A DNA stretch of 64,000 bases from Candidatus Limnocylindrales bacterium (GTDB lineage: Bacteria; Chloroflexota; Limnocylindria; Limnocylindrales; CSP1-4). Position 1 is the first letter of the stretch. Each line of letters starts with the position of its first letter. The notes below the pieces were generated by a model, which saw only the letters and a list, made by a program, of their open reading frames with translations, ran no database searches and was not told where the DNA came from. Shown in pieces: positions 1 through 64,000 of this stretch. The stretch is taken from contig JBBSFD010000001.1 in NCBI GenBank assembly GCA_038239115.1, positions 51,399 through 115,398 on the forward strand, in the 5' to 3' direction. Both the position numbers and the translations under genes were made by a program.

Positions 1-82
1 AGCCCAATCCGATGTTGATCGCGATCGCAATCGGGATCAAGACGATCGTCCGGGTAGTGAACTGGCGCGAGATCCAGCCCAT
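1..82 (-). CDS. N-terminal fragment of a membrane protein; the gene runs off the window edge
   Basis: ATG at 80-82 (complement) with a GGAGGA Shine-Dalgarno about 9 nt upstream; translation MGWISRQFTTRTIVLIPIAIAINIGLG is hydrophobic. Confidence 0.35.
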   Translation of the reverse strand, partial: MGWISRQFTTRTIVLIPIAIAINIGLG

Positions 83-151
83 CGATCAGATCCTCCGAAC
101 CTGCTGCTCACCTGATCCGGGCGTTTGCCGGGCCTTGAGACTCCCTCGCCC

Positions 152-1234
152 TTAGGGTGCCACGTTCGAGTGCTCCGCCGCCACTCGTTCGGCCAGGCCG
201 CCCACCCGCTCGATGAGGCGACCCAGGAACTCGTCCACGTCGGCCCGCAGCACGACGTCGGTGTTGGGCGCCCTGTGCCACAGTCCGCGGAAGTCGGCGA
301 TCGTCTGACCCGCGGCCAGCTCGCCGCCGGTCTCGACATCCACGGCCAGCGCCTGCGTTTGCGCCAATGTCTCGTCCAGGGCCACGGCCGCCGCCAGTGG
401 ATCGTGGATGAACGCGCCGTAGAAGCCGTCGTACGTTGCGTGGAACTCCATGTAGAAGCGCAGGGCGTCGGCCACGAACCGGACCACCCGGTTGCTGGCC
501 ACCGAGCGCTCGGTCCGCATCGGATCCTCGCCCCGGCCCAGCGCGATCGCATCGTCGGGCCGGCTGCCTGCTCGACGGGCCAGGGCGACCACCGAGTCGG
601 GCCGGATGATCGCTTGCTCGGTCACGTCCAGGCCGAGCATGAGCAGGCGGGCCACCGACGGGTCCGCCTCGATGGCGGCCGACCAGGCCTGCAGGACGGC
701 TCGGGCGGCGTCCGGGTCGCAGTGGATGTTCCACTCCGCGACTGGGGTGGTGTTGCCCGGAACCCGGAACGCGCCGCCCATGATCACGACGCGGCGGAGC
801 AGCCGGGGCAGCTCCGGCTCCCGCTCGAGGGCCACGGCCAGGTTGGTCAGCGGCCCGATGCACAGGAGGGTGACCTCGCCCGGCCGGCGGCGAGCGTCCT
901 GGCCGATCAGGTCGGCGGCATGGCGCTCCGAGATCGGTCGCCGGCCGGCCGGCAGTTCGGCATGGCCGACCCCGCGCGGGCCGTGCGTCTCGGGCGTGAT
1001 CTCGAGCGGGCGCACGAGCGGGACCGTCCGGCCCAGGGCGATCTCGATGTCGCTCCGGCCGACCAGCTCGAGCAGCCCCCGATTGTTGTCGGCGACCTGA
1101 TGGGCCTCGACGTTGCCGGAGCAGCACGTGATCGCGAGGATCTCCGCCTCGTCCGACGCCAGGAGGTAGAGCAGGGCCAGGCTGTCGTCGATGCCGGTGT
1201 CGCAGTCGACGATGATCGGCTGCCGGCCGGTCAT
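152..1234 (-). CDS. nucleoside hydrolase, inosine-uridine-preferring (IunH family)
   Basis: N-terminal IIVDCDTGIDDSLALLYLL aspartate-cluster motif; start chosen at MTGRQP, in frame with ORF 152..1492; ATGA overlap with the upstream GNAT gene. Confidence 0.8.
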   Translation of the reverse strand: MTGRQPIIVDCDTGIDDSLALLYLLASDEAEILAITCCSGNVEAHQVADNNRGLLELVGRSDIEIALGRTVPLVRPLEITPETHGPRGVGHAELPAGRRPISERHAADLIGQDARRRPGEVTLLCIGPLTNLAVALEREPELPRLLRRVVIMGGAFRVPGNTTPVAEWNIHCDPDAARAVLQAWSAAIEADPSVARLLMLGLDVTEQAIIRPDSVVALARRAGSRPDDAIALGRGEDPMRTERSVASNRVVRFVADALRFYMEFHATYDGFYGAFIHDPLAAAVALDETLAQTQALAVDVETGGELAAGQTIADFRGLWHRAPNTDVVLRADVDEFLGRLIERVGGLAERVAAEHSNVAP

Positions 1235-1815
1235 GCCAGGTCCAGCCGGACGATGTCGCGGACGACGGTCGCCTGGCGTGACTCGACCTGGCGCATGACC
1301 CGGAAGCCGGCTCGCTCGAACGTCGACAGGGTGCCGGTGTAGAGCGTGGGCGGGGTGGGCTTGCCCTGCGATGTGTCGACCGGGTAGGCCTCGATCGCGG
1401 GTGCGCCGTGCTCCCGCGCGAAGCGCACCGCCGCGTCCAGGAGCTGACCAGCGACGCCCTGGTGCCGGGCACGGCGCGAGACCACGAAGCACAGGATCGC
1501 CCAGACGGGCACGTCGTCGAGGCGCGGTCGCACGCGCGATCGCTCGAGATGCTCGAACTCAGCGCGTGGGCCGACGCTCACCCAGCCCACGGCTCGTCCC
1601 TCCGGGTCGAGGGCGACCAGGCCGGGCGGGAGGGGCCCGCGCGCCTGGGCTTCGAGGCTCGCCCGGTCGACGGCCTTCTGCTCGGCGCGATCTGGATTGA
1701 ATCCGCTGCTCCGCCAGAACTGGCACCAGCACCAGGACGGATCGCCGCCCTCCTCGAAAAGGGAAGTGAGCGCCGTCCAGGTCTCGCCGGTCAGCGGCCG
1801 GATGTCCAGGTCCAT
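1231..1815 (-). CDS. GNAT family N-acetyltransferase
   Basis: ORF 1231..1902; start taken at MDLDIRPLTGETW; acetyl-CoA binding segment VSRRARHQGVAGQLLDAAVRFAREHG. Confidence 0.7.
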   Translation of the reverse strand: MDLDIRPLTGETWTALTSLFEEGGDPSWCWCQFWRSSGFNPDRAEQKAVDRASLEAQARGPLPPGLVALDPEGRAVGWVSVGPRAEFEHLERSRVRPRLDDVPVWAILCFVVSRRARHQGVAGQLLDAAVRFAREHGAPAIEAYPVDTSQGKPTPPTLYTGTLSTFERAGFRVMRQVESRQATVVRDIVRLDLA

Positions 1816-1909
1816 GCCCGAACGATAGCGGCGAGTGGGCCCGTACACTCCGGGCGTGAGCGCCCGCCCCGACGACCCAGCGCCGATCCTGCCGCCGGCC
1901 ACGATCGGG

Positions 1910-3037
1910 ATGATCGGCGGCGGCCAGCTTGGCCGGATGCTGGCGATGGCGGCCCGGGCGATGGGCTACCGGATCGCGATCATGGATCCGGATCCGGATT
2001 GTCCCTCGGCCGCGGTTGCCGACGAGGTCATCGTCGGCGCCTACGACGACGTTGCGGCGGCCGTCCGGCTGGCCGCGATCAGCGCGGTCGTGACCTACGA
2101 GCTGGAGCATGTTGCCGCGGCCGTGGGCCGGGCGGTGGCCGGCATCCGGCCACTGCGGCCGAGCCTGCGGGCGCTCGAGGTGACCCAGGATCGGCTGGCC
2201 GAGCGCCGCTTCCTCGAGGCAGCGGGTGCGGCCGTCGCCCCCTTTCGCGAGGTGCGGACACGGTCGGCGCTTGGCTCGGCGGCCACGGCGCTTGGCTTCC
2301 CGCTCCGCCTGAAGGCCGCGATCGGCGGCTACGACGGCCGGAGCCAGGTCCGGCTGGCCGGTCCGGACGACCTCGCGCCGGCGTGGTCCGCCCTCGAGCG
2401 CTCGGCGGCAGTCGCCGGCCTCCTGCTCGAGCGGGAGATCGACTTCGCCTGCGAGCTGTCGGTCGTCGTGGCCCGCGGCGTCGATGGGCGGGCCGTGCCC
2501 TTTCCGGCGGGCCGCAATCGCCACGACGCCGGGATCCTGTTCGAGACCCTCGTTCCGGCGCCGGCTCCGGTGACCGCCGACATCGCCCAGCGCGCCCAGG
2601 CCCTGGCGGTCGGGCTGGCCGATGCCCTCGAAGTGGTTGGCACCCTGACCGTCGAGCTGTTCCTGGTCGATGCCGGCTCGCTGATCGTCAACGAGCTCGC
2701 CCCTCGCGTCCACAACAGCGGTCACTGGACGATCGAAGGCGCCGCCACGAGCCAGTTCGAGCAGCACATCCGGGCGATCTGCGGCCTGCCCCTGGGCGAT
2801 CCTGCCGCCCATGGCGCGGCCGCGATGATCAACCTGCTGGGCAGCGGCGAGCGCCGCCCGGCCCAGCTCGCCGGCGTCGCGGATGCGCTTGACGATCCAG
2901 GCGCCCACCTCCATCTCTACGACAAGCTCCAGGTCTTCGAGCGCCGCAAGATGGGCCACCTGACCGTCCTGGCCGACACGCCTGAGGAGGCCCTCGAGCG
3001 AGCCGAGCGAGCTCGCGACCTGCTGAGCTGGGCATAG
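1910..3037 (+). CDS. purK: N5-carboxyaminoimidazole ribonucleotide synthase (PurK)
   Basis: ATP-grasp protein; MIGGGQLGRMLAMAA N-terminus, ELAPRVHNSGHWTIEGA motif; the start could instead be upstream at 1835. Confidence 0.85.
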   Translation: MIGGGQLGRMLAMAARAMGYRIAIMDPDPDCPSAAVADEVIVGAYDDVAAAVRLAAISAVVTYELEHVAAAVGRAVAGIRPLRPSLRALEVTQDRLAERRFLEAAGAAVAPFREVRTRSALGSAATALGFPLRLKAAIGGYDGRSQVRLAGPDDLAPAWSALERSAAVAGLLLEREIDFACELSVVVARGVDGRAVPFPAGRNRHDAGILFETLVPAPAPVTADIAQRAQALAVGLADALEVVGTLTVELFLVDAGSLIVNELAPRVHNSGHWTIEGAATSQFEQHIRAICGLPLGDPAAHGAAAMINLLGSGERRPAQLAGVADALDDPGAHLHLYDKLQVFERRKMGHLTVLADTPEEALERAERARDLLSWA

Positions 3038-3134
3038 TCCCCCGAACCACCGGCTAGGGCCCGGCTACCCGGTCGCTGGCTTCATCGGTCAGAATGGGCG
3101 GCACTCCCCACCAGCTTCCCAGGAGACCCTGCCG

Positions 3135-4613
3135 ATGCCTTCCGCCCCACACCGCGTGACCGTCATCCCGGGTGATGGCGTGGGGCCCGAGGTCGTGCGC
3201 TCAGCGGTCCGGGTGATCGAGGCCGCCGGCGTTCAGATTGACTGGGAAGAGGCGGCGGCCGGTGCCAGCGTGTTCGAGACGGGTGATACCTCGGGCGTTC
3301 CGGCCGAGACCCGCCACTCGATCGAACGGACCAAAGTCGTGCTCAAGGGACCGCTCGAGACGCCGGTCGGCTTCGGCGAGAAGAGCGCCAACGTGACCCT
3401 GCGCAAGCTGTTCGAGACGTACGCAAACGTCCGGCCGGCGCGCGAGCTGCCCGGGGTGCCCACCCGCTACGCCGGCGAAGGCGTGGACATGATCATCGTC
3501 CGCGAGAACGTCGAGGACCTCTACGCCGGGATCGAGCACATGGTCACGCCCGACGTGGGCCAGTGCCTCAAGGTGATCAGCCGGAAGGGCTCCGAGAAGG
3601 TCATCCGCTACGCCTTCGAGCTGGCCCGCCGCGAGGGCCGCCGGAAGGTCACCGCTGCGACCAAGGCCAATATCATGAAGATGACCGAGGGCCTGTTCAA
3701 GGCGGTCTTCGAGGAGCTGGCGCCCGAGTACCCGGAGATCGAGGCGCAGCACCTGATCATCGACAACGTCGCCCACCAGCTGGCCAAGGAGCCGGCCCAG
3801 TTCGACGTCGTGGTCACGACCAACCTGAACGGCGACATCATCAGCGACCTGGCCTCGGGCCTGGTTGGTGGGCTGGGCTTCGCCTCGTCAGGCAACTACG
3901 GCGACACGGTCGCGATCTTCGAGGCGGTCCACGGCTCGGCTCCGAAGTACGCCGGCAAGGACGTGATCAATCCCACCGCCTTGATCCTGAGCTCGGTCAT
4001 GATGCTCCGCCACCTGGGCGAGGCGGCCGCCGCCGACCGGGTCGAGGCCGCCGTCCTGGTCACCCTCGAGGAGGGCACGGCCACCACCCAGGACCTCGTC
4101 CGCCAGACCGGCGGCGATGTCGACACCGCGTCCTCGACGACCGGCTTCACCGACGCGGTCATCGGCAACCTGGGCCGCGGCCCGGCCACCCTCGCGGCTC
4201 GCCGGCCGGCGCCAGCCGCCTCGGTCCCGGCCAATCCGCCGACCTGGTCCTACGGCCCGGAGCGCTACGCCGCGATCGACCGCCGGACCGTTGGCCTGGA
4301 CGTCTTCATCGAGACCGACACGGACGCCGCCGAGCTCGGGCCGGAGCTCGAGGGGGTGGCCGCCGGCGGGCCGTTCGAGCTCCATTTCATCGAGAGCCGA
4401 GGGACGAAGGTCTACCCGTCGGTGGGCCTGTCATCTGACGGCGTCCGCCTGCTCCGAGCCCGCTTCCTGACCCGCGACGGCTCATCGGCGGCCGATCCGG
4501 CCCTCCTGGCCCTGCAGGCCGAGGTCGCCGCCCGGCAACCGGGCTGGACCCACATCGAGAAGCTCCACGTCTTCGACGGGGCCGACGGCTTCACCAAGGC
4601 CCAGGGCGAATAG
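3135..4613 (+). CDS. isocitrate/homoisocitrate dehydrogenase-like protein with a roughly 150-aa C-terminal extension of unknown function
   Basis: [31 protein letters not shown] and [19 protein letters not shown] motifs of the IDH/IMDH family; 492 aa against about 335 for the family; CAGGAGAC RBS before the ATG. Confidence 0.75.
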
Positions 4614-4617
4614 CCCG

Positions 4618-5121
4618 ATGGCCGAGAGCGGGCAGCCGGCCCTCCGGGTCGGGATCGTGGGCGGCAGCCGCTCCGACTTTCCGACCCTCGAGAAAGCGGC
4701 GGCGCTGCTGGCCGAGCTGGGCATCGGCCACGAGCTGCGGGTCGTCTCGGCCCACCGGACGCCCGATCTCCTGTATCGCTACGCCGAGGAGGCACCAGGC
4801 CGGGGGATCGCAGTGATCATCGCTGGGGCGGGTGGCGCCGCCCACCTGCCGGGCATGCTCGCCGCCAAGACGATCCTGCCGGTGATCGGCGTGCCGATTC
4901 CGACCCAGCACCTGGGCGGCCTCGACTCGCTCCTCTCGATCGTCCAAATGCCGCGCGGAATCCCGGTCGCGACCGTGGCCATCGGTAACGCCGAGAACGC
5001 GGCCATCCTGGCGGCCGAGATCCTGGCCTTGGCCGATCCGGCCGTGCGGGATCGGGTCGCCGCGCACCGGGCCGCCCAGACCCAGACCGTCCTCGACGAC
5101 GAGTCGAACCAGCCGCGCTAG
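4618..5121 (+). CDS. purE: N5-CAIR mutase (PurE)
   Basis: [14 protein letters not shown]...VISAHRTPD...[16 protein letters not shown] signature. Confidence 0.9.
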
Positions 5122-5132
5122 GGGTCCCGCGC

Positions 5133-5618
5133 ATGGATGACGAGCGCTGGGAACCGGGCATGCCGGTCCTTGACCGCCAGGCGGTCCCGAAACCGGCCGG
5201 GGCACCGGTGCCGGACGGCGGACCGGTGCCGGCGAAGCGCTCCCGTCCCGTTCCCGGCCCTCTCCCTCCGAGCCTGGCCGGGCTGCCGCCGCGGAGCGTC
5301 CCGGAGACCCAGCCCACCCGGCTCCAGCAGGAGTACGTCCTGCTGTCCGTGCCCGGCCTGATCGCCGGATTCGTGGCCATCACCGCCCTCGAGCTGGGGG
5401 CTCCCCTGGATAGCCCGTTGATCAAGCTGTGCGTGCTCATCGGGGCGCCCCTGCTGGCGATCGCCAACGCCGACGCGATCCTGCGGATCTGGCGAGCCGC
5501 CTGGGCCTGGATGCCGGTCGATCGGACCGGGGGCCTGTTCCGGCTCGCCTGGGTCGCCGTCGCGACGATCCTGTGGCTGCTGCTCATCGCGGTCGCCGTG
5601 TTCGTGCTCCTGGCATGA
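5133..5618 (+). CDS. hypothetical membrane protein with a proline-rich N-terminus and three predicted TM helices
   Basis: ORF with high third-position GC; hydrophobic C-terminal half; no recognisable family. Confidence 0.4.
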   Translation: MDDERWEPGMPVLDRQAVPKPAGAPVPDGGPVPAKRSRPVPGPLPPSLAGLPPRSVPETQPTRLQQEYVLLSVPGLIAGFVAITALELGAPLDSPLIKLCVLIGAPLLAIANADAILRIWRAAWAWMPVDRTGGLFRLAWVAVATILWLLLIAVAVFVLLA

Positions 5619-6268
5619 CCGACCACGACGCCCGGGCTGAGCTGGGCCATCTGCGCGGTCCCGACGGCCGCTCCACCGACATCCCCTCGGGCGGCGGCGT
5701 GCCGCCCTGGCTGGCCGCCTCGCTCAACAACTGCAGCCGCTGCGGGACGGCCCTCGCCTTCGGGGCGGTCGACGGCGAGCATCGTGATCGCCTGCTCTGT
5801 CCGGCCTGCGGCTGGATCGCCTACGTCAATCCGCGCCTGGTCGTGACCGCCCTGCCCCTGACCGAGACCGGCCAGGTGGTGCTCATCCGGCGCGGCATCG
5901 AGCCGGCCGTCGGGGCCTGGGCGCAGCCCGGCGGATTCCTCGAGATCGACGAGACGGTCAATGAAGGGGTGGTCCGCGAGACCTTCGAGGAGACCGGCCT
6001 GCTGATCGAGCCGGGTGAGGTGATCGGGCTCTATTCGCGCCTCGAGGCCGCGGTGGTCGTGCTCGTCTTCGAGGCCCGGATCGTCGGCGGTTCGTTCCGG
6101 CTGAGTCCCGAGGCCACCGAAATCGTGGCCTTCGAGCCGGACGCCATCCCCTGGCCCGAGATCGCGTTCAAGACCACCTACTGGGCCCTGAGCGACTGGC
6201 TCAGGCTGCGCCATCCCGACCTGCGACCAGGCGACGTGATCGGCGAACGCCGCCACTGGGAAGGCTGA
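5615..6268 (+). CDS. NUDIX hydrolase with an N-terminal zinc ribbon (NudC-like architecture)
   Basis: CSRCG...CPACG zinc-ribbon cysteine pairs followed by the Nudix box GGFLEIDETVNEGVVRETFEETGL; ATGA overlap with the upstream gene. Confidence 0.75.
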   Translation: MTDHDARAELGHLRGPDGRSTDIPSGGGVPPWLAASLNNCSRCGTALAFGAVDGEHRDRLLCPACGWIAYVNPRLVVTALPLTETGQVVLIRRGIEPAVGAWAQPGGFLEIDETVNEGVVRETFEETGLLIEPGEVIGLYSRLEAAVVVLVFEARIVGGSFRLSPEATEIVAFEPDAIPWPEIAFKTTYWALSDWLRLRHPDLRPGDVIGERRHWEG

Positions 6269-6279
6269 AGGCTGCGTCC

Positions 6280-7074
6280 GTGACGCCCTCGGTCGAGCTC
6301 GAGCTGCTCGACGAAGCCAACTTGGTCGTCTACCGGGATTCGACGATCCGATCCGGCGGCCGCGTCGTCGACCAGGACGGCCTCACCTTGATCATCGGGA
6401 CGCATCCATCGCCGGTCATCGTCAACACGATCCTGCGGACTGGACCGGTCAGCAATCCGGAGGAGGCGCTCGCCTCGGCTCGGGCGGTCTACTCCGCGAT
6501 CGGTCATGGGGTCAGCCTGATTGCCAGGGCGCACGCCGACATGGAGCTGGCCACGGCGGCCGCCAGGGCGGGCTGGAAACCCGTCTTCGAGCTGGTCGGG
6601 ATGATCCTCGACGCCCCTTGCCCGGTGAATGCCCTGCCGGCGGGCGTTTCGGTCTACGCCGCCGATGCCGTCGCCGACCTCGCAGCGATCCGGCGGGTCG
6701 AGGTCGAGGGCTTTGGCGAGTCCGAGGACGAGCGGGCGATGATCCGGACCGTCTTCGGGGATCCGCGCATGCTCGATTCGGCGGGCACGGCGACATACCT
6801 GGCCCGGGTGGATGACCCGGGAGGGGCGCAGGACGTGGCGGCGGCGATCGTCGACCGAGCACCGGCCGCCCTGATCACCTGGGTGGCGACGCTGCCGGAG
6901 TTCCGCCGACGCGGCCTGGGCGGCCTGGTCACGGCCGCCGCCGCGAACCGCGGCTTCGAGATGGGCTGTCCGGCTGTGGTCCTGCAGGCCTCACCCATGG
7001 GCCTGCCGGTCTATCGCCGGCTAGGCTTCCGGCCACTCGGCGGCTACACGATCTGGGATCCGCCCGAGGCCTGA
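6280..7074 (+). CDS. GNAT-fold acetyltransferase domain protein
   Basis: GTG start; C-terminal WVATLPEFRRRGLGGLVTAAAANRGFEMGCPAVVLQAS acetyltransferase fold. Confidence 0.6.
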   Translation: MTPSVELELLDEANLVVYRDSTIRSGGRVVDQDGLTLIIGTHPSPVIVNTILRTGPVSNPEEALASARAVYSAIGHGVSLIARAHADMELATAAARAGWKPVFELVGMILDAPCPVNALPAGVSVYAADAVADLAAIRRVEVEGFGESEDERAMIRTVFGDPRMLDSAGTATYLARVDDPGGAQDVAAAIVDRAPAALITWVATLPEFRRRGLGGLVTAAAANRGFEMGCPAVVLQASPMGLPVYRRLGFRPLGGYTIWDPPEA

Positions 7075-7120
7075 GCCAGGCCAGCCTGGCCCGGCCCGGC
7101 GCGGCCCCCAGAACCGAGCG

Positions 7121-8599
7121 TCAGGTCAGGTCGATGAAGATGTTCTTGGTCTCGGTGTACATGTCGATCGCGCTCATCCCGAGCTCGCGGCCGATGCCCG
7201 ACATCTTGTAGCCACCGAACGGCGCCTCGGTGTGGACCGAGCTGTTTGAGTTGACGCTGAGCACGCCGGCCTGTAGGGCCCGGGCCGTTCGCAGCGCCCG
7301 CCCGATGTCGCGGCTCCAGACCGAGCCGGACAACCCGTACGGAGTGGCATTGGCCAGCCGGATCGCCTCTTCCTCGGTGTCGAACGGAATGATCGAGACC
7401 ACCGGCCCGAAGATCTCCTCGCTGGCGATCCGCATGTCGTTGGTCACGCCGTCGAAGACCGTCGGCATCAGGAACGCGCCGCCGGCCAGGGCCGGGTCCT
7501 CCGGCGACCCGCCGCCGCAGACCAGGCGCGCTCCTTCGTCCTGTCCGATCGTGACGTACTCGGCGACCCGGTCCCGCTGGCGGAAGCTGACCAGCGAGCC
7601 CATCTCGGTCTCGTCGCTCTCGGGATCGCCCACCTTGACGTTCTTGGTCGCCTTGACGAACGCCTCGACGACCTGGTCGTGGGCCGAGCGCTCGACGAAG
7701 ATCCGGCTGCGGGCGCAGCAGTCCTGGCCGCTGTTGTCGAACACGGCGTAGGGCGACTCCCGGGCGAACCGATCGAGGTCGGCGTCGGCGTACACGATGT
7801 TGGGGCTCTTGCCGCCCAGTTCGAGGCTGATCTTCTTCACGTTGCCGGCGGCCAGCCGCATGATCTCCTGGCCGGTCGTCGTCTCGCCGGTGAAGGCCAC
7901 CTTGCCGATCCCGGGATGGGCCGCGATGCTCGCGCCGGCCGTGCCGCCCGGCCCCGTCACCACGTTCAGGACGCCGGCCGGGAAGCCTGCCTCGAGGGCC
8001 AGCTCGGCCAGGCGCAGGGCTGTCAGCGGGGTGTAGCTGGCGGGCTTGAGGATGCACGTGTTGCCGGCCGCCAGGGCCGGCCCGAGCTTCCAGCTGGCCA
8101 TCAGGAGCGGGAAGTTCCAGGGCACGATCAGGCCGACCACCCCGATCGGCTCGCGCACGGTGATGTCCAGGCCGGGCTTGCTGACCGGGATCGTCTGGCC
8201 GTAGACCTTGTTGGCCGCCCCGGCGTAGTACTCGAAGACGAGGCTCGTCCCTAGGATCTCGCCCCGGGCGCCGCTGATCGGCTTGCCCCCGTTGCGCGAC
8301 TCGAGCCGGGCCAGCTCCTCGAGGTTGGCCTTGACCAGGTTCGAAAGCTTGGCCAGGGTCCGGCCGCGCTTGCTGGCCGACCAGCTCGACCAGCCCTTGG
8401 GATCGTCGAACGCCTTGCGCGCCGCCGCGACTGCTCGATCGACGTCCTCGCGCCCGCCCAATGGTGCGTTGGCGATGACCAGGCCGGTCGCCGGGTTGAT
8501 CACCTCGAACGTCTGGCCATCGGCGGCGTCGACGGGCTTGCCGCCGATCAGCATCTGGGTCGGGGTGGGCGTCGCGATCGTCGCGGGCTGGTCGGTCAT
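7121..8599 (-). CDS. NAD(P)-dependent aldehyde dehydrogenase
   Basis: FTGETTTGQEI, ELGGKSPNIV and catalytic-Cys DNSGQDCCARSRIFV regions; GAGGA RBS. Confidence 0.9.
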   Translation of the reverse strand: MTDQPATIATPTPTQMLIGGKPVDAADGQTFEVINPATGLVIANAPLGGREDVDRAVAAARKAFDDPKGWSSWSASKRGRTLAKLSNLVKANLEELARLESRNGGKPISGARGEILGTSLVFEYYAGAANKVYGQTIPVSKPGLDITVREPIGVVGLIVPWNFPLLMASWKLGPALAAGNTCILKPASYTPLTALRLAELALEAGFPAGVLNVVTGPGGTAGASIAAHPGIGKVAFTGETTTGQEIMRLAAGNVKKISLELGGKSPNIVYADADLDRFARESPYAVFDNSGQDCCARSRIFVERSAHDQVVEAFVKATKNVKVGDPESDETEMGSLVSFRQRDRVAEYVTIGQDEGARLVCGGGSPEDPALAGGAFLMPTVFDGVTNDMRIASEEIFGPVVSIIPFDTEEEAIRLANATPYGLSGSVWSRDIGRALRTARALQAGVLSVNSNSSVHTEAPFGGYKMSGIGRELGMSAIDMYTETKNIFIDLT

Positions 8600-8681
8600 G
8601 TCGGGAGATCCTCGGCTCGAGTGGGAGCCCGCGCGGTGGGGCCTGTCAGGACGTCGATCATACGTCCGACCGGCGGGCGGC

Positions 8682-9140
8682 TCAGGAAGCCGGGGCGGTC
8701 CTGGCCTCGCGCTCGACCGCCCGAATCAGGCGATCGACCTGGGCCTGGAGGCCCTTGCTGACCTGTCCCCGGAACGAGCTGAGTGAGCCATCGAGGGTCA
8801 ACGTCGCCTGGTAGGAAACGAGTGAGCCGGCCGGGCTCGGCTGGAGCTCGAGCGGTACGGACAGGCGCAGGGCGCCACCCAGGCCGCGCGGCTTGCCATC
8901 GAGCTCGAGCCGCAGGTGGTGGGTCGGCTCGACGTCGTGCCAGGTGATGTGGAGGTCCATCCGGACGGTCATGAACAGCTGGTGGATCGCGACCACGACG
9001 TTCAGGCCGCCACTGCCGTCGGGTGCCACCGACTCACAGTCGGGCAGGATTCGGCCCACGGCCAGCGGGTCCGAGATCACCGCCCAGGTCGCCTCGGGCG
9101 ATGTCGACAGCTGGGCGCTGCCCGAGAACTCGTCGCTCAA
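8682..9140 (-). CDS. SRPBCC/CoxG-like small protein
   Basis: C-terminal part of ORF 8682..9731; probable TTG start at 9138-9140 overlapping the ppgK stop by 4 bp; CoxG-like ATWAVISDPLAVGRILPDCESV segment. Confidence 0.5.
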   Translation of the reverse strand: MSDEFSGSAQLSTSPEATWAVISDPLAVGRILPDCESVAPDGSGGLNVVVAIHQLFMTVRMDLHITWHDVEPTHHLRLELDGKPRGLGGALRLSVPLELQPSPAGSLVSYQATLTLDGSLSSFRGQVSKGLQAQVDRLIRAVEREARTAPAS

Positions 9141-10036
9141 GCGCCGGCCGCGCTGGGCAAGGCCGTGGCGGGCCCGGCTGCTGAGGCATGGTCCTCGGCT
9201 GCCCGTTCGGCGACGTCGGCCTCCTCGCGGACCATCTCGGTCTCGCGTTCGAGGCCGACCATGGCCGCCCCCACGATGCCCGCCTCGTTGTGCAGCTCGG
9301 CCGCCACGATCGGACCCTGGGCCTTGAGCAACGGCAGGAATCGGTCGGCCTTCTTGCTGATCCCGCCGCCCAGGATGAGCAGGCTCGGGCTGAACAGGAC
9401 GTCGATCGCCTTGAGGTGATCGTCGAGGTCCTCGGCCCAGGCCTTCCAGCTCAGGCCGCGCCGGATCCGGGCATTGGCCGCCGAGCGCTTCTCGGCATCC
9501 CGGCCGTTGACCTCCATGTGGCCCAGCTCGGTGTTCGGCACGAGCTTGCCGTCGACGAAGATGCCCGAACCGACACCGGTGCCGAGGGTGAGCACGATGA
9601 CCACGCCGCGCTTGCCATGACCGGCCCCGAAGCGCATCTCGGCCACGCCCGCGGCGTCCGCGTCGTTGACCAGCCAACTGCGCCGCTTGAACGCCTTGCT
9701 GAAGGCCGCCTGGGCCTCGAATCCGACCCATTCCGGGTCGACGTTGGCCGCCGTCTTGGTGACCCCATTCAGGATGACCGAGGGGAAGCCGACCCCGATC
9801 GCCTGGATCACCGGCGCCGGCCGGCCGGCCGCGGTGGCGGCCGCATTAGCGGCACGGATCAGCCGGGCTACGACCCGGCCGGCCGAGGCGACCACCGGAC
9901 CGGGCTTGGCCGGGATCGGGGTGAGCACCCGGATCCGCTCGCCGGCCAGCTCGCCGGTCCTGACATCGACGAGGGCGGCCTTGATCCCCGTGCCGCCGAC
10001 GTCGACGCCGATCGCGAGCTCGTGGTGGTCGGCCAT
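9137..10036 (-). CDS. ppgK: polyphosphate glucokinase (ROK family)
   Basis: IGVDVGGTGIKAALVD, NDADAAG, NTELGHMEV, GGGISKKADRF and AGIVGAAM motifs closely matching actinobacterial PPGK. Confidence 0.8.
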   Translation of the reverse strand: MADHHELAIGVDVGGTGIKAALVDVRTGELAGERIRVLTPIPAKPGPVVASAGRVVARLIRAANAAATAAGRPAPVIQAIGVGFPSVILNGVTKTAANVDPEWVGFEAQAAFSKAFKRRSWLVNDADAAGVAEMRFGAGHGKRGVVIVLTLGTGVGSGIFVDGKLVPNTELGHMEVNGRDAEKRSAANARIRRGLSWKAWAEDLDDHLKAIDVLFSPSLLILGGGISKKADRFLPLLKAQGPIVAAELHNEAGIVGAAMVGLERETEMVREEADVAERAAEDHASAAGPATALPSAAGA

Positions 10037-10803
10037 CAGAAGTAATTCACGCTGATTCCGCCATCGACGACCATCTGGGCGCCATTCGTCCAGCGCGCTT
10101 CGTCCGAGGCCAGGTACATCGCCATGTACACGATCTCCTCGGGCTTGCCGAACCGGCCGGTGGGATTGCGCGCGAGGCGGAGCTGCTTGGCCGCCTCATC
10201 CTTGACCAACCAGTCCATGAGGAGCGGAGTCTCGACCGGACCCGGGCAGATCGCGTTGGTCCGGATCCCCTTCGGCCCGAACTGGACCGCCAGGCTCCGG
10301 GTCAGGGCTAGCAGGGCGCCCTTCGAGGCCGTGTAGGCGTCCTGGGGAACCGTGCAGCCGAGCAAGGCCACGAAGCTGGCGATGTTGATGATCGAGCCGG
10401 AGCCGCCCTCGATCATCGCCGGGATGGCGTACTTGCAACCCAGGAACACGCCTCGGACGTTCACAGCCATGACCTTGTCCCACGTGTCGACATCGGTGTC
10501 GATGACCGAATGGTCCGCCTCGGGCATGATTCCAGCGTTGTTGTAGAGCACGTCGAGCCGGCCGTAGGTGGCCACGGCGTGGTCGACCATCGCCTTGGCA
10601 TCGGCCTCCCGACTCACGTCGGCCTTGACGAAGCTGGCCTGGCCACCGGCCTGGCGGACGAGCTCGACGGTCTCGTTCCCGGCGGCTTCGCTGAACTCGG
10701 CAACGACGATCCGGGCGCCCTCGGCGGAGAAGAGCTGGGCCGCGACCCGGCCCATGCCGCCGCCACCGCCGGTGATGATCGCCACCTTGTTGTCGAGTCG
10801 CAC
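10036..10803 (-). CDS. SDR family oxidoreductase
   Basis: TGGGGGMG Rossmann motif, NNAG, and the S...Y..SK catalytic triad (YTASKGAL). Confidence 0.85.
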   Translation of the reverse strand: MRLDNKVAIITGGGGGMGRVAAQLFSAEGARIVVAEFSEAAGNETVELVRQAGGQASFVKADVSREADAKAMVDHAVATYGRLDVLYNNAGIMPEADHSVIDTDVDTWDKVMAVNVRGVFLGCKYAIPAMIEGGSGSIINIASFVALLGCTVPQDAYTASKGALLALTRSLAVQFGPKGIRTNAICPGPVETPLLMDWLVKDEAAKQLRLARNPTGRFGKPEEIVYMAMYLASDEARWTNGAQMVVDGGISVNYF

Positions 10804-10833
10804 AGATCTGACCTCCTGGTTGACGGGGCTGGC

Positions 10834-12231
10834 TCAGCTGCGCTCGAGGTAGCGCTCGCGGTCCCAGTTGTGGACGACCGAATCGTAGACCTGCTGCTCG
10901 TAGCGAGCCGCGTTGAGGTAGTGGTCGATGATGTCCTGGCCGAAGATCTCGACGGCCGGCTGGCTCTTCTCCAGCTCCCAGATCGCCTCGTATAGGGCGC
11001 GCGGCATGCGGTCGCAGCCGGTGGCAATGTAGCCGTTGCCCTTGAACTCGGGCTCGAGCGCCAGCTCGTGCTCGATTCCGTAGAGGCCCGCCCCGATCGC
11101 CGCGGCGTAGGTCAGGTAGGCGTTCATGTCGCCGCCGGGAAAGCGATTCTCGACGTGCAGGTTGTTGCCGTGGCCGACGACCCGGAAGCCGGTCGTCCGG
11201 TTGTCCCGGCCCCAGACCACGTTGACCGGCGCCCAGGACAGCGAGGCATAGCGCTTGTACGAGTTGATGTTGGGGGCAATGAAGATGGCCAATTCGCGCG
11301 ACAGCTTCATCATCCCGGCCACGAAGTGGCTGAACGTCCGGGACATGCCGTAGGCCAGCCCGGCGGCCGGATCGTGGGTGACCGAATGCTCGCCGGCCTT
11401 GTCCCACAGGCTCATGTGGAGGTGGCCCGACGAGCCCGTCCAGCTCGCATCGGGCTTGGCCATGAAGGTGATCCCCCAGCCGTTGAGGTAGGCGATCTCC
11501 TTGGCGCCATGCTTGAAGATCACGCTCCGGTCGGCCGATTCGAGGACATGGTCGTAGCGGATGTTGACCTCGTGCTGGCCCGGCGCGGCCTCGCCCTTAC
11601 TGAACTCGATCGGGATCTGGGCGGCGGTCATTTGGTTGCGCAGGAGGCGATGGAGCGGCTCGGCCTTGGTCGCCTGGAGCAGGTGGTAGTCCTCGTTGTA
11701 GTAGCCGAAGCGCTCCGGGATGGCCCACCCCCGCCGGTTCGACTCCTCCCACGACTCCTTGAGGACGTAGTACTCGAACTCCGAGCCGGCCTTGACCGAG
11801 AAGCCGAGGGCCGCCGCCCGGGCCACCTGGCGCTTCAGGATGGTCCGCGGACTGACCGGGATCTCGTCGCCGCTCTCCTCGTCGGTCGCGTCGCTCAGGA
11901 CCAGGGCCGTCTTCTCGAGCCAGGGCAGCACCCGCAGGGTGTCCCAGACGGGCCGGGCGATCCAGTCGCCGTACCCGGTCTCCCAGTTCATCAGGGCGAA
12001 TCCGTCGGGCGTGGCCATCTCCATGTCCGTGCCCAGCAGATAGGTGCAGAAATGGGCGCCGTGGTCGATCACGCCGGCCAGGAAGGCCTCGGCCTGGACT
12101 CGCTTGCCCATCAGCCGGCCCTGCATGTCAGTGATCGCCACGACCAGCGTGTCGATCCGGCCGTCGCGGACCATCGCCTCGAGCTGGAGCAGGCGGGCGT
12201 GCTTGGCGTGGCCGTGGTCTTCTTTGCTCAT
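10834..12231 (-). CDS. glutamine synthetase family protein (GlnA-like, PuuA/GlnA3/GlnA4-type gamma-glutamyl-amine synthetase)
   Basis: GS catalytic-domain motifs (EFEYYVL, HLHMSLWD, NINSYKRY, NRTTGFRVVGHG, ENRFPGGDMNAY); start at MSKEDH (ATG at 12231) with a GAGGGA RBS. Confidence 0.85.
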   Translation of the reverse strand: MSKEDHGHAKHARLLQLEAMVRDGRIDTLVVAITDMQGRLMGKRVQAEAFLAGVIDHGAHFCTYLLGTDMEMATPDGFALMNWETGYGDWIARPVWDTLRVLPWLEKTALVLSDATDEESGDEIPVSPRTILKRQVARAAALGFSVKAGSEFEYYVLKESWEESNRRGWAIPERFGYYNEDYHLLQATKAEPLHRLLRNQMTAAQIPIEFSKGEAAPGQHEVNIRYDHVLESADRSVIFKHGAKEIAYLNGWGITFMAKPDASWTGSSGHLHMSLWDKAGEHSVTHDPAAGLAYGMSRTFSHFVAGMMKLSRELAIFIAPNINSYKRYASLSWAPVNVVWGRDNRTTGFRVVGHGNNLHVENRFPGGDMNAYLTYAAAIGAGLYGIEHELALEPEFKGNGYIATGCDRMPRALYEAIWELEKSQPAVEIFGQDIIDHYLNAARYEQQVYDSVVHNWDRERYLERS

Positions 12232-12327
12232 CCCAGGTTCCCTCACGCTGACGAGGACTGCTGACGGGTCGAGACCGGTGCGCGGAGGCAGAACGCCGCC
12301 TTCATGAGCCGTTCGTGAGATTCCGTA

Positions 12328-12362
12328 TTGACAGGAACCCGCTGGACCGGCCTAATCCGCCC
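12328..12362 (+). promoter_or_regulatory. candidate sigma-70-type promoter for the permease gene (TTGACA, 17 nt spacer, CCTAAT)
   Basis: Exact TTGACA at 12328-12333 in the divergent GlnA-like/permease intergenic region; AGGAGG RBS at 12386-12391, 8 nt before the ATG at 12400. Confidence 0.3.
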
Positions 12363-12399
12363 ATCTCAAATCGTACGCTGCCCCAGGAGGCTTCGAGGG

Positions 12400-14028
12400 A
12401 TGGCTGACAGACCCGGCGGAACCAGATCGGCCGACGAGGAAAAACTGCACAGCCTGGGCTATGCCCAGGAGCTCCGGCGGGGAATGAGGACATTCTCCAA
12501 CTTCGCGGTCTCGTTCACGATCATCTCGATCCTGTCAGGCTGCCTGACGCTGTTCGCCTTCGCCCTGAACACGGGCGGTCCGGCGGTCATGACCCTGGGC
12601 TGGTTGTTCGTCGGCTTCTTCGTCCTGATGGTCGCCCTGGGCATGGCCGAGGTCGCCTCGAGCTACCCCACGGCGGGCGGCCTCTATTACTGGTCGGCCA
12701 AGCTGGCCGACGAGGCCGGTGGCAATGGCGCGGCCTGGAGCTGGTTCGTGGGCTGGTTCAACCTCGTTGGCCAGATCGCGGTCACGGCCGGCATCGACTT
12801 CGGCCTGGCCTTCTTCATCAACACGTTCCTGACGATCCAGTTCGGCTTCCCGTCGGATCCGCCCCACACGATCCTGATCTTCGCAGTCGTCCTGTTCGTG
12901 CACGGCCTGCTCAATACGTTCGGGATCCGGATCGTGGCAATCCTCAACAACGTGTCGGTCTGGTGGCACCTCGTGGGCGTGGGCGCGATCGTGCTCGTCT
13001 GCACGGTCTTCAACCAGCACACCCGGACCGATCTCGGGACGGTATTCAGTACCGGCGTCAACAACACCAGTGCCGATCCGAATCAATCGTTTCCGGGCTT
13101 CCTGATCTTCGGGATTCCGCTATACGTCGCCCTGATCGGCCTGCTCAACGCGCAATACACGCTGACCGGCTTCGACGCCTCGGCCCACATGTCCGAGGAG
13201 ACCCACGATGCCCAGCGCTCCGCGCCGAAGGGGATCGTCTACTCGGTGATCATCTCGATCATCGCCGGCTTCGTGCTGCTCGTGGCGATGAACGTCGGGA
13301 TCACCCCTGACACCGTGTTCAAGGACGCGACCGGGGCGGCCATCGGTGGCTACCAGCACGTCCTCAACGCGGCCGCCGCCTACGGCATCGCCGGGCCCCC
13401 GACGCAGGTCTGGATCGATGCGATCGGCCAGACGGGCGGCCTAATCATCCTGCTGGTGGTTATTGGCGCTCAGTTCTACTGCGGCATGTCCTCAGTTACG
13501 GCGAACTCGCGGATGATCTACGCCTTCTCGCGTGACGGCGCGATCCCCGCCAGCAGCTTCTGGCACCGGATCAACAAGCGCACCCGGACTCCCACCAACT
13601 CGATCTGGCTGGCCGCCGTCGGGGCGTTCATCCTGGGCCTGCCCTATCTCTACAGCCCGGTGGCCTATGCGGCGGTCACCTCGATCGCGGTCATCGGCTT
13701 GTACGTGGCCTACGTGGCCCCGGTCTTCCTGCGTCTGCGCGCCGGCAGCAACTTCAAGGCCGGACCGTGGACGCTCGGTCGGTGGAGCAAGCCGATCGGG
13801 ATCATCGCCACGATCTGGGTCGTGTTCATCTTCATCCTGTTCATGCTGCCGCAGGCCTTGCCGATCAACATCAACACGTTCAACTACACCCCGCTCGTCT
13901 TCCTCATCGTCCTCGGCGGCGCCGGGATCTGGTACGCCGTCTCGGCCAAGAACTGGTTCAAGGGCCCCAAGGTCCAGGGGACGCCCGAAGAGCTGGCGGC
14001 CATCGAGCGCGAGCTCGAAGTCATCTGA
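12400..14028 (+). CDS. APC-superfamily amino acid/amine permease
   Basis: About 12 TM helices; APC-type segments (GGLYYWSAKLA, FDASAHMSEET); strong AGGAGG RBS. Confidence 0.85.
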   Translation: MADRPGGTRSADEEKLHSLGYAQELRRGMRTFSNFAVSFTIISILSGCLTLFAFALNTGGPAVMTLGWLFVGFFVLMVALGMAEVASSYPTAGGLYYWSAKLADEAGGNGAAWSWFVGWFNLVGQIAVTAGIDFGLAFFINTFLTIQFGFPSDPPHTILIFAVVLFVHGLLNTFGIRIVAILNNVSVWWHLVGVGAIVLVCTVFNQHTRTDLGTVFSTGVNNTSADPNQSFPGFLIFGIPLYVALIGLLNAQYTLTGFDASAHMSEETHDAQRSAPKGIVYSVIISIIAGFVLLVAMNVGITPDTVFKDATGAAIGGYQHVLNAAAAYGIAGPPTQVWIDAIGQTGGLIILLVVIGAQFYCGMSSVTANSRMIYAFSRDGAIPASSFWHRINKRTRTPTNSIWLAAVGAFILGLPYLYSPVAYAAVTSIAVIGLYVAYVAPVFLRLRAGSNFKAGPWTLGRWSKPIGIIATIWVVFIFILFMLPQALPININTFNYTPLVFLIVLGGAGIWYAVSAKNWFKGPKVQGTPEELAAIERELEVI

Positions 14029-14107
14029 GTCTCGCCGGCCGGGCCGTTCGCCGGCCTGCCTGGAGCGATCATCGAGCCCGGTGGCCTTGCGCCGCCGGGC
14101 TCGACAC

Positions 14108-14890
14108 CTAGTAGATCAGGGTCGCGCCGCTGGGAAACGCGAAGTGGAACGTGGCCGGAGTCAGCTGGGCATTGGGCGCCAGGCTGGTCACCCGGGCATC
14201 CCGGGTCACGCCGCCGGCGATCGTCTCGACCAGCCGGACGATCAGCCCCGTCTCTCGATCGAACGAGACCTGGAGCTGGTGGTCGGGTCGGTCGGCCGCG
14301 ATGCCGATCGAGCGGGGATGGTCGGAGGTGACCACCAGCGCCTCCCGTCCGGCGACCTCGATCGTGCCCGAGACCCACGCCTGGCCGGTGGCCAGGACGT
14401 TCTGGCAGAGCCCGGCCGGATGGATGAAGGCGTCGGGCAGCGACTCGGCCGGCAGGGCGGTAAGCGGCCGGTAGACGGTCGAGCCGCCCGGCAGGTCAGG
14501 ATCGTCCAGGCCGACGACCCGGCGGCGGACGGGTCGCTGCGTCCCCTTGCGATGCTGGGCCGACCAGGTGCGGACGGTCTGGCCGTCCGAGATCCACAGG
14601 TCGTAATTGCCGGCCGTGCCCAGCTTCGGGTCGGTGGTCACGACCTTGGCCTCGCCTGGGTGCCGGAGGGTGGCCTCGATGACCTCCTCGTGGTCGCCTC
14701 GGGTGCCCGCGACGTGGTCCTCGATTCGCATCCGGAGCGTTTCGAAGCGGAGCTCGGCATCGCGGGCGAAGGTGAACAGCTCGTCCAGGCTGGGCACGCC
14801 CTCGGGCAGGGCGACCAGCTCGGCCCGGCGCCGGCCGCCGGCCGTCAGCGCGCTGGTCACGGAGGCGGCGGTCCAGGCAGGGCTCGGCAT
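14108..14890 (-). CDS. hypothetical protein, possibly LolA-like/DUF fold
   Basis: Coding-like codon bias; no clear signal peptide; weak resemblance to LolA/LppX-like beta-rich proteins. Confidence 0.4.
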   Translation of the reverse strand: MPSPAWTAASVTSALTAGGRRRAELVALPEGVPSLDELFTFARDAELRFETLRMRIEDHVAGTRGDHEEVIEATLRHPGEAKVVTTDPKLGTAGNYDLWISDGQTVRTWSAQHRKGTQRPVRRRVVGLDDPDLPGGSTVYRPLTALPAESLPDAFIHPAGLCQNVLATGQAWVSGTIEVAGREALVVTSDHPRSIGIAADRPDHQLQVSFDRETGLIVRLVETIAGGVTRDARVTSLAPNAQLTPATFHFAFPSGATLIY

Positions 14891-14908
14891 GGCCGGTATC
14901 GTAGCGCC

Positions 14909-16348
14909 TCAGCCGGCTCCAAAGCCGCGAGCGCCACCGCCCGTGCCGCCGCCGACGCCCGGCCGGGTCATCCGCTCGGGGTCCAGCAGGACGTCCAGCT
15001 CGGCGGCCGGAATGCCGCCCTCCAGGGCCAGCTCCCGGATTGTCCGGCCGCTGGCCAGGGCATCCTTGGCCAGCCTGGCCGCGGCGTCGTAGCCGATGAC
15101 CGGGGCCAGCGCGGTGGCCAGCATGAGGCCCTGCTCCACCAGCTGGGGGCCGCGATCGGTGGCGCGCAGGCCTTCGACGGCTCGTTCCGCGAGGTTGAGC
15201 GCGGCGGCCCCGAGCAGCTCGATCGATTCGAGCAGGGCTGCCGCCGTGACCGGGATCATCACGTTCAGCTCGAGCAGGCTGCCGGTCTGGCCAAAGCCGA
15301 TCGTGGCGTCGTTGCCCACGACCCGGGCGACGACCATGGTCAGGCTCTCGACGATGACCGGGTTTACCTTGCCCGGCATGATGCTCGAGCCCGGCTGGGT
15401 CTCGGGCAGGGCCAGCTCGGCCAGGCCGGCCCGCGGGCCCATGCCCATCAGCCGGATGTCCGAGCCGATCTTCCACAGGCTCAGGGCGATCGCCCGGATC
15501 GCACCATGGGCGGCGATGACCGTGTCGAGGGTTGCCTGAGCGTGGAAGTGGCTGTCCGTCTCGCGCACGGGCAGGCCGGTCAAGCGGGCCAGTCGGGCGC
15601 AGGTCTGCTGGCTGGCACCCTCGGGTGCGTTGATCCCGGTGCCCACCGCGGTCCCCCCGAGGGGCACGCTGAGGAGCTCGTCGAGGGCCGCCCGGGCACG
15701 CCGGATCGAGGCCTCCACCTGGCCGGCATAGCCGGCGAACTCCTGGCCGAGCCGGATCGGGGTGGCATCCTGGAGGTGCGTCCGGCCGGTCTTGACGATT
15801 GGGTCGAACTCGATCGCCTTGGCCGCCAGGCTGGCCTGGAGCCGGACGAGGCCGGGCAGCAGGCGCCGATCGATGGCGATCGCAGCGGCCAGCTGCATCG
15901 CGGTCGGGATGACGTCGTTGGACGACTGGCCGGCGTTGACCTCGTCGTTGGGATGGACGGGCCGGCCGAGACGAGCCGCTGCGAGGTGGGCGATGACCTC
16001 GTTCGCGTTCGTGTTGGTCGAGGTGCCCGAGCCGGTCTGGTAGATGTCGATCGGGAAGTCGAGGTCGTGCCGGCCCTCGGCGACCTCGGTCGCCGCCGCC
16101 TCGATGGCCAGCGCGGCCGACGGCTCGAGCAGGCCCAGCTCGGCATTGGTGGCGGCGGCCGCGCCCTTGATCAGGGCCAGGGCGTGGATGAAGCCGGCGG
16201 GCATGGGCTGGCCCGAGATCGGGAAGTTGATCACGGCGCGCTGGGTCGATGCGCCGTACAGGGCGGCGGTCGGCACGGCCATCTCGCCCATTGAGTCCCG
16301 TTCCAGCCGGGTAGCGGGCGGATCGCCGGCTCGGTCCTCGTCGGTCAT
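14909..16348 (-). CDS. aspartate ammonia-lyase / class II fumarate hydratase family (aspartase-like)
   Basis: GSSIMPGKVNPV signature followed by IVESLTM (aspartase-like rather than the TQCEA of FumC); TGSGTSTNTNANEVIA region. Confidence 0.85.
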   Translation of the reverse strand: MTDEDRAGDPPATRLERDSMGEMAVPTAALYGASTQRAVINFPISGQPMPAGFIHALALIKGAAAATNAELGLLEPSAALAIEAAATEVAEGRHDLDFPIDIYQTGSGTSTNTNANEVIAHLAAARLGRPVHPNDEVNAGQSSNDVIPTAMQLAAAIAIDRRLLPGLVRLQASLAAKAIEFDPIVKTGRTHLQDATPIRLGQEFAGYAGQVEASIRRARAALDELLSVPLGGTAVGTGINAPEGASQQTCARLARLTGLPVRETDSHFHAQATLDTVIAAHGAIRAIALSLWKIGSDIRLMGMGPRAGLAELALPETQPGSSIMPGKVNPVIVESLTMVVARVVGNDATIGFGQTGSLLELNVMIPVTAAALLESIELLGAAALNLAERAVEGLRATDRGPQLVEQGLMLATALAPVIGYDAAARLAKDALASGRTIRELALEGGIPAAELDVLLDPERMTRPGVGGGTGGGARGFGAG

Positions 16349-16487
16349 GGCCCGATGGTAGCGACTCCCGTTCGGACCGGTTTCGCGTGGTGCCCGGCGG
16401 GGCTCCCTCGGGCGACTCCCGTAGACTCAGCCCGATGAGCATCCAAGGTCAGCAGCAAGTCCGGCAGGAAGGCTAGGGGCGCGCTGC

Positions 16488-17342
16488 GTGGCCCGCGACT
16501 CGATCGTAGCCGGCGGTCTCGAGATCGGCTTCGACGTCCACGGCGCCGGGCCGCCCCTCGTCATGCTCCACGGCGCGACGTCGACCGGTCGCGAGGACTT
16601 CGCCGCCCAGGTGCCCTCGTTCTCGAAGGCATTCCGGTTGTACCTGCCGGACGCCCGGGGCCACGGCTCGACGCGCTACGACGTGATGGCCGGCTTCGAC
16701 TACGGGATGCTGGTCGACGACGCGTTGGCCTTCGTCGATGCGCTGGGCCTGGACACGTTTCACCTGCTCGGCTTCTCGATGGGGGCGATGACCGCCCTCC
16801 AGTTCGCGGTGCGCCATCCAGCGCGGCTGCGGACCCTCGTGATCGTCGGGATCACCACCCAGCGCGAGCCCCGGGCAAGCGTCGTCCGGCGGCTGATGGA
16901 TCCCGACCGGGTTGATCGGCAGGACCCGGCCTGGGGCGCTCTCCTCGGCCGGCGCCACGATCCGGTCCAGGGCGCGGGTGCCTGGCGACGGCTCCTGCCC
17001 GCGATCGCCGCCGACGTGATGGCCCAGGAGCTCCTCGGGCCACGTGACCTGCGCCGGATCAGCGTGCCCGCCCTGGTCGCGGTGGGCGACCACGACCCAT
17101 TCGTGCCGGTTGACCATGCGTGGGGCTTGATGCGGCAGCTGCCCGACGCCCGCCTGTTCGTCGCCCCCGGCTGCGGCCATGAGGTGATGGTTCGCCGGCC
17201 CGGCCTGTTCAACGAAGCCTGTGCCGGGTTCTATCGTTCGACCGAGAAGATCGCTCAGACCATCGCCGGGCACAAGGCCCCGGAGCGTGCTGCCAATCAA
17301 CCCGGTGGCTCAGGTGCCACCTTCGAGGGAGACCCCCAATGA
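16488..17342 (+). CDS. alpha/beta hydrolase
   Basis: GTG start; HG oxyanion motif (VMLHGATS), nucleophile elbow GFSMGA, C-terminal GHEV catalytic His. Confidence 0.75.
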   Translation: MARDSIVAGGLEIGFDVHGAGPPLVMLHGATSTGREDFAAQVPSFSKAFRLYLPDARGHGSTRYDVMAGFDYGMLVDDALAFVDALGLDTFHLLGFSMGAMTALQFAVRHPARLRTLVIVGITTQREPRASVVRRLMDPDRVDRQDPAWGALLGRRHDPVQGAGAWRRLLPAIAADVMAQELLGPRDLRRISVPALVAVGDHDPFVPVDHAWGLMRQLPDARLFVAPGCGHEVMVRRPGLFNEACAGFYRSTEKIAQTIAGHKAPERAANQPGGSGATFEGDPQ

Positions 17343-17680
17343 CGACCCTGCTGGTCCAGTTCCGGCAACCCGACGGCGGCCCCGCGGCGACCGAAGCCTT
17401 CGAGCGAGCCTACGCTGACACGCACCTGCCCCTGGCGGTCGAGACGCCCGGCCTGCGCGCGGTACGGGTCAACCGGGTGAGCCAGGCCCTGGGCGGCGAG
17501 ACCGACCTGATCGTGGTCACCGAGATGGACTTCGACGACCGGGCCGCTCTCGACGCCGGCCTGGCGTCCGATGCGATGCGCGCGGCGGGTCGCAACCTGC
17601 GGGCGATCGCGCCCGGCCTGGCCACGCTGCTCGTGCTGGAGGCTGCGCCCGACCTCGTTCCGGAGGCATGGCGGGGGTAG
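17339..17680 (+). CDS. EthD-family / Dabb-like small protein
   Basis: 113 aa; EthD-like pattern (FERAYADTHLPLAVETPGLRAVRVNRV); ATGA overlap with the hydrolase gene. Confidence 0.5.
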   Translation: MTTLLVQFRQPDGGPAATEAFERAYADTHLPLAVETPGLRAVRVNRVSQALGGETDLIVVTEMDFDDRAALDAGLASDAMRAAGRNLRAIAPGLATLLVLEAAPDLVPEAWRG

Positions 17681-18504
17681 ATACTGGGCAGGTGTCGTCC
17701 GACCCGCTGGTCCGCGTCGCGTTCCCCGGTCCGGCTCCGTTCGGGACGGGCCAGCCACCCGCCGGGGTGGCCCTGGTCACGATCGATCGACCGGGCGCCC
17801 TCAACGCCCTGTCGTTCGGGCTGCTGGCGGAGCTGGTCGAGGCGCTCGAGCGACTCGACGCTGCGCGGACCTGCCGGGTGATCGTCCTGACTGGAGCGGG
17901 CTCGCGGGCGTTCGCGGCCGGCGCCGACATCAAGGAGTTGCTCGGCCAGACCCCGGCGTCGCTGGCGGGCGGCGGCGCGTTTCGGCCGTGGGACCGGTTG
18001 CGCGCGATCGGCCTGCCGATCATCGCCGCGGTCCGTGGCTACGCCCTGGGTGGCGGCTGCGAGCTGGCCCTGGCCTGTGACCTGATCGTGGCCGGCGAAG
18101 ATGCCCAGTTCGGCCAGCCGGAGATCCTGATCGGGGTCATGCCCGGTGCCGGGGGGACCCAGCGCCTGACCCGGGCCATCGGCAAGGCCCGGGCGATGGA
18201 CCTGATCCTGACCGGTCGATCGCTGCCCGCCCGCGAGGCCGAGGCGGCCGGCCTGGTCAGCCTGGTCGTGCCCGCCGAAGAGACCCTCGACCGCGCCCTC
18301 GAGCTGGCCGGCCGGATCGCGACGATGCCCCCGCTCGCGGTGCGGGCGGCCAAGGCGATGGTCAACCGGGCCTTTGAAACGAGCCTGACCGAGGGACTGG
18401 CCGATGAGCGCCAGGCGTTCTTCGAGCTGTTCGCAACCGAGGATCAGACCGAAGGCATGACCGCCTTCGCCGAAAAGCGCGCGCCGAGCTGGCAGGGACG
18501 CTGA
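17668..18504 (+). CDS. enoyl-CoA hydratase/isomerase (crotonase)
   Basis: VIVLTGAGSRAFAAGADIKE and GYALGGGCELALACD crotonase motifs. Confidence 0.85.
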   Translation: MAGVDTGQVSSDPLVRVAFPGPAPFGTGQPPAGVALVTIDRPGALNALSFGLLAELVEALERLDAARTCRVIVLTGAGSRAFAAGADIKELLGQTPASLAGGGAFRPWDRLRAIGLPIIAAVRGYALGGGCELALACDLIVAGEDAQFGQPEILIGVMPGAGGTQRLTRAIGKARAMDLILTGRSLPAREAEAAGLVSLVVPAEETLDRALELAGRIATMPPLAVRAAKAMVNRAFETSLTEGLADERQAFFELFATEDQTEGMTAFAEKRAPSWQGR

Positions 18505-18515
18505 GGGAGACGAAC

Positions 18516-19319
18516 GTGATCGACGAGACCGGTCAGGCCCTGGACGAGGGCGGCAGCGACTACGGCAGCGACCTGAGCCGGGACATGAGCGACGGCCCGC
18601 CGTCCTCGTTCCGGGACAGCGCTCCCGACCTCCTCGCGCCGATCGATGCCGACGCGCCGGTCAGCGGCCACGTCCCGCCGCCGGCCGATGCGCCGTCGCC
18701 GTCGCTGGCGCCCGAGCACGATTGGGACGCGGCTCGGGGCCTGGTCGTGCCTCTCCTGCGGCCGGTCGGCACGGTCGGGCTGCGCCTGGCCGACGTCAAC
18801 CGGAGCGCCCTGGCCCTGAACACGTCCAGCCACACCCTGCCCTTGTTGGCCGAGGGCCCGTGTGAGCTGCCCGTGGTCTATGCCATCCCGGCAGCCGGCT
18901 TCGATGTGGTGGTCAACGGGGAGCACCTCGTCTCGTGGGGCGTGGAACCGGCCGAGGTCGATGCCGCGGCGATGGCCAACCTGGCGGCCTGGTCGGCCGG
19001 CGCGGAGTGGACCGGCGAGGAGTCCGGCGGCCGCCGGCTCCTCTCGTCGGACACCGGTGAGGGTCCCGATGCGACCCGGATCCTGCTGCCCGAGGTGCGC
19101 GCCCACCTGGCCGCGACGCTGGGCGCCGTGGGCGGGCCGATCTACGTCGGGCTGCCCGACCGGCACCTGCTGGTGGCCGGCGCATCGACACCTGACGACG
19201 CCGAGTTCGAGGCCCAGCTGGCCGGCTTCGTGGCCGACCATGCCGACGGCGCCGATGAGCCGATCGATCGGCGCCTGTTCGTGCTGGTCGACGGCGAGCT
19301 CCGCCCGGCCGGCGCCTGA
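18516..19319 (+). CDS. hypothetical acidic protein
   Basis: 267-aa ORF with high GC3; Asp/Glu-rich; no recognisable family; sits between two crotonase genes. Confidence 0.45.
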   Translation: MIDETGQALDEGGSDYGSDLSRDMSDGPPSSFRDSAPDLLAPIDADAPVSGHVPPPADAPSPSLAPEHDWDAARGLVVPLLRPVGTVGLRLADVNRSALALNTSSHTLPLLAEGPCELPVVYAIPAAGFDVVVNGEHLVSWGVEPAEVDAAAMANLAAWSAGAEWTGEESGGRRLLSSDTGEGPDATRILLPEVRAHLAATLGAVGGPIYVGLPDRHLLVAGASTPDDAEFEAQLAGFVADHADGADEPIDRRLFVLVDGELRPAGA

Positions 19320-19324
19320 CGCCG

Positions 19325-20113
19325 ATGGCCCCGGCCTTGAGCGCCATCCGGTGGGCCGTCCAGGACGGGGTGGGCACGATCACCCTCGACCGCCCGGCGG
19401 CGCTCAACAGCCTCGAGGCGACCCTCAAGGCTGAGCTGCCGGCGGCCTTGCGGGAAGCGGCCCGCGACCCGGCCGTGCGCGTAGTCGTGCTCACCGGCGC
19501 GGGCCGGGCTTTCTGCGCCGGGCAGGACCTCAAGGAGCGCCTGGCGCCCGATCCGAGCCCGCTCGACGTCGAGGTCCGGACCCGGTTCAACCCGATCGTG
19601 CAGTCCATCCGTTCGCTCGACAAGCCGGTCATCGCCTCGATCAACGGCGTGGCGGCCGGGGCAGGCGCCTCGCTGGCCTTCGCCTGCGACCTGCGCATCG
19701 CCGCCGAGAGCGCGACCTTTGTCCTGGCCTTTGGCAGGATCGGCCTGATCCCGGACAGCGGGGCGACCTGGCTCCTGCCGCGCCTCGTCGGCCTGGGTCG
19801 GGCAACCGAGCTGATCCTGCTGCCTGACCCGATCTCGGCCGCCGAGGCGCTCCGGATCGGGCTGGTCAATCGGGTCGTGCCCGGCCCGGACCTGGCCGCC
19901 GAGACGGCGCGCCTGGCGTCCGCCCTGGCTTCCAGTGCGCCGCGCGCCCTGGCCCTGGCCAAACGGGCCCTGCGCCGCGCCCAGGAGTCGACCTTCGAAG
20001 CGGCCCTTGACTACGAGGCCTCGCTCCAGGGAATCGCCGGCCGAACCGCCGACCACGCCGAGGGCCTGGCGGCCTTCGTGGAGAAGCGCGAACCGAGATT
20101 CAGCGGCTCATAG
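19325..20113 (+). CDS. enoyl-CoA hydratase/isomerase (crotonase)
   Basis: VVVLTGAGRAFCAGQDLKE and NGVAAGAGASLAFACD crotonase motifs. Confidence 0.85.
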   Translation: MAPALSAIRWAVQDGVGTITLDRPAALNSLEATLKAELPAALREAARDPAVRVVVLTGAGRAFCAGQDLKERLAPDPSPLDVEVRTRFNPIVQSIRSLDKPVIASINGVAAGAGASLAFACDLRIAAESATFVLAFGRIGLIPDSGATWLLPRLVGLGRATELILLPDPISAAEALRIGLVNRVVPGPDLAAETARLASALASSAPRALALAKRALRRAQESTFEAALDYEASLQGIAGRTADHAEGLAAFVEKREPRFSGS

Positions 20114-20122
20114 GGGCCGGCC

Positions 20123-21376
20123 GTGGACGTTGCACCTCGGCCCGCCGCTGGCGCCTCGATCCTCCTGGCCGGCTGGGCCGCCGCGGCCGCTGTCGGCGCC
20201 TCGATCGTGCTGGCCGGCTGGACGTCGAGCCTGCCCCAGCCGCTGGGCTGGCCGTTCGGACCGAGCTGGCTCGCCGCCGTCGGCCTGATTCTCGGCGTGG
20301 CCCTGATCGTGCGCCGCCGGCTCGAGCCGGTCCTGGTCCTGGCTGTCATGGCGATCGTCGGCTGGGTCCTCGTCGACCTCACCTTCCTCGAGGGACGGGC
20401 CCTGCGCGACCTCGACCTGTACCTCAAGGCCGGTCTTCACTTCCGGCTGGGCCAGCCGGTCTACCTCGACCACCTGGTCAGCGCCCGGCCGGTCGATCCG
20501 ACCGACTACCCGTTCGTCTACCCACCCCCTGCGCTGCCGCTCGCCGCGGCCCTCTCGATCCTGCCGGCCGACGCGATCCGGATCGCCTGCCTGGTCGGCT
20601 CGATCGGGGCCGCCCTGGTCGGCCTCCAGCGGATCGGGCTACGCGGCTGGTGGCTCGTGGCGTTCCTGGCCTGGCCGCCGGTCGTCGAGGGGATCTACGT
20701 CGGCAACGTGGCGATTCTCCTGTTCCTGCTCTTCGCGATTGCGCCCCGGACGGGGCTCGGCCTGGTCGTCGGGCCGCTGCTCAAGCCGGCGAGCGGGACC
20801 CTCGGGCTGTGGCTGGTCGCCGAGCGACGCTGGCGGGAGATCGGGTTGGGCCTCCTGATCGTGATCGTGCTCGTCCTGGCCAGCCTGGCCGTCACCGGGA
20901 CTGATCCATGGCCAGCCTGGCTGGCCGGCCTGGCCTGGTTCGCCCGCTCGCAGCCGGAGGTTCCCGCCACGTTCTACGGGATCGCCCTCGATCGCTACCT
21001 TCCGGTGCTTGTCACAGGAGCGATCGGGATCGGCCTGCTTGGGCTCGCCCTCCTCGTTCGTGGACGGGCGCTGCTGGCCCGGCTGGGCGTCGTCACCGTC
21101 GTGATCTCCCCGTCCCTGTACGCCCATGGCTTCAGCGTCGCCCTGCCGGCCCTCCTCGAGCTTCGGGCGTTGGCGGTCTGGGCCGCGCTGGGGCTCATGG
21201 CCGCGCCGCTCGGACCCGCCTGGCTCATCGCCCCAGCGATCGTCGCCGCGAGCTGGGGGCTGCCTGGCCTCCGGCGTGGGCCGAGCACGGCCGAGCTCGA
21301 TCGAGGCGACGATTGGATCCATCCACTGCGGCGAGCCACGGGACCCTGGCCTGGAGCGCCCGATTCGCCGAGCTAG
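20123..21376 (+). CDS. polytopic integral membrane protein, possibly a GT87/DUF2029-type glycosyltransferase
   Basis: More than 10 hydrophobic helices and a proline-rich loop (PTDYPFVYPPPALPL); family assignment is tentative. Confidence 0.45.
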   Translation: MDVAPRPAAGASILLAGWAAAAAVGASIVLAGWTSSLPQPLGWPFGPSWLAAVGLILGVALIVRRRLEPVLVLAVMAIVGWVLVDLTFLEGRALRDLDLYLKAGLHFRLGQPVYLDHLVSARPVDPTDYPFVYPPPALPLAAALSILPADAIRIACLVGSIGAALVGLQRIGLRGWWLVAFLAWPPVVEGIYVGNVAILLFLLFAIAPRTGLGLVVGPLLKPASGTLGLWLVAERRWREIGLGLLIVIVLVLASLAVTGTDPWPAWLAGLAWFARSQPEVPATFYGIALDRYLPVLVTGAIGIGLLGLALLVRGRALLARLGVVTVVISPSLYAHGFSVALPALLELRALAVWAALGLMAAPLGPAWLIAPAIVAASWGLPGLRRGPSTAELDRGDDWIHPLRRATGPWPGAPDSPS

Positions 21377-23214
21377 GGATGCGTGGTCGTGAAGGCGCTG
21401 GCGTCGCCGACCACGAGATCGCCGAGCGGCGTATGACGAATCGCGACGACCGTGAACGTCGCCTGCTGACCGCTGGTCCAGCCTGGGATTGCGATGTTGC
21501 CCTGAAGGTCGTTGCTGACGTCGAAGACCTGCACCGTCGTGTTCGAGTAATGGATGACGTACTCGGTGAAGCAGCCCGGGGCAAAGTCCTGCGCCTGCCA
21601 GACCAGGAGCTTGTAGTCGGTCGTAACGTCCAGCGGCCCGAGGCCGGCAGTGGACAGGCCGTGGAACGTTCCCAGGGCGCTGGCCGCGAGGGTCTTATCG
21701 TTTGAGCCCAGGGCGAACGTCCGGTAGTGCGCTGTCGTCGACCCGATCTGGTCGACGGCCGTGGTGATCGATCGATTGGTGGTTTGGGCGACCACGGTCA
21801 TCCAGGACTGGAACGTCACGCCGATCGGCCCGCCGCTGCTGACCGTGACGTAGCGCACGAAGCCGGTGCCCGAGTACCTGGACCAGGACAGCACGACCCC
21901 GCCCGGGCACGAGGTGGACGACAGGTTGAAGCCTGCCTTGGCGGTGGCCGTCGGCGTCGGACTGGGAGAGTCTGTTGGCGCAGGGGTTGGGGTCGGGCGG
22001 TCCGTTGGCGTCGGGCTTGGTTCGGGCGTCGGGCTGGGCGCGAGGCTCGGACTCGGACTGGCGACCAGCGTCGGCGCGGCGCTGGGTTCGGGCGTCGGGC
22101 TCGGGTTCGTCGTCGGCGTCCCGTTGGGCGCCAGGGCCACGCCGGCCAGGGCCCCGATCGGGTCGCCCAGCTGCTCGTCGGTCTTGGCATTCGCGATTAG
22201 CCAGGGGTCGCTGAAGGCGCTGGCCGGGATCGGGCCGATGACCAGCGGTGCGGCGCTGGAACCCCCGAGCCGCCCGACGGCCGCGTCACCCTCGGCGACC
22301 TCGGTCTCGGCCGCCGGGCCGTTGGCCCCGACGGAGTGCTCGAGGGCCAGCAAGGTGACCTGCTCGAGCCCGCCGGCCAGGGGGGTCCGATCGAGGTCGA
22401 AGGCCGTTCCCGTCGCGCTCCAGCGGTAGGGCCCGGTCACGACGGTGTAGCCGCCGCCGGCCGGCAGGACGACCCGCGAATAGGCCCGGCCGGCTCGCAG
22501 GTCAAGGATGATCGCTGAGCTGGATAGCTGGTCGAGCACGACATCCGTTCCGCCGGCGAGGCGGGCCTGGCTCATGCCCAGGACGAGGGTGGCGTGGCCG
22601 CCGGCCGCAACCTTGACCTCGTCGCCGTTGGCGAGGGCTGCCCCGGCCGTCATCGCTCGGCTCGAGCCGGCGTGGAGCAGGGTCGTTGCGGCGACATCGC
22701 CGGCTCGGTTCGAGGGCGTGCTGGCCAACCGTCCACTGGCCAGGCCGGCGGCAACCACCGCTACGACCACGACCGCGACGAGAAGGACTCCGAGGAGGCC
22801 CTTCCGGCGCGCCCGCGGCCGGGCCATCGGGCCCGCCTCGGCCCCGGCTGCCGGCAAAACCGCAGGGCCCACTGAAGAGTTGAGTGCAGGGCTGACCGCT
22901 GGGCCTCTGCCGATCCGGGGCCGGCTGAGCGGCCCCAGCCATTCCCCGGCGGGACGGGCCGCCGCGGCGGCCGCCAGGACTGGGGCCATCGAGCCCTCGG
23001 CCGCGGCCTCGTCGCCTTCGATCAGCTTCCGGCGCAGGTCCTCGCTGAAGGCCGGATCGGGCCGGCTGGCCACGGCCTGGGCCTTGCGGCCGCGAGCCCG
23101 GCGCCCAGCACCGGCCAGGCTGGCCGACAGGGCTTCCATGGACGGACCGTCCTGACCGGGCGTGCTGAAGGGGATCGGCCCCTGGGCGGCCTTGCCGCCG
23201 GCCTCAGGCGGCAT
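21373..23214 (-). CDS. anti-sigma factor: cytoplasmic N-domain, single TM helix, large extracytoplasmic region with a Pro/Thr-rich linker and a C-terminal beta-rich domain
   Basis: Immediately downstream of and overlapping the ECF sigma gene; TM segment LLGVLLVAVVVVAVVAAGLA; PT linker PSPTPEPSAAPTLVASPSPSLAPSPTPEPSPTPTDRPTPTPAPTDSPSPTPTAT; start at 23214 (alternative 23139). Confidence 0.6.
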   Translation of the reverse strand: MPPEAGGKAAQGPIPFSTPGQDGPSMEALSASLAGAGRRARGRKAQAVASRPDPAFSEDLRRKLIEGDEAAAEGSMAPVLAAAAAARPAGEWLGPLSRPRIGRGPAVSPALNSSVGPAVLPAAGAEAGPMARPRARRKGLLGVLLVAVVVVAVVAAGLASGRLASTPSNRAGDVAATTLLHAGSSRAMTAGAALANGDEVKVAAGGHATLVLGMSQARLAGGTDVVLDQLSSSAIILDLRAGRAYSRVVLPAGGGYTVVTGPYRWSATGTAFDLDRTPLAGGLEQVTLLALEHSVGANGPAAETEVAEGDAAVGRLGGSSAAPLVIGPIPASAFSDPWLIANAKTDEQLGDPIGALAGVALAPNGTPTTNPSPTPEPSAAPTLVASPSPSLAPSPTPEPSPTPTDRPTPTPAPTDSPSPTPTATAKAGFNLSSTSCPGGVVLSWSRYSGTGFVRYVTVSSGGPIGVTFQSWMTVVAQTTNRSITTAVDQIGSTTAHYRTFALGSNDKTLAASALGTFHGLSTAGLGPLDVTTDYKLLVWQAQDFAPGCFTEYVIHYSNTTVQVFDVSNDLQGNIAIPGWTSGQQATFTVVAIRHTPLGDLVVGDASAFTTTHP

Positions 23215-23818
23215 TGCTGCTCCGGCCGGTGCTGGCCTGGTCGAGCGCCCGGAGGGCACGCTGCAGGCGACTCTCGAGGGTGGTGGCCGACACGCCGAGC
23301 GCCGAGCACAGCTCGGCCGAGCTCAGGCCGTCGAAGTACTTGAGGACGAGCACCCGGCGCTGTGGCTCGGTGATCCGACGCAGGCCCTGACGCATGTCGT
23401 CCCGGTCGAGGGCGGCAGCGAAGGCCGCGGTCGCGACCTCGTCGCCGACGAGGGTCTCTTCGCGCTCGGTGCCCGGTTCGTCCAGGTCGCCGGCTCGGAC
23501 GCCGTCGGGCACGTCGCGCCCGACGCGGGTCGCCTGGTCGACGATGGCACTGGCCGCGATCCGGATCAGCCAGCCGCCGAAGCTGCTGCCGTCCTTGAGC
23601 GTGCCCGCCTGGGTCGCCTCGAGACCGCGCTGGAACGTGCTGGCCGTGATCTGTTCGACGGCTGCGCGGTCGCCCACCCGCCGCGCGACGAAGCCGTAGA
23701 TCCGGGGCAGCTGGTAGTCAAACAGCTCGCCAAAGGCGGCCGAATCGGTCCGGGCGCGGGTCATCAGCCCGCGCTCCCGCTCGGGGTCCATCCGGCTGCC
23801 GGGGCGGTCATTGGCCAT
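23204..23818 (-). CDS. ECF (sigma-70 family) RNA polymerase sigma factor
   Basis: Region 2 (IYGFVARRVGDRAAVEQITASTFQRGLEA) and region 4 (LVLKYFDGLSSAELCSALGVSATTLESRLQRA) of ECF sigmas; start at MANDRP (23818); alternative MDPERE (23791). Confidence 0.8.
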   Translation of the reverse strand: MANDRPGSRMDPERERGLMTRARTDSAAFGELFDYQLPRIYGFVARRVGDRAAVEQITASTFQRGLEATQAGTLKDGSSFGGWLIRIAASAIVDQATRVGRDVPDGVRAGDLDEPGTEREETLVGDEVATAAFAAALDRDDMRQGLRRITEPQRRVLVLKYFDGLSSAELCSALGVSATTLESRLQRALRALDQASTGRSSNAA

Positions 23819-24006
23819 GTGTCGCGAAGGTACGAGCCCCGGGGCCGGTCCACCATCCTCCAGCGGTACTGTCAAGCCCCGTACGAGGTACCGATTCGGG
23901 GCTGTTCGCGGCGGCGCGGCGGCGCGACCGTGGCCCCGGGACCGCGCGCCCGTGGCAGCCGCCCACGTCCCCGGTCTTGACGACCCCCAACCGGCGGCCT
24001 AAGGTC

Positions 24007-24030
24007 AACCTAACAAACGTTTGGTTGGAG
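24007..24030. promoter_or_regulatory. candidate TetR operator palindrome (perfect 10-bp core CAAACGTTTG at 24014-24023) ending 15 nt before the tetR ATG
   Basis: aacctaaCAAACGTTTGgttgg with an imperfect extension; GGAG RBS at 24027-24030; classic autoregulatory position. Confidence 0.35.
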
Positions 24031-24037
24031 TTCGCGC

Positions 24038-24628
24038 ATGGTTGAAACCCGGCGACGGCAGATCGAAGACGTGGCATCCGGCCTGTTCCGCGAGCAGGGC
24101 TACGCCGGCACGAGCGTGCGCGACATCGCTCGTGGCCTGGCCATCCAGGGCGCCAGCCTGTATGCCCACGTTGCGTCCAAGGAGGATGTCCTGTGGGCCA
24201 TCGTCCGCCGGGCCGCCGATCGCTTCGAGGCAGCGGCCGACGAGGCCGAGCACGAGACGGCCGGCCGGCCGCCGGCCGAACGGCTCGAGGCGCTGGTCCG
24301 GGGCCACGTCGGCGTGCTGACCGACGATGTCGGCCAGGCCAGCGTGTTCGTCCGGGAATGGCGCTCCCTGTCCGGCGATCGCCGGGCCCGGATCAGCGCC
24401 CGCCGTGATGCCTATGAACAGCGCTGGCGGTCGCTCATCGCCGACGGCAGCCTGGCCGGCGCGTTCGCGCCGGTCGACCCGGTCCTGGCCGCGGCCTACC
24501 TGCTGACGGCCCTCAACGGGATCGCCACCTGGTACCGGCCCGACGGGGCGCTGTCCGCCCGGGCGATCGCGGCCGAGTACGTCAACCTCAGTGGGCGCGC
24601 CCTGACCACCAAGGAGTCAGCTCGATGA
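24038..24628 (+). CDS. TetR/AcrR family transcriptional regulator (PaaR-like)
   Basis: N-terminal HTH (FREQGYAGTSVRDIARGLAIQGASLYAHVASKEDVLWAI); directly upstream of paaA. Confidence 0.85.
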   Translation: MVETRRRQIEDVASGLFREQGYAGTSVRDIARGLAIQGASLYAHVASKEDVLWAIVRRAADRFEAAADEAEHETAGRPPAERLEALVRGHVGVLTDDVGQASVFVREWRSLSGDRRARISARRDAYEQRWRSLIADGSLAGAFAPVDPVLAAAYLLTALNGIATWYRPDGALSARAIAAEYVNLSGRALTTKESAR

Positions 24629-25614
24629 CCGATCCCCTGGCCCTTGATCCGGTCCTGCCCGAACGCGAGCGCAGCCGCCTGCCGTTTAACCAGGATCGGC
24701 CCCATGACGAGCGCTACGCCGCGTTCGAGGAGCACGTCCTGGCCGGCGGCAAGATCGAGGCCGGCGACTGGATGCCCGACGAGTACCGCCTGAGCGTCCT
24801 GCGCTTCGTGGAGATGCATGCCAACAGCGAGCTGATGGGCGTCCTCCCCGAGCGTGACTGGATCCTGCGCGCCCCGACCCTGCGCCGAAAGCTGGCCCTG
24901 ACCGCCAAGATCCAGGACGAAGTCGGCCATGCCCAGCTCCTGTACCGGGTCGCCGAGGACCTGGGCAAGACCCGAGAGGCGATGATCGACGACCTGCTGG
25001 CCGGCCGGACCAAGTTCCACAACGTCTTCCACTACCCGACCCGGACCTGGGCCGACATCGGGGTGATCGCCTGGCTGGTCGATGCCGCCGCGATCGTCGC
25101 CCAGCAGGCCCTGCGCGACTCGAGCTATGCGCCCTACGCCCGCACGATGAAGAAGATCTGCTGGGAGGAATCCGTCCACATCATGCACGGACGCGACGTG
25201 GTTGTGACCCTGGCCGCCGGTACGCCCGACCAGCGGGCGATGGTCCAGGAGGCGCTCGATCGCTGGTGGCCGCCGCTCATGCAGATGCACGGGCCCCGCT
25301 CGGCCCGGGAGAAGGACCGCGACCTGCACTGGCGGATCAAGGCCAAGACCTCCGAGGAGCTCCGCCAGGAATTCCTGTCGATCTACGTGCCGCGCGTCCG
25401 GGAGCTCGGCCTGACCCTGCCCGACCCCGCCCTGCGCTTCGATTCGGAGGCGGATGCCTGGACCTACACCGAGCCCGACTGGGCCGAGCTCCGCTCGGTG
25501 GTCACTGGTCACGGCCCGGCGTCCGAGGCCCGGATCGCCTTCCGCCGGGCCAGCTACGACGAGTCACGCTGGGTGCGCGAGACGATTCTGGTGCCGGCAG
25601 GAGCGGTCGCCTGA
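24625..25614 (+). CDS. paaA: 1,2-phenylacetyl-CoA epoxidase subunit A (PaaA)
   Basis: Di-iron ferritin-like oxygenase with conserved EVGHAQLLYRVAEDLG and EESVHIMHG ligand motifs. Confidence 0.9.
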   Translation: MTDPLALDPVLPERERSRLPFNQDRPHDERYAAFEEHVLAGGKIEAGDWMPDEYRLSVLRFVEMHANSELMGVLPERDWILRAPTLRRKLALTAKIQDEVGHAQLLYRVAEDLGKTREAMIDDLLAGRTKFHNVFHYPTRTWADIGVIAWLVDAAAIVAQQALRDSSYAPYARTMKKICWEESVHIMHGRDVVVTLAAGTPDQRAMVQEALDRWWPPLMQMHGPRSAREKDRDLHWRIKAKTSEELRQEFLSIYVPRVRELGLTLPDPALRFDSEADAWTYTEPDWAELRSVVTGHGPASEARIAFRRASYDESRWVRETILVPAGAVA

Positions 25615-26039
25615 TGCTGCCACCCGACCCAATCCGCCCGGCCGCGGCGCGGGAGCCCGGCGTCACTCCCAGCCCCGCTGCCTCCCCGACCGGCCGGCTC
25701 GAGCCGTTCGAGGTCTTCCGGCAGGAGCGCGAAGGCGATCCGATGCGCCACGGCGGCAGCGTGATCGCACCCGACCCCACGCTCGCCTCGGACTATGCCC
25801 GCGAGCTCTATTCCCGGCGTGGCGAGAGCCTCCGGCTGTGGGTGGTCCGCCGAGCCGACATCGTCGAGCTCGACGACCCCGACCTGCTCAATCCGCCGCT
25901 CGACCGTTCGTATAAGAAGCCGGGTGGCTTCGTGATGCGTGACAAGCTGGCCCAGGCGCGAGCGCGGACGGGCCAGCCGAAGCGGACCGCCAGCTCCGGT
26001 GGAGCTCCCGGCGCCCGTCCGGACGCGGATCAGCCATGA
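25614..26039 (+). CDS. paaB: phenylacetyl-CoA epoxidase subunit B (PaaB)
   Basis: Core FEVFRQEREGDPMRHGGSVIAPDPTLA...RRGESLRLWVV typical of PaaB; the start overlaps the paaA stop. Confidence 0.8.
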   Translation: MLPPDPIRPAAAREPGVTPSPAASPTGRLEPFEVFRQEREGDPMRHGGSVIAPDPTLASDYARELYSRRGESLRLWVVRRADIVELDDPDLLNPPLDRSYKKPGGFVMRDKLAQARARTGQPKRTASSGGAPGARPDADQP

Positions 26040-26812
26040 GCAGCCTGGCCCCGTCCCGGGCCGCCGCCACGGCCAGCCTCCTGTGGGCGCTGGCCGATGA
26101 CGATTTCGTGCTCGGTTTCGCCGACAGCGAGTGGACCGGGATCGCCCCGCACCTCGAAGAAGACGTGGCGATGAGCTCGATGGCCCAGGACGAGCTCGGT
26201 CACGCTGCGGCCTACTACCGCCTGCTGGCGGATCTCATCGACGGCGACCCGGACCAGCTTGCCTACGATCGGCCGGCCAGCGCGTTCCGGCACTGCCGGC
26301 TGGTCGACCATGGTCGCGGCGACTGGGCCCGGACGATGGCCCGGCGTTGGCTGTACGACACCGCCAACGCGGTCCGGCTGGAGGCCCTGGCCGATTCGAG
26401 TGATCGGCCGCTGGCCGAGCTGGTGGGCAAGGTCCGGCGCGAGGAGTCGTACCACCTGGCCCACGACGAGGCCTGGATCGAGCGCCTGGCCGGCCACCCG
26501 GGCGAGCCTCGCCAGCGCCTGATCGAGGCGCTCGAGCTGGTCGGGCCGGACGCGCCGAGTGCCCTGGCGCCGCTGGCCGATGAGCCGGCCCTGCTCGCCG
26601 CCGGCGTCTTGCCGGTCGGCGGTGCGGAGCTCGAGGCACGCTGGCTGGCCCGGCTGGGGCCCGTCCTGGAGCGCACCGGGCTGCGCCTTCCGCCACCCGC
26701 TCCGGCCGCCACCGCGCCGGCCACGGCCCGGTCGGGCCACGGTCCCGATTTCGACGCCCTCTGGTCTGAGTTCACGTCGGTCCGCCGCCTCGATCCGCTG
26801 GCCACCTGGTGA
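26036..26812 (+). CDS. paaC: phenylacetyl-CoA epoxidase subunit C (PaaC)
   Basis: Ferritin-like PaaC signature (MAQDELGHAAAYYRLLADL); operon position. Confidence 0.8.
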   Translation: MSSLAPSRAAATASLLWALADDDFVLGFADSEWTGIAPHLEEDVAMSSMAQDELGHAAAYYRLLADLIDGDPDQLAYDRPASAFRHCRLVDHGRGDWARTMARRWLYDTANAVRLEALADSSDRPLAELVGKVRREESYHLAHDEAWIERLAGHPGEPRQRLIEALELVGPDAPSALAPLADEPALLAAGVLPVGGAELEARWLARLGPVLERTGLRLPPPAPAATAPATARSGHGPDFDALWSEFTSVRRLDPLATW

Positions 26813-27375
26813 CCACTGACCTGGGACCGGCCCGGTCCGAGCTGCGATCCGGAGCCTCGGCCCCGCCGGCCGTTGCAGCCGCCTCGGACGGCGCCGTCGG
26901 ACGAGCCTGGCGGATCCTGGCCGGCATCGTCGATCCCGAGATTCCGGCGATCTCGATCGTCGAGCTGGGCATCGTCGGCGACGTGCGCTACGCCGGCAAC
27001 TGGCTGGAGATCGAGCTCCTGCCCACGTTCATCGGCTGCCCCGCTCTCGAGCTCGTCCAGGCGACGATCGGCCAGCGGCTCGAGCCGCTCCGGCTCGACC
27101 CCGGTCTGGCGATCGAGCAGGTCGTCGTCACGACCAGCTATGCCCAGCCGTGGACGGCGGAGCGGATCAGCCCCGCCGGCCGGGCGGCCCTGCGCGCCAG
27201 CGGCTTCGCGCCGCCCGAGCTCACGGCCGCCGAGGCACTTCCGCCCCGGGCGACCTGCCCCTATTGCGGCTCGCGCAGGACCATCCTCGAGAACGCCTTC
27301 GGGCCGACCCGCTGCCGCTCGATCCATTACTGCACCGATTGCCGCCAGCCGTTCGAGCAGTTCAAGGACGGCTGA
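26809..27375 (+). CDS. paaD: phenylacetyl-CoA epoxidase subunit PaaD (PaaJ/PaaD family)
   Basis: DUF59/MIP18-like N-domain (VDPEIPAISIVELGIVGDVR) plus C-terminal cysteine cluster CPYCGS...CTDCRQPFEQF. Confidence 0.8.
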   Translation: MTTDLGPARSELRSGASAPPAVAAASDGAVGRAWRILAGIVDPEIPAISIVELGIVGDVRYAGNWLEIELLPTFIGCPALELVQATIGQRLEPLRLDPGLAIEQVVVTTSYAQPWTAERISPAGRAALRASGFAPPELTAAEALPPRATCPYCGSRRTILENAFGPTRCRSIHYCTDCRQPFEQFKDG

Positions 27376-27376
27376 G

Positions 27377-28495
27377 CTGCCCCCGCAGATCGCCGTGGTC
27401 GGCGCCGGGACGATGGGCGCCGGGATCGCCCAGCTGGCCCTCGAACACGGGCACCCCGTCCTCCTGATCGACCTCGATCCGGCGGCGTCCGAGCGGGCCC
27501 GGTCGCGGATCGCCGATGGCCTCGGCCGCCGGCTCGTCAAACGAGGCCTGGTGGGACACGCGCTGGACGAGGCCCGGGCCACGATCCTGGAGCAGCTGAC
27601 GGTGGGCGCGGATCCCGACGAGGCCGTCGGCTCGGCGGTCGCAATCGAGGCCGTCGTCGAGCAACTCGAGGTCAAACAGGCGCTCGTACGCCGTCTCGAT
27701 CGGCTCCTGGACCCGGCCGCGTTGCTCGCCACGAACACGAGCGCGCTGTCGATCGACGCGATCGCACGGGCGGCCGGCGAGCATCGCGAACGCGTCCTCG
27801 GGCTGCACTTCTTCAACCCGGCGCCGGTCATGCCCCTGGTCGAGGTCGTGGCCGGACGGCAGACCACGCTCGAGGTCGTCGAGGCTGCAGCCAGCCTGGT
27901 CACTGACTGGGGCCGGACGCCGATCCGCTGTGCCGATCACCCCGGCTTCATCGTCAACCGGGTCAACCGCCCGTTCACGATCCAGGCTCTGCGCGAGCTC
28001 GAACGCGGCGTGGCTACGATGGCCCGGATCGACGCCGCGTTCTGTGCCGACGGCTTTCCGCTCGGACCTTTCGCCCTGATGGACCTGATCGGGATCGACG
28101 TGAACCTGGCAGCCGCCAAGGGTGTGTGGGAGGGCTTCGACCGGGCGCCCCGATTCCGGCCATCGCCAATCCAGGAGGCGCTTGTCGCTACGGGCAGGCT
28201 CGGCCGCAAGACCGGCGAGGGCTTCTATCGCTACAACGCCGACGGCACCCCGCTCGGTCCGGCCCAGGAATTCGAGCGTCCGCCCGATGGCGCGAAGGAC
28301 GGGTCGCAGGGCGTGGTCGAGCGTGTGCGGCAGGCGATCGCGGACGAGGCCGCCCTGGCCCTCGCCGAGAGCGTCGCGGCCGACGAGGCCACGATCGACC
28401 TCGCCCTCCGGCTCGGCGCCGGTCACCCGCAGGGCCCGTTTGAATGGGCCCGGACGCATGGCCGTTTCGAGCCCAGCCCTACAATCGAGCCATGA
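27377..28495 (+). CDS. paaH: 3-hydroxyacyl-CoA dehydrogenase (PaaH-type 3-hydroxyadipyl-CoA dehydrogenase)
   Basis: [14 protein letters not shown] Rossmann motif, [21 protein letters not shown]; the start codon is unclear (no ATG before the Rossmann strand; CTG at 27377 or GTG at 27395); the stop overlaps the thiolase ATG. Confidence 0.75.
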
Positions 28496-29724
28496 GCCGA
28501 GACCTGCAGCGCGCCCTGCGCGAGCCCTGGATCATCGACGCCGTCCGAACCCCGATCGGGCGCTACGGTGGGGCGCTCGCGTCGGTCCGCCCGGATGACC
28601 TGGCTGCGCTGGTCCTGCGGGCACTGGTCGACCGGGCCGGAATCGACCCCGGCCTGATCGAGGATGTGATCCTCGGCTGTGCCAACCAGGCCGGCGAGGA
28701 TAATCGCGATGTCGCCCGGATGGCCCTCCTCCTGGCCGACCTGCCGATCGAGATCGGCGGCCTGACCGTGAACCGCCTGTGCGGGAGCGGGCTCCAGGCG
28801 ATCAATTCGGCCGCCCACGCGATCCAGGTCGGCGACGGCGAGGTATTCATCGGCGGCGGTGTCGAATCGATGACCCGGGCGCCGTGGGTCATGGCCAAGC
28901 CGGCGACCGCCTGGGAGCGCGGCGGCCACGAGCTGCAGGACACCACCCTGGGCTGGCGCTTCATCAACCCGCGCCTGGCCGAGCGGCACAAGCCCGAGGC
29001 GATGGGCGAGACCGGTGAGAACGTGGCCGAGCGCTGGGGAGTGAGCCGCGAGCGCCAGGATGCGTTCGCGCTGGCCAGCCACCACAAGGCGATCGCCGCG
29101 ATCGAGGCGGGCCGGTTCGACAGCCAGATCGTGCCGGTCGAGGTCGCCGGCCGGCCCGGCTCGGAATCGGTCGTGGTCGGTCGCGACGAGCATCCCCGGG
29201 CCGACACCAGCCTGGCCGCCCTGGCCAAGCTGCGCCCGGCCTTCCGGGCCGGCGGCACGGTCACGGCCGGCAACAGCTCCGGGATCAACGATGGCGCCAG
29301 CGCCGTGCTCCTGGTCGAGGCCGATCGAGCCCGGGCGCTGGGCCTTCGTCCGCTGGCCCGGGTCGTGTCCACGGCCGTGGCCGGCGTCGACCCCGCGATC
29401 ATGGGCATCGGACCCGTGCCAGCCAGCCGCAAGGCCCTCGAGCGGGCCGGGATCTCGGCGGCCGACCTGGACCTGGTCGAGCTCAACGAGGCGTTCGCAA
29501 GCCAGTCGCTGGCGTGCATCGACGAGCTCGGCCTCGATCCCCAGCGAGTCAACGTCAACGGCGGGGCGATCGCCCTGGGCCATCCCCTCGGGATGAGCGG
29601 TGGCCGGCTGATTACGATGCTGGTCCACGAGCTGGTCCGCACCGGCGGCCGCTACGGCCTGGCCACGATGTGCATCGGCGTCGGCCAGGGCATCGCCACG
29701 GTGGTCGAACGGATCGACGGCTGA
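28492..29724 (+). CDS. paaJ: acetyl-CoA acyltransferase / 3-oxoadipyl-CoA thiolase (PaaJ-type)
   Basis: Thiolase active-site motifs [18 protein letters not shown] and [14 protein letters not shown]; start at MSRDLQ with an ATGA overlap. Confidence 0.85.
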
Positions 29725-29736
29725 GCTGCCGGTACC

Positions 29737-29771
29737 AACGGATTTCGTCGGTACGCTTGTCGAAACCCGTT
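29737..29771. other. imperfect inverted repeat AACGGATTTCG / CGAAACCCGTT with a 13-nt spacer, downstream of the thiolase and upstream of iscA
   Basis: 10/11 complementary arms at 29737-29747 and 29761-29771; no T-tract follows. Confidence 0.25.
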
Positions 29772-29847
29772 GCGGTGCGTACGATGAGGGCCGACAGAGC
29801 CCAACCCGCGCAGAACTTACCAGCGCCTCCGAAGGAGGAAGCACCGA

Positions 29848-30228
29848 ATGCTCGAGATCCAGCCCACGACCCTGAGCCTCACCGACGCCGCCGCCGGCAA
29901 GCTGCGCGAGCTCACGGCTGCCGAGACGAGCCCGGAAATCGGGTTGCGCGTGTATGTCTACAGCGGCGGCTGCTCGGGCTTCAAGTACGGCATGATGATC
30001 GAGGACGCGCCCACGCCCGAGGATCAGACCCTCGAGGCCAACGGGGTCAAGGTCTACGTCGACGGCAAGAGCATCGACCTGCTGCGGGGCGCCCAGATCG
30101 ACTACGTCGACACCCTGATGGGTGCCGGTTTCACGGTCAACAACCCGAACGCGGTGTCGGCCTGTGGGTGCGGCTCCAGCTTCCGGACCGCCGACGACGG
30201 TGGCGCCCCGCGGGGTTGCGCTCACTGA
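29848..30228 (+). CDS. HesB/IscA/ErpA family iron-sulfur cluster insertion protein
   Basis: YVYSGGCSGFKYG and the C-terminal CGCGSSF cysteine motif; GAAGGAGGAAG RBS. Confidence 0.8.
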   Translation: MLEIQPTTLSLTDAAAGKLRELTAAETSPEIGLRVYVYSGGCSGFKYGMMIEDAPTPEDQTLEANGVKVYVDGKSIDLLRGAQIDYVDTLMGAGFTVNNPNAVSACGCGSSFRTADDGGAPRGCAH

Positions 30229-30257
30229 GCTGGCCGGCCTGACGGGCCCGTTCTCGA

Positions 30258-30288
30258 CGCCGCCGGTGAGCAAACCCGGCGGCGTTTT
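30258..30288 (+). terminator. rho-independent terminator
   Basis: Perfect 9-bp GC stem CGCCGCCGG / CCGGCGGCG with a 9-nt loop, followed by a TTTT tract, 30 nt after the iscA stop. Confidence 0.6.
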
Positions 30289-30309
30289 CATTGCCGGTTG
30301 GGGCTGACC

Positions 30310-31074
30310 ATGGAGCTACCCCTCTTCCCACTTCACACCGTGCTCTGCCCGGGCGTCGTCCTGCCCCTCAAGATCTTCGAGGAGCGCTACCGCCTGATGG
30401 CCAGCCGCTGCCTCGACCGCGAGGAGCCGTTCGGGATCGTGCTGATCCGCGACGGCCGGGAGGTGGGCTCAGGCGCGGCCTCGATCGCGACGGTCGGTAC
30501 GGTGGCCGAGATCCGCGAGGCGTCCAAATACAGCGATGGTCGCTACGACCTGCTGGTCGTCGGCACCCGCCGGTTCCGGATCGAGCACGTCGCGATCGGG
30601 CGCGAGCCGTACCTGGTGGGCGAGGTGACCGAGCTCGATGAGCCGCTGGGCGACGGCGAGAGAGCGGAACGCCTCACAGCCGATTTGACCCAGCGTTTCG
30701 TGCGCTATCTCAACTTGCTCCAGCCGGTCGAAGGCGAAGATGCGGCCGATATCGACGTCCAGGTCGAGGTTGAGGTGGACGACGACGACCCGGCCGAGAG
30801 CGAGGTCGTCGCAAGCCGCTCGGCCGACCGTGGCGAGGGCCGGATCGAGGAGGTCCGGGTGACGATCCCCGATGACCCGACCGTCCTGTCCTACCTCCTG
30901 AGCGGGATCATCCAGGTCGACCAGCCGCGGCGCCAGGCCCTGCTGGAGGCGGAGACGACGGTCGACCGGATCGATGCCCTGCTGCGCCTGGTCGACCGCG
31001 AGGTCAGCCTGCTCGAGCGGCGCCTCCGGATGTACAGCGCGGATCCACGCCTGTCGGCGATCCGTCGCAACTGA
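30310..31074 (+). CDS. LON N-terminal substrate-binding domain protein (no ATPase or protease domains)
   Basis: LPLFPLHTVLCPGVVLPLKIFEERYRLM LON-N domain pattern; acidic middle region. Confidence 0.7.
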   Translation: MELPLFPLHTVLCPGVVLPLKIFEERYRLMASRCLDREEPFGIVLIRDGREVGSGAASIATVGTVAEIREASKYSDGRYDLLVVGTRRFRIEHVAIGREPYLVGEVTELDEPLGDGERAERLTADLTQRFVRYLNLLQPVEGEDAADIDVQVEVEVDDDDPAESEVVASRSADRGEGRIEEVRVTIPDDPTVLSYLLSGIIQVDQPRRQALLEAETTVDRIDALLRLVDREVSLLERRLRMYSADPRLSAIRRN

Positions 31075-31080
31075 CCGGGG

Positions 31081-31683
31081 CTACTCCGAGAAGCGCTCTT
31101 CCTTCCACGGATCGGCGTCGTTGTTGTAGCCGTAGCGCTCCCAGAAGCCGAGGATGTCCTGGTCGAGGAACTCCAGGCCGCGAATCCACTTTGCGCTCTT
31201 CCAGAAGTAGCGCTTGGGGACGAGCAGCCGGAGCGGCCAGCCGTGCTCGAGCTCGAGCGGCTCGCCACCGAACGTGTGGGCCAGCAGGACGTCCTCGTCG
31301 TCCAGGATCGACAGGGGCAGGTTGGCGGTGTAGCCCTGCTCCGAGTGAGCCAGCACGAACTTCGCGGCGGGTCGCAGCTGCGCCCGGCTGAGGATCTCCT
31401 GGATTGGCACGCCTTCCCAGGTCGTGTCGAGCTTCGTCCAGCGGGTGACGCAGTGGATGTCGGTCTGAACCGTCTTGCGCGGTAGCGCCTTGAACTCGGT
31501 CCAGGTCAGGCTGAACGGGCTGTCGACCTCTCCGAACACCTTGAAGTCCCAGGTCGCCAGGTCTGTTTTGGGCGTCGAGCCGTAGTGCAGGACCGGGAAC
31601 TTCTCGGTCCGATACTGGCCGGGCGGGATGCGCACGGCGATCGCCGGATCCTGGGTCTTGCCGCCAAACACTCGCTCGAACAT
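31081..31683 (-). CDS. sulfite oxidase-like molybdopterin-binding oxidoreductase (MsrP/YedY-like catalytic domain)
   Basis: Conserved HCVTRWT molybdenum-ligand cysteine region and the GWPLRLLVP motif. Confidence 0.8.
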   Translation of the reverse strand: MFERVFGGKTQDPAIAVRIPPGQYRTEKFPVLHYGSTPKTDLATWDFKVFGEVDSPFSLTWTEFKALPRKTVQTDIHCVTRWTKLDTTWEGVPIQEILSRAQLRPAAKFVLAHSEQGYTANLPLSILDDEDVLLAHTFGGEPLELEHGWPLRLLVPKRYFWKSAKWIRGLEFLDQDILGFWERYGYNNDADPWKEERFSE

Positions 31684-31695
31684 ATCCGCTCCCTG

Positions 31696-31731
31696 GACTC
31701 GCCCGACTCGCCCGACTGGCCCGACTGGCCC
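31696..31731. repeat. 9-nt tandem repeat, 4 copies (GACTCGCCC x2, GACTGGCCC x2), filling the intergenic gap
   Basis: Read directly; lies between the stop of the 31733..33361 membrane gene and the start of the sulfite-oxidase-like gene. Confidence 0.7.
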
Positions 31732-31732
31732 G

Positions 31733-33295
31733 CTACGGCGCCGGATCGATCCGGTCCACCCAGTAGCCGTTGGCCGGGCTGGCCAGCAGCGGGGTCACCT
31801 TGATCGAGCCAATTATCGTCGGACTGCTCACCTCGAGGAAATCGAAGGCCGGGTCCGGCTCCGAACGCTGGTCGTGGAACACGATCTGGCCCGCCCGCGG
31901 GAAGCTGCCGTCGGTGCGCAGGCTGGCCGGCAGGCCCGAGCCAACCTGGCCAACCGGCAGCCCGAGGTCGACCATGAACTGGGGCTTGAGCAGGGTCGGC
32001 ACCAGCAGGGCCGCCGGTTCGTTGGCGGCCGGCCCGGGCCAGTCGGACACCCCGGGGATCGCAGCCACGGCCTTGCGGATCGTCGGCAGCGCGTCGCGCG
32101 CGTCGCGCTCGATATCGAGGTTGCCCCGGATCGTGAGGCGGAGGGCCCGATTCGTCGGGGCGAACGGCGTCGAGGCGACGAGGACGACGATCGCGGTGAG
32201 CGCCACGATCGCGGTCGGTCGCGCCCAGGCGGGAGCACGCGGACGATCCAGCAGCCGCCCGACCGCCGGCCCCAGGCTCGGAATCGCGAGGGCCCCGAAG
32301 CCGATCGCGGCGGCAACCATGATCGAGATGTCGATCGGGTCGAGGTAGCGCGCCGAGACATAGATTCGGCGGGCCGCCAGCAGGACCAGGAACGCCGCGA
32401 CGCCTGGGCCCATGGCCGCCAGGCCAACGAGCAGGGCCCAGTGCCGTCCTCGCCACAACACGAGGACGCCAAGGGCAGCCAGGACCCCGAAGATCCCGAG
32501 CTTCAACACGTGCTCGGCGATCAGCACGATCCAGGTGCCCGGCCCGGTCAGGGTCAGGCCGGCCGAGCCGATGCCCGGCACAGCCTCCGAGTAGAGCGCG
32601 TTGCCCGCGAGCAGCCAGTCGTGGGCGAACTGGATCGGCACGGCCAGCAACCCGATCAAGACCAGCCACGGGCGTCGATCCGGCGCGGGCCGCTGGCCGA
32701 TGCGGGCGCTGGCCCAGGTGGCGACGAGGACGACCAGGGCGAGGCCGGGGATCAGGACCACTTCGATCCGGGCCAGGCCGGCGAGGGCCAATGCGACGCC
32801 CGCCCAGGCGTAGCGCGGCCGCGCCCCGCTGGCCGCCAACCCGGCCAGCAGGCAGCCGGCGAAGGCCCAGCCGACCGCGTAGCTCAGGGAGGCGTCCTTG
32901 AGCAGGGCTTCGAGGCCGATCACGGCCAGACCCGCGAACGTCGCACCCGGCATCCCGGCGAATCGGCGGACGAGCGCGGCGGCCAGGACGGCCGTGCTGC
33001 CCAGCACGGCGATGGCCAGCCACGAGATCGGCCGCCAGTCGTGGAAGACGTTGTAGACGAGCCCGTAGACCACGGTCAGCAGGGGCTTGGGCGTGGTGCC
33101 CACGAAGCCCTCCAGGTGGCGGCCCTGGATCAGCCGGTCGAAGTACAGCACGGACGCCGTCGCATCGAAGCCGACCTGGCCGGCCCGGACCGGCAGGATC
33201 ACGTAGAAAGCGGTCGCGCTGGCGGCCACGAAGAGCAGGACGTAGCCGGCGTACACCGCCCGGCGACCCACGAATCCGGTCGCCCACGCCCTCAT
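31733..33295 (-). CDS. large polytopic membrane protein (putative glycosyltransferase or envelope protein); C-terminal extracytoplasmic domain
   Basis: About 11 TM helices followed by a roughly 170-aa soluble domain; start at MRAWATGF (alternative 33361); divergent from the GT2 gene. Confidence 0.5.
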   Translation of the reverse strand: MRAWATGFVGRRAVYAGYVLLFVAASATAFYVILPVRAGQVGFDATASVLYFDRLIQGRHLEGFVGTTPKPLLTVVYGLVYNVFHDWRPISWLAIAVLGSTAVLAAALVRRFAGMPGATFAGLAVIGLEALLKDASLSYAVGWAFAGCLLAGLAASGARPRYAWAGVALALAGLARIEVVLIPGLALVVLVATWASARIGQRPAPDRRPWLVLIGLLAVPIQFAHDWLLAGNALYSEAVPGIGSAGLTLTGPGTWIVLIAEHVLKLGIFGVLAALGVLVLWRGRHWALLVGLAAMGPGVAAFLVLLAARRIYVSARYLDPIDISIMVAAAIGFGALAIPSLGPAVGRLLDRPRAPAWARPTAIVALTAIVVLVASTPFAPTNRALRLTIRGNLDIERDARDALPTIRKAVAAIPGVSDWPGPAANEPAALLVPTLLKPQFMVDLGLPVGQVGSGLPASLRTDGSFPRAGQIVFHDQRSEPDPAFDFLEVSSPTIIGSIKVTPLLASPANGYWVDRIDPAP

Positions 33296-33388
33296 CGGCG
33301 GAGTATACGCAGCCGTCCTGGGCCGGTCCGAGCCGGACTGCGAGAATCGATTCGGGACCATGTCCCGGATGCGGTAGGCTACCGCCCC

Positions 33389-34201
33389 GTGAACCCCCCA
33401 TCACCCGAACCGACGGCGCCGGACGGTCCGACCAGTTCGACCAGTTCGGCCGCGCCCCGGGTGATCGTGGTCATGCCTGCCTACAACGCGGCCCAGACCC
33501 TGGAACGGACCTACGCTGACATCCCCTTTGACGTGGTCGATCACATCATCCTGGTGGACGATGTGTCCAAGGACGAGACGGTCGATATCGCCAAGCATCT
33601 CGGCCTGCAGGTCGTGGTCCATCGCCAGAACCGGGGCTACGGCGGCAACCAGAAGACGTGCTACGACACGGCCCTGGCCGAAGGCGCCGACGTGGTCGTC
33701 ATGCTCCATCCCGACTACCAGTACGACGCCACGCGAATCCCCGAGCTGATCGCGCCGATCGTCGCGGGCGAGCGCGACCTGATGCTCGGCAGCCGCTTCC
33801 TGGGCAACCCGCTGGCCGGTGGGATGCCCCGCTGGAAGTACGTCAGCAACCGCTTCCTGACCGGCGTCGAGAACATGGTCTTCGGCCTGCACCTGTCCGA
33901 GTACCACACCGGCCTGCGGGCCTACAGCCGAGCCCTCCTCGAGGCGATCCCGTACCAGCTCAACAGCAACGATTTCGTGTTCGACCAGGAGCTCATCGCC
34001 CAGGTCGTGGCGGCCAAGCGCTTCCGGATCGGCGAGATCGGCGTGCCCACCCGCTACTTCGAGGAGGCCAGCTCGGTCGGCTTCAAGCGCAGCGTGGTCT
34101 ACGGCCTGGCGACCCTCGGGGTGGTCGTCCGCTACATGCTCCACGCGACCCGCATCCGGCGCTCGGCCCAGCTGACCGCTCGCAACCGCCCGACGGGCTA
34201 G
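33389..34201 (+). CDS. family 2 glycosyltransferase (polyprenyl-phosphate sugar transferase, DPM/GtrB-like)
   Basis: VIVVMPAYNAAQTL, ILVDDVSKDETV, VVVMLHPDYQYD and GSRF GT2 motifs; start is GTG at 33389 (alternatives 33461 or 33473). Confidence 0.8.
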   Translation: MNPPSPEPTAPDGPTSSTSSAAPRVIVVMPAYNAAQTLERTYADIPFDVVDHIILVDDVSKDETVDIAKHLGLQVVVHRQNRGYGGNQKTCYDTALAEGADVVVMLHPDYQYDATRIPELIAPIVAGERDLMLGSRFLGNPLAGGMPRWKYVSNRFLTGVENMVFGLHLSEYHTGLRAYSRALLEAIPYQLNSNDFVFDQELIAQVVAAKRFRIGEIGVPTRYFEEASSVGFKRSVVYGLATLGVVVRYMLHATRIRRSAQLTARNRPTG

Positions 34202-34204
34202 CCG

Positions 34205-35209
34205 ATGCGCGGCCGAAGAGGCTCGATCGGGCGGGTCGCGATCGGCCTGGTCATCTCCGTCGTCTCGCTGTGGCTCGTCCTGAGCTCGGTGAACTTGGGC
34301 GAGGCCTGGGATGTGATCCGAACCGCCAGCCCGGCATGGCTGGTCGTCGGGTTGCTGTTCCTGTCGGCCGACGTGCTCGTCCGGGCCGTCCGCTGGCAGC
34401 GCCTGGTCCTGCCCATCAAGCGCGTCCGCTACGGTCCGATCCTCGAGTACACCCTGGTCGGCTACCTGGCCAACAACGTCCTGCCGGCCCGCCTGGGCGA
34501 GCTCGTCCGCTGCCACTACCTGGGCGATCGCGAGAAGGTCAGCCGGGCCTCGGCGCTGGGCACGGTGGTCGTCGAACGGGTGGTCGATGCGGCCGTGGTC
34601 GTCGCCATCGCCGCGGCAGCGATCCTCGTCCTGCACGTGCGCGGCGTCGTGGCCAGCGCGATCCTGGTCGGGCTGGCCGTCGTCGGCCTGCTGGTCGTGG
34701 CCCTGGCGATCGGGATCGCCGCCCATCGCCTGCCCGGCGCCCGCCGCCTCGGAGGGCTGGTCGAGCGCTGGCCGAGCGTGGCCGAGGCGGCCCGCCGCCT
34801 GCGCGATGGCCTGGCCGTGGCCGGCCGGCCACGGACGCTGGCCGAGGCGCTGATCCTGACCGTCGTCGCCTGGAGCGCGACCGTGGTGGCGTTCGCCGCG
34901 ATCGGCCAGGCGATCGGCCTGCACCTGCTCATCGGTGAGGCGGCCCTGCTGGCGTCCGGTGTGGCCCTGGCCACGGCGATCCCGTCCGGCCCGGGCTACC
35001 TCGGCACGTACGAGCTGGCGGCCGTGAAGATCGCCGAAGCGCTCGGCCAATCGACCGAGCAGGCCTTCGCCCTGGCCCTCCTCGCCCACGCCTCCGTCCT
35101 CATCCTAACCAGCGTCGCCGGCGCCGGAGCGTTCATCCGCCTGGGCTGGACGAGCAGCGTGCACGAGGTCGAGGACGTGATCGCGGGCCGGCCCGACCCG
35201 GCGCCGTAG
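34205..35209 (+). CDS. flippase-like membrane protein (lysylphosphatidylglycerol synthase TM-region / UPF0104 family)
   Basis: Multi-TM protein of the family that commonly partners GT2 transferases (YLANNVLPARLGELVRCHYL). Confidence 0.7.
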   Translation: MRGRRGSIGRVAIGLVISVVSLWLVLSSVNLGEAWDVIRTASPAWLVVGLLFLSADVLVRAVRWQRLVLPIKRVRYGPILEYTLVGYLANNVLPARLGELVRCHYLGDREKVSRASALGTVVVERVVDAAVVVAIAAAAILVLHVRGVVASAILVGLAVVGLLVVALAIGIAAHRLPGARRLGGLVERWPSVAEAARRLRDGLAVAGRPRTLAEALILTVVAWSATVVAFAAIGQAIGLHLLIGEAALLASGVALATAIPSGPGYLGTYELAAVKIAEALGQSTEQAFALALLAHASVLILTSVAGAGAFIRLGWTSSVHEVEDVIAGRPDPAP

Positions 35210-35284
35210 CGGCCTCCTTCCGCGCGGTTCCGTGCCGCGGCGATCGTTCCTGACCTCGGCTGCGTTCGTGCCCCGTCGCCGAGT

Positions 35285-35490
35285 GTGTGTTCTCAGTTCC
35301 GCAAAAGGTCCATATGGGGACCCGTTCGGGCGTGGCCCGGCCATTCGGAGCCTCTGCGCCCGGTCTTCGGGCGAGTATTCGTCCTGGCCCACGCTCAGGT
35401 CCGCCCAGCGATCGACACGATGAGGTCGTGGCCGGGAGGGCCGCCTCGCCAAGGCCCTCAGATTGCAGTTTTGCGGTTCTGAGTGCACAT
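35285..35490. repeat. about 200-bp non-coding block bounded by inverted repeats (CTCAGTTCCGCAAAA ... TTTTGCGGTTCTGAG; 13/15 complementary); MITE-like or structured-RNA candidate
   Basis: Arms at 35292-35306 and 35469-35483, flanked by GTGTGT / TGCACA; lies within the 680-bp convergent non-coding region 35210-35890. Confidence 0.4.
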
Positions 35491-35743
35491 CCCGACGCGG
35501 CAGGCCCGGGCCCCGCCCCGGGCCGGCGGCCGCGCCGCCGCCGAGAGCCGGCCCCGAAGCGATGTTGCGTGGGGTAGGACAAAACCGAGGTTTCGGCCGC
35601 GCCAGGCTTGCTCGGGGCTCCATCGCGGGCGAACTTCCGCACCTGTTGAGCGTGGCTCGGGATAGCCTCGGCCCATTCGAGCCAGCTGGAGCCGGTCTCG
35701 GGCTTCGAAAGGCCCGTTTGGCCTATGGCACGCACCGTTGCGC

Positions 35744-35810
35744 GAGCCGCCGAGCCGCCGAGCCGCCGAGCCGCCGAGCCGCCGCGCCCCGCAGAGCCGG
35801 CCCGGCCCGG
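35744..35810. repeat. compound tandem repeat: (GAGCCGCC)x4 then (GGCCC)x4
   Basis: Read directly at 35744-35775 and 35791-35810. Confidence 0.7.
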
Positions 35811-35890
35811 CCCGGCCCCAAGAGGCACCCGGAATCGAAGAGCCCCCGGCGCGAGGCCGAGGGCTCCTGGAATTGCGGCGCGATCGACGC

Positions 35891-36802
35891 TTACTTCACG
35901 AAGCCGTTCGTCTGGAGCCAGGACTTCGCGACGGCGGCGATGTCCTTCTTGTCGACGGACACCTGCTTGCCCAGGTCGGTCAGGGTGGTAGTGTCCATCT
36001 TGGCCGAGACGGCGTTCAGGAGCGCCTCGAACGAGGTCTTGTCGACCTTGGCGAGGTAGTCGTTGCGGACGAGCGGCGCGATGTTGTCGGCCGGCTGCGT
36101 CTGCTTGTCGTCCTGGAGGGCGACCCAGCCATTGACGGCGATGTCCGGCTGAGTCGAGCACAGCTCGCCGACGTCGATCGTCTTGCCCAGCAGGGCCTGG
36201 GCCATCGGGGTGTCGCACGCCGATAGCAGGGTTGCCTTGGACAGGTCCAGCCCGTACGCGGCCTTGAGCGCCGCACCGCAGACCGGGTTGGTCGGGCAGT
36301 CGGTCGCAACGCCGAACTTGAGCTGGGCCTGGACCGCGGTCAGGTCGCTCATCTTGGTCAGGTGGAACTGGGCCGCGGTGTCCGCCCGGACGACGAACGT
36401 GTTCTGGTCCGCTGCCGGCGAGAAGTTCAGGACGGTGATCCCACCACCCTTGCCATTCATGACGTTCTGCAGCTCGGTCTCATTGGCCGCCGGATCGCCG
36501 GTCTGCTTGCCCGATTCGTAGAATGCGAGCGCGCTGCCGATGTACTCAGGAACCATGTCGAGTTGGCCGCTCACGAGAGCCGGCTCGAATACCTTGCGAC
36601 CGCCGATGCCGAGACCCGTCCGATCGACGGTGTAGCCGTTGGCTTCCAGATCCTGAGCGTAGATCTCGGCCATCAACTTGGATTCATAAAACGTGTCTGA
36701 ACCAATCTTGATCGTGGGCTTGCTGCTGCCCCCTCCCGACGAACAGGCGCTCAAGAGCACCATCATCGCCGCCCCGAGGGCTAGCGCGCGGTTAAGCCGC
36801 AT
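35891..36802 (-). CDS. ABC transporter substrate-binding lipoprotein, glycine betaine/choline (OpuAC/ProX family)
   Basis: Lipoprotein signal MRLNRALALGAAMMVLLSAC; OpuAC-like fold. Confidence 0.8.
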   Translation of the reverse strand: MRLNRALALGAAMMVLLSACSSGGGSSKPTIKIGSDTFYESKLMAEIYAQDLEANGYTVDRTGLGIGGRKVFEPALVSGQLDMVPEYIGSALAFYESGKQTGDPAANETELQNVMNGKGGGITVLNFSPAADQNTFVVRADTAAQFHLTKMSDLTAVQAQLKFGVATDCPTNPVCGAALKAAYGLDLSKATLLSACDTPMAQALLGKTIDVGELCSTQPDIAVNGWVALQDDKQTQPADNIAPLVRNDYLAKVDKTSFEALLNAVSAKMDTTTLTDLGKQVSVDKKDIAAVAKSWLQTNGFVK

Positions 36803-36910
36803 GTGGGTATGCCTCCTCCTGATAAGCGCCGCCCAGGCGGGCGGCGACTGGCTGGTCGACTATAGCAGCGACCTCGTCGGGAGCCGTCATGAACCGATTC
36901 CCAGAGACGA

Positions 36911-37606
36911 CTACGCGGGTTCCCCCCGGGCGGATGAACGGGCCTGTCGCAGGCCGGGCGAAGTCAGTCCGCGCTGGAGCAGGGCGAAGCCGCCCTCCGC
37001 GGCCAGGGCCAGGGCCGCCACCAGGAGGACGCCGCCGTACAGCTGGCCGTCGTCGTTCTGGGCCACGCCATCGACCAGGTAGCGGCCGAGCCCGCCGAAG
37101 CCGAAGATCGCCCCCAGGGTGGCGGTGGCGATCACCTGGACGGCCGCCGAGCGGAGGCCCCCGCCGATGACCGGCAGGGCGATCGGGACCTCGACCCGGC
37201 CCAGGATCTGGCGTTCGCGAAAGCCCATCCCACGGGCGGCCTCGACCAGCTCGCGATCGACCCCCGAGACCCCGGCATAGGCGTTCACCAGGATCGGCGG
37301 GATGGCCAGGATGATCATCGCGATCAAGGTCGGGTAGACCCGGAAGCCGAGGTCGGGATCGATCGCCTGGGTGATCGGGAGCACGATCCCGATGGCGGCC
37401 ACCGACGGGATCGCCCGACCGATGTTGGCCAGGTTCACGGCCAGGGTGGCCGCCCGCCCGGTGTGCCCGATCCAGACGCCGATCGGCAGGGCGATCAGGG
37501 AGGCGATCAGGAGCGACAGCGCCGAGATCCCGACCTGCTCGGCCAGTCGGAGCGGGATCCCGTTCGGGCCGGACCAGTTCACTGGGTCAAGAAGCCACTG
37601 GATCAT
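36911..37606 (-). CDS. ABC transporter permease (OpuBB-type)
   Basis: Start at MIQWLL (ATG at 37606) overlapping the upstream permease by 4 bp; EAA-like loop GVDRELVEAARGMGF. Confidence 0.8.
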   Translation of the reverse strand: MIQWLLDPVNWSGPNGIPLRLAEQVGISALSLLIASLIALPIGVWIGHTGRAATLAVNLANIGRAIPSVAAIGIVLPITQAIDPDLGFRVYPTLIAMIILAIPPILVNAYAGVSGVDRELVEAARGMGFRERQILGRVEVPIALPVIGGGLRSAAVQVIATATLGAIFGFGGLGRYLVDGVAQNDDGQLYGGVLLVAALALAAEGGFALLQRGLTSPGLRQARSSARGEPA

Positions 37607-38304
37607 CCGGTTGGCCCCCCGGCCGGCCCGACCACGATCTGCTCGAAGGTCGGCCGACTCGGCGGCTGGCTTGAGGCCCATGGGGTGAGCCGGCGCTGGA
37701 CCCGGACCAAGATCAAGTCGATGGCGATGGCCAGCAGGATCGAGGGAACCGCGCCGGTCAGGATCTCGGTGGGAAAGAACCGGTGGTAGCCCTCGAAGAT
37801 GAAGAAGCCAAGCCCCCCAAACGAGTCGCCCAGGGTCGCGGTGATCGTGACCAGGCCAATGGTCGAGACGCTGGCCAGGCGCAGGCCGGCCACCATCAAG
37901 GGCACGGACAGGGGCAGGACGATGCGCTGGAACCGCTCCCGGCGGTTGTAGCCCATCCCGTCGGCTGCGTCGAGCACGTCGCCGGGCGTCGCGTCGAAGC
38001 CGGCCACGATGTTCCGGACCAGGATGACCAGGGTGTACATGATCAGGGGGATCTCGGCCGTGTAGATCGTCAGGCCGGTGACCGAGACGAGGGCGGCGAA
38101 CACGGCCAGGCTGGGGATCGTGTAGAGAAGGCCGGCAAAGCCGCTGATCAGGGGATAGGTCGAGCGCCGCGACTGGACCAGGACGGCGAGGGCGAACGAG
38201 ATGGCGAAGCCGAAGAGCACGGCGATCGCGGCCAGCTCGAGGTGCTGGATCGTCCGGCTGAGGATGGCCCCAAGGTGGTCGCCGATCCAGCCCCAGTCGA
38301 TCAC
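37603..38304 (-). CDS. ABC transporter permease
   Basis: Six TM helices; GFDATPGDVLDAADGMGYNRRERF permease loop. Confidence 0.8.
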   Translation of the reverse strand: MIDWGWIGDHLGAILSRTIQHLELAAIAVLFGFAISFALAVLVQSRRSTYPLISGFAGLLYTIPSLAVFAALVSVTGLTIYTAEIPLIMYTLVILVRNIVAGFDATPGDVLDAADGMGYNRRERFQRIVLPLSVPLMVAGLRLASVSTIGLVTITATLGDSFGGLGFFIFEGYHRFFPTEILTGAVPSILLAIAIDLILVRVQRRLTPWASSQPPSRPTFEQIVVGPAGGPTG

Positions 38305-39506
38305 GAGCCGGCCTGTGAACCTGCCAGGGGGCTGACGGAGCCGTGCGATTGGAGGAACGCTCCGATCAGGTCGGTCGTGACCAGGCCCTTCAGGCGGCCG
38401 TCGCGATCGACCACGATGCCGGTGTGGACGTCCGCGTCGAGCATCATCGAGAGAGCGTCCTTGAGGGTGGTCTGGCCCGACAGGAGGGGCGACATCGGGA
38501 TGGCCATTGCCTCAGTCAGGACGCCGTCGCCGGGGATGTCCAGGTCGCGCACCCAGCCGACCGGCCGGTCGGCGGCATCGACCAGCAGGAGGTACGGGAA
38601 CGGGTCGGCCGCCGCCCGTTTGCCGGCGGGGCCGGCCGGCTCGCCGATCCGGCCGACCACGGCCGGCCGGAGCTCGACCTCGCTAATCCGGCTGAGCGAC
38701 AGCCGCTTCAGGCCGCGATCGGCGCCCACGAAGCGGGCCACGAAGTCGGAGGCGGGATTGGCCAGCAGCTCGGTCGGGGTGCCGTACTGGGCGACCCGGC
38801 CGCCCTGCTCGAAGACGGCCACGAGGTCGCCCATCCGGATCGCCTCATCGATGTCGTGGGTAACGAACAGGATCGTCTTGGCCAGCTCCTCCTGAAGGCG
38901 CAGGAACTCGTGCTGCAGCCGTTCCCGAACGATGGGATCGACCGCTCCGAAGGGCTCGTCCATGAGCATGATCGGGGGATCCGCCGCCAACGCCCGGGCC
39001 ACCCCCACCCGCTGGCGCTCGCCGCCCGACAGCTGGCCGGGAAACCGGCCGGCGTAGCGGGCCGGGTCGAGGCCGACCAGCCCGAGCAGCTCCTCGGAGC
39101 GTTCCTTGACCCGGGCGGCAGGCCAGCCCAGAAGGCGGGGCACCGTGCCCACGTTCTCGATGATCGTCTGGTGCGGGAACAGGCCGGTCTGCTGGATCAC
39201 GTAGCCGATGCCCCGGCGCAGCTCGGTCACGTCCCGGCTGGCCGCGTCCACGCCGCCCAGCAGGATCCGGCCCGAGGTGGGTTCGATCAGCCGGTTGACC
39301 ATCTTGAGCGAGGTCGTCTTGCCGCAGCCCGAGGGGCCGACCAGGACGCAGATCTTGCCCGCCGGAATCGACAGCGACAGGTCGTTGACCGCGCCCGGCG
39401 TCGGCGTCTGGCCGGCCCCCGAGTGGGGCCGGGCCGGGGCCGGGCCGTAGACCTTGCTGACGTGCTCGAACTCGACGGTGGCGGCGGTGGCGCGTTCTTT
39501 GGTCAT
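38301..39506 (-). CDS. ABC transporter ATP-binding protein with a C-terminal CBS pair (OpuAA/ProV-type)
   Basis: Walker A GPSGCGKTT, signature LSGGERQR, Walker B IMLMDEPF; C-terminal CBS domains; start at MTKERA (ATG at 39506). Confidence 0.85.
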   Translation of the reverse strand: MTKERATAATVEFEHVSKVYGPAPARPHSGAGQTPTPGAVNDLSLSIPAGKICVLVGPSGCGKTTSLKMVNRLIEPTSGRILLGGVDAASRDVTELRRGIGYVIQQTGLFPHQTIIENVGTVPRLLGWPAARVKERSEELLGLVGLDPARYAGRFPGQLSGGERQRVGVARALAADPPIMLMDEPFGAVDPIVRERLQHEFLRLQEELAKTILFVTHDIDEAIRMGDLVAVFEQGGRVAQYGTPTELLANPASDFVARFVGADRGLKRLSLSRISEVELRPAVVGRIGEPAGPAGKRAAADPFPYLLLVDAADRPVGWVRDLDIPGDGVLTEAMAIPMSPLLSGQTTLKDALSMMLDADVHTGIVVDRDGRLKGLVTTDLIGAFLQSHGSVSPLAGSQAGS

Positions 39507-39519
39507 GCCTGGCCGGCGC

Positions 39520-39924
39520 TCAGCCCCGGGCCCGGACGCGGTCGGGCGTGATCTCGAAGATCTCCCGTTCGCCGGTCGAGCGCCAGTAGGCCCGGCCGTT
39601 GTAGCGCTGGGACAGCTTGTTGATGAAGGCCAGCCCGTCGTCGTCGCGGATGGCCGTGACCCGGCCGCTGATCGACAGGACCCGGCCGGCATTGGCCGGG
39701 TCGGCGACCGAGATCGCGACCTGCGGCCGGGCCCGGATGTTGCGGCCCTTGTAGGAGCCCTTGGGCGAGCTCGTCAGGACATGCTCGCCGTCATAGTCGA
39801 CCCAGACCAGGTGGCTGACCAGCGAGCCGTCGCCGCCCGTTGTCGTCAGGTGGGCCAGGGCCGTGGTCGTGAGCAGGTCGACCACCGACGGGGGAATCCG
39901 GGCGGGCTGGGCATTGGCGCTCAT
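39520..39924 (-). CDS. PPOX-class F420-dependent enzyme / pyridoxamine 5'-phosphate oxidase-like
   Basis: 134-aa split-barrel protein (LAHLTTTGGDGSLVSHLVWVDYDGEHV). Confidence 0.7.
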   Translation of the reverse strand: MSANAQPARIPPSVVDLLTTTALAHLTTTGGDGSLVSHLVWVDYDGEHVLTSSPKGSYKGRNIRARPQVAISVADPANAGRVLSISGRVTAIRDDDGLAFINKLSQRYNGRAYWRSTGEREIFEITPDRVRARG

Positions 39925-39997
39925 GGCCGGGCTATTGTGCCGCGCCGGCGCGATGAGGCCCGGCCACGGCTGACCGATCAGGTCGACGAACCGCTCC

Positions 39998-40939
39998 TCA
40001 GGCGAGGAGCGGTTTCACCTCGGAGATGAACCGTTCGATCGTCTCGACATCATGGGGGGCCGGCTGCTCCGAGATCACCGTGCCGAAGCCCAGCGCGACG
40101 TATGGCCGGAGCCGGTCGGCGATTTGCTCGGGCGAGCCATTCCAGAACGTGTCGTCGTCCTCGACGTCCGACCAGGGCGTCCGGTTGTGCTCGAGCGCTG
40201 CGTGCATCACCCGTTCGGCATCGGCCTGGCTGTCCCGGATCGTCAGCTTCACCCCGAGCGTGAACTCGATCTCGGAGATGTCCCGGCCGACCGTGTCGCA
40301 GTGGCCCTTGAGCACGTCGACCTTGTGGGCGATGAACTCGGGCGTACCCATGGCATTCCACATGTCGGCGTAGCGGGCCACCGTCCGGAGCGTCTTCTTC
40401 TCGCCGCTGCCGCCGATCATGATCGGCAGGTGGGCCTGGATCGGCGCCGGCTGATGGCGCAGGTCGTTGAAGGCGTAGTGGCCGCCCTCGGACGTGACCG
40501 ACCTGCCATCGAGCAGGGGACGGATCGCCGCGACCGATTCGTCGAGCCAGTCCAGGCGCTGGCCGAAGCCGGACCCGAAGTCGATGCCGTGGGCCAGGTG
40601 CTCCGGCTCCATCCAGGCTCCGCCAATGCCCAGGATCGCCCGGCCGTTGCTGATGTGATCGAGGGTGGCGGCCGTCTTGGCTACGAGGCCCGGGTTGCGG
40701 AACGTGTTCGCCCCGACGAGCAGGCCCAGCCGGGTCCGCTTGGTGGCCATCGCCCAGGCCGCCAGCGTCGACCAGCCCTCGAAGATCGGCTGGTACGGGT
40801 CGCCGAAGATCGCGTAGAGGTGATCCCACGCCCAGAGGTGGTCGTAGCCGAGCTCGTCGACGCGTCGGGCCGTATCGAGCATCTCCGGCCAGCTCACCGA
40901 CTGGCTCCAGGGCAGGATTCCTAGCTTCAGGTCGGGCAT
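39998..40939 (-). CDS. LLM-class F420-dependent oxidoreductase (luciferase-like monooxygenase family)
   Basis: LKLGILPW N-terminus, GRAILGIGGAWMEPEH motif, TIM-barrel LLM family; a GC-rich hairpin overlaps the stop codon. Confidence 0.8.
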   Translation of the reverse strand: MPDLKLGILPWSQSVSWPEMLDTARRVDELGYDHLWAWDHLYAIFGDPYQPIFEGWSTLAAWAMATKRTRLGLLVGANTFRNPGLVAKTAATLDHISNGRAILGIGGAWMEPEHLAHGIDFGSGFGQRLDWLDESVAAIRPLLDGRSVTSEGGHYAFNDLRHQPAPIQAHLPIMIGGSGEKKTLRTVARYADMWNAMGTPEFIAHKVDVLKGHCDTVGRDISEIEFTLGVKLTIRDSQADAERVMHAALEHNRTPWSDVEDDDTFWNGSPEQIADRLRPYVALGFGTVISEQPAPHDVETIERFISEVKPLLA

Positions 40940-41068
40940 CTCGACACGATCTCCGTTGGGCGGGCTGGGCGGTCAGTATCGCCGATCGTGGCGCCGGACT
41001 CGGGCTCGGGCCGGGAGCCTCGCCCATTGGGGCCCGGGCGTCGGCGAGTCCCCTGACCCTAGGCCTCG

Positions 41069-41237
41069 CGATTCCGCGTGCATGGTCACTGGCTAGTGAG
41101 GGACGCCCTTAGCCTACGAAACGCCCGCCTCGGCTCCCCGATTCGCGCATGGCTCGAGCTCAAGCCGCAGTCGGCCCCGCCAAACCCTGGTCTGGGGCCT
41201 GGGCCTTGTGCTCGCCGCGTCCATGCACGCGGAATCG
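41069..41237. repeat. perfect 17-bp inverted repeat (CGATTCCGCGTGCATGG / CCATGCACGCGGAATCG) bracketing 135 bp of non-coding DNA
   Basis: Arms at 41069-41085 and 41221-41237, verified against the codon positions of overlapping track ORFs; lies in the 385-bp gap between the LLM oxidoreductase and a small upstream gene. Confidence 0.5.
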
Positions 41238-41324
41238 ATTGAGCGAAGGCCCAGGCCGAGGGTCGCGCCACCGAACCCCGAGCCGCCCTCGTCGCGGAAC
41301 GAGGACCTCGCCACGGAACGAGAG

Positions 41325-41603
41325 TCAGGCGTTATCCAGCTCGCGCGAGATCGCCCGCAGGATGAACCGGGCCGCCTCGGCGCTCTTGCCGCCGAGCTTC
41401 TGGCCGTCGTCCTGTTCGAGGGCGCGGCCCAGGTCGCCCAGCATCAGGTCGAGGGTCGGGGTGCGGACCAGGGTGCCTGCTGCAAAGGCCGCCTCGAGGC
41501 CGGCTGCGGCGGTTCGGGCGTTGTCGACGGCATGGCCCTTGGCCTCCATCGCCTCGCGAAACGCCAAGCGTGCCGCGTCGGCCGCCGGCCCGCTGCTGGC
41601 CAC
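41325..41603 (-). CDS. hypothetical small alpha-helical protein (92 aa)
   Basis: GTG start; high GC3; co-directional and 20 bp downstream of the RimJ-like GNAT gene. Confidence 0.35.
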   Translation of the reverse strand: MASSGPAADAARLAFREAMEAKGHAVDNARTAAAGLEAAFAAGTLVRTPTLDLMLGDLGRALEQDDGQKLGGKSAEAARFILRAISRELDNA

Positions 41604-41622
41604 GGTCAGCTCATCCCCACGG

Positions 41623-42300
41623 TCAGCCGATCCGCTGGATCGTGGGAGCGTCGACCGGGCGGCCCGTCGCCGGGTCGGTGAGCGGCGACTCGTCCGCGCC
41701 GGGATCAGCCACGGCGCCCGACACGCCAGCGGGAATGGCCGCCTGCATCGCCCGCCAGTCGCTGTCGAGGATGCTCATCTCGACCTCGTCCCACCAGCGG
41801 TCGTCGCGCCGGATCGCCTCCCGGGACCGGCCCTCGATGATGAAGCCGGCCCGCAGGTAGGCCCGAATCGCCCGCTCGTTGAAGGCGAACACGCTCAAGC
41901 CGATCCGATGCAGCCGCAGCCGCTCGAACGCGTGCTCGAGCATCAGCCGGGTGGCTTCGGTGCCATAGCCCTTGCCCCAGGCTTCCTTCTCGCCGATCGT
42001 GATGTGGAACAGGGCCGAGCCGTTCTCGCCGTCGAGCTGGCTGAAGGCGCACGTCCCGAGCAGCCGATCCGAGGTCCGCTCGTGGATCGCCATGGCCAGC
42101 GAATCGGAGCCCAGGACCCGGGCATGGAAGAAGCGCTCGATCTCGGGCCGGGCCATCGGCCCTTCCTGGTAACGGGTCAGGCGGGACACCTCGGGGTCGG
42201 CGTACCAGCGCATGAACGCGGCCAGGTTGCCGGGCACGTGTCGCTTCAGGACGACCCGGTCGCCCACCAGACGGTCGGGGAACCAGCTGCGGTGGAGCAT
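41623..42300 (-). CDS. GNAT family N-acetyltransferase (RimJ/RimL-like)
   Basis: C-terminal 225 aa of track ORF 41623..44544; HITIGEKEAWGKGYGTEATRLMLEHAFERLRLHRIGLSVFAFNERAIRAYLRAGF acetyltransferase core. Confidence 0.75.
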   Translation of the reverse strand: MLHRSWFPDRLVGDRVVLKRHVPGNLAAFMRWYADPEVSRLTRYQEGPMARPEIERFFHARVLGSDSLAMAIHERTSDRLLGTCAFSQLDGENGSALFHITIGEKEAWGKGYGTEATRLMLEHAFERLRLHRIGLSVFAFNERAIRAYLRAGFIIEGRSREAIRRDDRWWDEVEMSILDSDWRAMQAAIPAGVSGAVADPGADESPLTDPATGRPVDAPTIQRIG

Positions 42301-42327
42301 CGAGGCGGACGGTATACCATCCCCGCC

Positions 42328-44181
42328 ATGCGCCGCTGGAGCGAGGTCGCCGAGCGGGTTTCGGCCACGACGCGGACCTCTGTCAAAACGCACCTGCTGG
42401 CCGACTACCTGCGCGCGATCGACGTCGAGCAGCTGCCCGTGGCCACGGTCTTCTTCGCCGGACGGCCCTTCGCCGAGGTGGACAGCCGGACGACCGGCCT
42501 GGGCTGGGCGACGATCTCGGGTGCCGTGGCCGGCCTCGACGACCTGCCGGCCGATGCCCTGGGCGACGCCTACGATCGATCGTCCGACCTGGGCCTGGCC
42601 GTGGCCGACGTGCTCGAGCAGGCGATCGAGTCGCGCCGCCAGCGGGGTCAGCCGGAGCGCGACACCGAGGGCCTCAGCCTGGCCGAGGTCGCCCGTGCGT
42701 TCGCCGCGATCGAGACCGCGAGCGGCTCGACCGCCAAGGCCGAGCGCTTCTCCGAGCTCCTGGCCCGGTGTGACCCGCTGACCGCCCGCTACGTGGTCAA
42801 GATCCTCACCGGGGAGCTCCGGATCGGGCTGGGCGAGGGCCTCCTCGAGGCCGCCCTGGCCGAGGCGTTCGGGCGGCCGATCGCCGCCGTCAAGCGGGCC
42901 GGGATGCTCACCGGCGACGTCGGCCAGACAGCCCTGCTCGCCCGCGACGACCGACTGGGCAGTGCCGCCATCGCCCTGTTCCATCCGCTCAAGTTCATGC
43001 TCGCTTCGCCGGCCGAGGACGCCAGCGAGATCATCGGCCGGCTGGGCCCGACGGCCTGGGTCGAGGACAAGTACGACGGGATCCGGGCTCAGCTCCACCG
43101 GGCCGGCCGCGACGTGCGCCTGTACAGCCGCGACCTGCACGACATCACCGGCCAGTTTCCCGAGGTCGTGGACGGGGCTCGCGACCTGACCTGGACGGGC
43201 ATCCTCGACGGCGAGATCCTGGCCTATCGGGAGGGCACGGTGATGCCCTTCGTGGCCCTCCAGAAGCGCCTCGGCCGGAAGGCGCCGTCCGCCGCGATCC
43301 GGGCCGAGGTACCCGTTGTCTACGTGGCCTTCGACCTGCTGGCCCTGGCCGACTCGGGCGTGCCCAACGGCACGGAGCGGGCAACTGGTTCGGAGCCGGC
43401 CGCCGAGGCCCTCCTCGATCGGCCCCTGGCGGAGCGCCGCCGCCGCCTCGAGGCGCTCGACCTGCCGGCCGCCGACGACGGCGGCTCGTTTGCCCTGTCG
43501 CACCTGGTCTCGGTCGACTCGGCCGACCAGCTGGAGGAGGCCTTTGACCAGGCCCGCCTGCGGCGCAACGAGGGGCTCATGGTCAAGGACCCGGCCAGCC
43601 CATACTCGCCCGGCCGGCGCGGCCTGGGCTGGCTCAAGATGAAGAAGGCCCTGGCGACCCTCGACTGCGTGGTCGTCGGCGTCGAGCTCGGCCACGGCAA
43701 GCGCCACGGGGTCCTCTCGGACTACACCTTCGCCGTGCGCGACGAAGCGAGCGACCGGCTGGTCACGATCGGCAAGGCCTACACCGGCCTGACCGACGCC
43801 GAGATCGCCGAGATGACCGCCTGGTTCGAGGCCCACACCCTGGCCCGCTATGGACGCTACCGGACGGTCCAGCCGACCGTGGTCGTCGAGATTGCCTTCG
43901 ACGTGATCGTTCGCTCCAACCGGCACAGCTCGGGTTTCTCGCTGCGCTTCCCCCGGATCGCCCGGCTGCGCCTCGACAAGGACGCCGCCGAGATCGACAC
44001 GACCGCCTCGGTCGAGGCCGTCTGGAGCGGCCTCCAGCACGAGCCAGAGCAGCTGGTAACGGCCGGCCACGTGCGCGGCGGGACGCCATCGGCCCGTTGG
44101 CGCAAGGTCCCTGGCGAGGTTCCTGGCGCGGCCGGGGATGGACCTTCGGATGGGCCGGCGGGGGACAACTCGCCGGGCTAG
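42328..44181 (+). CDS. ATP-dependent DNA ligase (LigB-type)
   Basis: Adenylation motif I WVEDKYDGIRAQLH (KYDG-type lysine), motifs III-V (EGLMVKD..., LKMKK); in-frame internal ATG at 42328 of ORF 41149..44181. Confidence 0.85.
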   Translation: MRRWSEVAERVSATTRTSVKTHLLADYLRAIDVEQLPVATVFFAGRPFAEVDSRTTGLGWATISGAVAGLDDLPADALGDAYDRSSDLGLAVADVLEQAIESRRQRGQPERDTEGLSLAEVARAFAAIETASGSTAKAERFSELLARCDPLTARYVVKILTGELRIGLGEGLLEAALAEAFGRPIAAVKRAGMLTGDVGQTALLARDDRLGSAAIALFHPLKFMLASPAEDASEIIGRLGPTAWVEDKYDGIRAQLHRAGRDVRLYSRDLHDITGQFPEVVDGARDLTWTGILDGEILAYREGTVMPFVALQKRLGRKAPSAAIRAEVPVVYVAFDLLALADSGVPNGTERATGSEPAAEALLDRPLAERRRRLEALDLPAADDGGSFALSHLVSVDSADQLEEAFDQARLRRNEGLMVKDPASPYSPGRRGLGWLKMKKALATLDCVVVGVELGHGKRHGVLSDYTFAVRDEASDRLVTIGKAYTGLTDAEIAEMTAWFEAHTLARYGRYRTVQPTVVVEIAFDVIVRSNRHSSGFSLRFPRIARLRLDKDAAEIDTTASVEAVWSGLQHEPEQLVTAGHVRGGTPSARWRKVPGEVPGAAGDGPSDGPAGDNSPG

Positions 44182-44211
44182 AACGGTCCGGACCGGGCGT
44201 ATCCTGTAGGC

Positions 44212-44742
44212 GTGTATGAGGACATCGGGCCCGCCCAGCTGGAGCTCACCCTGTACACCGACTCGTTCATCATCCGGGGCTCGATCGCGACTCGCTACAA
44301 GCGGGTGACCGATGTGCTGACCGACCCCGAGCACCACTTCATCGTGCTCTCGGACGCGACCGTCGACGAATACGGCTCGCGCGAGCTGGCGACCAAGACC
44401 CAGTACGCCCAGGTCAACCTGGCCACGGTCCTGTTCGCCGTCTCGAACCAGCCGGTCGAGTCGACGCCCGAGCTGCGCACGATCAAGGTGCCCGAGGCGG
44501 CCCTGATCTCGATCCCACCGTTCCGGATCAGCGGCCGGATCCACCTGCTGCCCGACCGCAGCCTGGCCCAGGCGTTGGGCGAGCTGGAGGCCAGGTTCCT
44601 GCCCGTGACCGAGGCGACGTTCTGGTCGGAGACCGTGGGCGAGGCCCGCCAGACGGTGCCCCTGCTGGCCTTCAACCAGGCCCGTGCCCAGGTCCTCGCG
44701 CCGTTCCGGATCGTCGACCCGTGGGCCGACCTGAAGACCTGA
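44212..44742 (+). CDS. hypothetical protein (176 aa), 30 bp downstream of the DNA ligase
   Basis: Clean ORF with high GC3; no recognisable domain. Confidence 0.45.
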   Translation: MYEDIGPAQLELTLYTDSFIIRGSIATRYKRVTDVLTDPEHHFIVLSDATVDEYGSRELATKTQYAQVNLATVLFAVSNQPVESTPELRTIKVPEAALISIPPFRISGRIHLLPDRSLAQALGELEARFLPVTEATFWSETVGEARQTVPLLAFNQARAQVLAPFRIVDPWADLKT

Positions 44743-44766
44743 CGCCGACCGGCCCAGGTCAGCGGG

Positions 44767-45609
44767 CTAGCGCTCGACAGGCAGGTCCAGTCGATCGCCC
44801 CATTCGGCCCAACCGCCGTCGTACACCGCGACATCGTCGTGGCCGGCCAGGGCCAGGATGAAGGCCAGCTTGGCCGCAGCGACTCCTGAGCCGTCGTAGC
44901 ACACGATCCGCCGACTGCGGGTGACGTTCGCTTTGAGCAGCACGTCACGCAGCCGGTCGGCCGGCTGGAACAGGCCGGTGCCGGGTTGGGTGAGGCCGGC
45001 GACCGGCAGGTTGACCGCACCGGGGATATGACCCAGCCGCTGGGTGTTGCCCTCGAAGCCATGGAACTCGGCCGTCGCCCGGGCGTCGACGAGCAGGACG
45101 GCCGCTGAGCCAAGCAGGTCCCGGACGTCGGTCGTGGTCAGGCGCAGCTCGGGCCGGGCGACTGCCTCGAACCGGCTGCTGGCGGTGGCCGGGCCGGCCG
45201 CCGTGATCTCGCCTGCGCCGTCGGTCCAGGCCCGGAAGCCGCCGTCGAGGATGGCCACCGACCCGACCCCCGACGCGCGCAGGCTCCACCAGGTCCGGCC
45301 CGCGTACAGGCTGGCCACATCGTCGTACAGGACAACCGTGCTGCCCGCTTCCACGCCCGCCCGGCCCAGGGCGGCCCCGACCCGTTCGGGGTCGGCCAGG
45401 GTCAGGATGCCCGTCTCGTCGTCCCGATCGGACAGCTCCACGACCCAGTCGAGATAGCTGGCGCCGGGGATATGGCCAGCTCCGTAGACCGCCCGGCCGG
45501 TGCCATCGGGCCGCCAGCGGACATCGATCAGCCGGAGGTCCGGCCGGCCCAGGTTGGCGGTCAGCCACTCGGCGGACGCGACGAGCTCGGGGCGCGGGTA
45601 GTCAGCCAT
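44767..45609 (-). CDS. thiosulfate/3-mercaptopyruvate sulfurtransferase (tandem rhodanese domains)
   Basis: Two rhodanese domains; active-site loop IVCYDGSGVAA. Confidence 0.85.
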   Translation of the reverse strand: MADYPRPELVASAEWLTANLGRPDLRLIDVRWRPDGTGRAVYGAGHIPGASYLDWVVELSDRDDETGILTLADPERVGAALGRAGVEAGSTVVLYDDVASLYAGRTWWSLRASGVGSVAILDGGFRAWTDGAGEITAAGPATASSRFEAVARPELRLTTTDVRDLLGSAAVLLVDARATAEFHGFEGNTQRLGHIPGAVNLPVAGLTQPGTGLFQPADRLRDVLLKANVTRSRRIVCYDGSGVAAAKLAFILALAGHDDVAVYDGGWAEWGDRLDLPVER

Positions 45610-45629
45610 GCACCCATATCATACGGACC

Positions 45630-46871
45630 GTGGTGAGCCCTCTTTCCGGCGAGGCCGACAAGGTCGCCGCCCTGCGCCAGGCCCTGCCCGCCACCTCGGC
45701 CGGGATCTACCTCAACACGGGCACATGCGGGCCGCTGCCGGCCGAGACGGCCGCGGCGATGGCCGAGCTGGCCGACTGGGAGCTGCGCCTCGGCCGGGCC
45801 TCGCCCGACACCTACTACGACGTCCTGCAACGGATGGAGGAGGCCCGCGCCTCGGTCGCGGCGATCGTCGGCGCGGACATCCGGGACATGGCCCTGACCC
45901 ATGCCGCGACCGAGGCGATGAATGTGGCCACCTGGGGGATCGATTGGCGGTCGGGTGACCGGGCGGTCAGCGCTCGCCGGTTCGAGCACGCCGGCGGGCT
46001 GGCCGCCCTGTACAGCGTGCGCGATCGATTCGGGATCGAGCTCGACCTGGTCGACATCGGTGACGGTGATCCGGGCCGCGCCCTCGAGGCGTTCGACCGG
46101 GCGATCCGGCCCGGCACGCGCCTGGTCAGCCTGTCCCACGTGTCGCACGCCACCGGGGCCGTCCTGCCGATCGCCGAGATCGCCCGGCTGGCCCATGAAC
46201 GGGGCGCGCTCTTGGCGGTCGACGGGGCCCAGGCCGTCGGCGCGATCCCGGTCGACGTCGCCGGCCTGGGGGTCGACCTGTATGCGATTGCCGGCCAGAA
46301 ATGGCTCATGGGACCCGAGGGCACGGCCGCCCTGTACGTCGCGCCGGCGGCGCTCGAGCGGGTCCGGCCGGCCTATGCCTCGTTCTGGTCGCTCGAGGAG
46401 CACGACCTCGAGGGCTTGGCCCGGCCCTGGCCGAACGCTCGTCGCTTCGAGGGCACGAGCGGGGTGAACCACGGCCTGGTGGTTGGGTTTGCCCGAAGCT
46501 GTGGCTGGCTGTCGATGTACGTCGGGCTGGAGTGGGCCAACCAGCGCACGGCCCGGCTGGCCCGGCAGACGGCCGAGCGGCTGGCCGCGATCCCGGGCGT
46601 GACCCTGATCACGCCGACCTCGACCATGGCCGGGCTGGTCGTATTCAGCCTGGCCGGCTGGCCGGCCGAGACGATCGTGGACGAGCTGGGCGCCCGGATC
46701 TTCGTGATCAGCCGAGCCATCAAGGACTTCGACGCGGTCCGTTTCTCGGTCGCCTGGTTCAACACCGAGGCCGAGCTGGAGCGGACCCTCGAGCTGGTGG
46801 CCGAGCTGGCCCGACACACGCCCGAATCGATGCCCGCCCGGCGGACCCTCAACGTCCTCGAGGGAGGATGA
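45630..46871 (+). CDS. class V aminotransferase / cysteine desulfurase-like PLP enzyme
   Basis: GTG start; SLSHVSHATGAVLPI and AIAGQKWLMGPEG (PLP-lysine region); divergent from the rhodanese gene with a 20-bp gap. Confidence 0.8.
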   Translation: MVSPLSGEADKVAALRQALPATSAGIYLNTGTCGPLPAETAAAMAELADWELRLGRASPDTYYDVLQRMEEARASVAAIVGADIRDMALTHAATEAMNVATWGIDWRSGDRAVSARRFEHAGGLAALYSVRDRFGIELDLVDIGDGDPGRALEAFDRAIRPGTRLVSLSHVSHATGAVLPIAEIARLAHERGALLAVDGAQAVGAIPVDVAGLGVDLYAIAGQKWLMGPEGTAALYVAPAALERVRPAYASFWSLEEHDLEGLARPWPNARRFEGTSGVNHGLVVGFARSCGWLSMYVGLEWANQRTARLARQTAERLAAIPGVTLITPTSTMAGLVVFSLAGWPAETIVDELGARIFVISRAIKDFDAVRFSVAWFNTEAELERTLELVAELARHTPESMPARRTLNVLEGG

Positions 46872-47263
46872 GCAGCCAGCCGCCGCTGCGCCGACGGTCC
46901 GAAGTCCAGGTTCGCTGGCGCCAGTTCCGCAATCCACCCCGGCCGATCCTGCGTGCCGTCCTGAGCTCGCTCAGCGTGGCGAGCCTGCTCGGCCTTGTGT
47001 ATCTGGTCTACGACGTCCTGCTCAGCCGGGGCGCCCACCTGCCCGGCGGCGACCTGCGGACGCTGGCTGTGCTGGTCTTCGTCCTGGTCGTGCTCGTCTC
47101 GGGCAGCCTGCTGACCTACCTCGTCGTACCCCAGCCGACCGGTTCGGGCAACGTCCGTCGGCGCAGCCGCTGGAGCGCGGCCCTGGGCCTGTTTGCGGCG
47201 GTCCCGATCGCCTACCTCGTCCTGGTCGTGGAAGGCCAGATCCTGCGGCCCCTGCTGGGTTGA
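46868..47263 (+). CDS. small membrane protein (131 aa, 3 TM helices)
   Basis: ATGA overlap with the aminotransferase stop; hydrophobic helices. Confidence 0.4.
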   Translation: MSSQPPLRRRSEVQVRWRQFRNPPRPILRAVLSSLSVASLLGLVYLVYDVLLSRGAHLPGGDLRTLAVLVFVLVVLVSGSLLTYLVVPQPTGSGNVRRRSRWSAALGLFAAVPIAYLVLVVEGQILRPLLG

Positions 47264-47820
47264 CCGAGCGCCCCGGCTTCAAGGCTGTGGTGCGCTCGGG
47301 CAACACCAACGCAGTGGTCGTGCTCAACTGGCATAGTCCTTTCGTACTCTTCCGCGCTACCCTGCACTGGATATCATCCGGGGCGGATCGCCTCGCAGGG
47401 ATCCACGCGCTGAGGTTCTTTGTGTCCGAAGAACAGCATCTCGCCCTGCCCCATCTGTATGGGGCACCCGCCTACTCGCGCCCACCGCGCGTGGTCGAGC
47501 AGGTGGCTCGGCCGTTCGACCCGGACGAGCTGCCAATCGAGGCGGATCGTACCGACCAGGACGCGCTCGCTCTGGCCGAGCTGGCCGGCAATAGCTGGGC
47601 GCCCGCGGTCGAGCCGACGCCCAAGGCCCACAAGCGGGTCCGCCTCGGGCGGGCCGCGCGCAATGCGGCCCCCTCCGACCAGGCGAAGGCCGTGGCCGTT
47701 TCCGTCGGCGTGGCCGCCGCGCCGGCCGGCCGGGAGGATCCGAACGAGCAGCCCAGCCTCGAAGGACGGCCGTTCCGGCTGCGTAGCCTGGGCCGGATCT
47801 TCGGCAGCGATCAGAAATAG
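47260..47820 (+). CDS. hypothetical protein
   Basis: TTG start overlapping the preceding stop; high GC3 supports coding; no family. Confidence 0.35.
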   Translation: MTERPGFKAVVRSGNTNAVVVLNWHSPFVLFRATLHWISSGADRLAGIHALRFFVSEEQHLALPHLYGAPAYSRPPRVVEQVARPFDPDELPIEADRTDQDALALAELAGNSWAPAVEPTPKAHKRVRLGRAARNAAPSDQAKAVAVSVGVAAAPAGREDPNEQPSLEGRPFRLRSLGRIFGSDQK

Positions 47821-47832
47821 GGCTGGCCGGCC

Positions 47833-47875
47833 CAGCTCGCCCTGCTGAGCTCGCCCTGGCTGAGCTCGCCCCTCG
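47833..47875. repeat. three tandem copies of a 14-15-nt unit (GAGCTCGCCCTGGCT-like) in the promoter region of the HTH-TOBE gene
   Basis: cagctcgccctgct / gagctcgccctggct / gagctcgcccctcg, read directly; each unit contains the palindromic hexamer GAGCTC. Confidence 0.6.
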
Positions 47876-47899
47876 ACATTTCGGCCCGAACGTGGCGCA

Positions 47900-48358
47900 A
47901 TGACGGGCATGGCCCGCCCACGGCACAGCGCCCCTGCCAGCGACGAGACTCCGTTCGATCCTGAACACGCCCTCCGGATCGGCCAGGCGGCCGAGCTGCT
48001 GGGCGTGGGCATCGACACTCTGCGCCGCTGGGAAGCCACCAGGAAGCTGCGGGTCATCCGCACGCCTGGCGGCCAGCGGATCGTGCCGATCCTCGAGGTG
48101 AGCCGTCTGCTGGGAGAACGCCGCCGGGGCACGCCCGACCGGCCGATCGTGGCCCAGTCCGCCCGCAACCGCTTTGCCGGGATCGTGACCCGGGTCGAGC
48201 GAGATGGGGTCGCGGCCGTGGTCGAGGTCATGGCCGGGCCGCACCGGCTGGTCAGCCTGATGACCGCGGAGGCGGTCGACGAGCTGTGCCTGGCTGTTGG
48301 CCAGGAGGTCGTGTGCGTGGTCAAGTCGACCAACGTGATCGTCGAGATCCCACGCTGA
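47900..48358 (+). CDS. excisionase/MerR-type HTH fused to a TOBE (molybdate/oxyanion-binding, Mop-like) domain
   Basis: HTH_17-like AAELLGVGIDTLRRWEATRKL; C-terminal TOBE RNRFAGIVTRVERDGVAAVVEVMAGPHRLVSLMTAEAVDELCLAVGQEVVCVVKSTNVIV. Confidence 0.65.
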   Translation: MTGMARPRHSAPASDETPFDPEHALRIGQAAELLGVGIDTLRRWEATRKLRVIRTPGGQRIVPILEVSRLLGERRRGTPDRPIVAQSARNRFAGIVTRVERDGVAAVVEVMAGPHRLVSLMTAEAVDELCLAVGQEVVCVVKSTNVIVEIPR

Positions 48359-48401
48359 GCCGTCGCCCGGAGCTCCGCCCGGGCGGTGCTAGGATGCCGC
48401 C

Positions 48402-48477
48402 GGGGGAGTAGCTCAACGGTTAGAGCGGCGGGCTTATATCCCGCTGGTTCCAGGTTCGAATCCTGGCTCCCCTACCA
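48402..48477 (+). tRNA. tRNA with anticodon TAT (tRNA-Ile, AUA-decoding), CCA encoded
   Basis: Cloverleaf folded by hand: acceptor GGGGGAG/CTCCCCT (G1-U72 wobble), D-arm GCTC-AACGGTTA-GAGC, anticodon arm GCGGG-CTTATAT-CCCGC with T35A36T37 at 48435-48437, variable loop TGGTT, T-arm CCAGG-TTCGAAT-CCTGG, discriminator A, CCA. Confidence 0.75.
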
Positions 48478-48486
48478 GCGCGCCGG

Positions 48487-49278
48487 TCAGGCCAGGCTCA
48501 GCCGGATCCGGTCGAGGACCTGCTTGCGCCGAGCCGGGCTGAACGTCCGGTGGGGAGGCAGCGAAGCCAGGTAGGCGGGCACCTGGCCAGGTCGGACGAT
48601 GGCGATCGCCGGATTGCGGGTGGCGGGATCGACCTCGGCCACGACCAGGCCGTAGACCTTGACCACGAAGCCGTGCTCGTCGGCGGCCAGCCAGCGCCGG
48701 ACCGCCTCGGCATCCCGGGCCGTCCGGTCGAGGGGATCCTCGATCGCCGTCCAGACGTCCCCCCGGACTCGCCCCTCCCAGTGGCCGTCGACCTGCCGGC
48801 TCGAACGAGGGTTGGGCAGCGCCCCCACGATCACGATCCCCTGCGGGCCAACGATCAGGCGACCAATCGTGCGTCCGCCGGGCAGGCTCAGGCCGCGGAC
48901 CGCGGCGTAGTCCTCGCCCAGGTTGCCGACGCCGGCCAGCGGATTGCGGCCCGCGCCGAGCGGATTGGGCAGGTCGGCGAAGTCGAGGATTCGATGGGTG
49001 CCCACGATCAGGCACAACCCGGGCAGGGCGAGCGCGGTCAGCCAGGCCAGGGTATGAACGGTCGTGTCCCCGGCGAACGCCCGGCCGTGGGCAGCAAAGA
49101 CATCGACATAGGGCGTGGTCAGGGTGAGCCAGGCAATCGCCAGGCCGGTCGCGACGTACAGGGCGCCGATCAGGCGGGCGATGGCCAGCGCGCGGGCGGT
49201 CGGGCGTCGACGACCCTGGGCGCTGATGACCTCCATGCCCGGATCCTCGGCCATCCGGCCCGCCACGGCCATCCCCAC
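48487..49278 (-). CDS. membrane-anchored NERD (nuclease-related domain) protein
   Basis: Two N-terminal TM helices, then a NERD-like core (GRLIVGPQGIVIVGALPNP..., compare the family consensus DHLVIGPxGVFVIETK); the start may be an internal Met (49236). Confidence 0.5.
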   Translation of the reverse strand: MGMAVAGRMAEDPGMEVISAQGRRRPTARALAIARLIGALYVATGLAIAWLTLTTPYVDVFAAHGRAFAGDTTVHTLAWLTALALPGLCLIVGTHRILDFADLPNPLGAGRNPLAGVGNLGEDYAAVRGLSLPGGRTIGRLIVGPQGIVIVGALPNPRSSRQVDGHWEGRVRGDVWTAIEDPLDRTARDAEAVRRWLAADEHGFVVKVYGLVVAEVDPATRNPAIAIVRPGQVPAYLASLPPHRTFSPARRKQVLDRIRLSLA

Positions 49279-49458
49279 TTCGGGCTAACCGGGGCCCGCC
49301 AGCCTGACCAGGCGCCCGTCCAGACCGCCCAAGACCCGACCCCGGCCGGTGCTCCGGCGCACCACGTCCGCGCCCAGCCGAGGGTCCCGCGGCCGTGGAT
49401 TGGTGGGGTGGACTCCGGAGAGGTACCTGGCCTGGGGCCGCGCGCCTAGAATTCGACC

Positions 49459-52400
49459 ATGGCGGAGGGGTTCACGAGCGCGCGATTCGTGGGGCGTGAG
49501 CGAGAGCTCGCCCGGATCGCCACCGCCCTCGAGCAAACGGCCGACGGCCGATCCACGACGCTGCTCATCGCCGGCTCCGGTGGTGTCGGCGTCTCGCGCC
49601 TGCTCACCGAGACGCGCCACCGACTGTCCGCCCTGCCCGAGCCCTTCGAGGTCATCCGCTGCCGGGCCCGGTCCGGTCGCTCCGGCGATCCGTATGCCCC
49701 GCTCGGGGTCGCCTTCGGCCGGCTCCTCGACCAGATCCCCGACGACGAGCTGCCGGCCCTCGTCGAGACCGGCGCCGACGAGCTCATCCGCCTCCTGCCC
49801 GACCTGCAACCCCGGCTGGCCGACCTGGGCCTGCTGCCCAGCCGCCAGACCACGATCGATCCGGAGCGCCGCCAGACCAGGATGCTCGAGGCGATCCTGG
49901 GCCTGCTGACCCGGCTGGGTGAGCGCCGGCCGGTGGTCCTGACCCTCGAGGATCTGCATGACGCCGACGCCGGCACGCGAGCCCTGGCGGCTTTCCTGGC
50001 CCGCGTCTCCCGGCCCGGCCGGCTGTGCGTCATGGCGACCTACCAGCCCGACGAGCTCACCCGCCAGCACCCGCTCCACGACACCCTGGCCGCGATGGCC
50101 GACGCGGCCCGGCCCCCAGAGCGGCTCGTCCTCGAGCCGTTCCGCCGCGACGAGCTCGCCCGGCTGATCGAGTCGATCGAAGGCGAGCGGCCGTCGGCCT
50201 CGGTCCTCCTGCTCGTGACCGAGCGCTCCCGGGGCAACGCCCTGATCGCCGAAGAGCTGCTGGCCGCCCGGCGCGAGCTGGCCGGTGCGTCCCTGACGAG
50301 CTCCCTGGACGAGCTGGTCATTGCCCGCCTGGCCGGGCGTTCGCCCGAATGCCGGCGGGTGCTGCGCCTGCTCGCGCCGGCCGGTGAGCCTCTCACCCTC
50401 GAGCAGCTGGCCGCGGCCTCGGTGGCTTTCGAGCGCGAGGCGGACCGCCCGGCGCCCCGCTCGAGCTCGTCGCCCAGGCGCGGCGGCGGGGTCCTCGAGG
50501 CGGACCTCGGCCACGGCCTGGCCGAGGCCCTGGAGCACGGCTTCGGCCGGCTCGAGGGGCCCGACGGCGAGGACTTCGATGACGAAGGCGCCGTGGCCGA
50601 CCTGCCCGCCGATGCCGTGGTCGGGATCCGCCACCCGCTCATCGCCCGCTCGATCGAGGCCGACCTGCTGCCCGGCCAGCGCCGCCGCCATCACGCCGCC
50701 CTGGCCGAGGGCCTGGCCGATCGGCCCGGAGCCCAGGCCCGCCACTGGCTGGCGGCCCACGAGCTGGGCCGGGCCAGGATCGCCGCCATCGAGGCGGCCT
50801 CGCTGGCCGAGAACGTCGACTCGCTGGCCGACGCGCTGGCTCACCTGGAGCTCGCCCTGGAGCTCGACGACCGGACCGAGCCCGCCGCCGGCGAAGCCGA
50901 CCAGGCCTCGCCGGCCAGCCTGCTCCAGCGAGCCGGTGAGGCGGCCTTCGCCGACGGCCGGCCGGCCCGCGCCGCGGCCTACGCCGAATCGGCCATCGCC
51001 CGCCTCGATGAGCGGGGCGATCGGCTCCGGATGGGCCTCCTGTTCGAGCGACTCGGACGCTACCGCCGGGCGGCCGGCGACCAGGACGGTTCGATCCTGG
51101 CCCATCGCCGGGCGGTCGAGCTGGTGCCGGTCCGGCCGTCGCGCGAGCGTGCCCTGGTCGTCGCCGCGCTGGCCCAGGTGCGGATGCTCGAAGGCACGTT
51201 CACCGAGGCCGAGCGGCTGGCGGTCGAGGCGATCGAGGTCGCCCAGGCGGTTGGCCCGGCCGCCCGCGGCGAGGAAGGCCACGCCACCTGCACCTTGGGC
51301 ATTAGCCGGGTGTGGGGCGAGGATCCCGAGGGCGGCCTGGCCCTCCTGCTCGAGGCCCGCCAGATCGCGACCGAGCTGGCCCGCTTCGACGATGTCTTCC
51401 GGGCCACCGCCAACCTGACCACGGCCCTGGACCTGCTCGGCCGCAAGCGCGAGGCCGTGGACGTGGCCCGGGCCGGCATCGAAGCGGCCCGGCGGGCCGG
51501 CCAGGAAGCAGTGTTCGGCAACTACCTGCGCGGCAACGGCGCCGATTCGCTATTCCTGCTGGGCGACTGGGCCGCCTCCCGGGCCCTGGTCGAGACCGCT
51601 CTCGAGTGGAGCCCGGTCGGAGTGAACCTGGTCAACGCCCTGTCCAACCTGGCCATCGTCGAGATCGAGACCCGGGCGGGCGAAGTGGCCGGGCGCCTGC
51701 TGGGTCGCCTGTTGCTCGAGCTCGACACCGTCCCCGACGCCCAGGATTCCGTGCCGACCTACCAGGCGGCCGCCTCGTTCGCCCTGTGGCGGGGCGATCT
51801 CGAGGACGCCCGCCGGGCGGTGGCCCGGGGCTGGAGCCGGGTCCGCGCGACCGAGGACTGGGTCCTGGTCGCCCGGATGGCCGCAGTCGTGATCGAGGTC
51901 GACGCCGTCTCGATCGCCGACGCCCGGGGCGGTCGGGACCTGTCCACCGTGGCCGAGGCCCGGAGTCGCAGCTCGATTGTCCTGGCCGAGGCCGAAACGG
52001 CCGTCCATGAGGCGGGCGTGGCCGCTCGCTTCGGCTCGCGTCGCGAGGCCGATGCCCATCTCGCCCTGGCCCGGGCCTATCGCGCCCGAATCGAGGGCCG
52101 CGACGAGCCGGTGGCCTGGGATTCCCTGGCCCGAACCTGGGAGCAGCTCGAGCGTCCGTACCAGGTGGCCCGGGCCCGCTGGCGCCAGGCCGAGGCGGCC
52201 CTGGGTGCGGGCGACGGGCGGGCCGGCCGGATCGCGGCCAAGGCCCCCCTGGTCGAGGCCGTTCGGCTGGCCCGTGAGCTCGGAGCCGGTCCGCTCCTGC
52301 GGGAGCTGCAGGAGCTTGCCGGCCGTGCCCTGATCCCGCTGCCCGAGCCGATCCTGGCCACGACCGACCTGGGTGAGCCGCCGGCTGGCTCCGAGTCCGA

Positions 52401-52761
52401 GCTGGTGGCGGTGCCGATGGGCGGCGGCCACGATCCAGCCGATGGGGGCTCGACTGGCCGGGCCGGCTGGGCGGTGGCCGGCCTGACTCCGGCAGCGGCG
52501 GAACGGAGCGGCCTGGCCTCGGTCTTCGTGGGGCCGGCCGAACCGCCACCGGGCGATACGTTTGGCCTCAGCCGGCGCGAGCGCGAGGTGCTCATCCACC
52601 TGTCCCAGGGGCGGACCAACCGTGAGATCGGCGAGCGCCTGTTCATCAGCCAGAAGACCGTCGGCGTCCACGTCGGGAACATCCTGGCCAAGCTCGGCGT
52701 GTCCGGCCGGGTGGAGGCCGCCGCCGTGGCCATTCGGCTGGGCCTGACCGAAGCCGCCTGA
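49459..52761 (+). CDS. LAL-family (large ATP-binding LuxR-type, MalT-like) transcriptional regulator
   Basis: N-terminal STAND/AAA NTPase domain, long TPR-like helical middle, C-terminal LuxR HTH (LSRREREVLIHLSQGRTNREIGERLFISQKTVGVHVGNILAKLGV); the Walker A reads GSGGVGVSRL, with Val in place of the conserved Lys. Confidence 0.85.
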   Translation: MAEGFTSARFVGRERELARIATALEQTADGRSTTLLIAGSGGVGVSRLLTETRHRLSALPEPFEVIRCRARSGRSGDPYAPLGVAFGRLLDQIPDDELPALVETGADELIRLLPDLQPRLADLGLLPSRQTTIDPERRQTRMLEAILGLLTRLGERRPVVLTLEDLHDADAGTRALAAFLARVSRPGRLCVMATYQPDELTRQHPLHDTLAAMADAARPPERLVLEPFRRDELARLIESIEGERPSASVLLLVTERSRGNALIAEELLAARRELAGASLTSSLDELVIARLAGRSPECRRVLRLLAPAGEPLTLEQLAAASVAFEREADRPAPRSSSSPRRGGGVLEADLGHGLAEALEHGFGRLEGPDGEDFDDEGAVADLPADAVVGIRHPLIARSIEADLLPGQRRRHHAALAEGLADRPGAQARHWLAAHELGRARIAAIEAASLAENVDSLADALAHLELALELDDRTEPAAGEADQASPASLLQRAGEAAFADGRPARAAAYAESAIARLDERGDRLRMGLLFERLGRYRRAAGDQDGSILAHRRAVELVPVRPSRERALVVAALAQVRMLEGTFTEAERLAVEAIEVAQAVGPAARGEEGHATCTLGISRVWGEDPEGGLALLLEARQIATELARFDDVFRATANLTTALDLLGRKREAVDVARAGIEAARRAGQEAVFGNYLRGNGADSLFLLGDWAASRALVETALEWSPVGVNLVNALSNLAIVEIETRAGEVAGRLLGRLLLELDTVPDAQDSVPTYQAAASFALWRGDLEDARRAVARGWSRVRATEDWVLVARMAAVVIEVDAVSIADARGGRDLSTVAEARSRSSIVLAEAETAVHEAGVAARFGSRREADAHLALARAYRARIEGRDEPVAWDSLARTWEQLERPYQVARARWRQAEAALGAGDGRAGRIAAKAPLVEAVRLARELGAGPLLRELQELAGRALIPLPEPILATTDLGEPPAGSESELVAVPMGGGHDPADGGSTGRAGWAVAGLTPAAAERSGLASVFVGPAEPPPGDTFGLSRREREVLIHLSQGRTNREIGERLFISQKTVGVHVGNILAKLGVSGRVEAAAVAIRLGLTEAA

Positions 52762-52767
52762 CCGACG

Positions 52768-52822
52768 CGTTCCGGCGGCGCAGTTCCGGCGGCGCGGTTC
52801 CGGCGGCGCGGTTCCGAACCGC
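52768..52822. repeat. 14-nt tandem repeat, about 3.5 copies (GTTCCGGCGGCGCR), starting 7 nt after the LAL stop codon
   Basis: gttccggcggcgc a gttccggcggcgc g gttccggcggcgc g gttccgaaccgc, read directly. Confidence 0.7.
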
Positions 52823-52926
52823 AACCGACCTGCATCCATCCCGTTATCGCCGGCTAGGCCGGCCGCGGGTCATCCTCGACCCAGTATCGCGCAGACTCGC
52901 TCGATCCCAGCCCGCGGAGGCGTCCG

Positions 52927-53157
52927 ATGATCCAACCAACCAGCCGATCCCCCTGGCCGACCCGCCAGGCCGATCTCGCCTCGGGTCCGATCACCTGCGC
53001 GACGTGCGGCTGCCGCCTGAAGGTTGATGCGTTCGAGGAAACCTGGCGCCACTTCGAAGGCACGACCGGCCGCGACGCCCGGGGCTGCCGGGTCGAGTGC
53101 GTGACCCTGGCCCACGATGCCCACGGCATCGCGCTGATGAGCTACACCGCCGGATAA
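52927..53157 (+). CDS. small cysteine-rich protein (76 aa; putative zinc-ribbon-like)
   Basis: GGAGG RBS 7 nt upstream; high GC3; Cys pattern CxxCxC...CxxxC (ITCATCGCRL...GCRVEC). Confidence 0.45.
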   Translation: MIQPTSRSPWPTRQADLASGPITCATCGCRLKVDAFEETWRHFEGTTGRDARGCRVECVTLAHDAHGIALMSYTAG

Positions 53158-53412
53158 TCCGGTCGGCTCCGGTTTGCTCGGCCCGGGTTCCTATCGTTTA
53201 GCAATCACCGTGCTAGTAGGCGCGATCCAAGGCCGATTCTTCGGCCCCAGGGCCGCGGGGTCAGAAGCGCCACGCTCATTCCGGGCCGCCTGACCTCCGA
53301 TCAGGTCGGAATTCGGGTCTCGGTACCCGCCTAACAGCACGGGGAGTGCTGTTCGGTGGATTCGGGCGCCCGGCCTGGCTGGCCACGCCAGCGGGCGGGT
53401 CAGCGGCTCGAC

Positions 53413-54132
53413 CTACGCCTTCGGCCGCGCGTCCTCGCCGGCTTCGATCCGGTAGCCGACCGAGCGCACCGCCACGACCGCCGGGCCTCCGGCGCTGACT
53501 ACCTTGTAGCGCAGCCGGGCCAGGTGCGGCTTGAGCCAGAGCTGGTCGGGATTCGGCTCGGATGGCCAGCCGGCTCGGACCAGCCGGGCGTGGGGAACCA
53601 CGTCGCCGCCGGCCCGGACGAGGGCCTCCAGCAGCCGGTACTCGGTGGCCGTCAGGGGCAGGAGCGTGTCGCCGACCCGGGCCTCGTGGCGGCCGGGATC
53701 GATCGTCAGCTGACCGGCCTGGAGCGTGCTACCGCCACCACCAGAACCGCCCGCCGCGTCCACCCGGCGCATCACCGCGGCGATCCGGGCGAGCAGCTCC
53801 TGGCGTCCGAACGGCTTGACCAGGTAGTCGTCGGCGCCGAGCTCGAGGGCCCGAACCTTGGCACCCTCGCCGCTTTCGCCCGAGACGATCAGGATGGGCA
53901 CGTTGCCGGCGGCCCGGATCTGGCCGGACACGCTGAAGCCGTCCGGGCCGGGCATCGCCAGGTCGAGCAGGACCAGGTCGGGCGACTCCTCGCGGAAGCG
54001 CCGGACGGCCGTCAACCCGTCGTAGGCCGTGATCACCTGGTGGCCGTCCTGGCCGACCAGGGCGGTGATCGCGCCGACCATGGCCGGGTCGTCGTCGACG
54101 ACGAGGATGCGGAGCGGACGAACGTTGGGCAC
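53413..54132 (-). CDS. OmpR/PhoB-family response regulator
   Basis: Receiver domain (ILVVDDDPAM...LVLLDLAMPGPDG...ADDYLVKPF) plus a winged-helix C-terminus (LTATEYRLLEALV...VGYRIEA). Confidence 0.9.
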   Translation of the reverse strand: MPNVRPLRILVVDDDPAMVGAITALVGQDGHQVITAYDGLTAVRRFREESPDLVLLDLAMPGPDGFSVSGQIRAAGNVPILIVSGESGEGAKVRALELGADDYLVKPFGRQELLARIAAVMRRVDAAGGSGGGGSTLQAGQLTIDPGRHEARVGDTLLPLTATEYRLLEALVRAGGDVVPHARLVRAGWPSEPNPDQLWLKPHLARLRYKVVSAGGPAVVAVRSVGYRIEAGEDARPKA

Positions 54133-54144
54133 TGGTGGGCTTCC

Positions 54145-55425
54145 TCAGACGGCCACGGCCGCGGGCAGGGCAAGGACGAATCGGGCGCCGTTGCCCGGAG
54201 CAGGCTCACACCATAGCCGGGCGCCCATCGCTTCGGCCAGCCGGCGGGCCGCGTACAGGCCGATGCCCGATCCGCGCGCGGTGTGGGTGTCGCGCCGGGC
54301 GTAGGGCTCGAAGATCCGCTCGCGCCACTCGGGTGGGATGCCTGGACCCTCGTCACCCACCCCCAGCCGGACGATGCCCTCGACCAGCGTGACGTCGACC
54401 GTGATCGTCGTCTCGGGCGGGGCGTACTTGACCGCATTCTCGACTAGGTGCTCGATGATCTGGCGCAGGCGAGGCGGGTCGGCAAGGGCGTGCCGGCGGA
54501 CCTCGACGTGACGCTCGATCCCGTGCTGGCGCAAGAGTGGCTTGAGCTCGACGACGAGCTCTTCGAGGAGCGCCCCGACGTCGATCGGCACCACCTCGAC
54601 CGGGCCCTCGGTGCTCGGCCGAATCGAGGCCAGGATCGAATCGACCAGGCGGTCCAGCCGGTCGATCTGGCTGAGCGTGCCCTGGTACCACTCCTCGCGC
54701 TGGGCCCGGCGCTCCGGATCGCGGCTCGGGCGGCCGTCCAGGGGTGGGTCGTCGGCCAGCAGGTCGGCGTAGGCGCGAACGACGGCCAGCGGCGTCCGCA
54801 GCTCGTGGGTGACCATCGCGATCAGCTCGGTCCGAGCCACATCGAGGCGTTGCAGGGCGATCACCTGGGCCTCGGCATCGCGCTGGAGGCGGCCCTTCTG
54901 GACGACTCCTGCCAGCAGGTCGGCGATCGCGCTGAGCTGGGCGGCATCCTCGGGGTCGAAGTCACGGTGGGCCTCGGTCTGGACGTTGAGCACGCCCACG
55001 ATCTCGGCATGCCACGACAGCGGGACCGACAGCATCGAGGCGACATAGCGGCGCTGGTCGATGCCCCGGACCCACAGGAAGCGCTGGTCCTGCCGGACGT
55101 CGGCCACGATCATCGCTTCCTGGCTGGCGGCCACCCGCCCGGTCACGCCCTCGCCGAACGGGACGCGGGCACGTCCGATCTGGTGGCGGTCGAGCCCGTT
55201 CGTGGCGGCCAGGGTCAGGTGGCTGCCGTCCCGATCGAGCAGGTACAGCGAGCTGACGTCGGCATGGAGCGCGTCGCGGGTCTCGTCCACGATCGTCTCA
55301 AGCAGCTCGTCCCAGGTCCGGGCGGTGGTAGCCAGCCGGGCGACGCGATGCAGGAAGCGCAGCTGCCGAAGCTGCTCCTCGGGCGATCGGCTGGGCGCTG
55401 GCACCTGCTTGACCATGTCCTCCAT
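54145..55425 (-). CDS. cytoplasmic GAF-domain sensor histidine kinase
   Basis: GAF domain (GEGVTGRVAASQEAMIVADV), HisKA H-box MVTHELRTPL, HATPase N, G1 (GVGDEGPGIP) and G2 (GSGIGL) boxes; real start MEDMVKQ at 55425; the 788-aa track ORF extension is rejected. Confidence 0.85.
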   Translation of the reverse strand: MEDMVKQVPAPSRSPEEQLRQLRFLHRVARLATTARTWDELLETIVDETRDALHADVSSLYLLDRDGSHLTLAATNGLDRHQIGRARVPFGEGVTGRVAASQEAMIVADVRQDQRFLWVRGIDQRRYVASMLSVPLSWHAEIVGVLNVQTEAHRDFDPEDAAQLSAIADLLAGVVQKGRLQRDAEAQVIALQRLDVARTELIAMVTHELRTPLAVVRAYADLLADDPPLDGRPSRDPERRAQREEWYQGTLSQIDRLDRLVDSILASIRPSTEGPVEVVPIDVGALLEELVVELKPLLRQHGIERHVEVRRHALADPPRLRQIIEHLVENAVKYAPPETTITVDVTLVEGIVRLGVGDEGPGIPPEWRERIFEPYARRDTHTARGSGIGLYAARRLAEAMGARLWCEPAPGNGARFVLALPAAVAV

Positions 55426-55518
55426 GGTACGGGAGGCTCGTGCTTGCGCCCGACGCCGATTTCGGGATGGCCGGCCCAGGCGGCAGGAATGTGCACACAG
55501 ACCGACGCCGGACAGCAA

Positions 55519-55556
55519 GAGACCCGGACGGAGGAAGTCCGGGTCTCGAGCCTTTT
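55519..55556 (+). terminator. terminator-like hairpin on the plus strand (11-bp perfect stem GAGACCCGGAC / GTCCGGGTCTC, 7-nt loop, then GAGCC-TTTT)
   Basis: Position verified against the codons of overlapping track ORF 55298..55684; about 95 nt upstream of the HK start on the opposite strand; no plus-strand gene ends here. Confidence 0.35.
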
Positions 55557-56065
55557 GGCTGCGAGTCAGCGGGAGGAGGGATTCGCTGACGTACAACCGG
55601 GAACGTCGGCGGGCCGGGGCACCGGTCCGCTGGGACGAATGAGTCAGGCCCAGCGGCGGCCCAGGGGAACCACGACGAAGGCAAGGACGACCGGCACGAC
55701 GGACAAGCCGAGGAGCCAGGCGCTGGTCTTGATTCGATCGAACATTCCAGGAACTCCGCTGCCCGGCAAGGCCATGAAACGAGCCCGTTCGCGTGCCGGT
55801 CACGATCGGGAGCCGGAGGTTACCCGCCGAAAGGCCCATTCGCCAAGCCGGACGAAGGTACTGGTACTTATGGGTCAGTGCGCCCTGGCACCGTCGGGCC
55901 CGGCCACCTCCGTGGCTCGGCCAACTGGCCACGACCGGCCACCGGCGACGACGGGCGGCCCACGCTAGAGTGGGCACGAACACTTCAATTTCGATCCTCC
56001 GCCGGGCGCGCCGACGCCCACGTCCCAGTCGGCCGGCCGACTGAACGAAAGGACGACAACCCGAG

Positions 56066-56599
56066 ATGCGTCTCGCCCGAACTACCCGGTTGGCGGCCTT
56101 CGCGGCGATCGCCGCGATCGTGCTGGCCGGTTGCACCGCCTCGGCCCAGGCCGGCTGGACGTTCGCCCCGGTCCCGTCGGCAACGGCCGCCCCATCCACC
56201 GGCCCGAGCGGAGCACCAGCCAGCAGCGCACCAGCCAGCGGTGCACCAGCCAGCAGCGCACCAGCCAGCGGTGCACCCGCCAGCAGCGCTCCGTCCGGCG
56301 CGCCCGCCCCTAGCGGGGCGAGCGCCTCGGTGACGATCAGCGCCTTGAACATCACCTTCGAGCAAACCTCGGTCGATGCCCCGGCCGGCACGCCGTTCAA
56401 CGTTGACTTCGACAACAAGGACGCGGGCGTGCCCCACGACGTGTGGATCAAGGATTCGACCGGCAACCCCGTCTTCCAGGGTGCGATCGTGACCGGCCCG
56501 ACCCAGACCACCTACAACGTGCCGGCCCTGCCGGCCGGCTCATACACCTTCAACTGCTCGGTCCACCCGAACATGACCGGCACGATGGTGGTCAAGTAG
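56066..56599 (+). CDS. cupredoxin (type-1 blue-copper, plastocyanin/azurin-like) lipoprotein with a low-complexity Ala/Pro/Ser linker
   Basis: Lipobox IVLAGC; copper ligands H (GVPHDVW) and C-x2-H-x2-M (CSVHPNM); linker encoded by about 30-nt tandem DNA repeats at 56218-56290. Confidence 0.7.
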   Translation: MRLARTTRLAAFAAIAAIVLAGCTASAQAGWTFAPVPSATAAPSTGPSGAPASSAPASGAPASSAPASGAPASSAPSGAPAPSGASASVTISALNITFEQTSVDAPAGTPFNVDFDNKDAGVPHDVWIKDSTGNPVFQGAIVTGPTQTTYNVPALPAGSYTFNCSVHPNMTGTMVVK

Positions 56600-56624
56600 C
56601 GCTGAGCCGCGAGCGGGCACGAGG

Positions 56625-57374
56625 ATGACCGACGCGATCTGCTATCGCGATGCCTACGCGGACCGGATCGAGGCGGTCGTCGTCGCGTCGACCGCGGTTG
56701 CTGACGGCCAGGGCGCCCAGGTCGTGCTCGACCGGACTGTCTTCTACCCGGGCGGCGGCGGCCAACCGGCCGATCGGGGCCTGCTCCTGCGAGCGGCCGA
56801 TGGCCGGACCTGGACGGTCACCTCGGCGCGCAAGGATGGCCCTGACATCGTCCACGATCTGGAGCAGGACGGCGGCGAACCGCCCGCGGTCGGCGACCGG
56901 CTCGAAGTGGGGCTCGAATGGGCCCGCCGCCATCTCCTGATGCGGACCCATACCGCCCTCCATGCCCTGTGCGGGGTGGTCTGGCGCGACTACGGGGCGC
57001 AGGTCACCGGCGGCAACATGGAGCCCGGCAGCGGCCGGATGGATTTCGAGTTCGAGCGGATGAACGCCGACCTGGTCGGCTCGATCGAGGCGACCGTGAA
57101 CGCCGAGCTGGCCCAGGGCCGGCCCATCAAGGTCAACGTCCTGCCCCGCGACGAAGCCTTCGCGATCCCGGACCTGATCCGGACCAAGATCAATCTGCTG
57201 CCACCGGGGATCGCCGAGATCCGCACGATCGAGATCGTCGGTCTCGACCTCCAGGCCGACGGCGGCACCCATGTGGCCAACACGAGCGAGGTCGGCTCGA
57301 TCCGGGTGACCGGCTACGAGTCCAAGGGCCGGATCAACAAGCGCATCCGGATCGAGCTGGTCGCGCCGGCCTGA
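56625..57374 (+). CDS. alaX: AlaX-family trans-editing protein (alanyl-tRNA synthetase editing/second additional domain homolog)
   Basis: Zinc motif HTALHALCGVV...and GGTHV of the AlaRS editing fold. Confidence 0.75.
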   Translation: MTDAICYRDAYADRIEAVVVASTAVADGQGAQVVLDRTVFYPGGGGQPADRGLLLRAADGRTWTVTSARKDGPDIVHDLEQDGGEPPAVGDRLEVGLEWARRHLLMRTHTALHALCGVVWRDYGAQVTGGNMEPGSGRMDFEFERMNADLVGSIEATVNAELAQGRPIKVNVLPRDEAFAIPDLIRTKINLLPPGIAEIRTIEIVGLDLQADGGTHVANTSEVGSIRVTGYESKGRINKRIRIELVAPA

Positions 57375-57531
57375 TCCGGCCACGGAGGCTCCGGCACCAA
57401 GTTCGGCTTCGGCCGCGGGTCCGGCTATACTCCACGTCCGCCTCCCAGCCCACGCGATCCGCTGCGGCGCGCGCCCATCTCGTGACGCGCCGTTAGCCAG
57501 GCCCAAAGCGACGAAGGAAATCGCCCCGCCC

Positions 57532-58593
57532 ATGTTCGATCGTCTCCTCGGCCTCTTCTCGCGCGACATCGGGATCGACCTGGGGACCGCCAACACGCTC
57601 GTCCACGTGCGGAACCGGGGAATCGTGATCAGCGAGCCAAGCGTGGTCGCGATCGAGGCCAAGACCAAGAAGGTGCTCGCGATTGGCGCCGAGGCCAAGC
57701 GGATGGTCGGCCGGACGCCCGCCTCGATCATCGCCGTCCGCCCCCTGCGTGACGGCGTGATCAGCGACTTCGACGTGACCGAGCAGATGATCAAGTACTT
57801 CGTCAACCGGGTTCACGATCGGGTCGGCCTGATCCCCCGGCCGCGCATGCTGCTGGGCGTGCCATCGGGCGTGACCGAGGTCGAGAAGCGGGCGGTCCGC
57901 GACGCCGCCCTCAATGCCGGCGCTCGCTGGGCGCGCCTGATCGAGGAGCCAATGGCCGCCGCGATCGGAGCGGGCTTGCCGGTCAGCGAGCCGTCGGGCA
58001 GCCTGATCGTCGATATTGGCGGCGGCACGACCGAGGTCGCCGTGATCAGCCTGGGCGGGATCGTCATCGCCCGGAGCATCCGGATCGGCGGCGACGAGAT
58101 GGACGCGGACATCGTCACCTTCGCCCGGCGCGAGTACAACCTGTTCCTGGGCGAGCGGACTGCAGAGGACATCAAGATCGCGATCGCCTCGGCCTATCCC
58201 GGCGACTGGGACGCCCAGCGGGTCGTCCTCCGCGGCCGCGACCTGCTGACCGGCCTGCCCCGCAGCGTCGAGGTTGGGGCCGACCAGATCCGCGAAGCGA
58301 TCGAGCCCTCGGTCCAGCAGATCGTCGACACGATCAAGGACACGATCGAGGAGACGCCGCCCGAGCTGGTCGCGGACATCATGGACCAGGGCATCGTCCT
58401 GGCCGGCGGCGGTGCCCTGCTGGCCGGCCTCGACCAGCGCATTGCCGAGGCGACCCAGATGCCCGTCCACATCGCCGACGACCCGCTGACCTGCGTGGCC
58501 CGCGGCACCGGCGTGGTCCTCGAGGAGCTCGCCACCAATCCGGCGATGCAGCGGGTCCTGGTCGCCGACACCTACGCCCGGGCGCCGCGCTGA
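57532..58593 (+). CDS. mreB: rod shape-determining protein MreB
   Basis: DLGTANTLV, actin-fold phosphate-1 and phosphate-2 loops (IVDIGGGTTEVAVIS), LAGGGALL. Confidence 0.9.
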   Translation: MFDRLLGLFSRDIGIDLGTANTLVHVRNRGIVISEPSVVAIEAKTKKVLAIGAEAKRMVGRTPASIIAVRPLRDGVISDFDVTEQMIKYFVNRVHDRVGLIPRPRMLLGVPSGVTEVEKRAVRDAALNAGARWARLIEEPMAAAIGAGLPVSEPSGSLIVDIGGGTTEVAVISLGGIVIARSIRIGGDEMDADIVTFARREYNLFLGERTAEDIKIAIASAYPGDWDAQRVVLRGRDLLTGLPRSVEVGADQIREAIEPSVQQIVDTIKDTIEETPPELVADIMDQGIVLAGGGALLAGLDQRIAEATQMPVHIADDPLTCVARGTGVVLEELATNPAMQRVLVADTYARAPR

Positions 58594-58618
58594 CGGCCGG
58601 AATCCAGGCAGCGCCGGC

Positions 58619-59575
58619 GTGACCGCTCTCCTCAACGATCGCAAGACGCGCCGCCGCTCGGTCAGCTACGTGATCCTGCTGGTGAGCTGCCTGGTCCTGA
58701 TGGTCTTCTCGTCCAGCCCGCCGGTCCAGGAGATCCAGAAGGGCGTGGCCTTCGCCTTCAAGCCGGTCCAGGGGGCGCTCGATTCGGTCGCCCGGGGCGT
58801 CGGCGGGCTGGTCGGCACGATCAGCGAGATCGACACCCTGCGCCGGACGAACAACGAGCTGGCCGCTGAGAACGCCACCCTGCGAGCCGAAAACGCCCAG
58901 GCTCTCGAGATCCAGCGCGAGAACCAGATCCTGACCGGGCTCCTGCAGGTCCAGTCGGGCCTCGGCTTCAAGACCGTCGCCTCGAGCGTGATCGGGCGCG
59001 AGACGTCCGAGTTCAGGCGGGTGGTCACGATCGACGTCGGGACGGACCAGGGGATCCTGATCGGCGATGTGGTCGTGGCCGATGGCGGCGCACTGGCCGG
59101 CCGGGTCACGGCCGTGACCTCGGGCACCGCCAGCGTCCTGTTGATCAACGACACGAGCTCGACCGTGATCGGCCAGCTGGTCACCAACCAGGCCAGCGGC
59201 TCGGTCATCGGCCAGCTCGGTGGCGTCCTGGTCATGGAGAACATCGATTCGACCGAACGGGTCCAGATCAATGACCAAGTGGTCACCGCCGGGATCGACC
59301 TGGGCAACGGGGTCCGCTCGCCGTTCCCCAAAGGGCTCCTGATCGGGACCGTCGTCGACGACCAGCGCGACGCGAACGCCGTCGTCCAGACAGCCTTCAT
59401 CGAGCCTGCGGTCGACCTGGACAAGCTCGAATACGTGCTGGTCATCACCAACTACCAGGGCGGCCTGCCGCCGGTCGACCAGCAGGCCGTGCCCTGCCCC
59501 ACGGCCGGCGCGACCTTGCCGGCCGGCGAGCAGCCGTGCGTGACTGCGGCGCCGACCCTCGCGCCCAGCCCCTGA
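58619..59575 (+). CDS. mreC: rod shape-determining protein MreC
   Basis: GTG start; N-terminal TM helix, coiled coil (NNELAAENATLRAENAQALEIQREN), beta-rich periplasmic domains; directly follows mreB. No mreD follows. Confidence 0.8.
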   Translation: MTALLNDRKTRRRSVSYVILLVSCLVLMVFSSSPPVQEIQKGVAFAFKPVQGALDSVARGVGGLVGTISEIDTLRRTNNELAAENATLRAENAQALEIQRENQILTGLLQVQSGLGFKTVASSVIGRETSEFRRVVTIDVGTDQGILIGDVVVADGGALAGRVTAVTSGTASVLLINDTSSTVIGQLVTNQASGSVIGQLGGVLVMENIDSTERVQINDQVVTAGIDLGNGVRSPFPKGLLIGTVVDDQRDANAVVQTAFIEPAVDLDKLEYVLVITNYQGGLPPVDQQAVPCPTAGATLPAGEQPCVTAAPTLAPSP

Positions 59576-59592
59576 CAGGTAGGCTCTATCCG

Positions 59593-60354
59593 ATGAAAGG
59601 CATCGTCCTGGCCGGTGGAACGGCGACCCGCCTGTTCCCGCTCACGATCGTGACCAACAAGCACTTGCTGCCGATCTACGACCGGCCAATGATCTACTAC
59701 CCGATCGAGACCCTGGCTGGGATGGGCATTCGCGAGGCGATGGTCATCGTCGGCGGCAAGAGCGTCGGCGACGTAGTCGAGCTGCTCGCCGACGGCTCCC
59801 ATTTCGGGCTGGACCTGACCTATCGCTACCAGCATGGCGCGCTGGGCATTGCCCACGCCATCGGGCTCGCCCGCGACTTCGTCGGCGACGAGGCGTTCTG
59901 CTGCGTCCTCGGCGACAACATCCTGCTGGGCGAGCCGCTGGCCGATGTGGCCAAGGCGTTCGAGTCTGGCTCGTACGGTGCCGGCACGCTCCTCTACCGG
60001 GTGCCCGATCCGGAGCGCTTCGGGGTGGCCGAGCTGGGCCCCGACGGCGCGGTCGTCGGCTTCGAGGAGAAGCCGGCCGTGCCCAAGAGCGACCTGATCC
60101 CGATCGGGGTCTATTTCCTGCGCGCGGCCGCGTTCGACGTGATCGACCAGCTGGCGCCGTCCGGGCGGGGCGAGTTCGAGATCACCGACGTGCTCAACCA
60201 CTACATCCCGAACGGCGGCCTGTTTACCAAGGTGTACGAAGGTCAGTGGGCCGACGCCGGCACGGTCCCGTCGCTGATGCGGGCGGCCACGATCGCCGCC
60301 GGTGACGACCGCGACGGCCGGTTGAGCCCGGCCCCGCAGCGTCCGGGCCGCTGA
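59593..60354 (+). CDS. rmlA: glucose-1-phosphate thymidylyltransferase (RmlA-like sugar nucleotidyltransferase)
   Basis: MKGIVLAGGTATRLFPLT N-terminal nucleotidyltransferase motif; start is the ATG at 59593 within track ORF 59536..60354. Confidence 0.85.
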   Translation: MKGIVLAGGTATRLFPLTIVTNKHLLPIYDRPMIYYPIETLAGMGIREAMVIVGGKSVGDVVELLADGSHFGLDLTYRYQHGALGIAHAIGLARDFVGDEAFCCVLGDNILLGEPLADVAKAFESGSYGAGTLLYRVPDPERFGVAELGPDGAVVGFEEKPAVPKSDLIPIGVYFLRAAAFDVIDQLAPSGRGEFEITDVLNHYIPNGGLFTKVYEGQWADAGTVPSLMRAATIAAGDDRDGRLSPAPQRPGR

Positions 60355-60361
60355 GGACGCC

Positions 60362-61498
60362 ATGACGACCGAGCGGCTTGGTCCGGGCTCGCACCTGCTG
60401 GTGACCGGTGGCGCGGGCTTCATCGGCTCGTCGTTCGTGCGCGAGATCCTGGCCCGCGACGACGGCACCCGGATCACCGTCCTGGACACCCTGACCTACG
60501 CCGGCAACGAGGCCAACCTGCGACCGGTCCTGGACGATCCCGGCCAGGCCGGCCGGCTGCGCTTCGTACGCGGCGACATCGCCGACCCGGCCGTCGTCGG
60601 GCCGCTGGTGGCCGAGGCCGACGCGGTCGTCAACTTCGCCGCCGAGTCGCACGTCGACCGCTCGATCCTCGATCCGGAGGCCTTCCTGCGGACCGGCGTG
60701 ATCGGCGTCCACGTCCTGCTCGACGCCTGCCGGGCCGAGTCGATCGCGGCGGCCAGTGGCCGGCGGCGGACGTCCGCCGGCGCCGCCCGGCCGGCGCCGC
60801 GCTATCTCCAGGTGAGCACCGACGAGGTCTATGGCTCGGTCGAAACCGGCCAGTCGATCGAGACCGACGCGCTCGCCCCGCGCTCGCCCTATGCCGCGGC
60901 CAAGGCCTCGGGCGAGCTGCTCGTCCGGAGCTACATCGTAACCCACGGTCTCGACGCCGTCGTCACCCGCGGATCCAACACGTTCGGCCCATACCACCAC
61001 CCCGAGAAGCTGATCCCCCTGTTCATCACCAACGCCCTCGAGGACCGGCCCCTGCCGCTCTATGGCGATGGCCTCCAGCAGCGCGACTGGCTGTACGTGA
61101 CCGACCACGCAATGGCGATCGAATGGATTCTCCGCCATGGCCAGGCCGGCGAGACCTACAACATCCCGGGCTCGGCCGAGCTGACCAACCGGGAGGTGGT
61201 CCGGCTCCTGCTCGACGCCCTGGCCAAGCCCTGGTCGCTGGTCCGGACGGTCGAGGACCGGCCCGGCCACGATCGGCGCTACTCGCTGGACGGCACGAAG
61301 CTGGCTGCCCTGGGCTGGCACAACCGGGTCGACTTCGCCACCGGGCTGCGGGCCACGATTGACTGGTTCCAGGCCAACGAGGGATGGTGGCGGGCGATCA
61401 AGGCCGGCGACTGGGATGCCTACTACGAGCGCCAGTACGGGCGTCGCCTGGCCGGCTCGGTCGCGGCCAGCCCCGAGCCGGGAGCGCTGACCGACTGA
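60362..61498 (+). CDS. rmlB: dTDP-glucose 4,6-dehydratase
   Basis: GGAGFIGS Rossmann motif; catalytic YAAAKAS (Y-x3-K); extended-SDR fold. Confidence 0.9.
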   Translation: MTTERLGPGSHLLVTGGAGFIGSSFVREILARDDGTRITVLDTLTYAGNEANLRPVLDDPGQAGRLRFVRGDIADPAVVGPLVAEADAVVNFAAESHVDRSILDPEAFLRTGVIGVHVLLDACRAESIAAASGRRRTSAGAARPAPRYLQVSTDEVYGSVETGQSIETDALAPRSPYAAAKASGELLVRSYIVTHGLDAVVTRGSNTFGPYHHPEKLIPLFITNALEDRPLPLYGDGLQQRDWLYVTDHAMAIEWILRHGQAGETYNIPGSAELTNREVVRLLLDALAKPWSLVRTVEDRPGHDRRYSLDGTKLAALGWHNRVDFATGLRATIDWFQANEGWWRAIKAGDWDAYYERQYGRRLAGSVAASPEPGALTD

Positions 61499-61499
61499 C

Positions 61500-62426
61500 A
61501 TGCGTGTTGCGATCACGGGCAGCGGCGGGCGCCTGGGCCGGGCGGTGCTGGCGGCCTTCGCCGATGCCCCGTTCACCGGGATCGCCGGCCCGCTGGCCTG
61601 GCACCGGCCGGACTACGACCTCGACGATCCTGCCTCGGCCGCCCGCCTGATCGAGCGCGACCGGCCCGAGGTCATCGTCCATACGGCCGCCTGGACCGAC
61701 GTCGACGGCTGCGCCCGCAACCCGGAGCTGGCCCTGCGCCGCAACGGCGAGGCGGTCGATGAGCTGGCCCGGGCAGCCGTGGCCGCCGGGATCGACCTGC
61801 TCCTCGTCTCGACCAACGAGGTCTTCGACGGTCAGCGGACCGATGGCCTGGGTTATGGGCCGGATGACAAGCCGAGCCCGATCAACGCCTACGGGGCGAG
61901 CAAGCTGGCTGGCGAGGTCGCGGCACGCGCTGCCTACGCCAGCGGCCCGGGCCTGGCGATGGTGCGCACCGCTTGGCTGTACGGCCCGCCGGGCAACGAC
62001 TTCCCCGAGAAGATCGGGCGGGCCGCGGAACGTGCCCGGGTGGCCGGCGAGGCCCTCCGGGTCGTGGTCGACGAGACAGGTTCACCCTCGTACACGGCCG
62101 ATGTCGCCGAGGCGATCGTGGAGCTGGTCGGATCGGGTGCGCCGCTGGCCGGAATCCACCATCTCGTCAACGCCGGCCGGGCAACCCGGGCCGAGTGGGC
62201 GCGGGCGGTGCTGGCCGGGCTCGGAATCGACGTTCCGATCGACGAAGTCCCGGCAGCGACCTGGCAGCGGCCCTCCACGCCGCCGGCCTGGGGGGTCCTC
62301 GAACCGACCCGCCTGCCGTCGGGTGAGCCGATCCGGCCGTGGACCGCGGCCCTGGCCGACTACCTGCCGGCCCTCCGGCGGCAGCTGGCTGGCGGGCCGG
62401 CGACCGCGGCGAGCGGACTGCGATGA
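61500..62426 (+). CDS. rmlD: dTDP-4-dehydrorhamnose reductase
   Basis: MRVAITGSGGRLG; YGASKLAGE catalytic motif. Confidence 0.85.
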   Translation: MRVAITGSGGRLGRAVLAAFADAPFTGIAGPLAWHRPDYDLDDPASAARLIERDRPEVIVHTAAWTDVDGCARNPELALRRNGEAVDELARAAVAAGIDLLLVSTNEVFDGQRTDGLGYGPDDKPSPINAYGASKLAGEVAARAAYASGPGLAMVRTAWLYGPPGNDFPEKIGRAAERARVAGEALRVVVDETGSPSYTADVAEAIVELVGSGAPLAGIHHLVNAGRATRAEWARAVLAGLGIDVPIDEVPAATWQRPSTPPAWGVLEPTRLPSGEPIRPWTAALADYLPALRRQLAGGPATAASGLR

Positions 62427-63001
62427 GCCCGGAGTTGGGCGCGCCTTCGGCCCTGCCCGGCGTGCGCTGGTCGTCGATTGCCCGGCATGCCGACGTCCGG
62501 GGCTCGTTCCGGGAGCTGTGGCAGGCCTCCGCCGGCTTCGACCTCGATCCACGCTGGACCGGCGCCGCCGACGCTCGCTTTGTCCAGGCCAACCTGTCGG
62601 CCTCGGCCGCCGGGGTCCTGCGCGGGCTGCACTACCATCGCCGCCAGCTGGACCACTGGATCGTGGCCTCGGGCCGGGCGATCGTGGCCCTGGTCGATGT
62701 CCGGCCGGCCGCGGCCGGTACCGGGCCGGCCGTGGTCGAAACACGCGAGCTGGCGGCCGACAGCACGGTCACGATCCCGGTGGGCGTGGCCCACGGCTTC
62801 CTGGCCCTCGAGCCACTCGAGCTGATCTACCTGGTGACCAACGAGTACGACGGCTCCGACGAGCTGGGCTTTGCCTGGGACGATCCGGCCGTCGGCGTGC
62901 CCTGGCCGGCCTGTCCCACGCCCGACGGACGGCCGATCCTGTCCGAGCGAGACCAGGCCAATCCAAGGCTGGCCGGCCTGCTGGAGCGCCTGCGGGCCTG
63001 A
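62423..63001 (+). CDS. rmlC: dTDP-4-dehydrorhamnose 3,5-epimerase
   Basis: ATG overlapping the rmlD stop; RGLHYH and cupin-fold motifs of RmlC. Confidence 0.85.
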   Translation: MSPELGAPSALPGVRWSSIARHADVRGSFRELWQASAGFDLDPRWTGAADARFVQANLSASAAGVLRGLHYHRRQLDHWIVASGRAIVALVDVRPAAAGTGPAVVETRELAADSTVTIPVGVAHGFLALEPLELIYLVTNEYDGSDELGFAWDDPAVGVPWPACPTPDGRPILSERDQANPRLAGLLERLRA

Positions 63002-63262
63002 ATCCACCCGGAATCGGTGCACCGGCGCCACACAATCCGTTACCGTGGCCGGAGACGGCGCACCACCGTCGACCACCACCAAGTCCACCGCACAGCGCCC
63101 GACCGGGCCGTACCGACCGGCCCTTCGGACGATGGGGCCATTCGGGCCCGGGACCATGTCGGTATTGAGTCGGGCCACCCCATCCGGGAGTCTGGGGTTG
63201 CCCTCCACCGCCGGTTCGTGTTGAACCACGGGCCGGCACGCGGAAAGCTCGGAGACTCCCAT

Positions 63263-64000
63263 TGCGCAAGTTCGTCGGTGCCTTGACTCTCACGCTCCTC
63301 ATCGCTGGACTTTCGGTGTCCGGCGTGTCGGCCTCGACCCGGCCCGCGGCTAGTCAGCTGAGCGGTGGGCTATCGACGGCCAAGATCGTGATCATCGTTG
63401 GGCCGGTCGAAGGGACCACCCAGACGTACATCACCGACGCCGAGGTGACGGCGGGGGTGGCCCGCAAGTACAGCTCCAACGTCGTCACGATCTACTCGCC
63501 CAACGCTACCTGGGCCAATGTCGAGCCCGCTCTCCAGGGAGCCTCGATCGTCGTCTACTACGGCCACGGCAACGGCTGGCCGAGCCCGTACAAGCCGTTC
63601 CAGGAGAACACCAAGGACGGCATCGGCCTGAACACCGCCACCAATCCGACCAACGGGGCGCACACCTACTACGGTGCGACCTACCTGGCCAAGTACATCA
63701 AGCTGGCGCCAAACGCGGTCGTGATCCTCGGCCACCTGTGCTACTCGGCCGGCAACTCCGAGATGCAGGACCCGCCGCCGGCCACGCTGGACATCGCCAA
63801 GCAGCGGGTCGACAACATGGGCGCGGGCTGGCTCCAGACTGGCGCCCGGGCGGTCGTGTCGGAGCCCTACTCGAACAACGATGGCTCGTACATCGAGGGC
63901 ATCTTCACCACCCACCAGACGATCACCCAGCTGTGGCGGACCGCGCCCGGCTACAACAACAACGTCCAGACCTGGCCCTCGCTCCGTACGTCCTGGTCGC
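63263..64000 (+). CDS. secreted protein (5' part only; runs off the window), with a possible caspase/gingipain-like (clan CD) His-Gly ... Cys dyad
   Basis: TTG start 7 nt after a GGAGAC RBS; signal peptide LTLTLLIAGLSVSGVSAS; VVYYGHGNGW and VILGHLCYSAGN segments; not in the ORF track because no stop lies within the window. Confidence 0.45.

What the first reader, a model, noticed from the sequence alone, without database searches (positions are those of the whole stretch)
48402..48477. A tRNA gene with a genomically encoded TAT anticodon (tRNA-Ile for AUA), uncommon in bacteria
The cloverleaf folds cleanly with the anticodon loop CTTATAT, which places T-A-T at positions 34-36. Most bacteria decode AUA with a CAT-anticodon tRNA-Ile2 that TilS converts to lysidine. 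Genomically encoded UAU tRNA-Ile is known from only a minority of bacterial lineages, and it needs a special U34 modification to avoid misreading AUG. The acceptor stem also closes with a G1-U72 wobble pair. The gene sits next to a NERD-domain protein and a LAL regulator.
Basis: partly seen in the sequence, partly recalled or inferred. Interest (0 to 1): 0.55.

Follow-up and report, generated by a model that had tools for sequence, protein, structure and literature searches.

The report
Conserved AUA-reading isoleucine tRNA in Limnocylindria
This is a real, intact transfer RNA gene with the rare UAU anticodon, conserved almost letter for letter and in the same gene neighbourhood in at least 114 related high-GC Chloroflexota species, where the AUA codon it reads is almost never used, so it extends a known rarity to a new lineage.

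Summary
ARAGORN and Rfam (73 bits against a threshold of 29) call one tRNA at 48402-48477 (+). It has anticodon TAT, a G1-U72 pair, A73 and an encoded CCA.

The window is not from an actinomycete. It is from a 71% GC Chloroflexota of the class Ca. Limnocylindria. A truncated genome scan found the same tRNA in 114 species-level genomes. There were 30 sequence variants, G1-U72 was invariant and four stem pairs showed compensatory changes. The tRNA always sits in the same gene order and mostly behind a conserved -10-like promoter element.

AUA is the second-rarest sense codon, at 0.1-0.2 per 1000 codons. The residues that orthologues place opposite AUA codons look like those for AUC and AUU (Ile, Val, Leu), not like those for AUG.

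The best reading is a functional, vertically inherited tRNA-Ile(UAU) that decodes AUA as isoleucine. I could not determine whether it replaces TilS and tRNA-Ile2(CAU) or coexists with them. Three protein searches reached TilS of other Chloroflexota but none attributable to Limnocylindria, which does not prove absence.

Verdict: a new member of a known kind, of moderate interest.

The parts
48402..48477 (+). tRNA-Ile(UAU) gene, 76 nt, with encoded CCA, G1-U72 and A73
   Evidence: ARAGORN; Rfam RF00005 at 73.1 bits; identical in L007, L015, L048, L082 and L119, and near-identical in 114 genomes; all stem pairs kept, with 4 compensatory pairs
48435..48437 (+). anticodon T34-A35-T36 within the loop CTTATAT (48433-48439; A37, T38)
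   Evidence: direct reading; ARAGORN
48387..48395 (+). -10-like promoter element TGC-TAGGAT, separated from G1 by 6 nt (GCCGCC); function inferred
   Evidence: 82 of 114 related loci have TAGCAT, TAGGAT or TACGAT within 100 nt upstream; 42 have it exactly 6 nt before G1 and 66 at 6-9 nt; background is 0.029 per 100 nt. The generic sigma-70 scan found nothing
47900..48358 (+). context: MerR-HTH plus TOBE/Mop-domain regulator directly upstream, present only in the 5 closest relatives
   Evidence: Pfam and NCBIfam; tblastn synteny
48487..49278 (-). context: convergent 263-aa ORF whose stop lies 9 nt after the tRNA 3' end; two N-terminal hydrophobic segments and a weak NERD-like C-terminal part; adjacent to the tRNA in 104 of 114 loci
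45630..47820 (+). context: conserved same-strand block upstream, made of a class-V aminotransferase (SufS-like, 45630-46871), a small membrane protein (46868-47263) and a small protein with the ALPKLYGAPAYARP motif (47260-47820)
   Evidence: Pfam and NCBIfam; present in 94-97 of 114 loci at fixed distances from the tRNA; sequences
44767..45609 (-). context: two-domain rhodanese (3-mercaptopyruvate sulfurtransferase-like), divergent from the aminotransferase
49459..52761 (+). context: LAL-type regulator (AAA_16, TPR, GerE/LuxR HTH)
   Evidence: syntenic in 60 loci

Best explanation
The locus is a functional elongator tRNA-Ile with a genomically encoded UAU anticodon, the type called tRNA-Ile3 in tRNAscan-SE terminology. 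It is an ancestral, vertically inherited single-copy gene of the class Ca. Limnocylindria (Chloroflexota). It lies at a fixed chromosomal position and is transcribed from its own -10-like promoter, which is placed so that transcription probably starts at or next to the mature 5' end. It is charged by IleRS, mainly through A35, U36, A37 and A73, and it reads the very rare AUA codon as isoleucine. AUA makes up about 0.1-0.2 per 1000 codons, which I estimate at roughly 100-200 codons per genome. I lean toward it being the main or only AUA decoder of the lineage, as in Bifidobacterium, but that step is inferred and was not shown. How AUG misreading is avoided is unknown; the options are a U34 modification, tuning by U38 and the 32-38 pair, competition from tRNA-Met, or the ribosome.
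For: Shown: (1) A high-scoring canonical tRNA. (2) 114 of the 120 scan hits are the same tRNA in high-GC (63-77%) Limnocylindria-type contigs. They fall into 30 variants with G1-U72, A73 and CCA invariant. Compensatory changes occur at pairs 6-67, 7-66, 27-43 and 51-63, and 100% of pair cells are standard pairs, against 41-58% when the partners are slid. (3) The gene order ligase, DUF6812, rhodanese, aminotransferase, two small ORFs, tRNA, p263, LAL is conserved while the flanking proteins are only 30-65% identical, so the tRNA is far more constrained than its surroundings. (4) AUA is the second-rarest sense codon: 14 of 123,022 codons in homology-supported regions and 36 of 176,846 codons under a local frame test. 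Residues aligned opposite AUA are I 0.36-0.39, V 0.16-0.20, L 0.14 and M 0.05-0.08. That matches AUC and AUU (I 0.42-0.44, M 0.02-0.03) and not AUG (M 0.43-0.46). (5) A conserved upstream TAGCAT/TAGGAT element. (6) The tRNA is not phage-borne: four IMG/VR hits are unrelated tRNA-Ile(TAT) genes in low-GC tRNA arrays. The window itself is ordinary core chromosome with purE/K, icd, glnA, fumC, paa, mreBC and rml genes. Established knowledge: tRNA-Ile(UAU) decodes AUA in M. mobile, Bifidobacterium and Neorickettsia.
Against: No expression, charging or modification data exist. The codon-identity test rests on only 9-20 AUA codons. My scan pattern forced GGGCT[CT]ATATCCC, so the conservation of the anticodon, U38 and the three G-C pairs is partly ascertainment, and the scan stopped at 120 rows. 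The E. coli IleRS identity pairs C4-G69 and C29-G41, and also A38, are absent; this tRNA has G4-C69, G29-C41 and U38. With so few AUA codons, the selective value of a dedicated tRNA is not obvious. The tilS and tRNA-Ile2(CAU) status of the lineage is unknown.
Confidence: 0.82

Rival explanations
1. Sole-decoder version: Limnocylindria lost tilS and tRNA-Ile2(CAU), perhaps after GC pressure drove AUA almost to extinction, and tRNA-Ile(UAU) is the only AUA reader. That would make it a further independent bacterial clade of the M. mobile, Bifidobacterium and Neorickettsia type.
For: The tRNA shows near-absolute conservation and fixed synteny across at least 114 species even though AUA is only 0.1-0.2 per 1000 codons, which is easier to explain if nothing else reads AUA. 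Bifidobacterium, another high-GC lineage of the same NCBI kingdom (Bacillati), does exactly this. Three TilS searches reached Dehalococcoidia-, SAR202- and Anaerolineae-type Chloroflexota TilS down to about 50% identity, but found no protein named Limnocylindr* and none on a contig whose length equals any of my 114 tRNA-bearing contigs, which include a complete 3.62-Mb chromosome. No PP-loop SGGxDS motif occurs in a plausible protein-coding context in the window or in about 0.9 Mb of related loci; the two six-frame matches lie in stop-interrupted or low-complexity translations.
Against: The loci examined cover only about 8 kb per genome. TilS is nearly universal in bacteria.
Confidence: 0.45
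2. Redundant version: the lineage keeps the canonical TilS and tRNA-Ile2(CAU) system, and tRNA-Ile(UAU) is a second AUA reader, as reported for Lactobacillus casei and plantarum, Cyanothece PCC 7424 and Ferrimonas balearica.
For: TilS is almost universal. Other Chloroflexota classes clearly have it. Coexistence of the two systems is documented.
Against: A redundant tRNA for a codon used about once per 5,000-10,000 codons would be expected to decay or be lost in some of 114 species. Instead it is intact in all of them, with only compensatory stem changes.
Confidence: 0.37
3. bldA-like regulatory tRNA: the tRNA's abundance gates the expression of the few AUA-containing genes. This could hold alongside either version above.
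For: AUA is almost as rare as UUA, which parallels UUA and bldA in Streptomyces (my own knowledge). The tRNA has its own promoter.
Against: AUA codons in the sampled genes are scattered, not conserved in position and not concentrated in regulators: the LAL genes carry 2 AUA in 37,229 codons. The conserved Ile-4 of the neighbouring p263 gene uses AUA in only 2 of 34 species. Only one genomic region per genome was sampled.
Confidence: 0.12
4. Not a normal Ile elongator. It could be an initiator-like or otherwise specialised tRNA (weak 1-72 pair, three G-C pairs in the anticodon stem, A73), a tRNA charged with another amino acid, or a tRNA used outside translation.
For: G1-U72 is invariant even where neighbouring acceptor pairs co-vary. 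The G29-G31/C39-C41 pairs and A73 resemble initiator features. The usual E. coli Ile identity pairs are missing.
Against: C11-G24 is the elongator type and there is no 1-72 mismatch. The three G-C pairs were imposed by my search pattern and are common in 70% GC genomes. AUA codons occur internally and align with Ile, Val and Leu columns. The T arm and D arm are canonical.
Confidence: 0.04
5. Horizontally acquired, phage-derived or integration-site tRNA.
For: tRNA-Ile(TAT) genes are found in phage tRNA arrays. The nearest phage matches are CAT-anticodon 'tRNA-Met' genes at 76-78% identity.
Against: Both flanks are syntenic across the class. There is no integrase or repeat signature. The viral tRNAs have unrelated backbones and 44-53% GC.
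Confidence: 0.02

Closest known systems
tRNA-Ile(UAU) of Mycoplasma mobile (Taniguchi et al. 2013, PMC3575796)
   Same: It is a genomically encoded TAT anticodon that reads AUA as Ile in a bacterium. It is a single-copy elongator tRNA with A37 after U36.
   Different: M. mobile is AT-rich, with thousands of AUA codons, and demonstrably lacks tilS. Its U34 is unmodified, and specificity comes from IleRS Arg865 and from the ribosome. Here AUA is nearly absent at 70% GC, the tilS, IleRS and modification states are unknown, and the tRNA carries G1-U72 and U38.
tRNA-Ile3(UAU) of Bifidobacterium and Neorickettsia (tRNAscan-SE 2.0 survey, PMC8450103; PMC3575796)
   Same: In both cases the UAU tRNA is present across a whole lineage rather than in one strain. 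Bifidobacterium is also a high-GC member of the Bacillati.
   Different: Those lineages are documented to lack tilS and to have a eukaryote-type IleRS. Neither point was testable here. The phylum also differs (Chloroflexota).
Bacteria with both tilS and tRNA-Ile(TAT): Lactobacillus casei and plantarum, Cyanothece PCC 7424, Ferrimonas balearica (PMC3575796 discussion)
   Same: They offer a possible model of redundant AUA decoding.
   Different: Those cases are sporadic species. Here the gene is fixed and syntenic in at least 114 species.
bldA tRNA-Leu(UAA) of Streptomyces; unassigned AUA in Micrococcus luteus (both from my own knowledge, not checked here)
   Same: The setting is a very high-GC genome in which an A-ending codon is almost extinct. 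In the bldA case a single dedicated tRNA is retained.
   Different: No developmental or regulatory role is shown here. Unlike M. luteus, the AUA reader is retained.

Membership tests
tRNA (Rfam RF00005) | Cloverleaf matching the covariance model at or above the gathering score | tested here: met
   73.1 bits against a threshold of 29, model positions 1-71; ARAGORN call
tRNA (Rfam RF00005) | Stems maintained by compensatory substitutions in homologues | tested here: met
   21 pairs with 100% of cells paired; 4 pairs changed on both sides; slid controls give 41-58% paired
tRNA-Ile(UAU) / tRNA-Ile3 | Genomic anticodon TAT at positions 34-36, with U33 and A37 | tested here: met
   48435-48437 = TAT within the loop CTTATAT
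tRNA-Ile(UAU) / tRNA-Ile3 | AUA codons translated as isoleucine | tested here: met
   Indirect evidence only. Residues aligned opposite 9-20 AUA codons are I 0.36-0.39, V 0.16-0.20, L 0.14 and M 0.05-0.08, which matches AUC and AUU and not AUG. The sample is small.
tRNA-Ile(UAU) / tRNA-Ile3 | Isotype-specific model (tRNAscan-SE Ile) scores highest; not flagged as a pseudogene | not testable with these tools
   tRNAscan-SE isotype models are not available here. The nearest labelled matches in phage records are CAT-anticodon 'tRNA-Met' genes at 76-78% identity, which is not decisive.
tRNA-Ile(UAU) / tRNA-Ile3 | E. coli-type IleRS identity set (A73, U12-A23, C4-G69, C29-G41, A38) | tested here: inconclusive
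   A73 and U12-A23 are present. G4-C69, G29-C41 and U38 differ from the E. coli set. That set comes from E. coli (my own knowledge) and may not transfer to Chloroflexota.
tRNA-Ile(UAU) / tRNA-Ile3 | Charged with Ile by IleRS | not testable with these tools
   This needs biochemistry.
TilS-independent AUA decoding (M. mobile / Bifidobacterium type) | No tilS gene in the genome | tested here: inconclusive
   No TilS or convincing PP-loop motif in the window or in about 0.9 Mb of related loci. TilS searches returned only TilS of other Chloroflexota classes, with no contig-length match to the 114 tRNA-bearing contigs. The lists are truncated, so absence is not shown.
TilS-independent AUA decoding (M. 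mobile / Bifidobacterium type) | No tRNA-Ile2(CAU) gene in the genome | not tested
   Whole genomes cannot be fetched.
TilS-independent AUA decoding (M. mobile / Bifidobacterium type) | IleRS adapted to U34 (Arg or Lys at the E. coli Trp905 position, or a eukaryote-type IleRS) | not tested
   No IleRS gene lies in the window or in the fetched loci.
Bacterial initiator tRNA | 1-72 mismatch, A11-U24, CAU anticodon and three G-C pairs in the anticodon stem | tested here: not met
   G1-U72 is a wobble pair rather than a mismatch. The 11-24 pair is C11-G24 and the anticodon is UAU. Only the three G-C pairs and A73 match.
bldA-like rare-codon regulatory tRNA | The cognate codon is among the rarest and is concentrated in regulatory or conditionally expressed genes | tested here: inconclusive
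   The rarity criterion is met: AUA is the second-rarest sense codon. No concentration was seen in the sampled genes, but only one region per genome was sampled.

The most novel reading that the evidence does not exclude
Ca. Limnocylindria as a whole class has abandoned the lysidine system (tilS and tRNA-Ile2(CAU)) and decodes a nearly extinct AUA codon with a single tRNA-Ile(UAU). This tRNA has an invariant G1-U72 and U38 and may be transcribed without a 5' leader. That would be a new, independent and much larger bacterial clade with reorganised AUA decoding. It would also be a natural example of a codon being driven almost to extinction by GC pressure and then held or recaptured by a different tRNA.
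Probability: 0.4. Interest if true: 0.6.

Novelty: new member of a known kind. Interest (0 to 1): 0.4.

Why it matters
Bacterial tRNA-Ile(UAU) has been documented in only a handful of lineages: Mycoplasma, Bifidobacterium, Neorickettsia and a few species that also keep tilS. It bears on how AUA and AUG are told apart without lysidine. Here the same solution appears as a fixed, syntenic gene across an abundant, uncultured soil and freshwater class of Chloroflexota with about 70% GC, in which AUA is nearly extinct. If the class also lacks tilS, it would be the largest known clade with lysidine-independent AUA decoding and a natural test case for codon-capture ideas. If it keeps tilS, the strict conservation of a seemingly redundant tRNA needs explaining. 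Either outcome can be tested quickly on existing complete MAG chromosomes. There is also a practical point: annotation pipelines will label this tRNA correctly by anticodon, so the gene itself is not hidden.

Tried and rejected
(1) I first assumed an actinomycete because of the 71% GC and the LAL regulator. I rejected this: window 44-53 kb is 75-81% identical and syntenic to Limnocylindrales and Chloroflexota MAG contigs.

(2) My single genome-contig scan used a pattern with Y at position 34 and a forced GGG/CCC stem and U38. It therefore cannot say how far the family extends beyond the class, nor whether those forced positions vary.

(3) Naive ORF calls gave 93 ATA codons and apparently recurrent AUA positions. 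Most lie in a shadow frame upstream of the aminotransferase start, antisense to the rhodanese gene, so I discarded them.

(4) I tested the idea that the neighbouring p263 gene depends on the tRNA through a conserved AUA at Ile-4. Only 2 of 34 species use AUA there, so I rejected it.

(5) The idea that the adjacent rhodanese and SufS-like pair thiolates U34 of this tRNA has no supporting evidence beyond conserved gene order. I kept it only as a note.

(6) Phage origin: the IMG/VR hits and the GenBank phage hits are unrelated tRNAs.

(7) A comparison with E. coli tRNAs was uninformative.

(8) The TilS hunt ran as follows. A profile of E. coli, Geobacillus and Aquifex TilS returned only close relatives of those queries. 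A metagenome scan gave one high-GC locus, L200, which turned out to be a Chloroflexota TilS. From there, a second search, a search of representatives, cluster look-ups, contig look-ups and a third search reached Dehalococcoidia, SAR202 and Anaerolineae types but nothing attributable to Limnocylindria. A tetranucleotide test could not assign lineage.

(9) An exact-protein look-up of the MerR-TOBE gene failed. MreB placed the organism only in three JGI metagenomes, on contigs of at most 10.5 kb.

(10) Literature searches found no paper on tRNA-Ile(UAU) in Chloroflexota or Limnocylindria.

Full report
**Observation**

ARAGORN reports a single tRNA in the 64-kb window, at 48402-48477 on the + strand, called tRNA-Ile with anticodon tat. 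Rfam's tRNA model matches 48402-48474 at 73.1 bits (gathering threshold 29, E = 4e-14) over the whole model.

Read directly, the gene is GGGGGAG-TA-GCTC-AACGGTTA-GAGC-G-GCGGG-CTTATAT-CCCGC-TGGTT-CCAGG-TTCGAAT-CCTGG-CTCCCCT-A-CCA. This gives:
- a G1-U72 wobble pair;
- A73 and an encoded CCA;
- T34-A35-T36 at 48435-48437;
- A37 and T38;
- standard G18-G19 and T-loop nucleotides.

The LAL regulator is confirmed by AAA_16, TPR and GerE domains. The 'NERD' neighbour is only a sub-threshold match (E = 0.009).

**What organism this is**

The window is about 71% GC throughout. It encodes ordinary chromosomal functions: purK/purE, isocitrate dehydrogenase, glutamine synthetase, fumarase, a paa cluster, mreB/mreC, rml genes and an AlaX-like editing domain.

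I had expected an actinomycete. Window 44-53 kb aligns at 75-81% nucleotide identity, in the same gene order, with five of them: L007, L015, L048, L082 and L119. Ca. Limnocylindria, formerly Ellin6529, is an uncultured class with about 69% GC and genomes of about 2.4 Mb (PMC10608941). An identical MreB places the organism in three JGI metagenomes.

**Conservation**

All 114 lie in 63-77% GC DNA. They collapse to 30 distinct sequences.
- G1-U72, A73, CCA, the D stem and the T loop are invariant.
- Variation is confined to the D loop, positions 26 and 44, the variable loop, position 59 and a few stem pairs.
- Stem variation is compensatory: A6-U67 to G-C, G7-C66 to A-U, G27-C43 to A-U, and A51-U63 to U-A.

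On 16 distinct sequences, all 336 pair cells form standard pairs, against 41-58% when partners are slid. Four pairs change on both sides, and only 1 of 500 shuffles reaches that count.

One caveat applies. My pattern fixed GGGCT[CT]ATATCCC, so the anticodon, U38 and the three lower anticodon-stem pairs could not vary in this sample.

**Synteny**

tblastn of the window's proteins against the loci shows one gene order across the class:

ATP-dependent DNA ligase, DUF6812, rhodanese (-), class-V aminotransferase, small membrane protein, small ALPKLYGAPAYARP-motif protein, tRNA, p263 (-), then the LAL regulator.

Counts are p263 in 104 loci, the two small ORFs in 95-97, the aminotransferase in 94 and the LAL regulator in 60. 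The flanking proteins are only about 30-65% identical, while the tRNA is 95-100% identical. The MerR-TOBE gene directly upstream in the window exists only in the five closest relatives.

Several contigs filed under other phyla share this synteny and are probably mis-binned or mis-named. They are labelled Verrucomicrobiia, Methylomirabilota, Eisenbacteria, Patescibacteria and Sulfomarinibacteraceae. The tRNA is solitary in nearly all loci. This pattern indicates vertical inheritance of a functional gene, not a mobile or decaying copy.

**Promoter**

Upstream of the tRNA, 82 of 114 loci carry TAGCAT, TAGGAT or TACGAT, usually as GGGTG-TAGCAT. The background rate is 0.029 per 100 nt. In 42 loci, including the window (TGC-TAGGAT at 48387-48395), exactly 6 nt separate the hexamer from G1. 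In 66 loci the spacing is 6-9 nt.

I infer a dedicated promoter whose start site falls at or next to the mature 5' end. This is inference only. The generic sigma-70 scan found nothing here.

**Codon usage and codon meaning**

The window's genes contain 2-3 ATA codons among about 18,600, and one of those lies in a shadow ORF. Across the related loci a naive count gave 93 ATA codons. Most of these lie in a spurious frame upstream of the aminotransferase start.

After cleaning:
- In homology-supported regions, AUA is 14 of 123,022 codons (0.11 per 1000).
- Under a local frame test, AUA is 36 of 176,846 codons (0.20 per 1000), the second-rarest sense codon after UUA (10 codons).

Residues that orthologues from other species place opposite each codon:

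| Codon | Ile | Val | Leu | Met |
|---|---|---|---|---|
| AUA (n = 9-20) | 0.36-0.39 | 0.16-0.20 | 0.14 | 0.05-0.08 |
| AUC / AUU | 0.42-0.44 | 0.19-0.22 | – | 0.02-0.03 |
| AUG | – | – | – | 0.43-0.46 |

Several AUA codons sit in strongly conserved Ile columns, for example 33 Ile to 1 Val, or 45 Ile to 8 Leu. AUA is therefore read as Ile, although the sample is small.

I found no sign that AUA is concentrated in particular genes. The LAL genes carry 2 AUA in 37,229 codons. The conserved Ile-4 of the neighbouring p263 gene uses AUA in only 2 of 34 species.

**How it most likely works**

The shown steps are these: an intact, selected, independently promoted tRNA with a UAU anticodon, in genomes where AUA means Ile and is extremely rare.

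The inferred steps are these:
- charging by IleRS through A35, U36, A37 (a t6A context) and A73;
- decoding of AUA by U34-A pairing;
- some mechanism against AUG misreading.

In M. mobile the wobble U is unmodified, and specificity comes from an IleRS Trp-to-Arg change and from the ribosome (PMC3575796). A special U34 modification is therefore possible but not required. The invariant G1-U72 and U38 are unexplained. They are candidate identity or tuning elements.

**The open question: does it replace the lysidine system?**

Neither the window nor about 0.9 Mb of related loci contains a TilS gene, and the only two six-frame SGGxDS matches lie in translations that do not look protein-coding. That is a small part of each genome.

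I tried to reach a Limnocylindria TilS in steps:
1. A profile of the three crystallised TilS proteins returned only relatives of the queries.
2. A metagenome scan yielded one high-GC locus, L200, whose TilS proved to be Chloroflexota-type.
3. From there, a search of 50%-identity representatives, two cluster look-ups, two contig look-ups and a final search reached TilS of Dehalococcoidia, SAR202, Anaerolineae and unclassified 'Chloroflexi', often next to a DivIC gene.

No hit was named Limnocylindr*. No hit had a 'longest contig' equal to any of the 114 tRNA-bearing contigs, which include a complete 3.62-Mb chromosome and 14 contigs above 1 Mb.

These lists show only the best 120-150 hits, and most proteins are unnamed, so this does not prove absence. 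I put the sole-decoder version at about 0.45 and the redundant version at about 0.37. The strict conservation of the tRNA despite near-absent AUA tips me slightly toward the former.

**Comparison with what is known**

Bacterial tRNA-Ile(UAU) is a known but rare kind:
- nine tilS-less species in three clades, plus a few species with both systems (PMC3575796);
- 17 genomes with Ile3(UAU) in place of Ile2(CAU) in the tRNAscan-SE 2.0 survey (PMC8450103);
- 'rare cases' in a 2026 IleRS preprint.

I found no paper that mentions it for Chloroflexota or Limnocylindria.

It is not an initiator tRNA: the 11-24 pair is C11-G24, there is no 1-72 mismatch and the anticodon is UAU. It is not phage-derived. 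It is a new, class-wide member of a known kind.

**Verdict**

Interest is moderate (0.4). It would rise to about 0.6 if complete Limnocylindria genomes turn out to lack tilS and tRNA-Ile2(CAU).

Noticed in passing
window 48387-48401 and the 100 nt upstream of the tRNA in L003-L120: A conserved -10-like element (GGGTG-TAGCAT or TGC-TAGGAT) lies upstream of the tRNA in 82 of 114 loci. In 42 loci it is exactly 6 nt before G1. This suggests that the primary transcript starts at or next to the mature 5' end, so the tRNA may be leaderless and may need little or no RNase P processing.
   Followed up: partly
window 48402 and 48473 (G1 and U72); all 114 homologues: The G1-U72 wobble pair is invariant even in the two divergent variants (L038, L090), where pairs 6-67 and 7-66 and the T stem have co-varied. 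U38 is also present in every copy, but my search pattern forced it. No function is known for either feature.
   Followed up: partly
window 44767-47820: A two-domain rhodanese (3-mercaptopyruvate sulfurtransferase-like) and a divergent SufS-like class-V aminotransferase, followed by two small unknown ORFs, lie directly upstream of the tRNA in about 95 species. This is a sulfur-transfer pair next to a tRNA whose U34 might need restricting. There is no evidence for a link beyond the conserved gene order.
   Followed up: no
window 47900-48358: A MerR-HTH plus TOBE/Mop (molybdate-binding-like) regulator is inserted between the small ORF and the tRNA. It is present only in the window and its five closest relatives (L007, L015, L048, L082, L119).
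   Followed up: partly
L040, L076, L087, L086, L068, L052: Contigs filed in GenBank as Verrucomicrobiia, Methylomirabilota, Eisenbacteria, Patescibacteria or Sulfomarinibacteraceae MAGs carry the same tRNA and the Limnocylindria gene order at 70-74% GC. They are probably mis-binned or mis-named.
   Followed up: partly
window 45000-45630 and the equivalent regions of the loci: In these high-GC genomes, long shadow ORFs antisense to the rhodanese gene fuse in frame with the aminotransferase ORF. They create false, apparently 'conserved' ATA codons. Naive codon counts overestimate AUA about 2- to 4-fold.
   Followed up: yes
window 41149-44181: The ATP-dependent DNA ligase has an N-terminal extension of about 396 aa with no Pfam match before the DNA_ligase_A_N domain. 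It contains one of the window's two genuine AUA codons (codon 273) and its only TTA codon (codon 62).
   Followed up: no
window 56625-57374: There is a free-standing AlaX-like protein (the tRNA-synt_2c C-terminal part plus a tRNA_SAD editing domain) upstream of mreB and mreC.
   Followed up: no
window 48487-49278 (-): The convergent neighbour p263 ends 9 nt after the tRNA's CCA. Its orthologues start at a conserved M-(Q/E)-V-I motif about 14 codons inside the longest ORF. They have two hydrophobic segments and a C-terminal region with only a weak NERD match.
   Followed up: partly
L208-L210: In Dehalococcoidia-type Chloroflexota contigs, tilS lies directly downstream of a DivIC/FtsB-like gene. 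This could serve as a synteny anchor when searching Limnocylindria genomes for tilS.
   Followed up: no
L121-L124 (IMG/VR): Four viral contigs carry unrelated tRNA-Ile(TAT) genes with the same GGGCTTATATCCC anticodon arm. One lies in a 28-tRNA array (L123) and one is a tandem pair (L121).
   Followed up: partly
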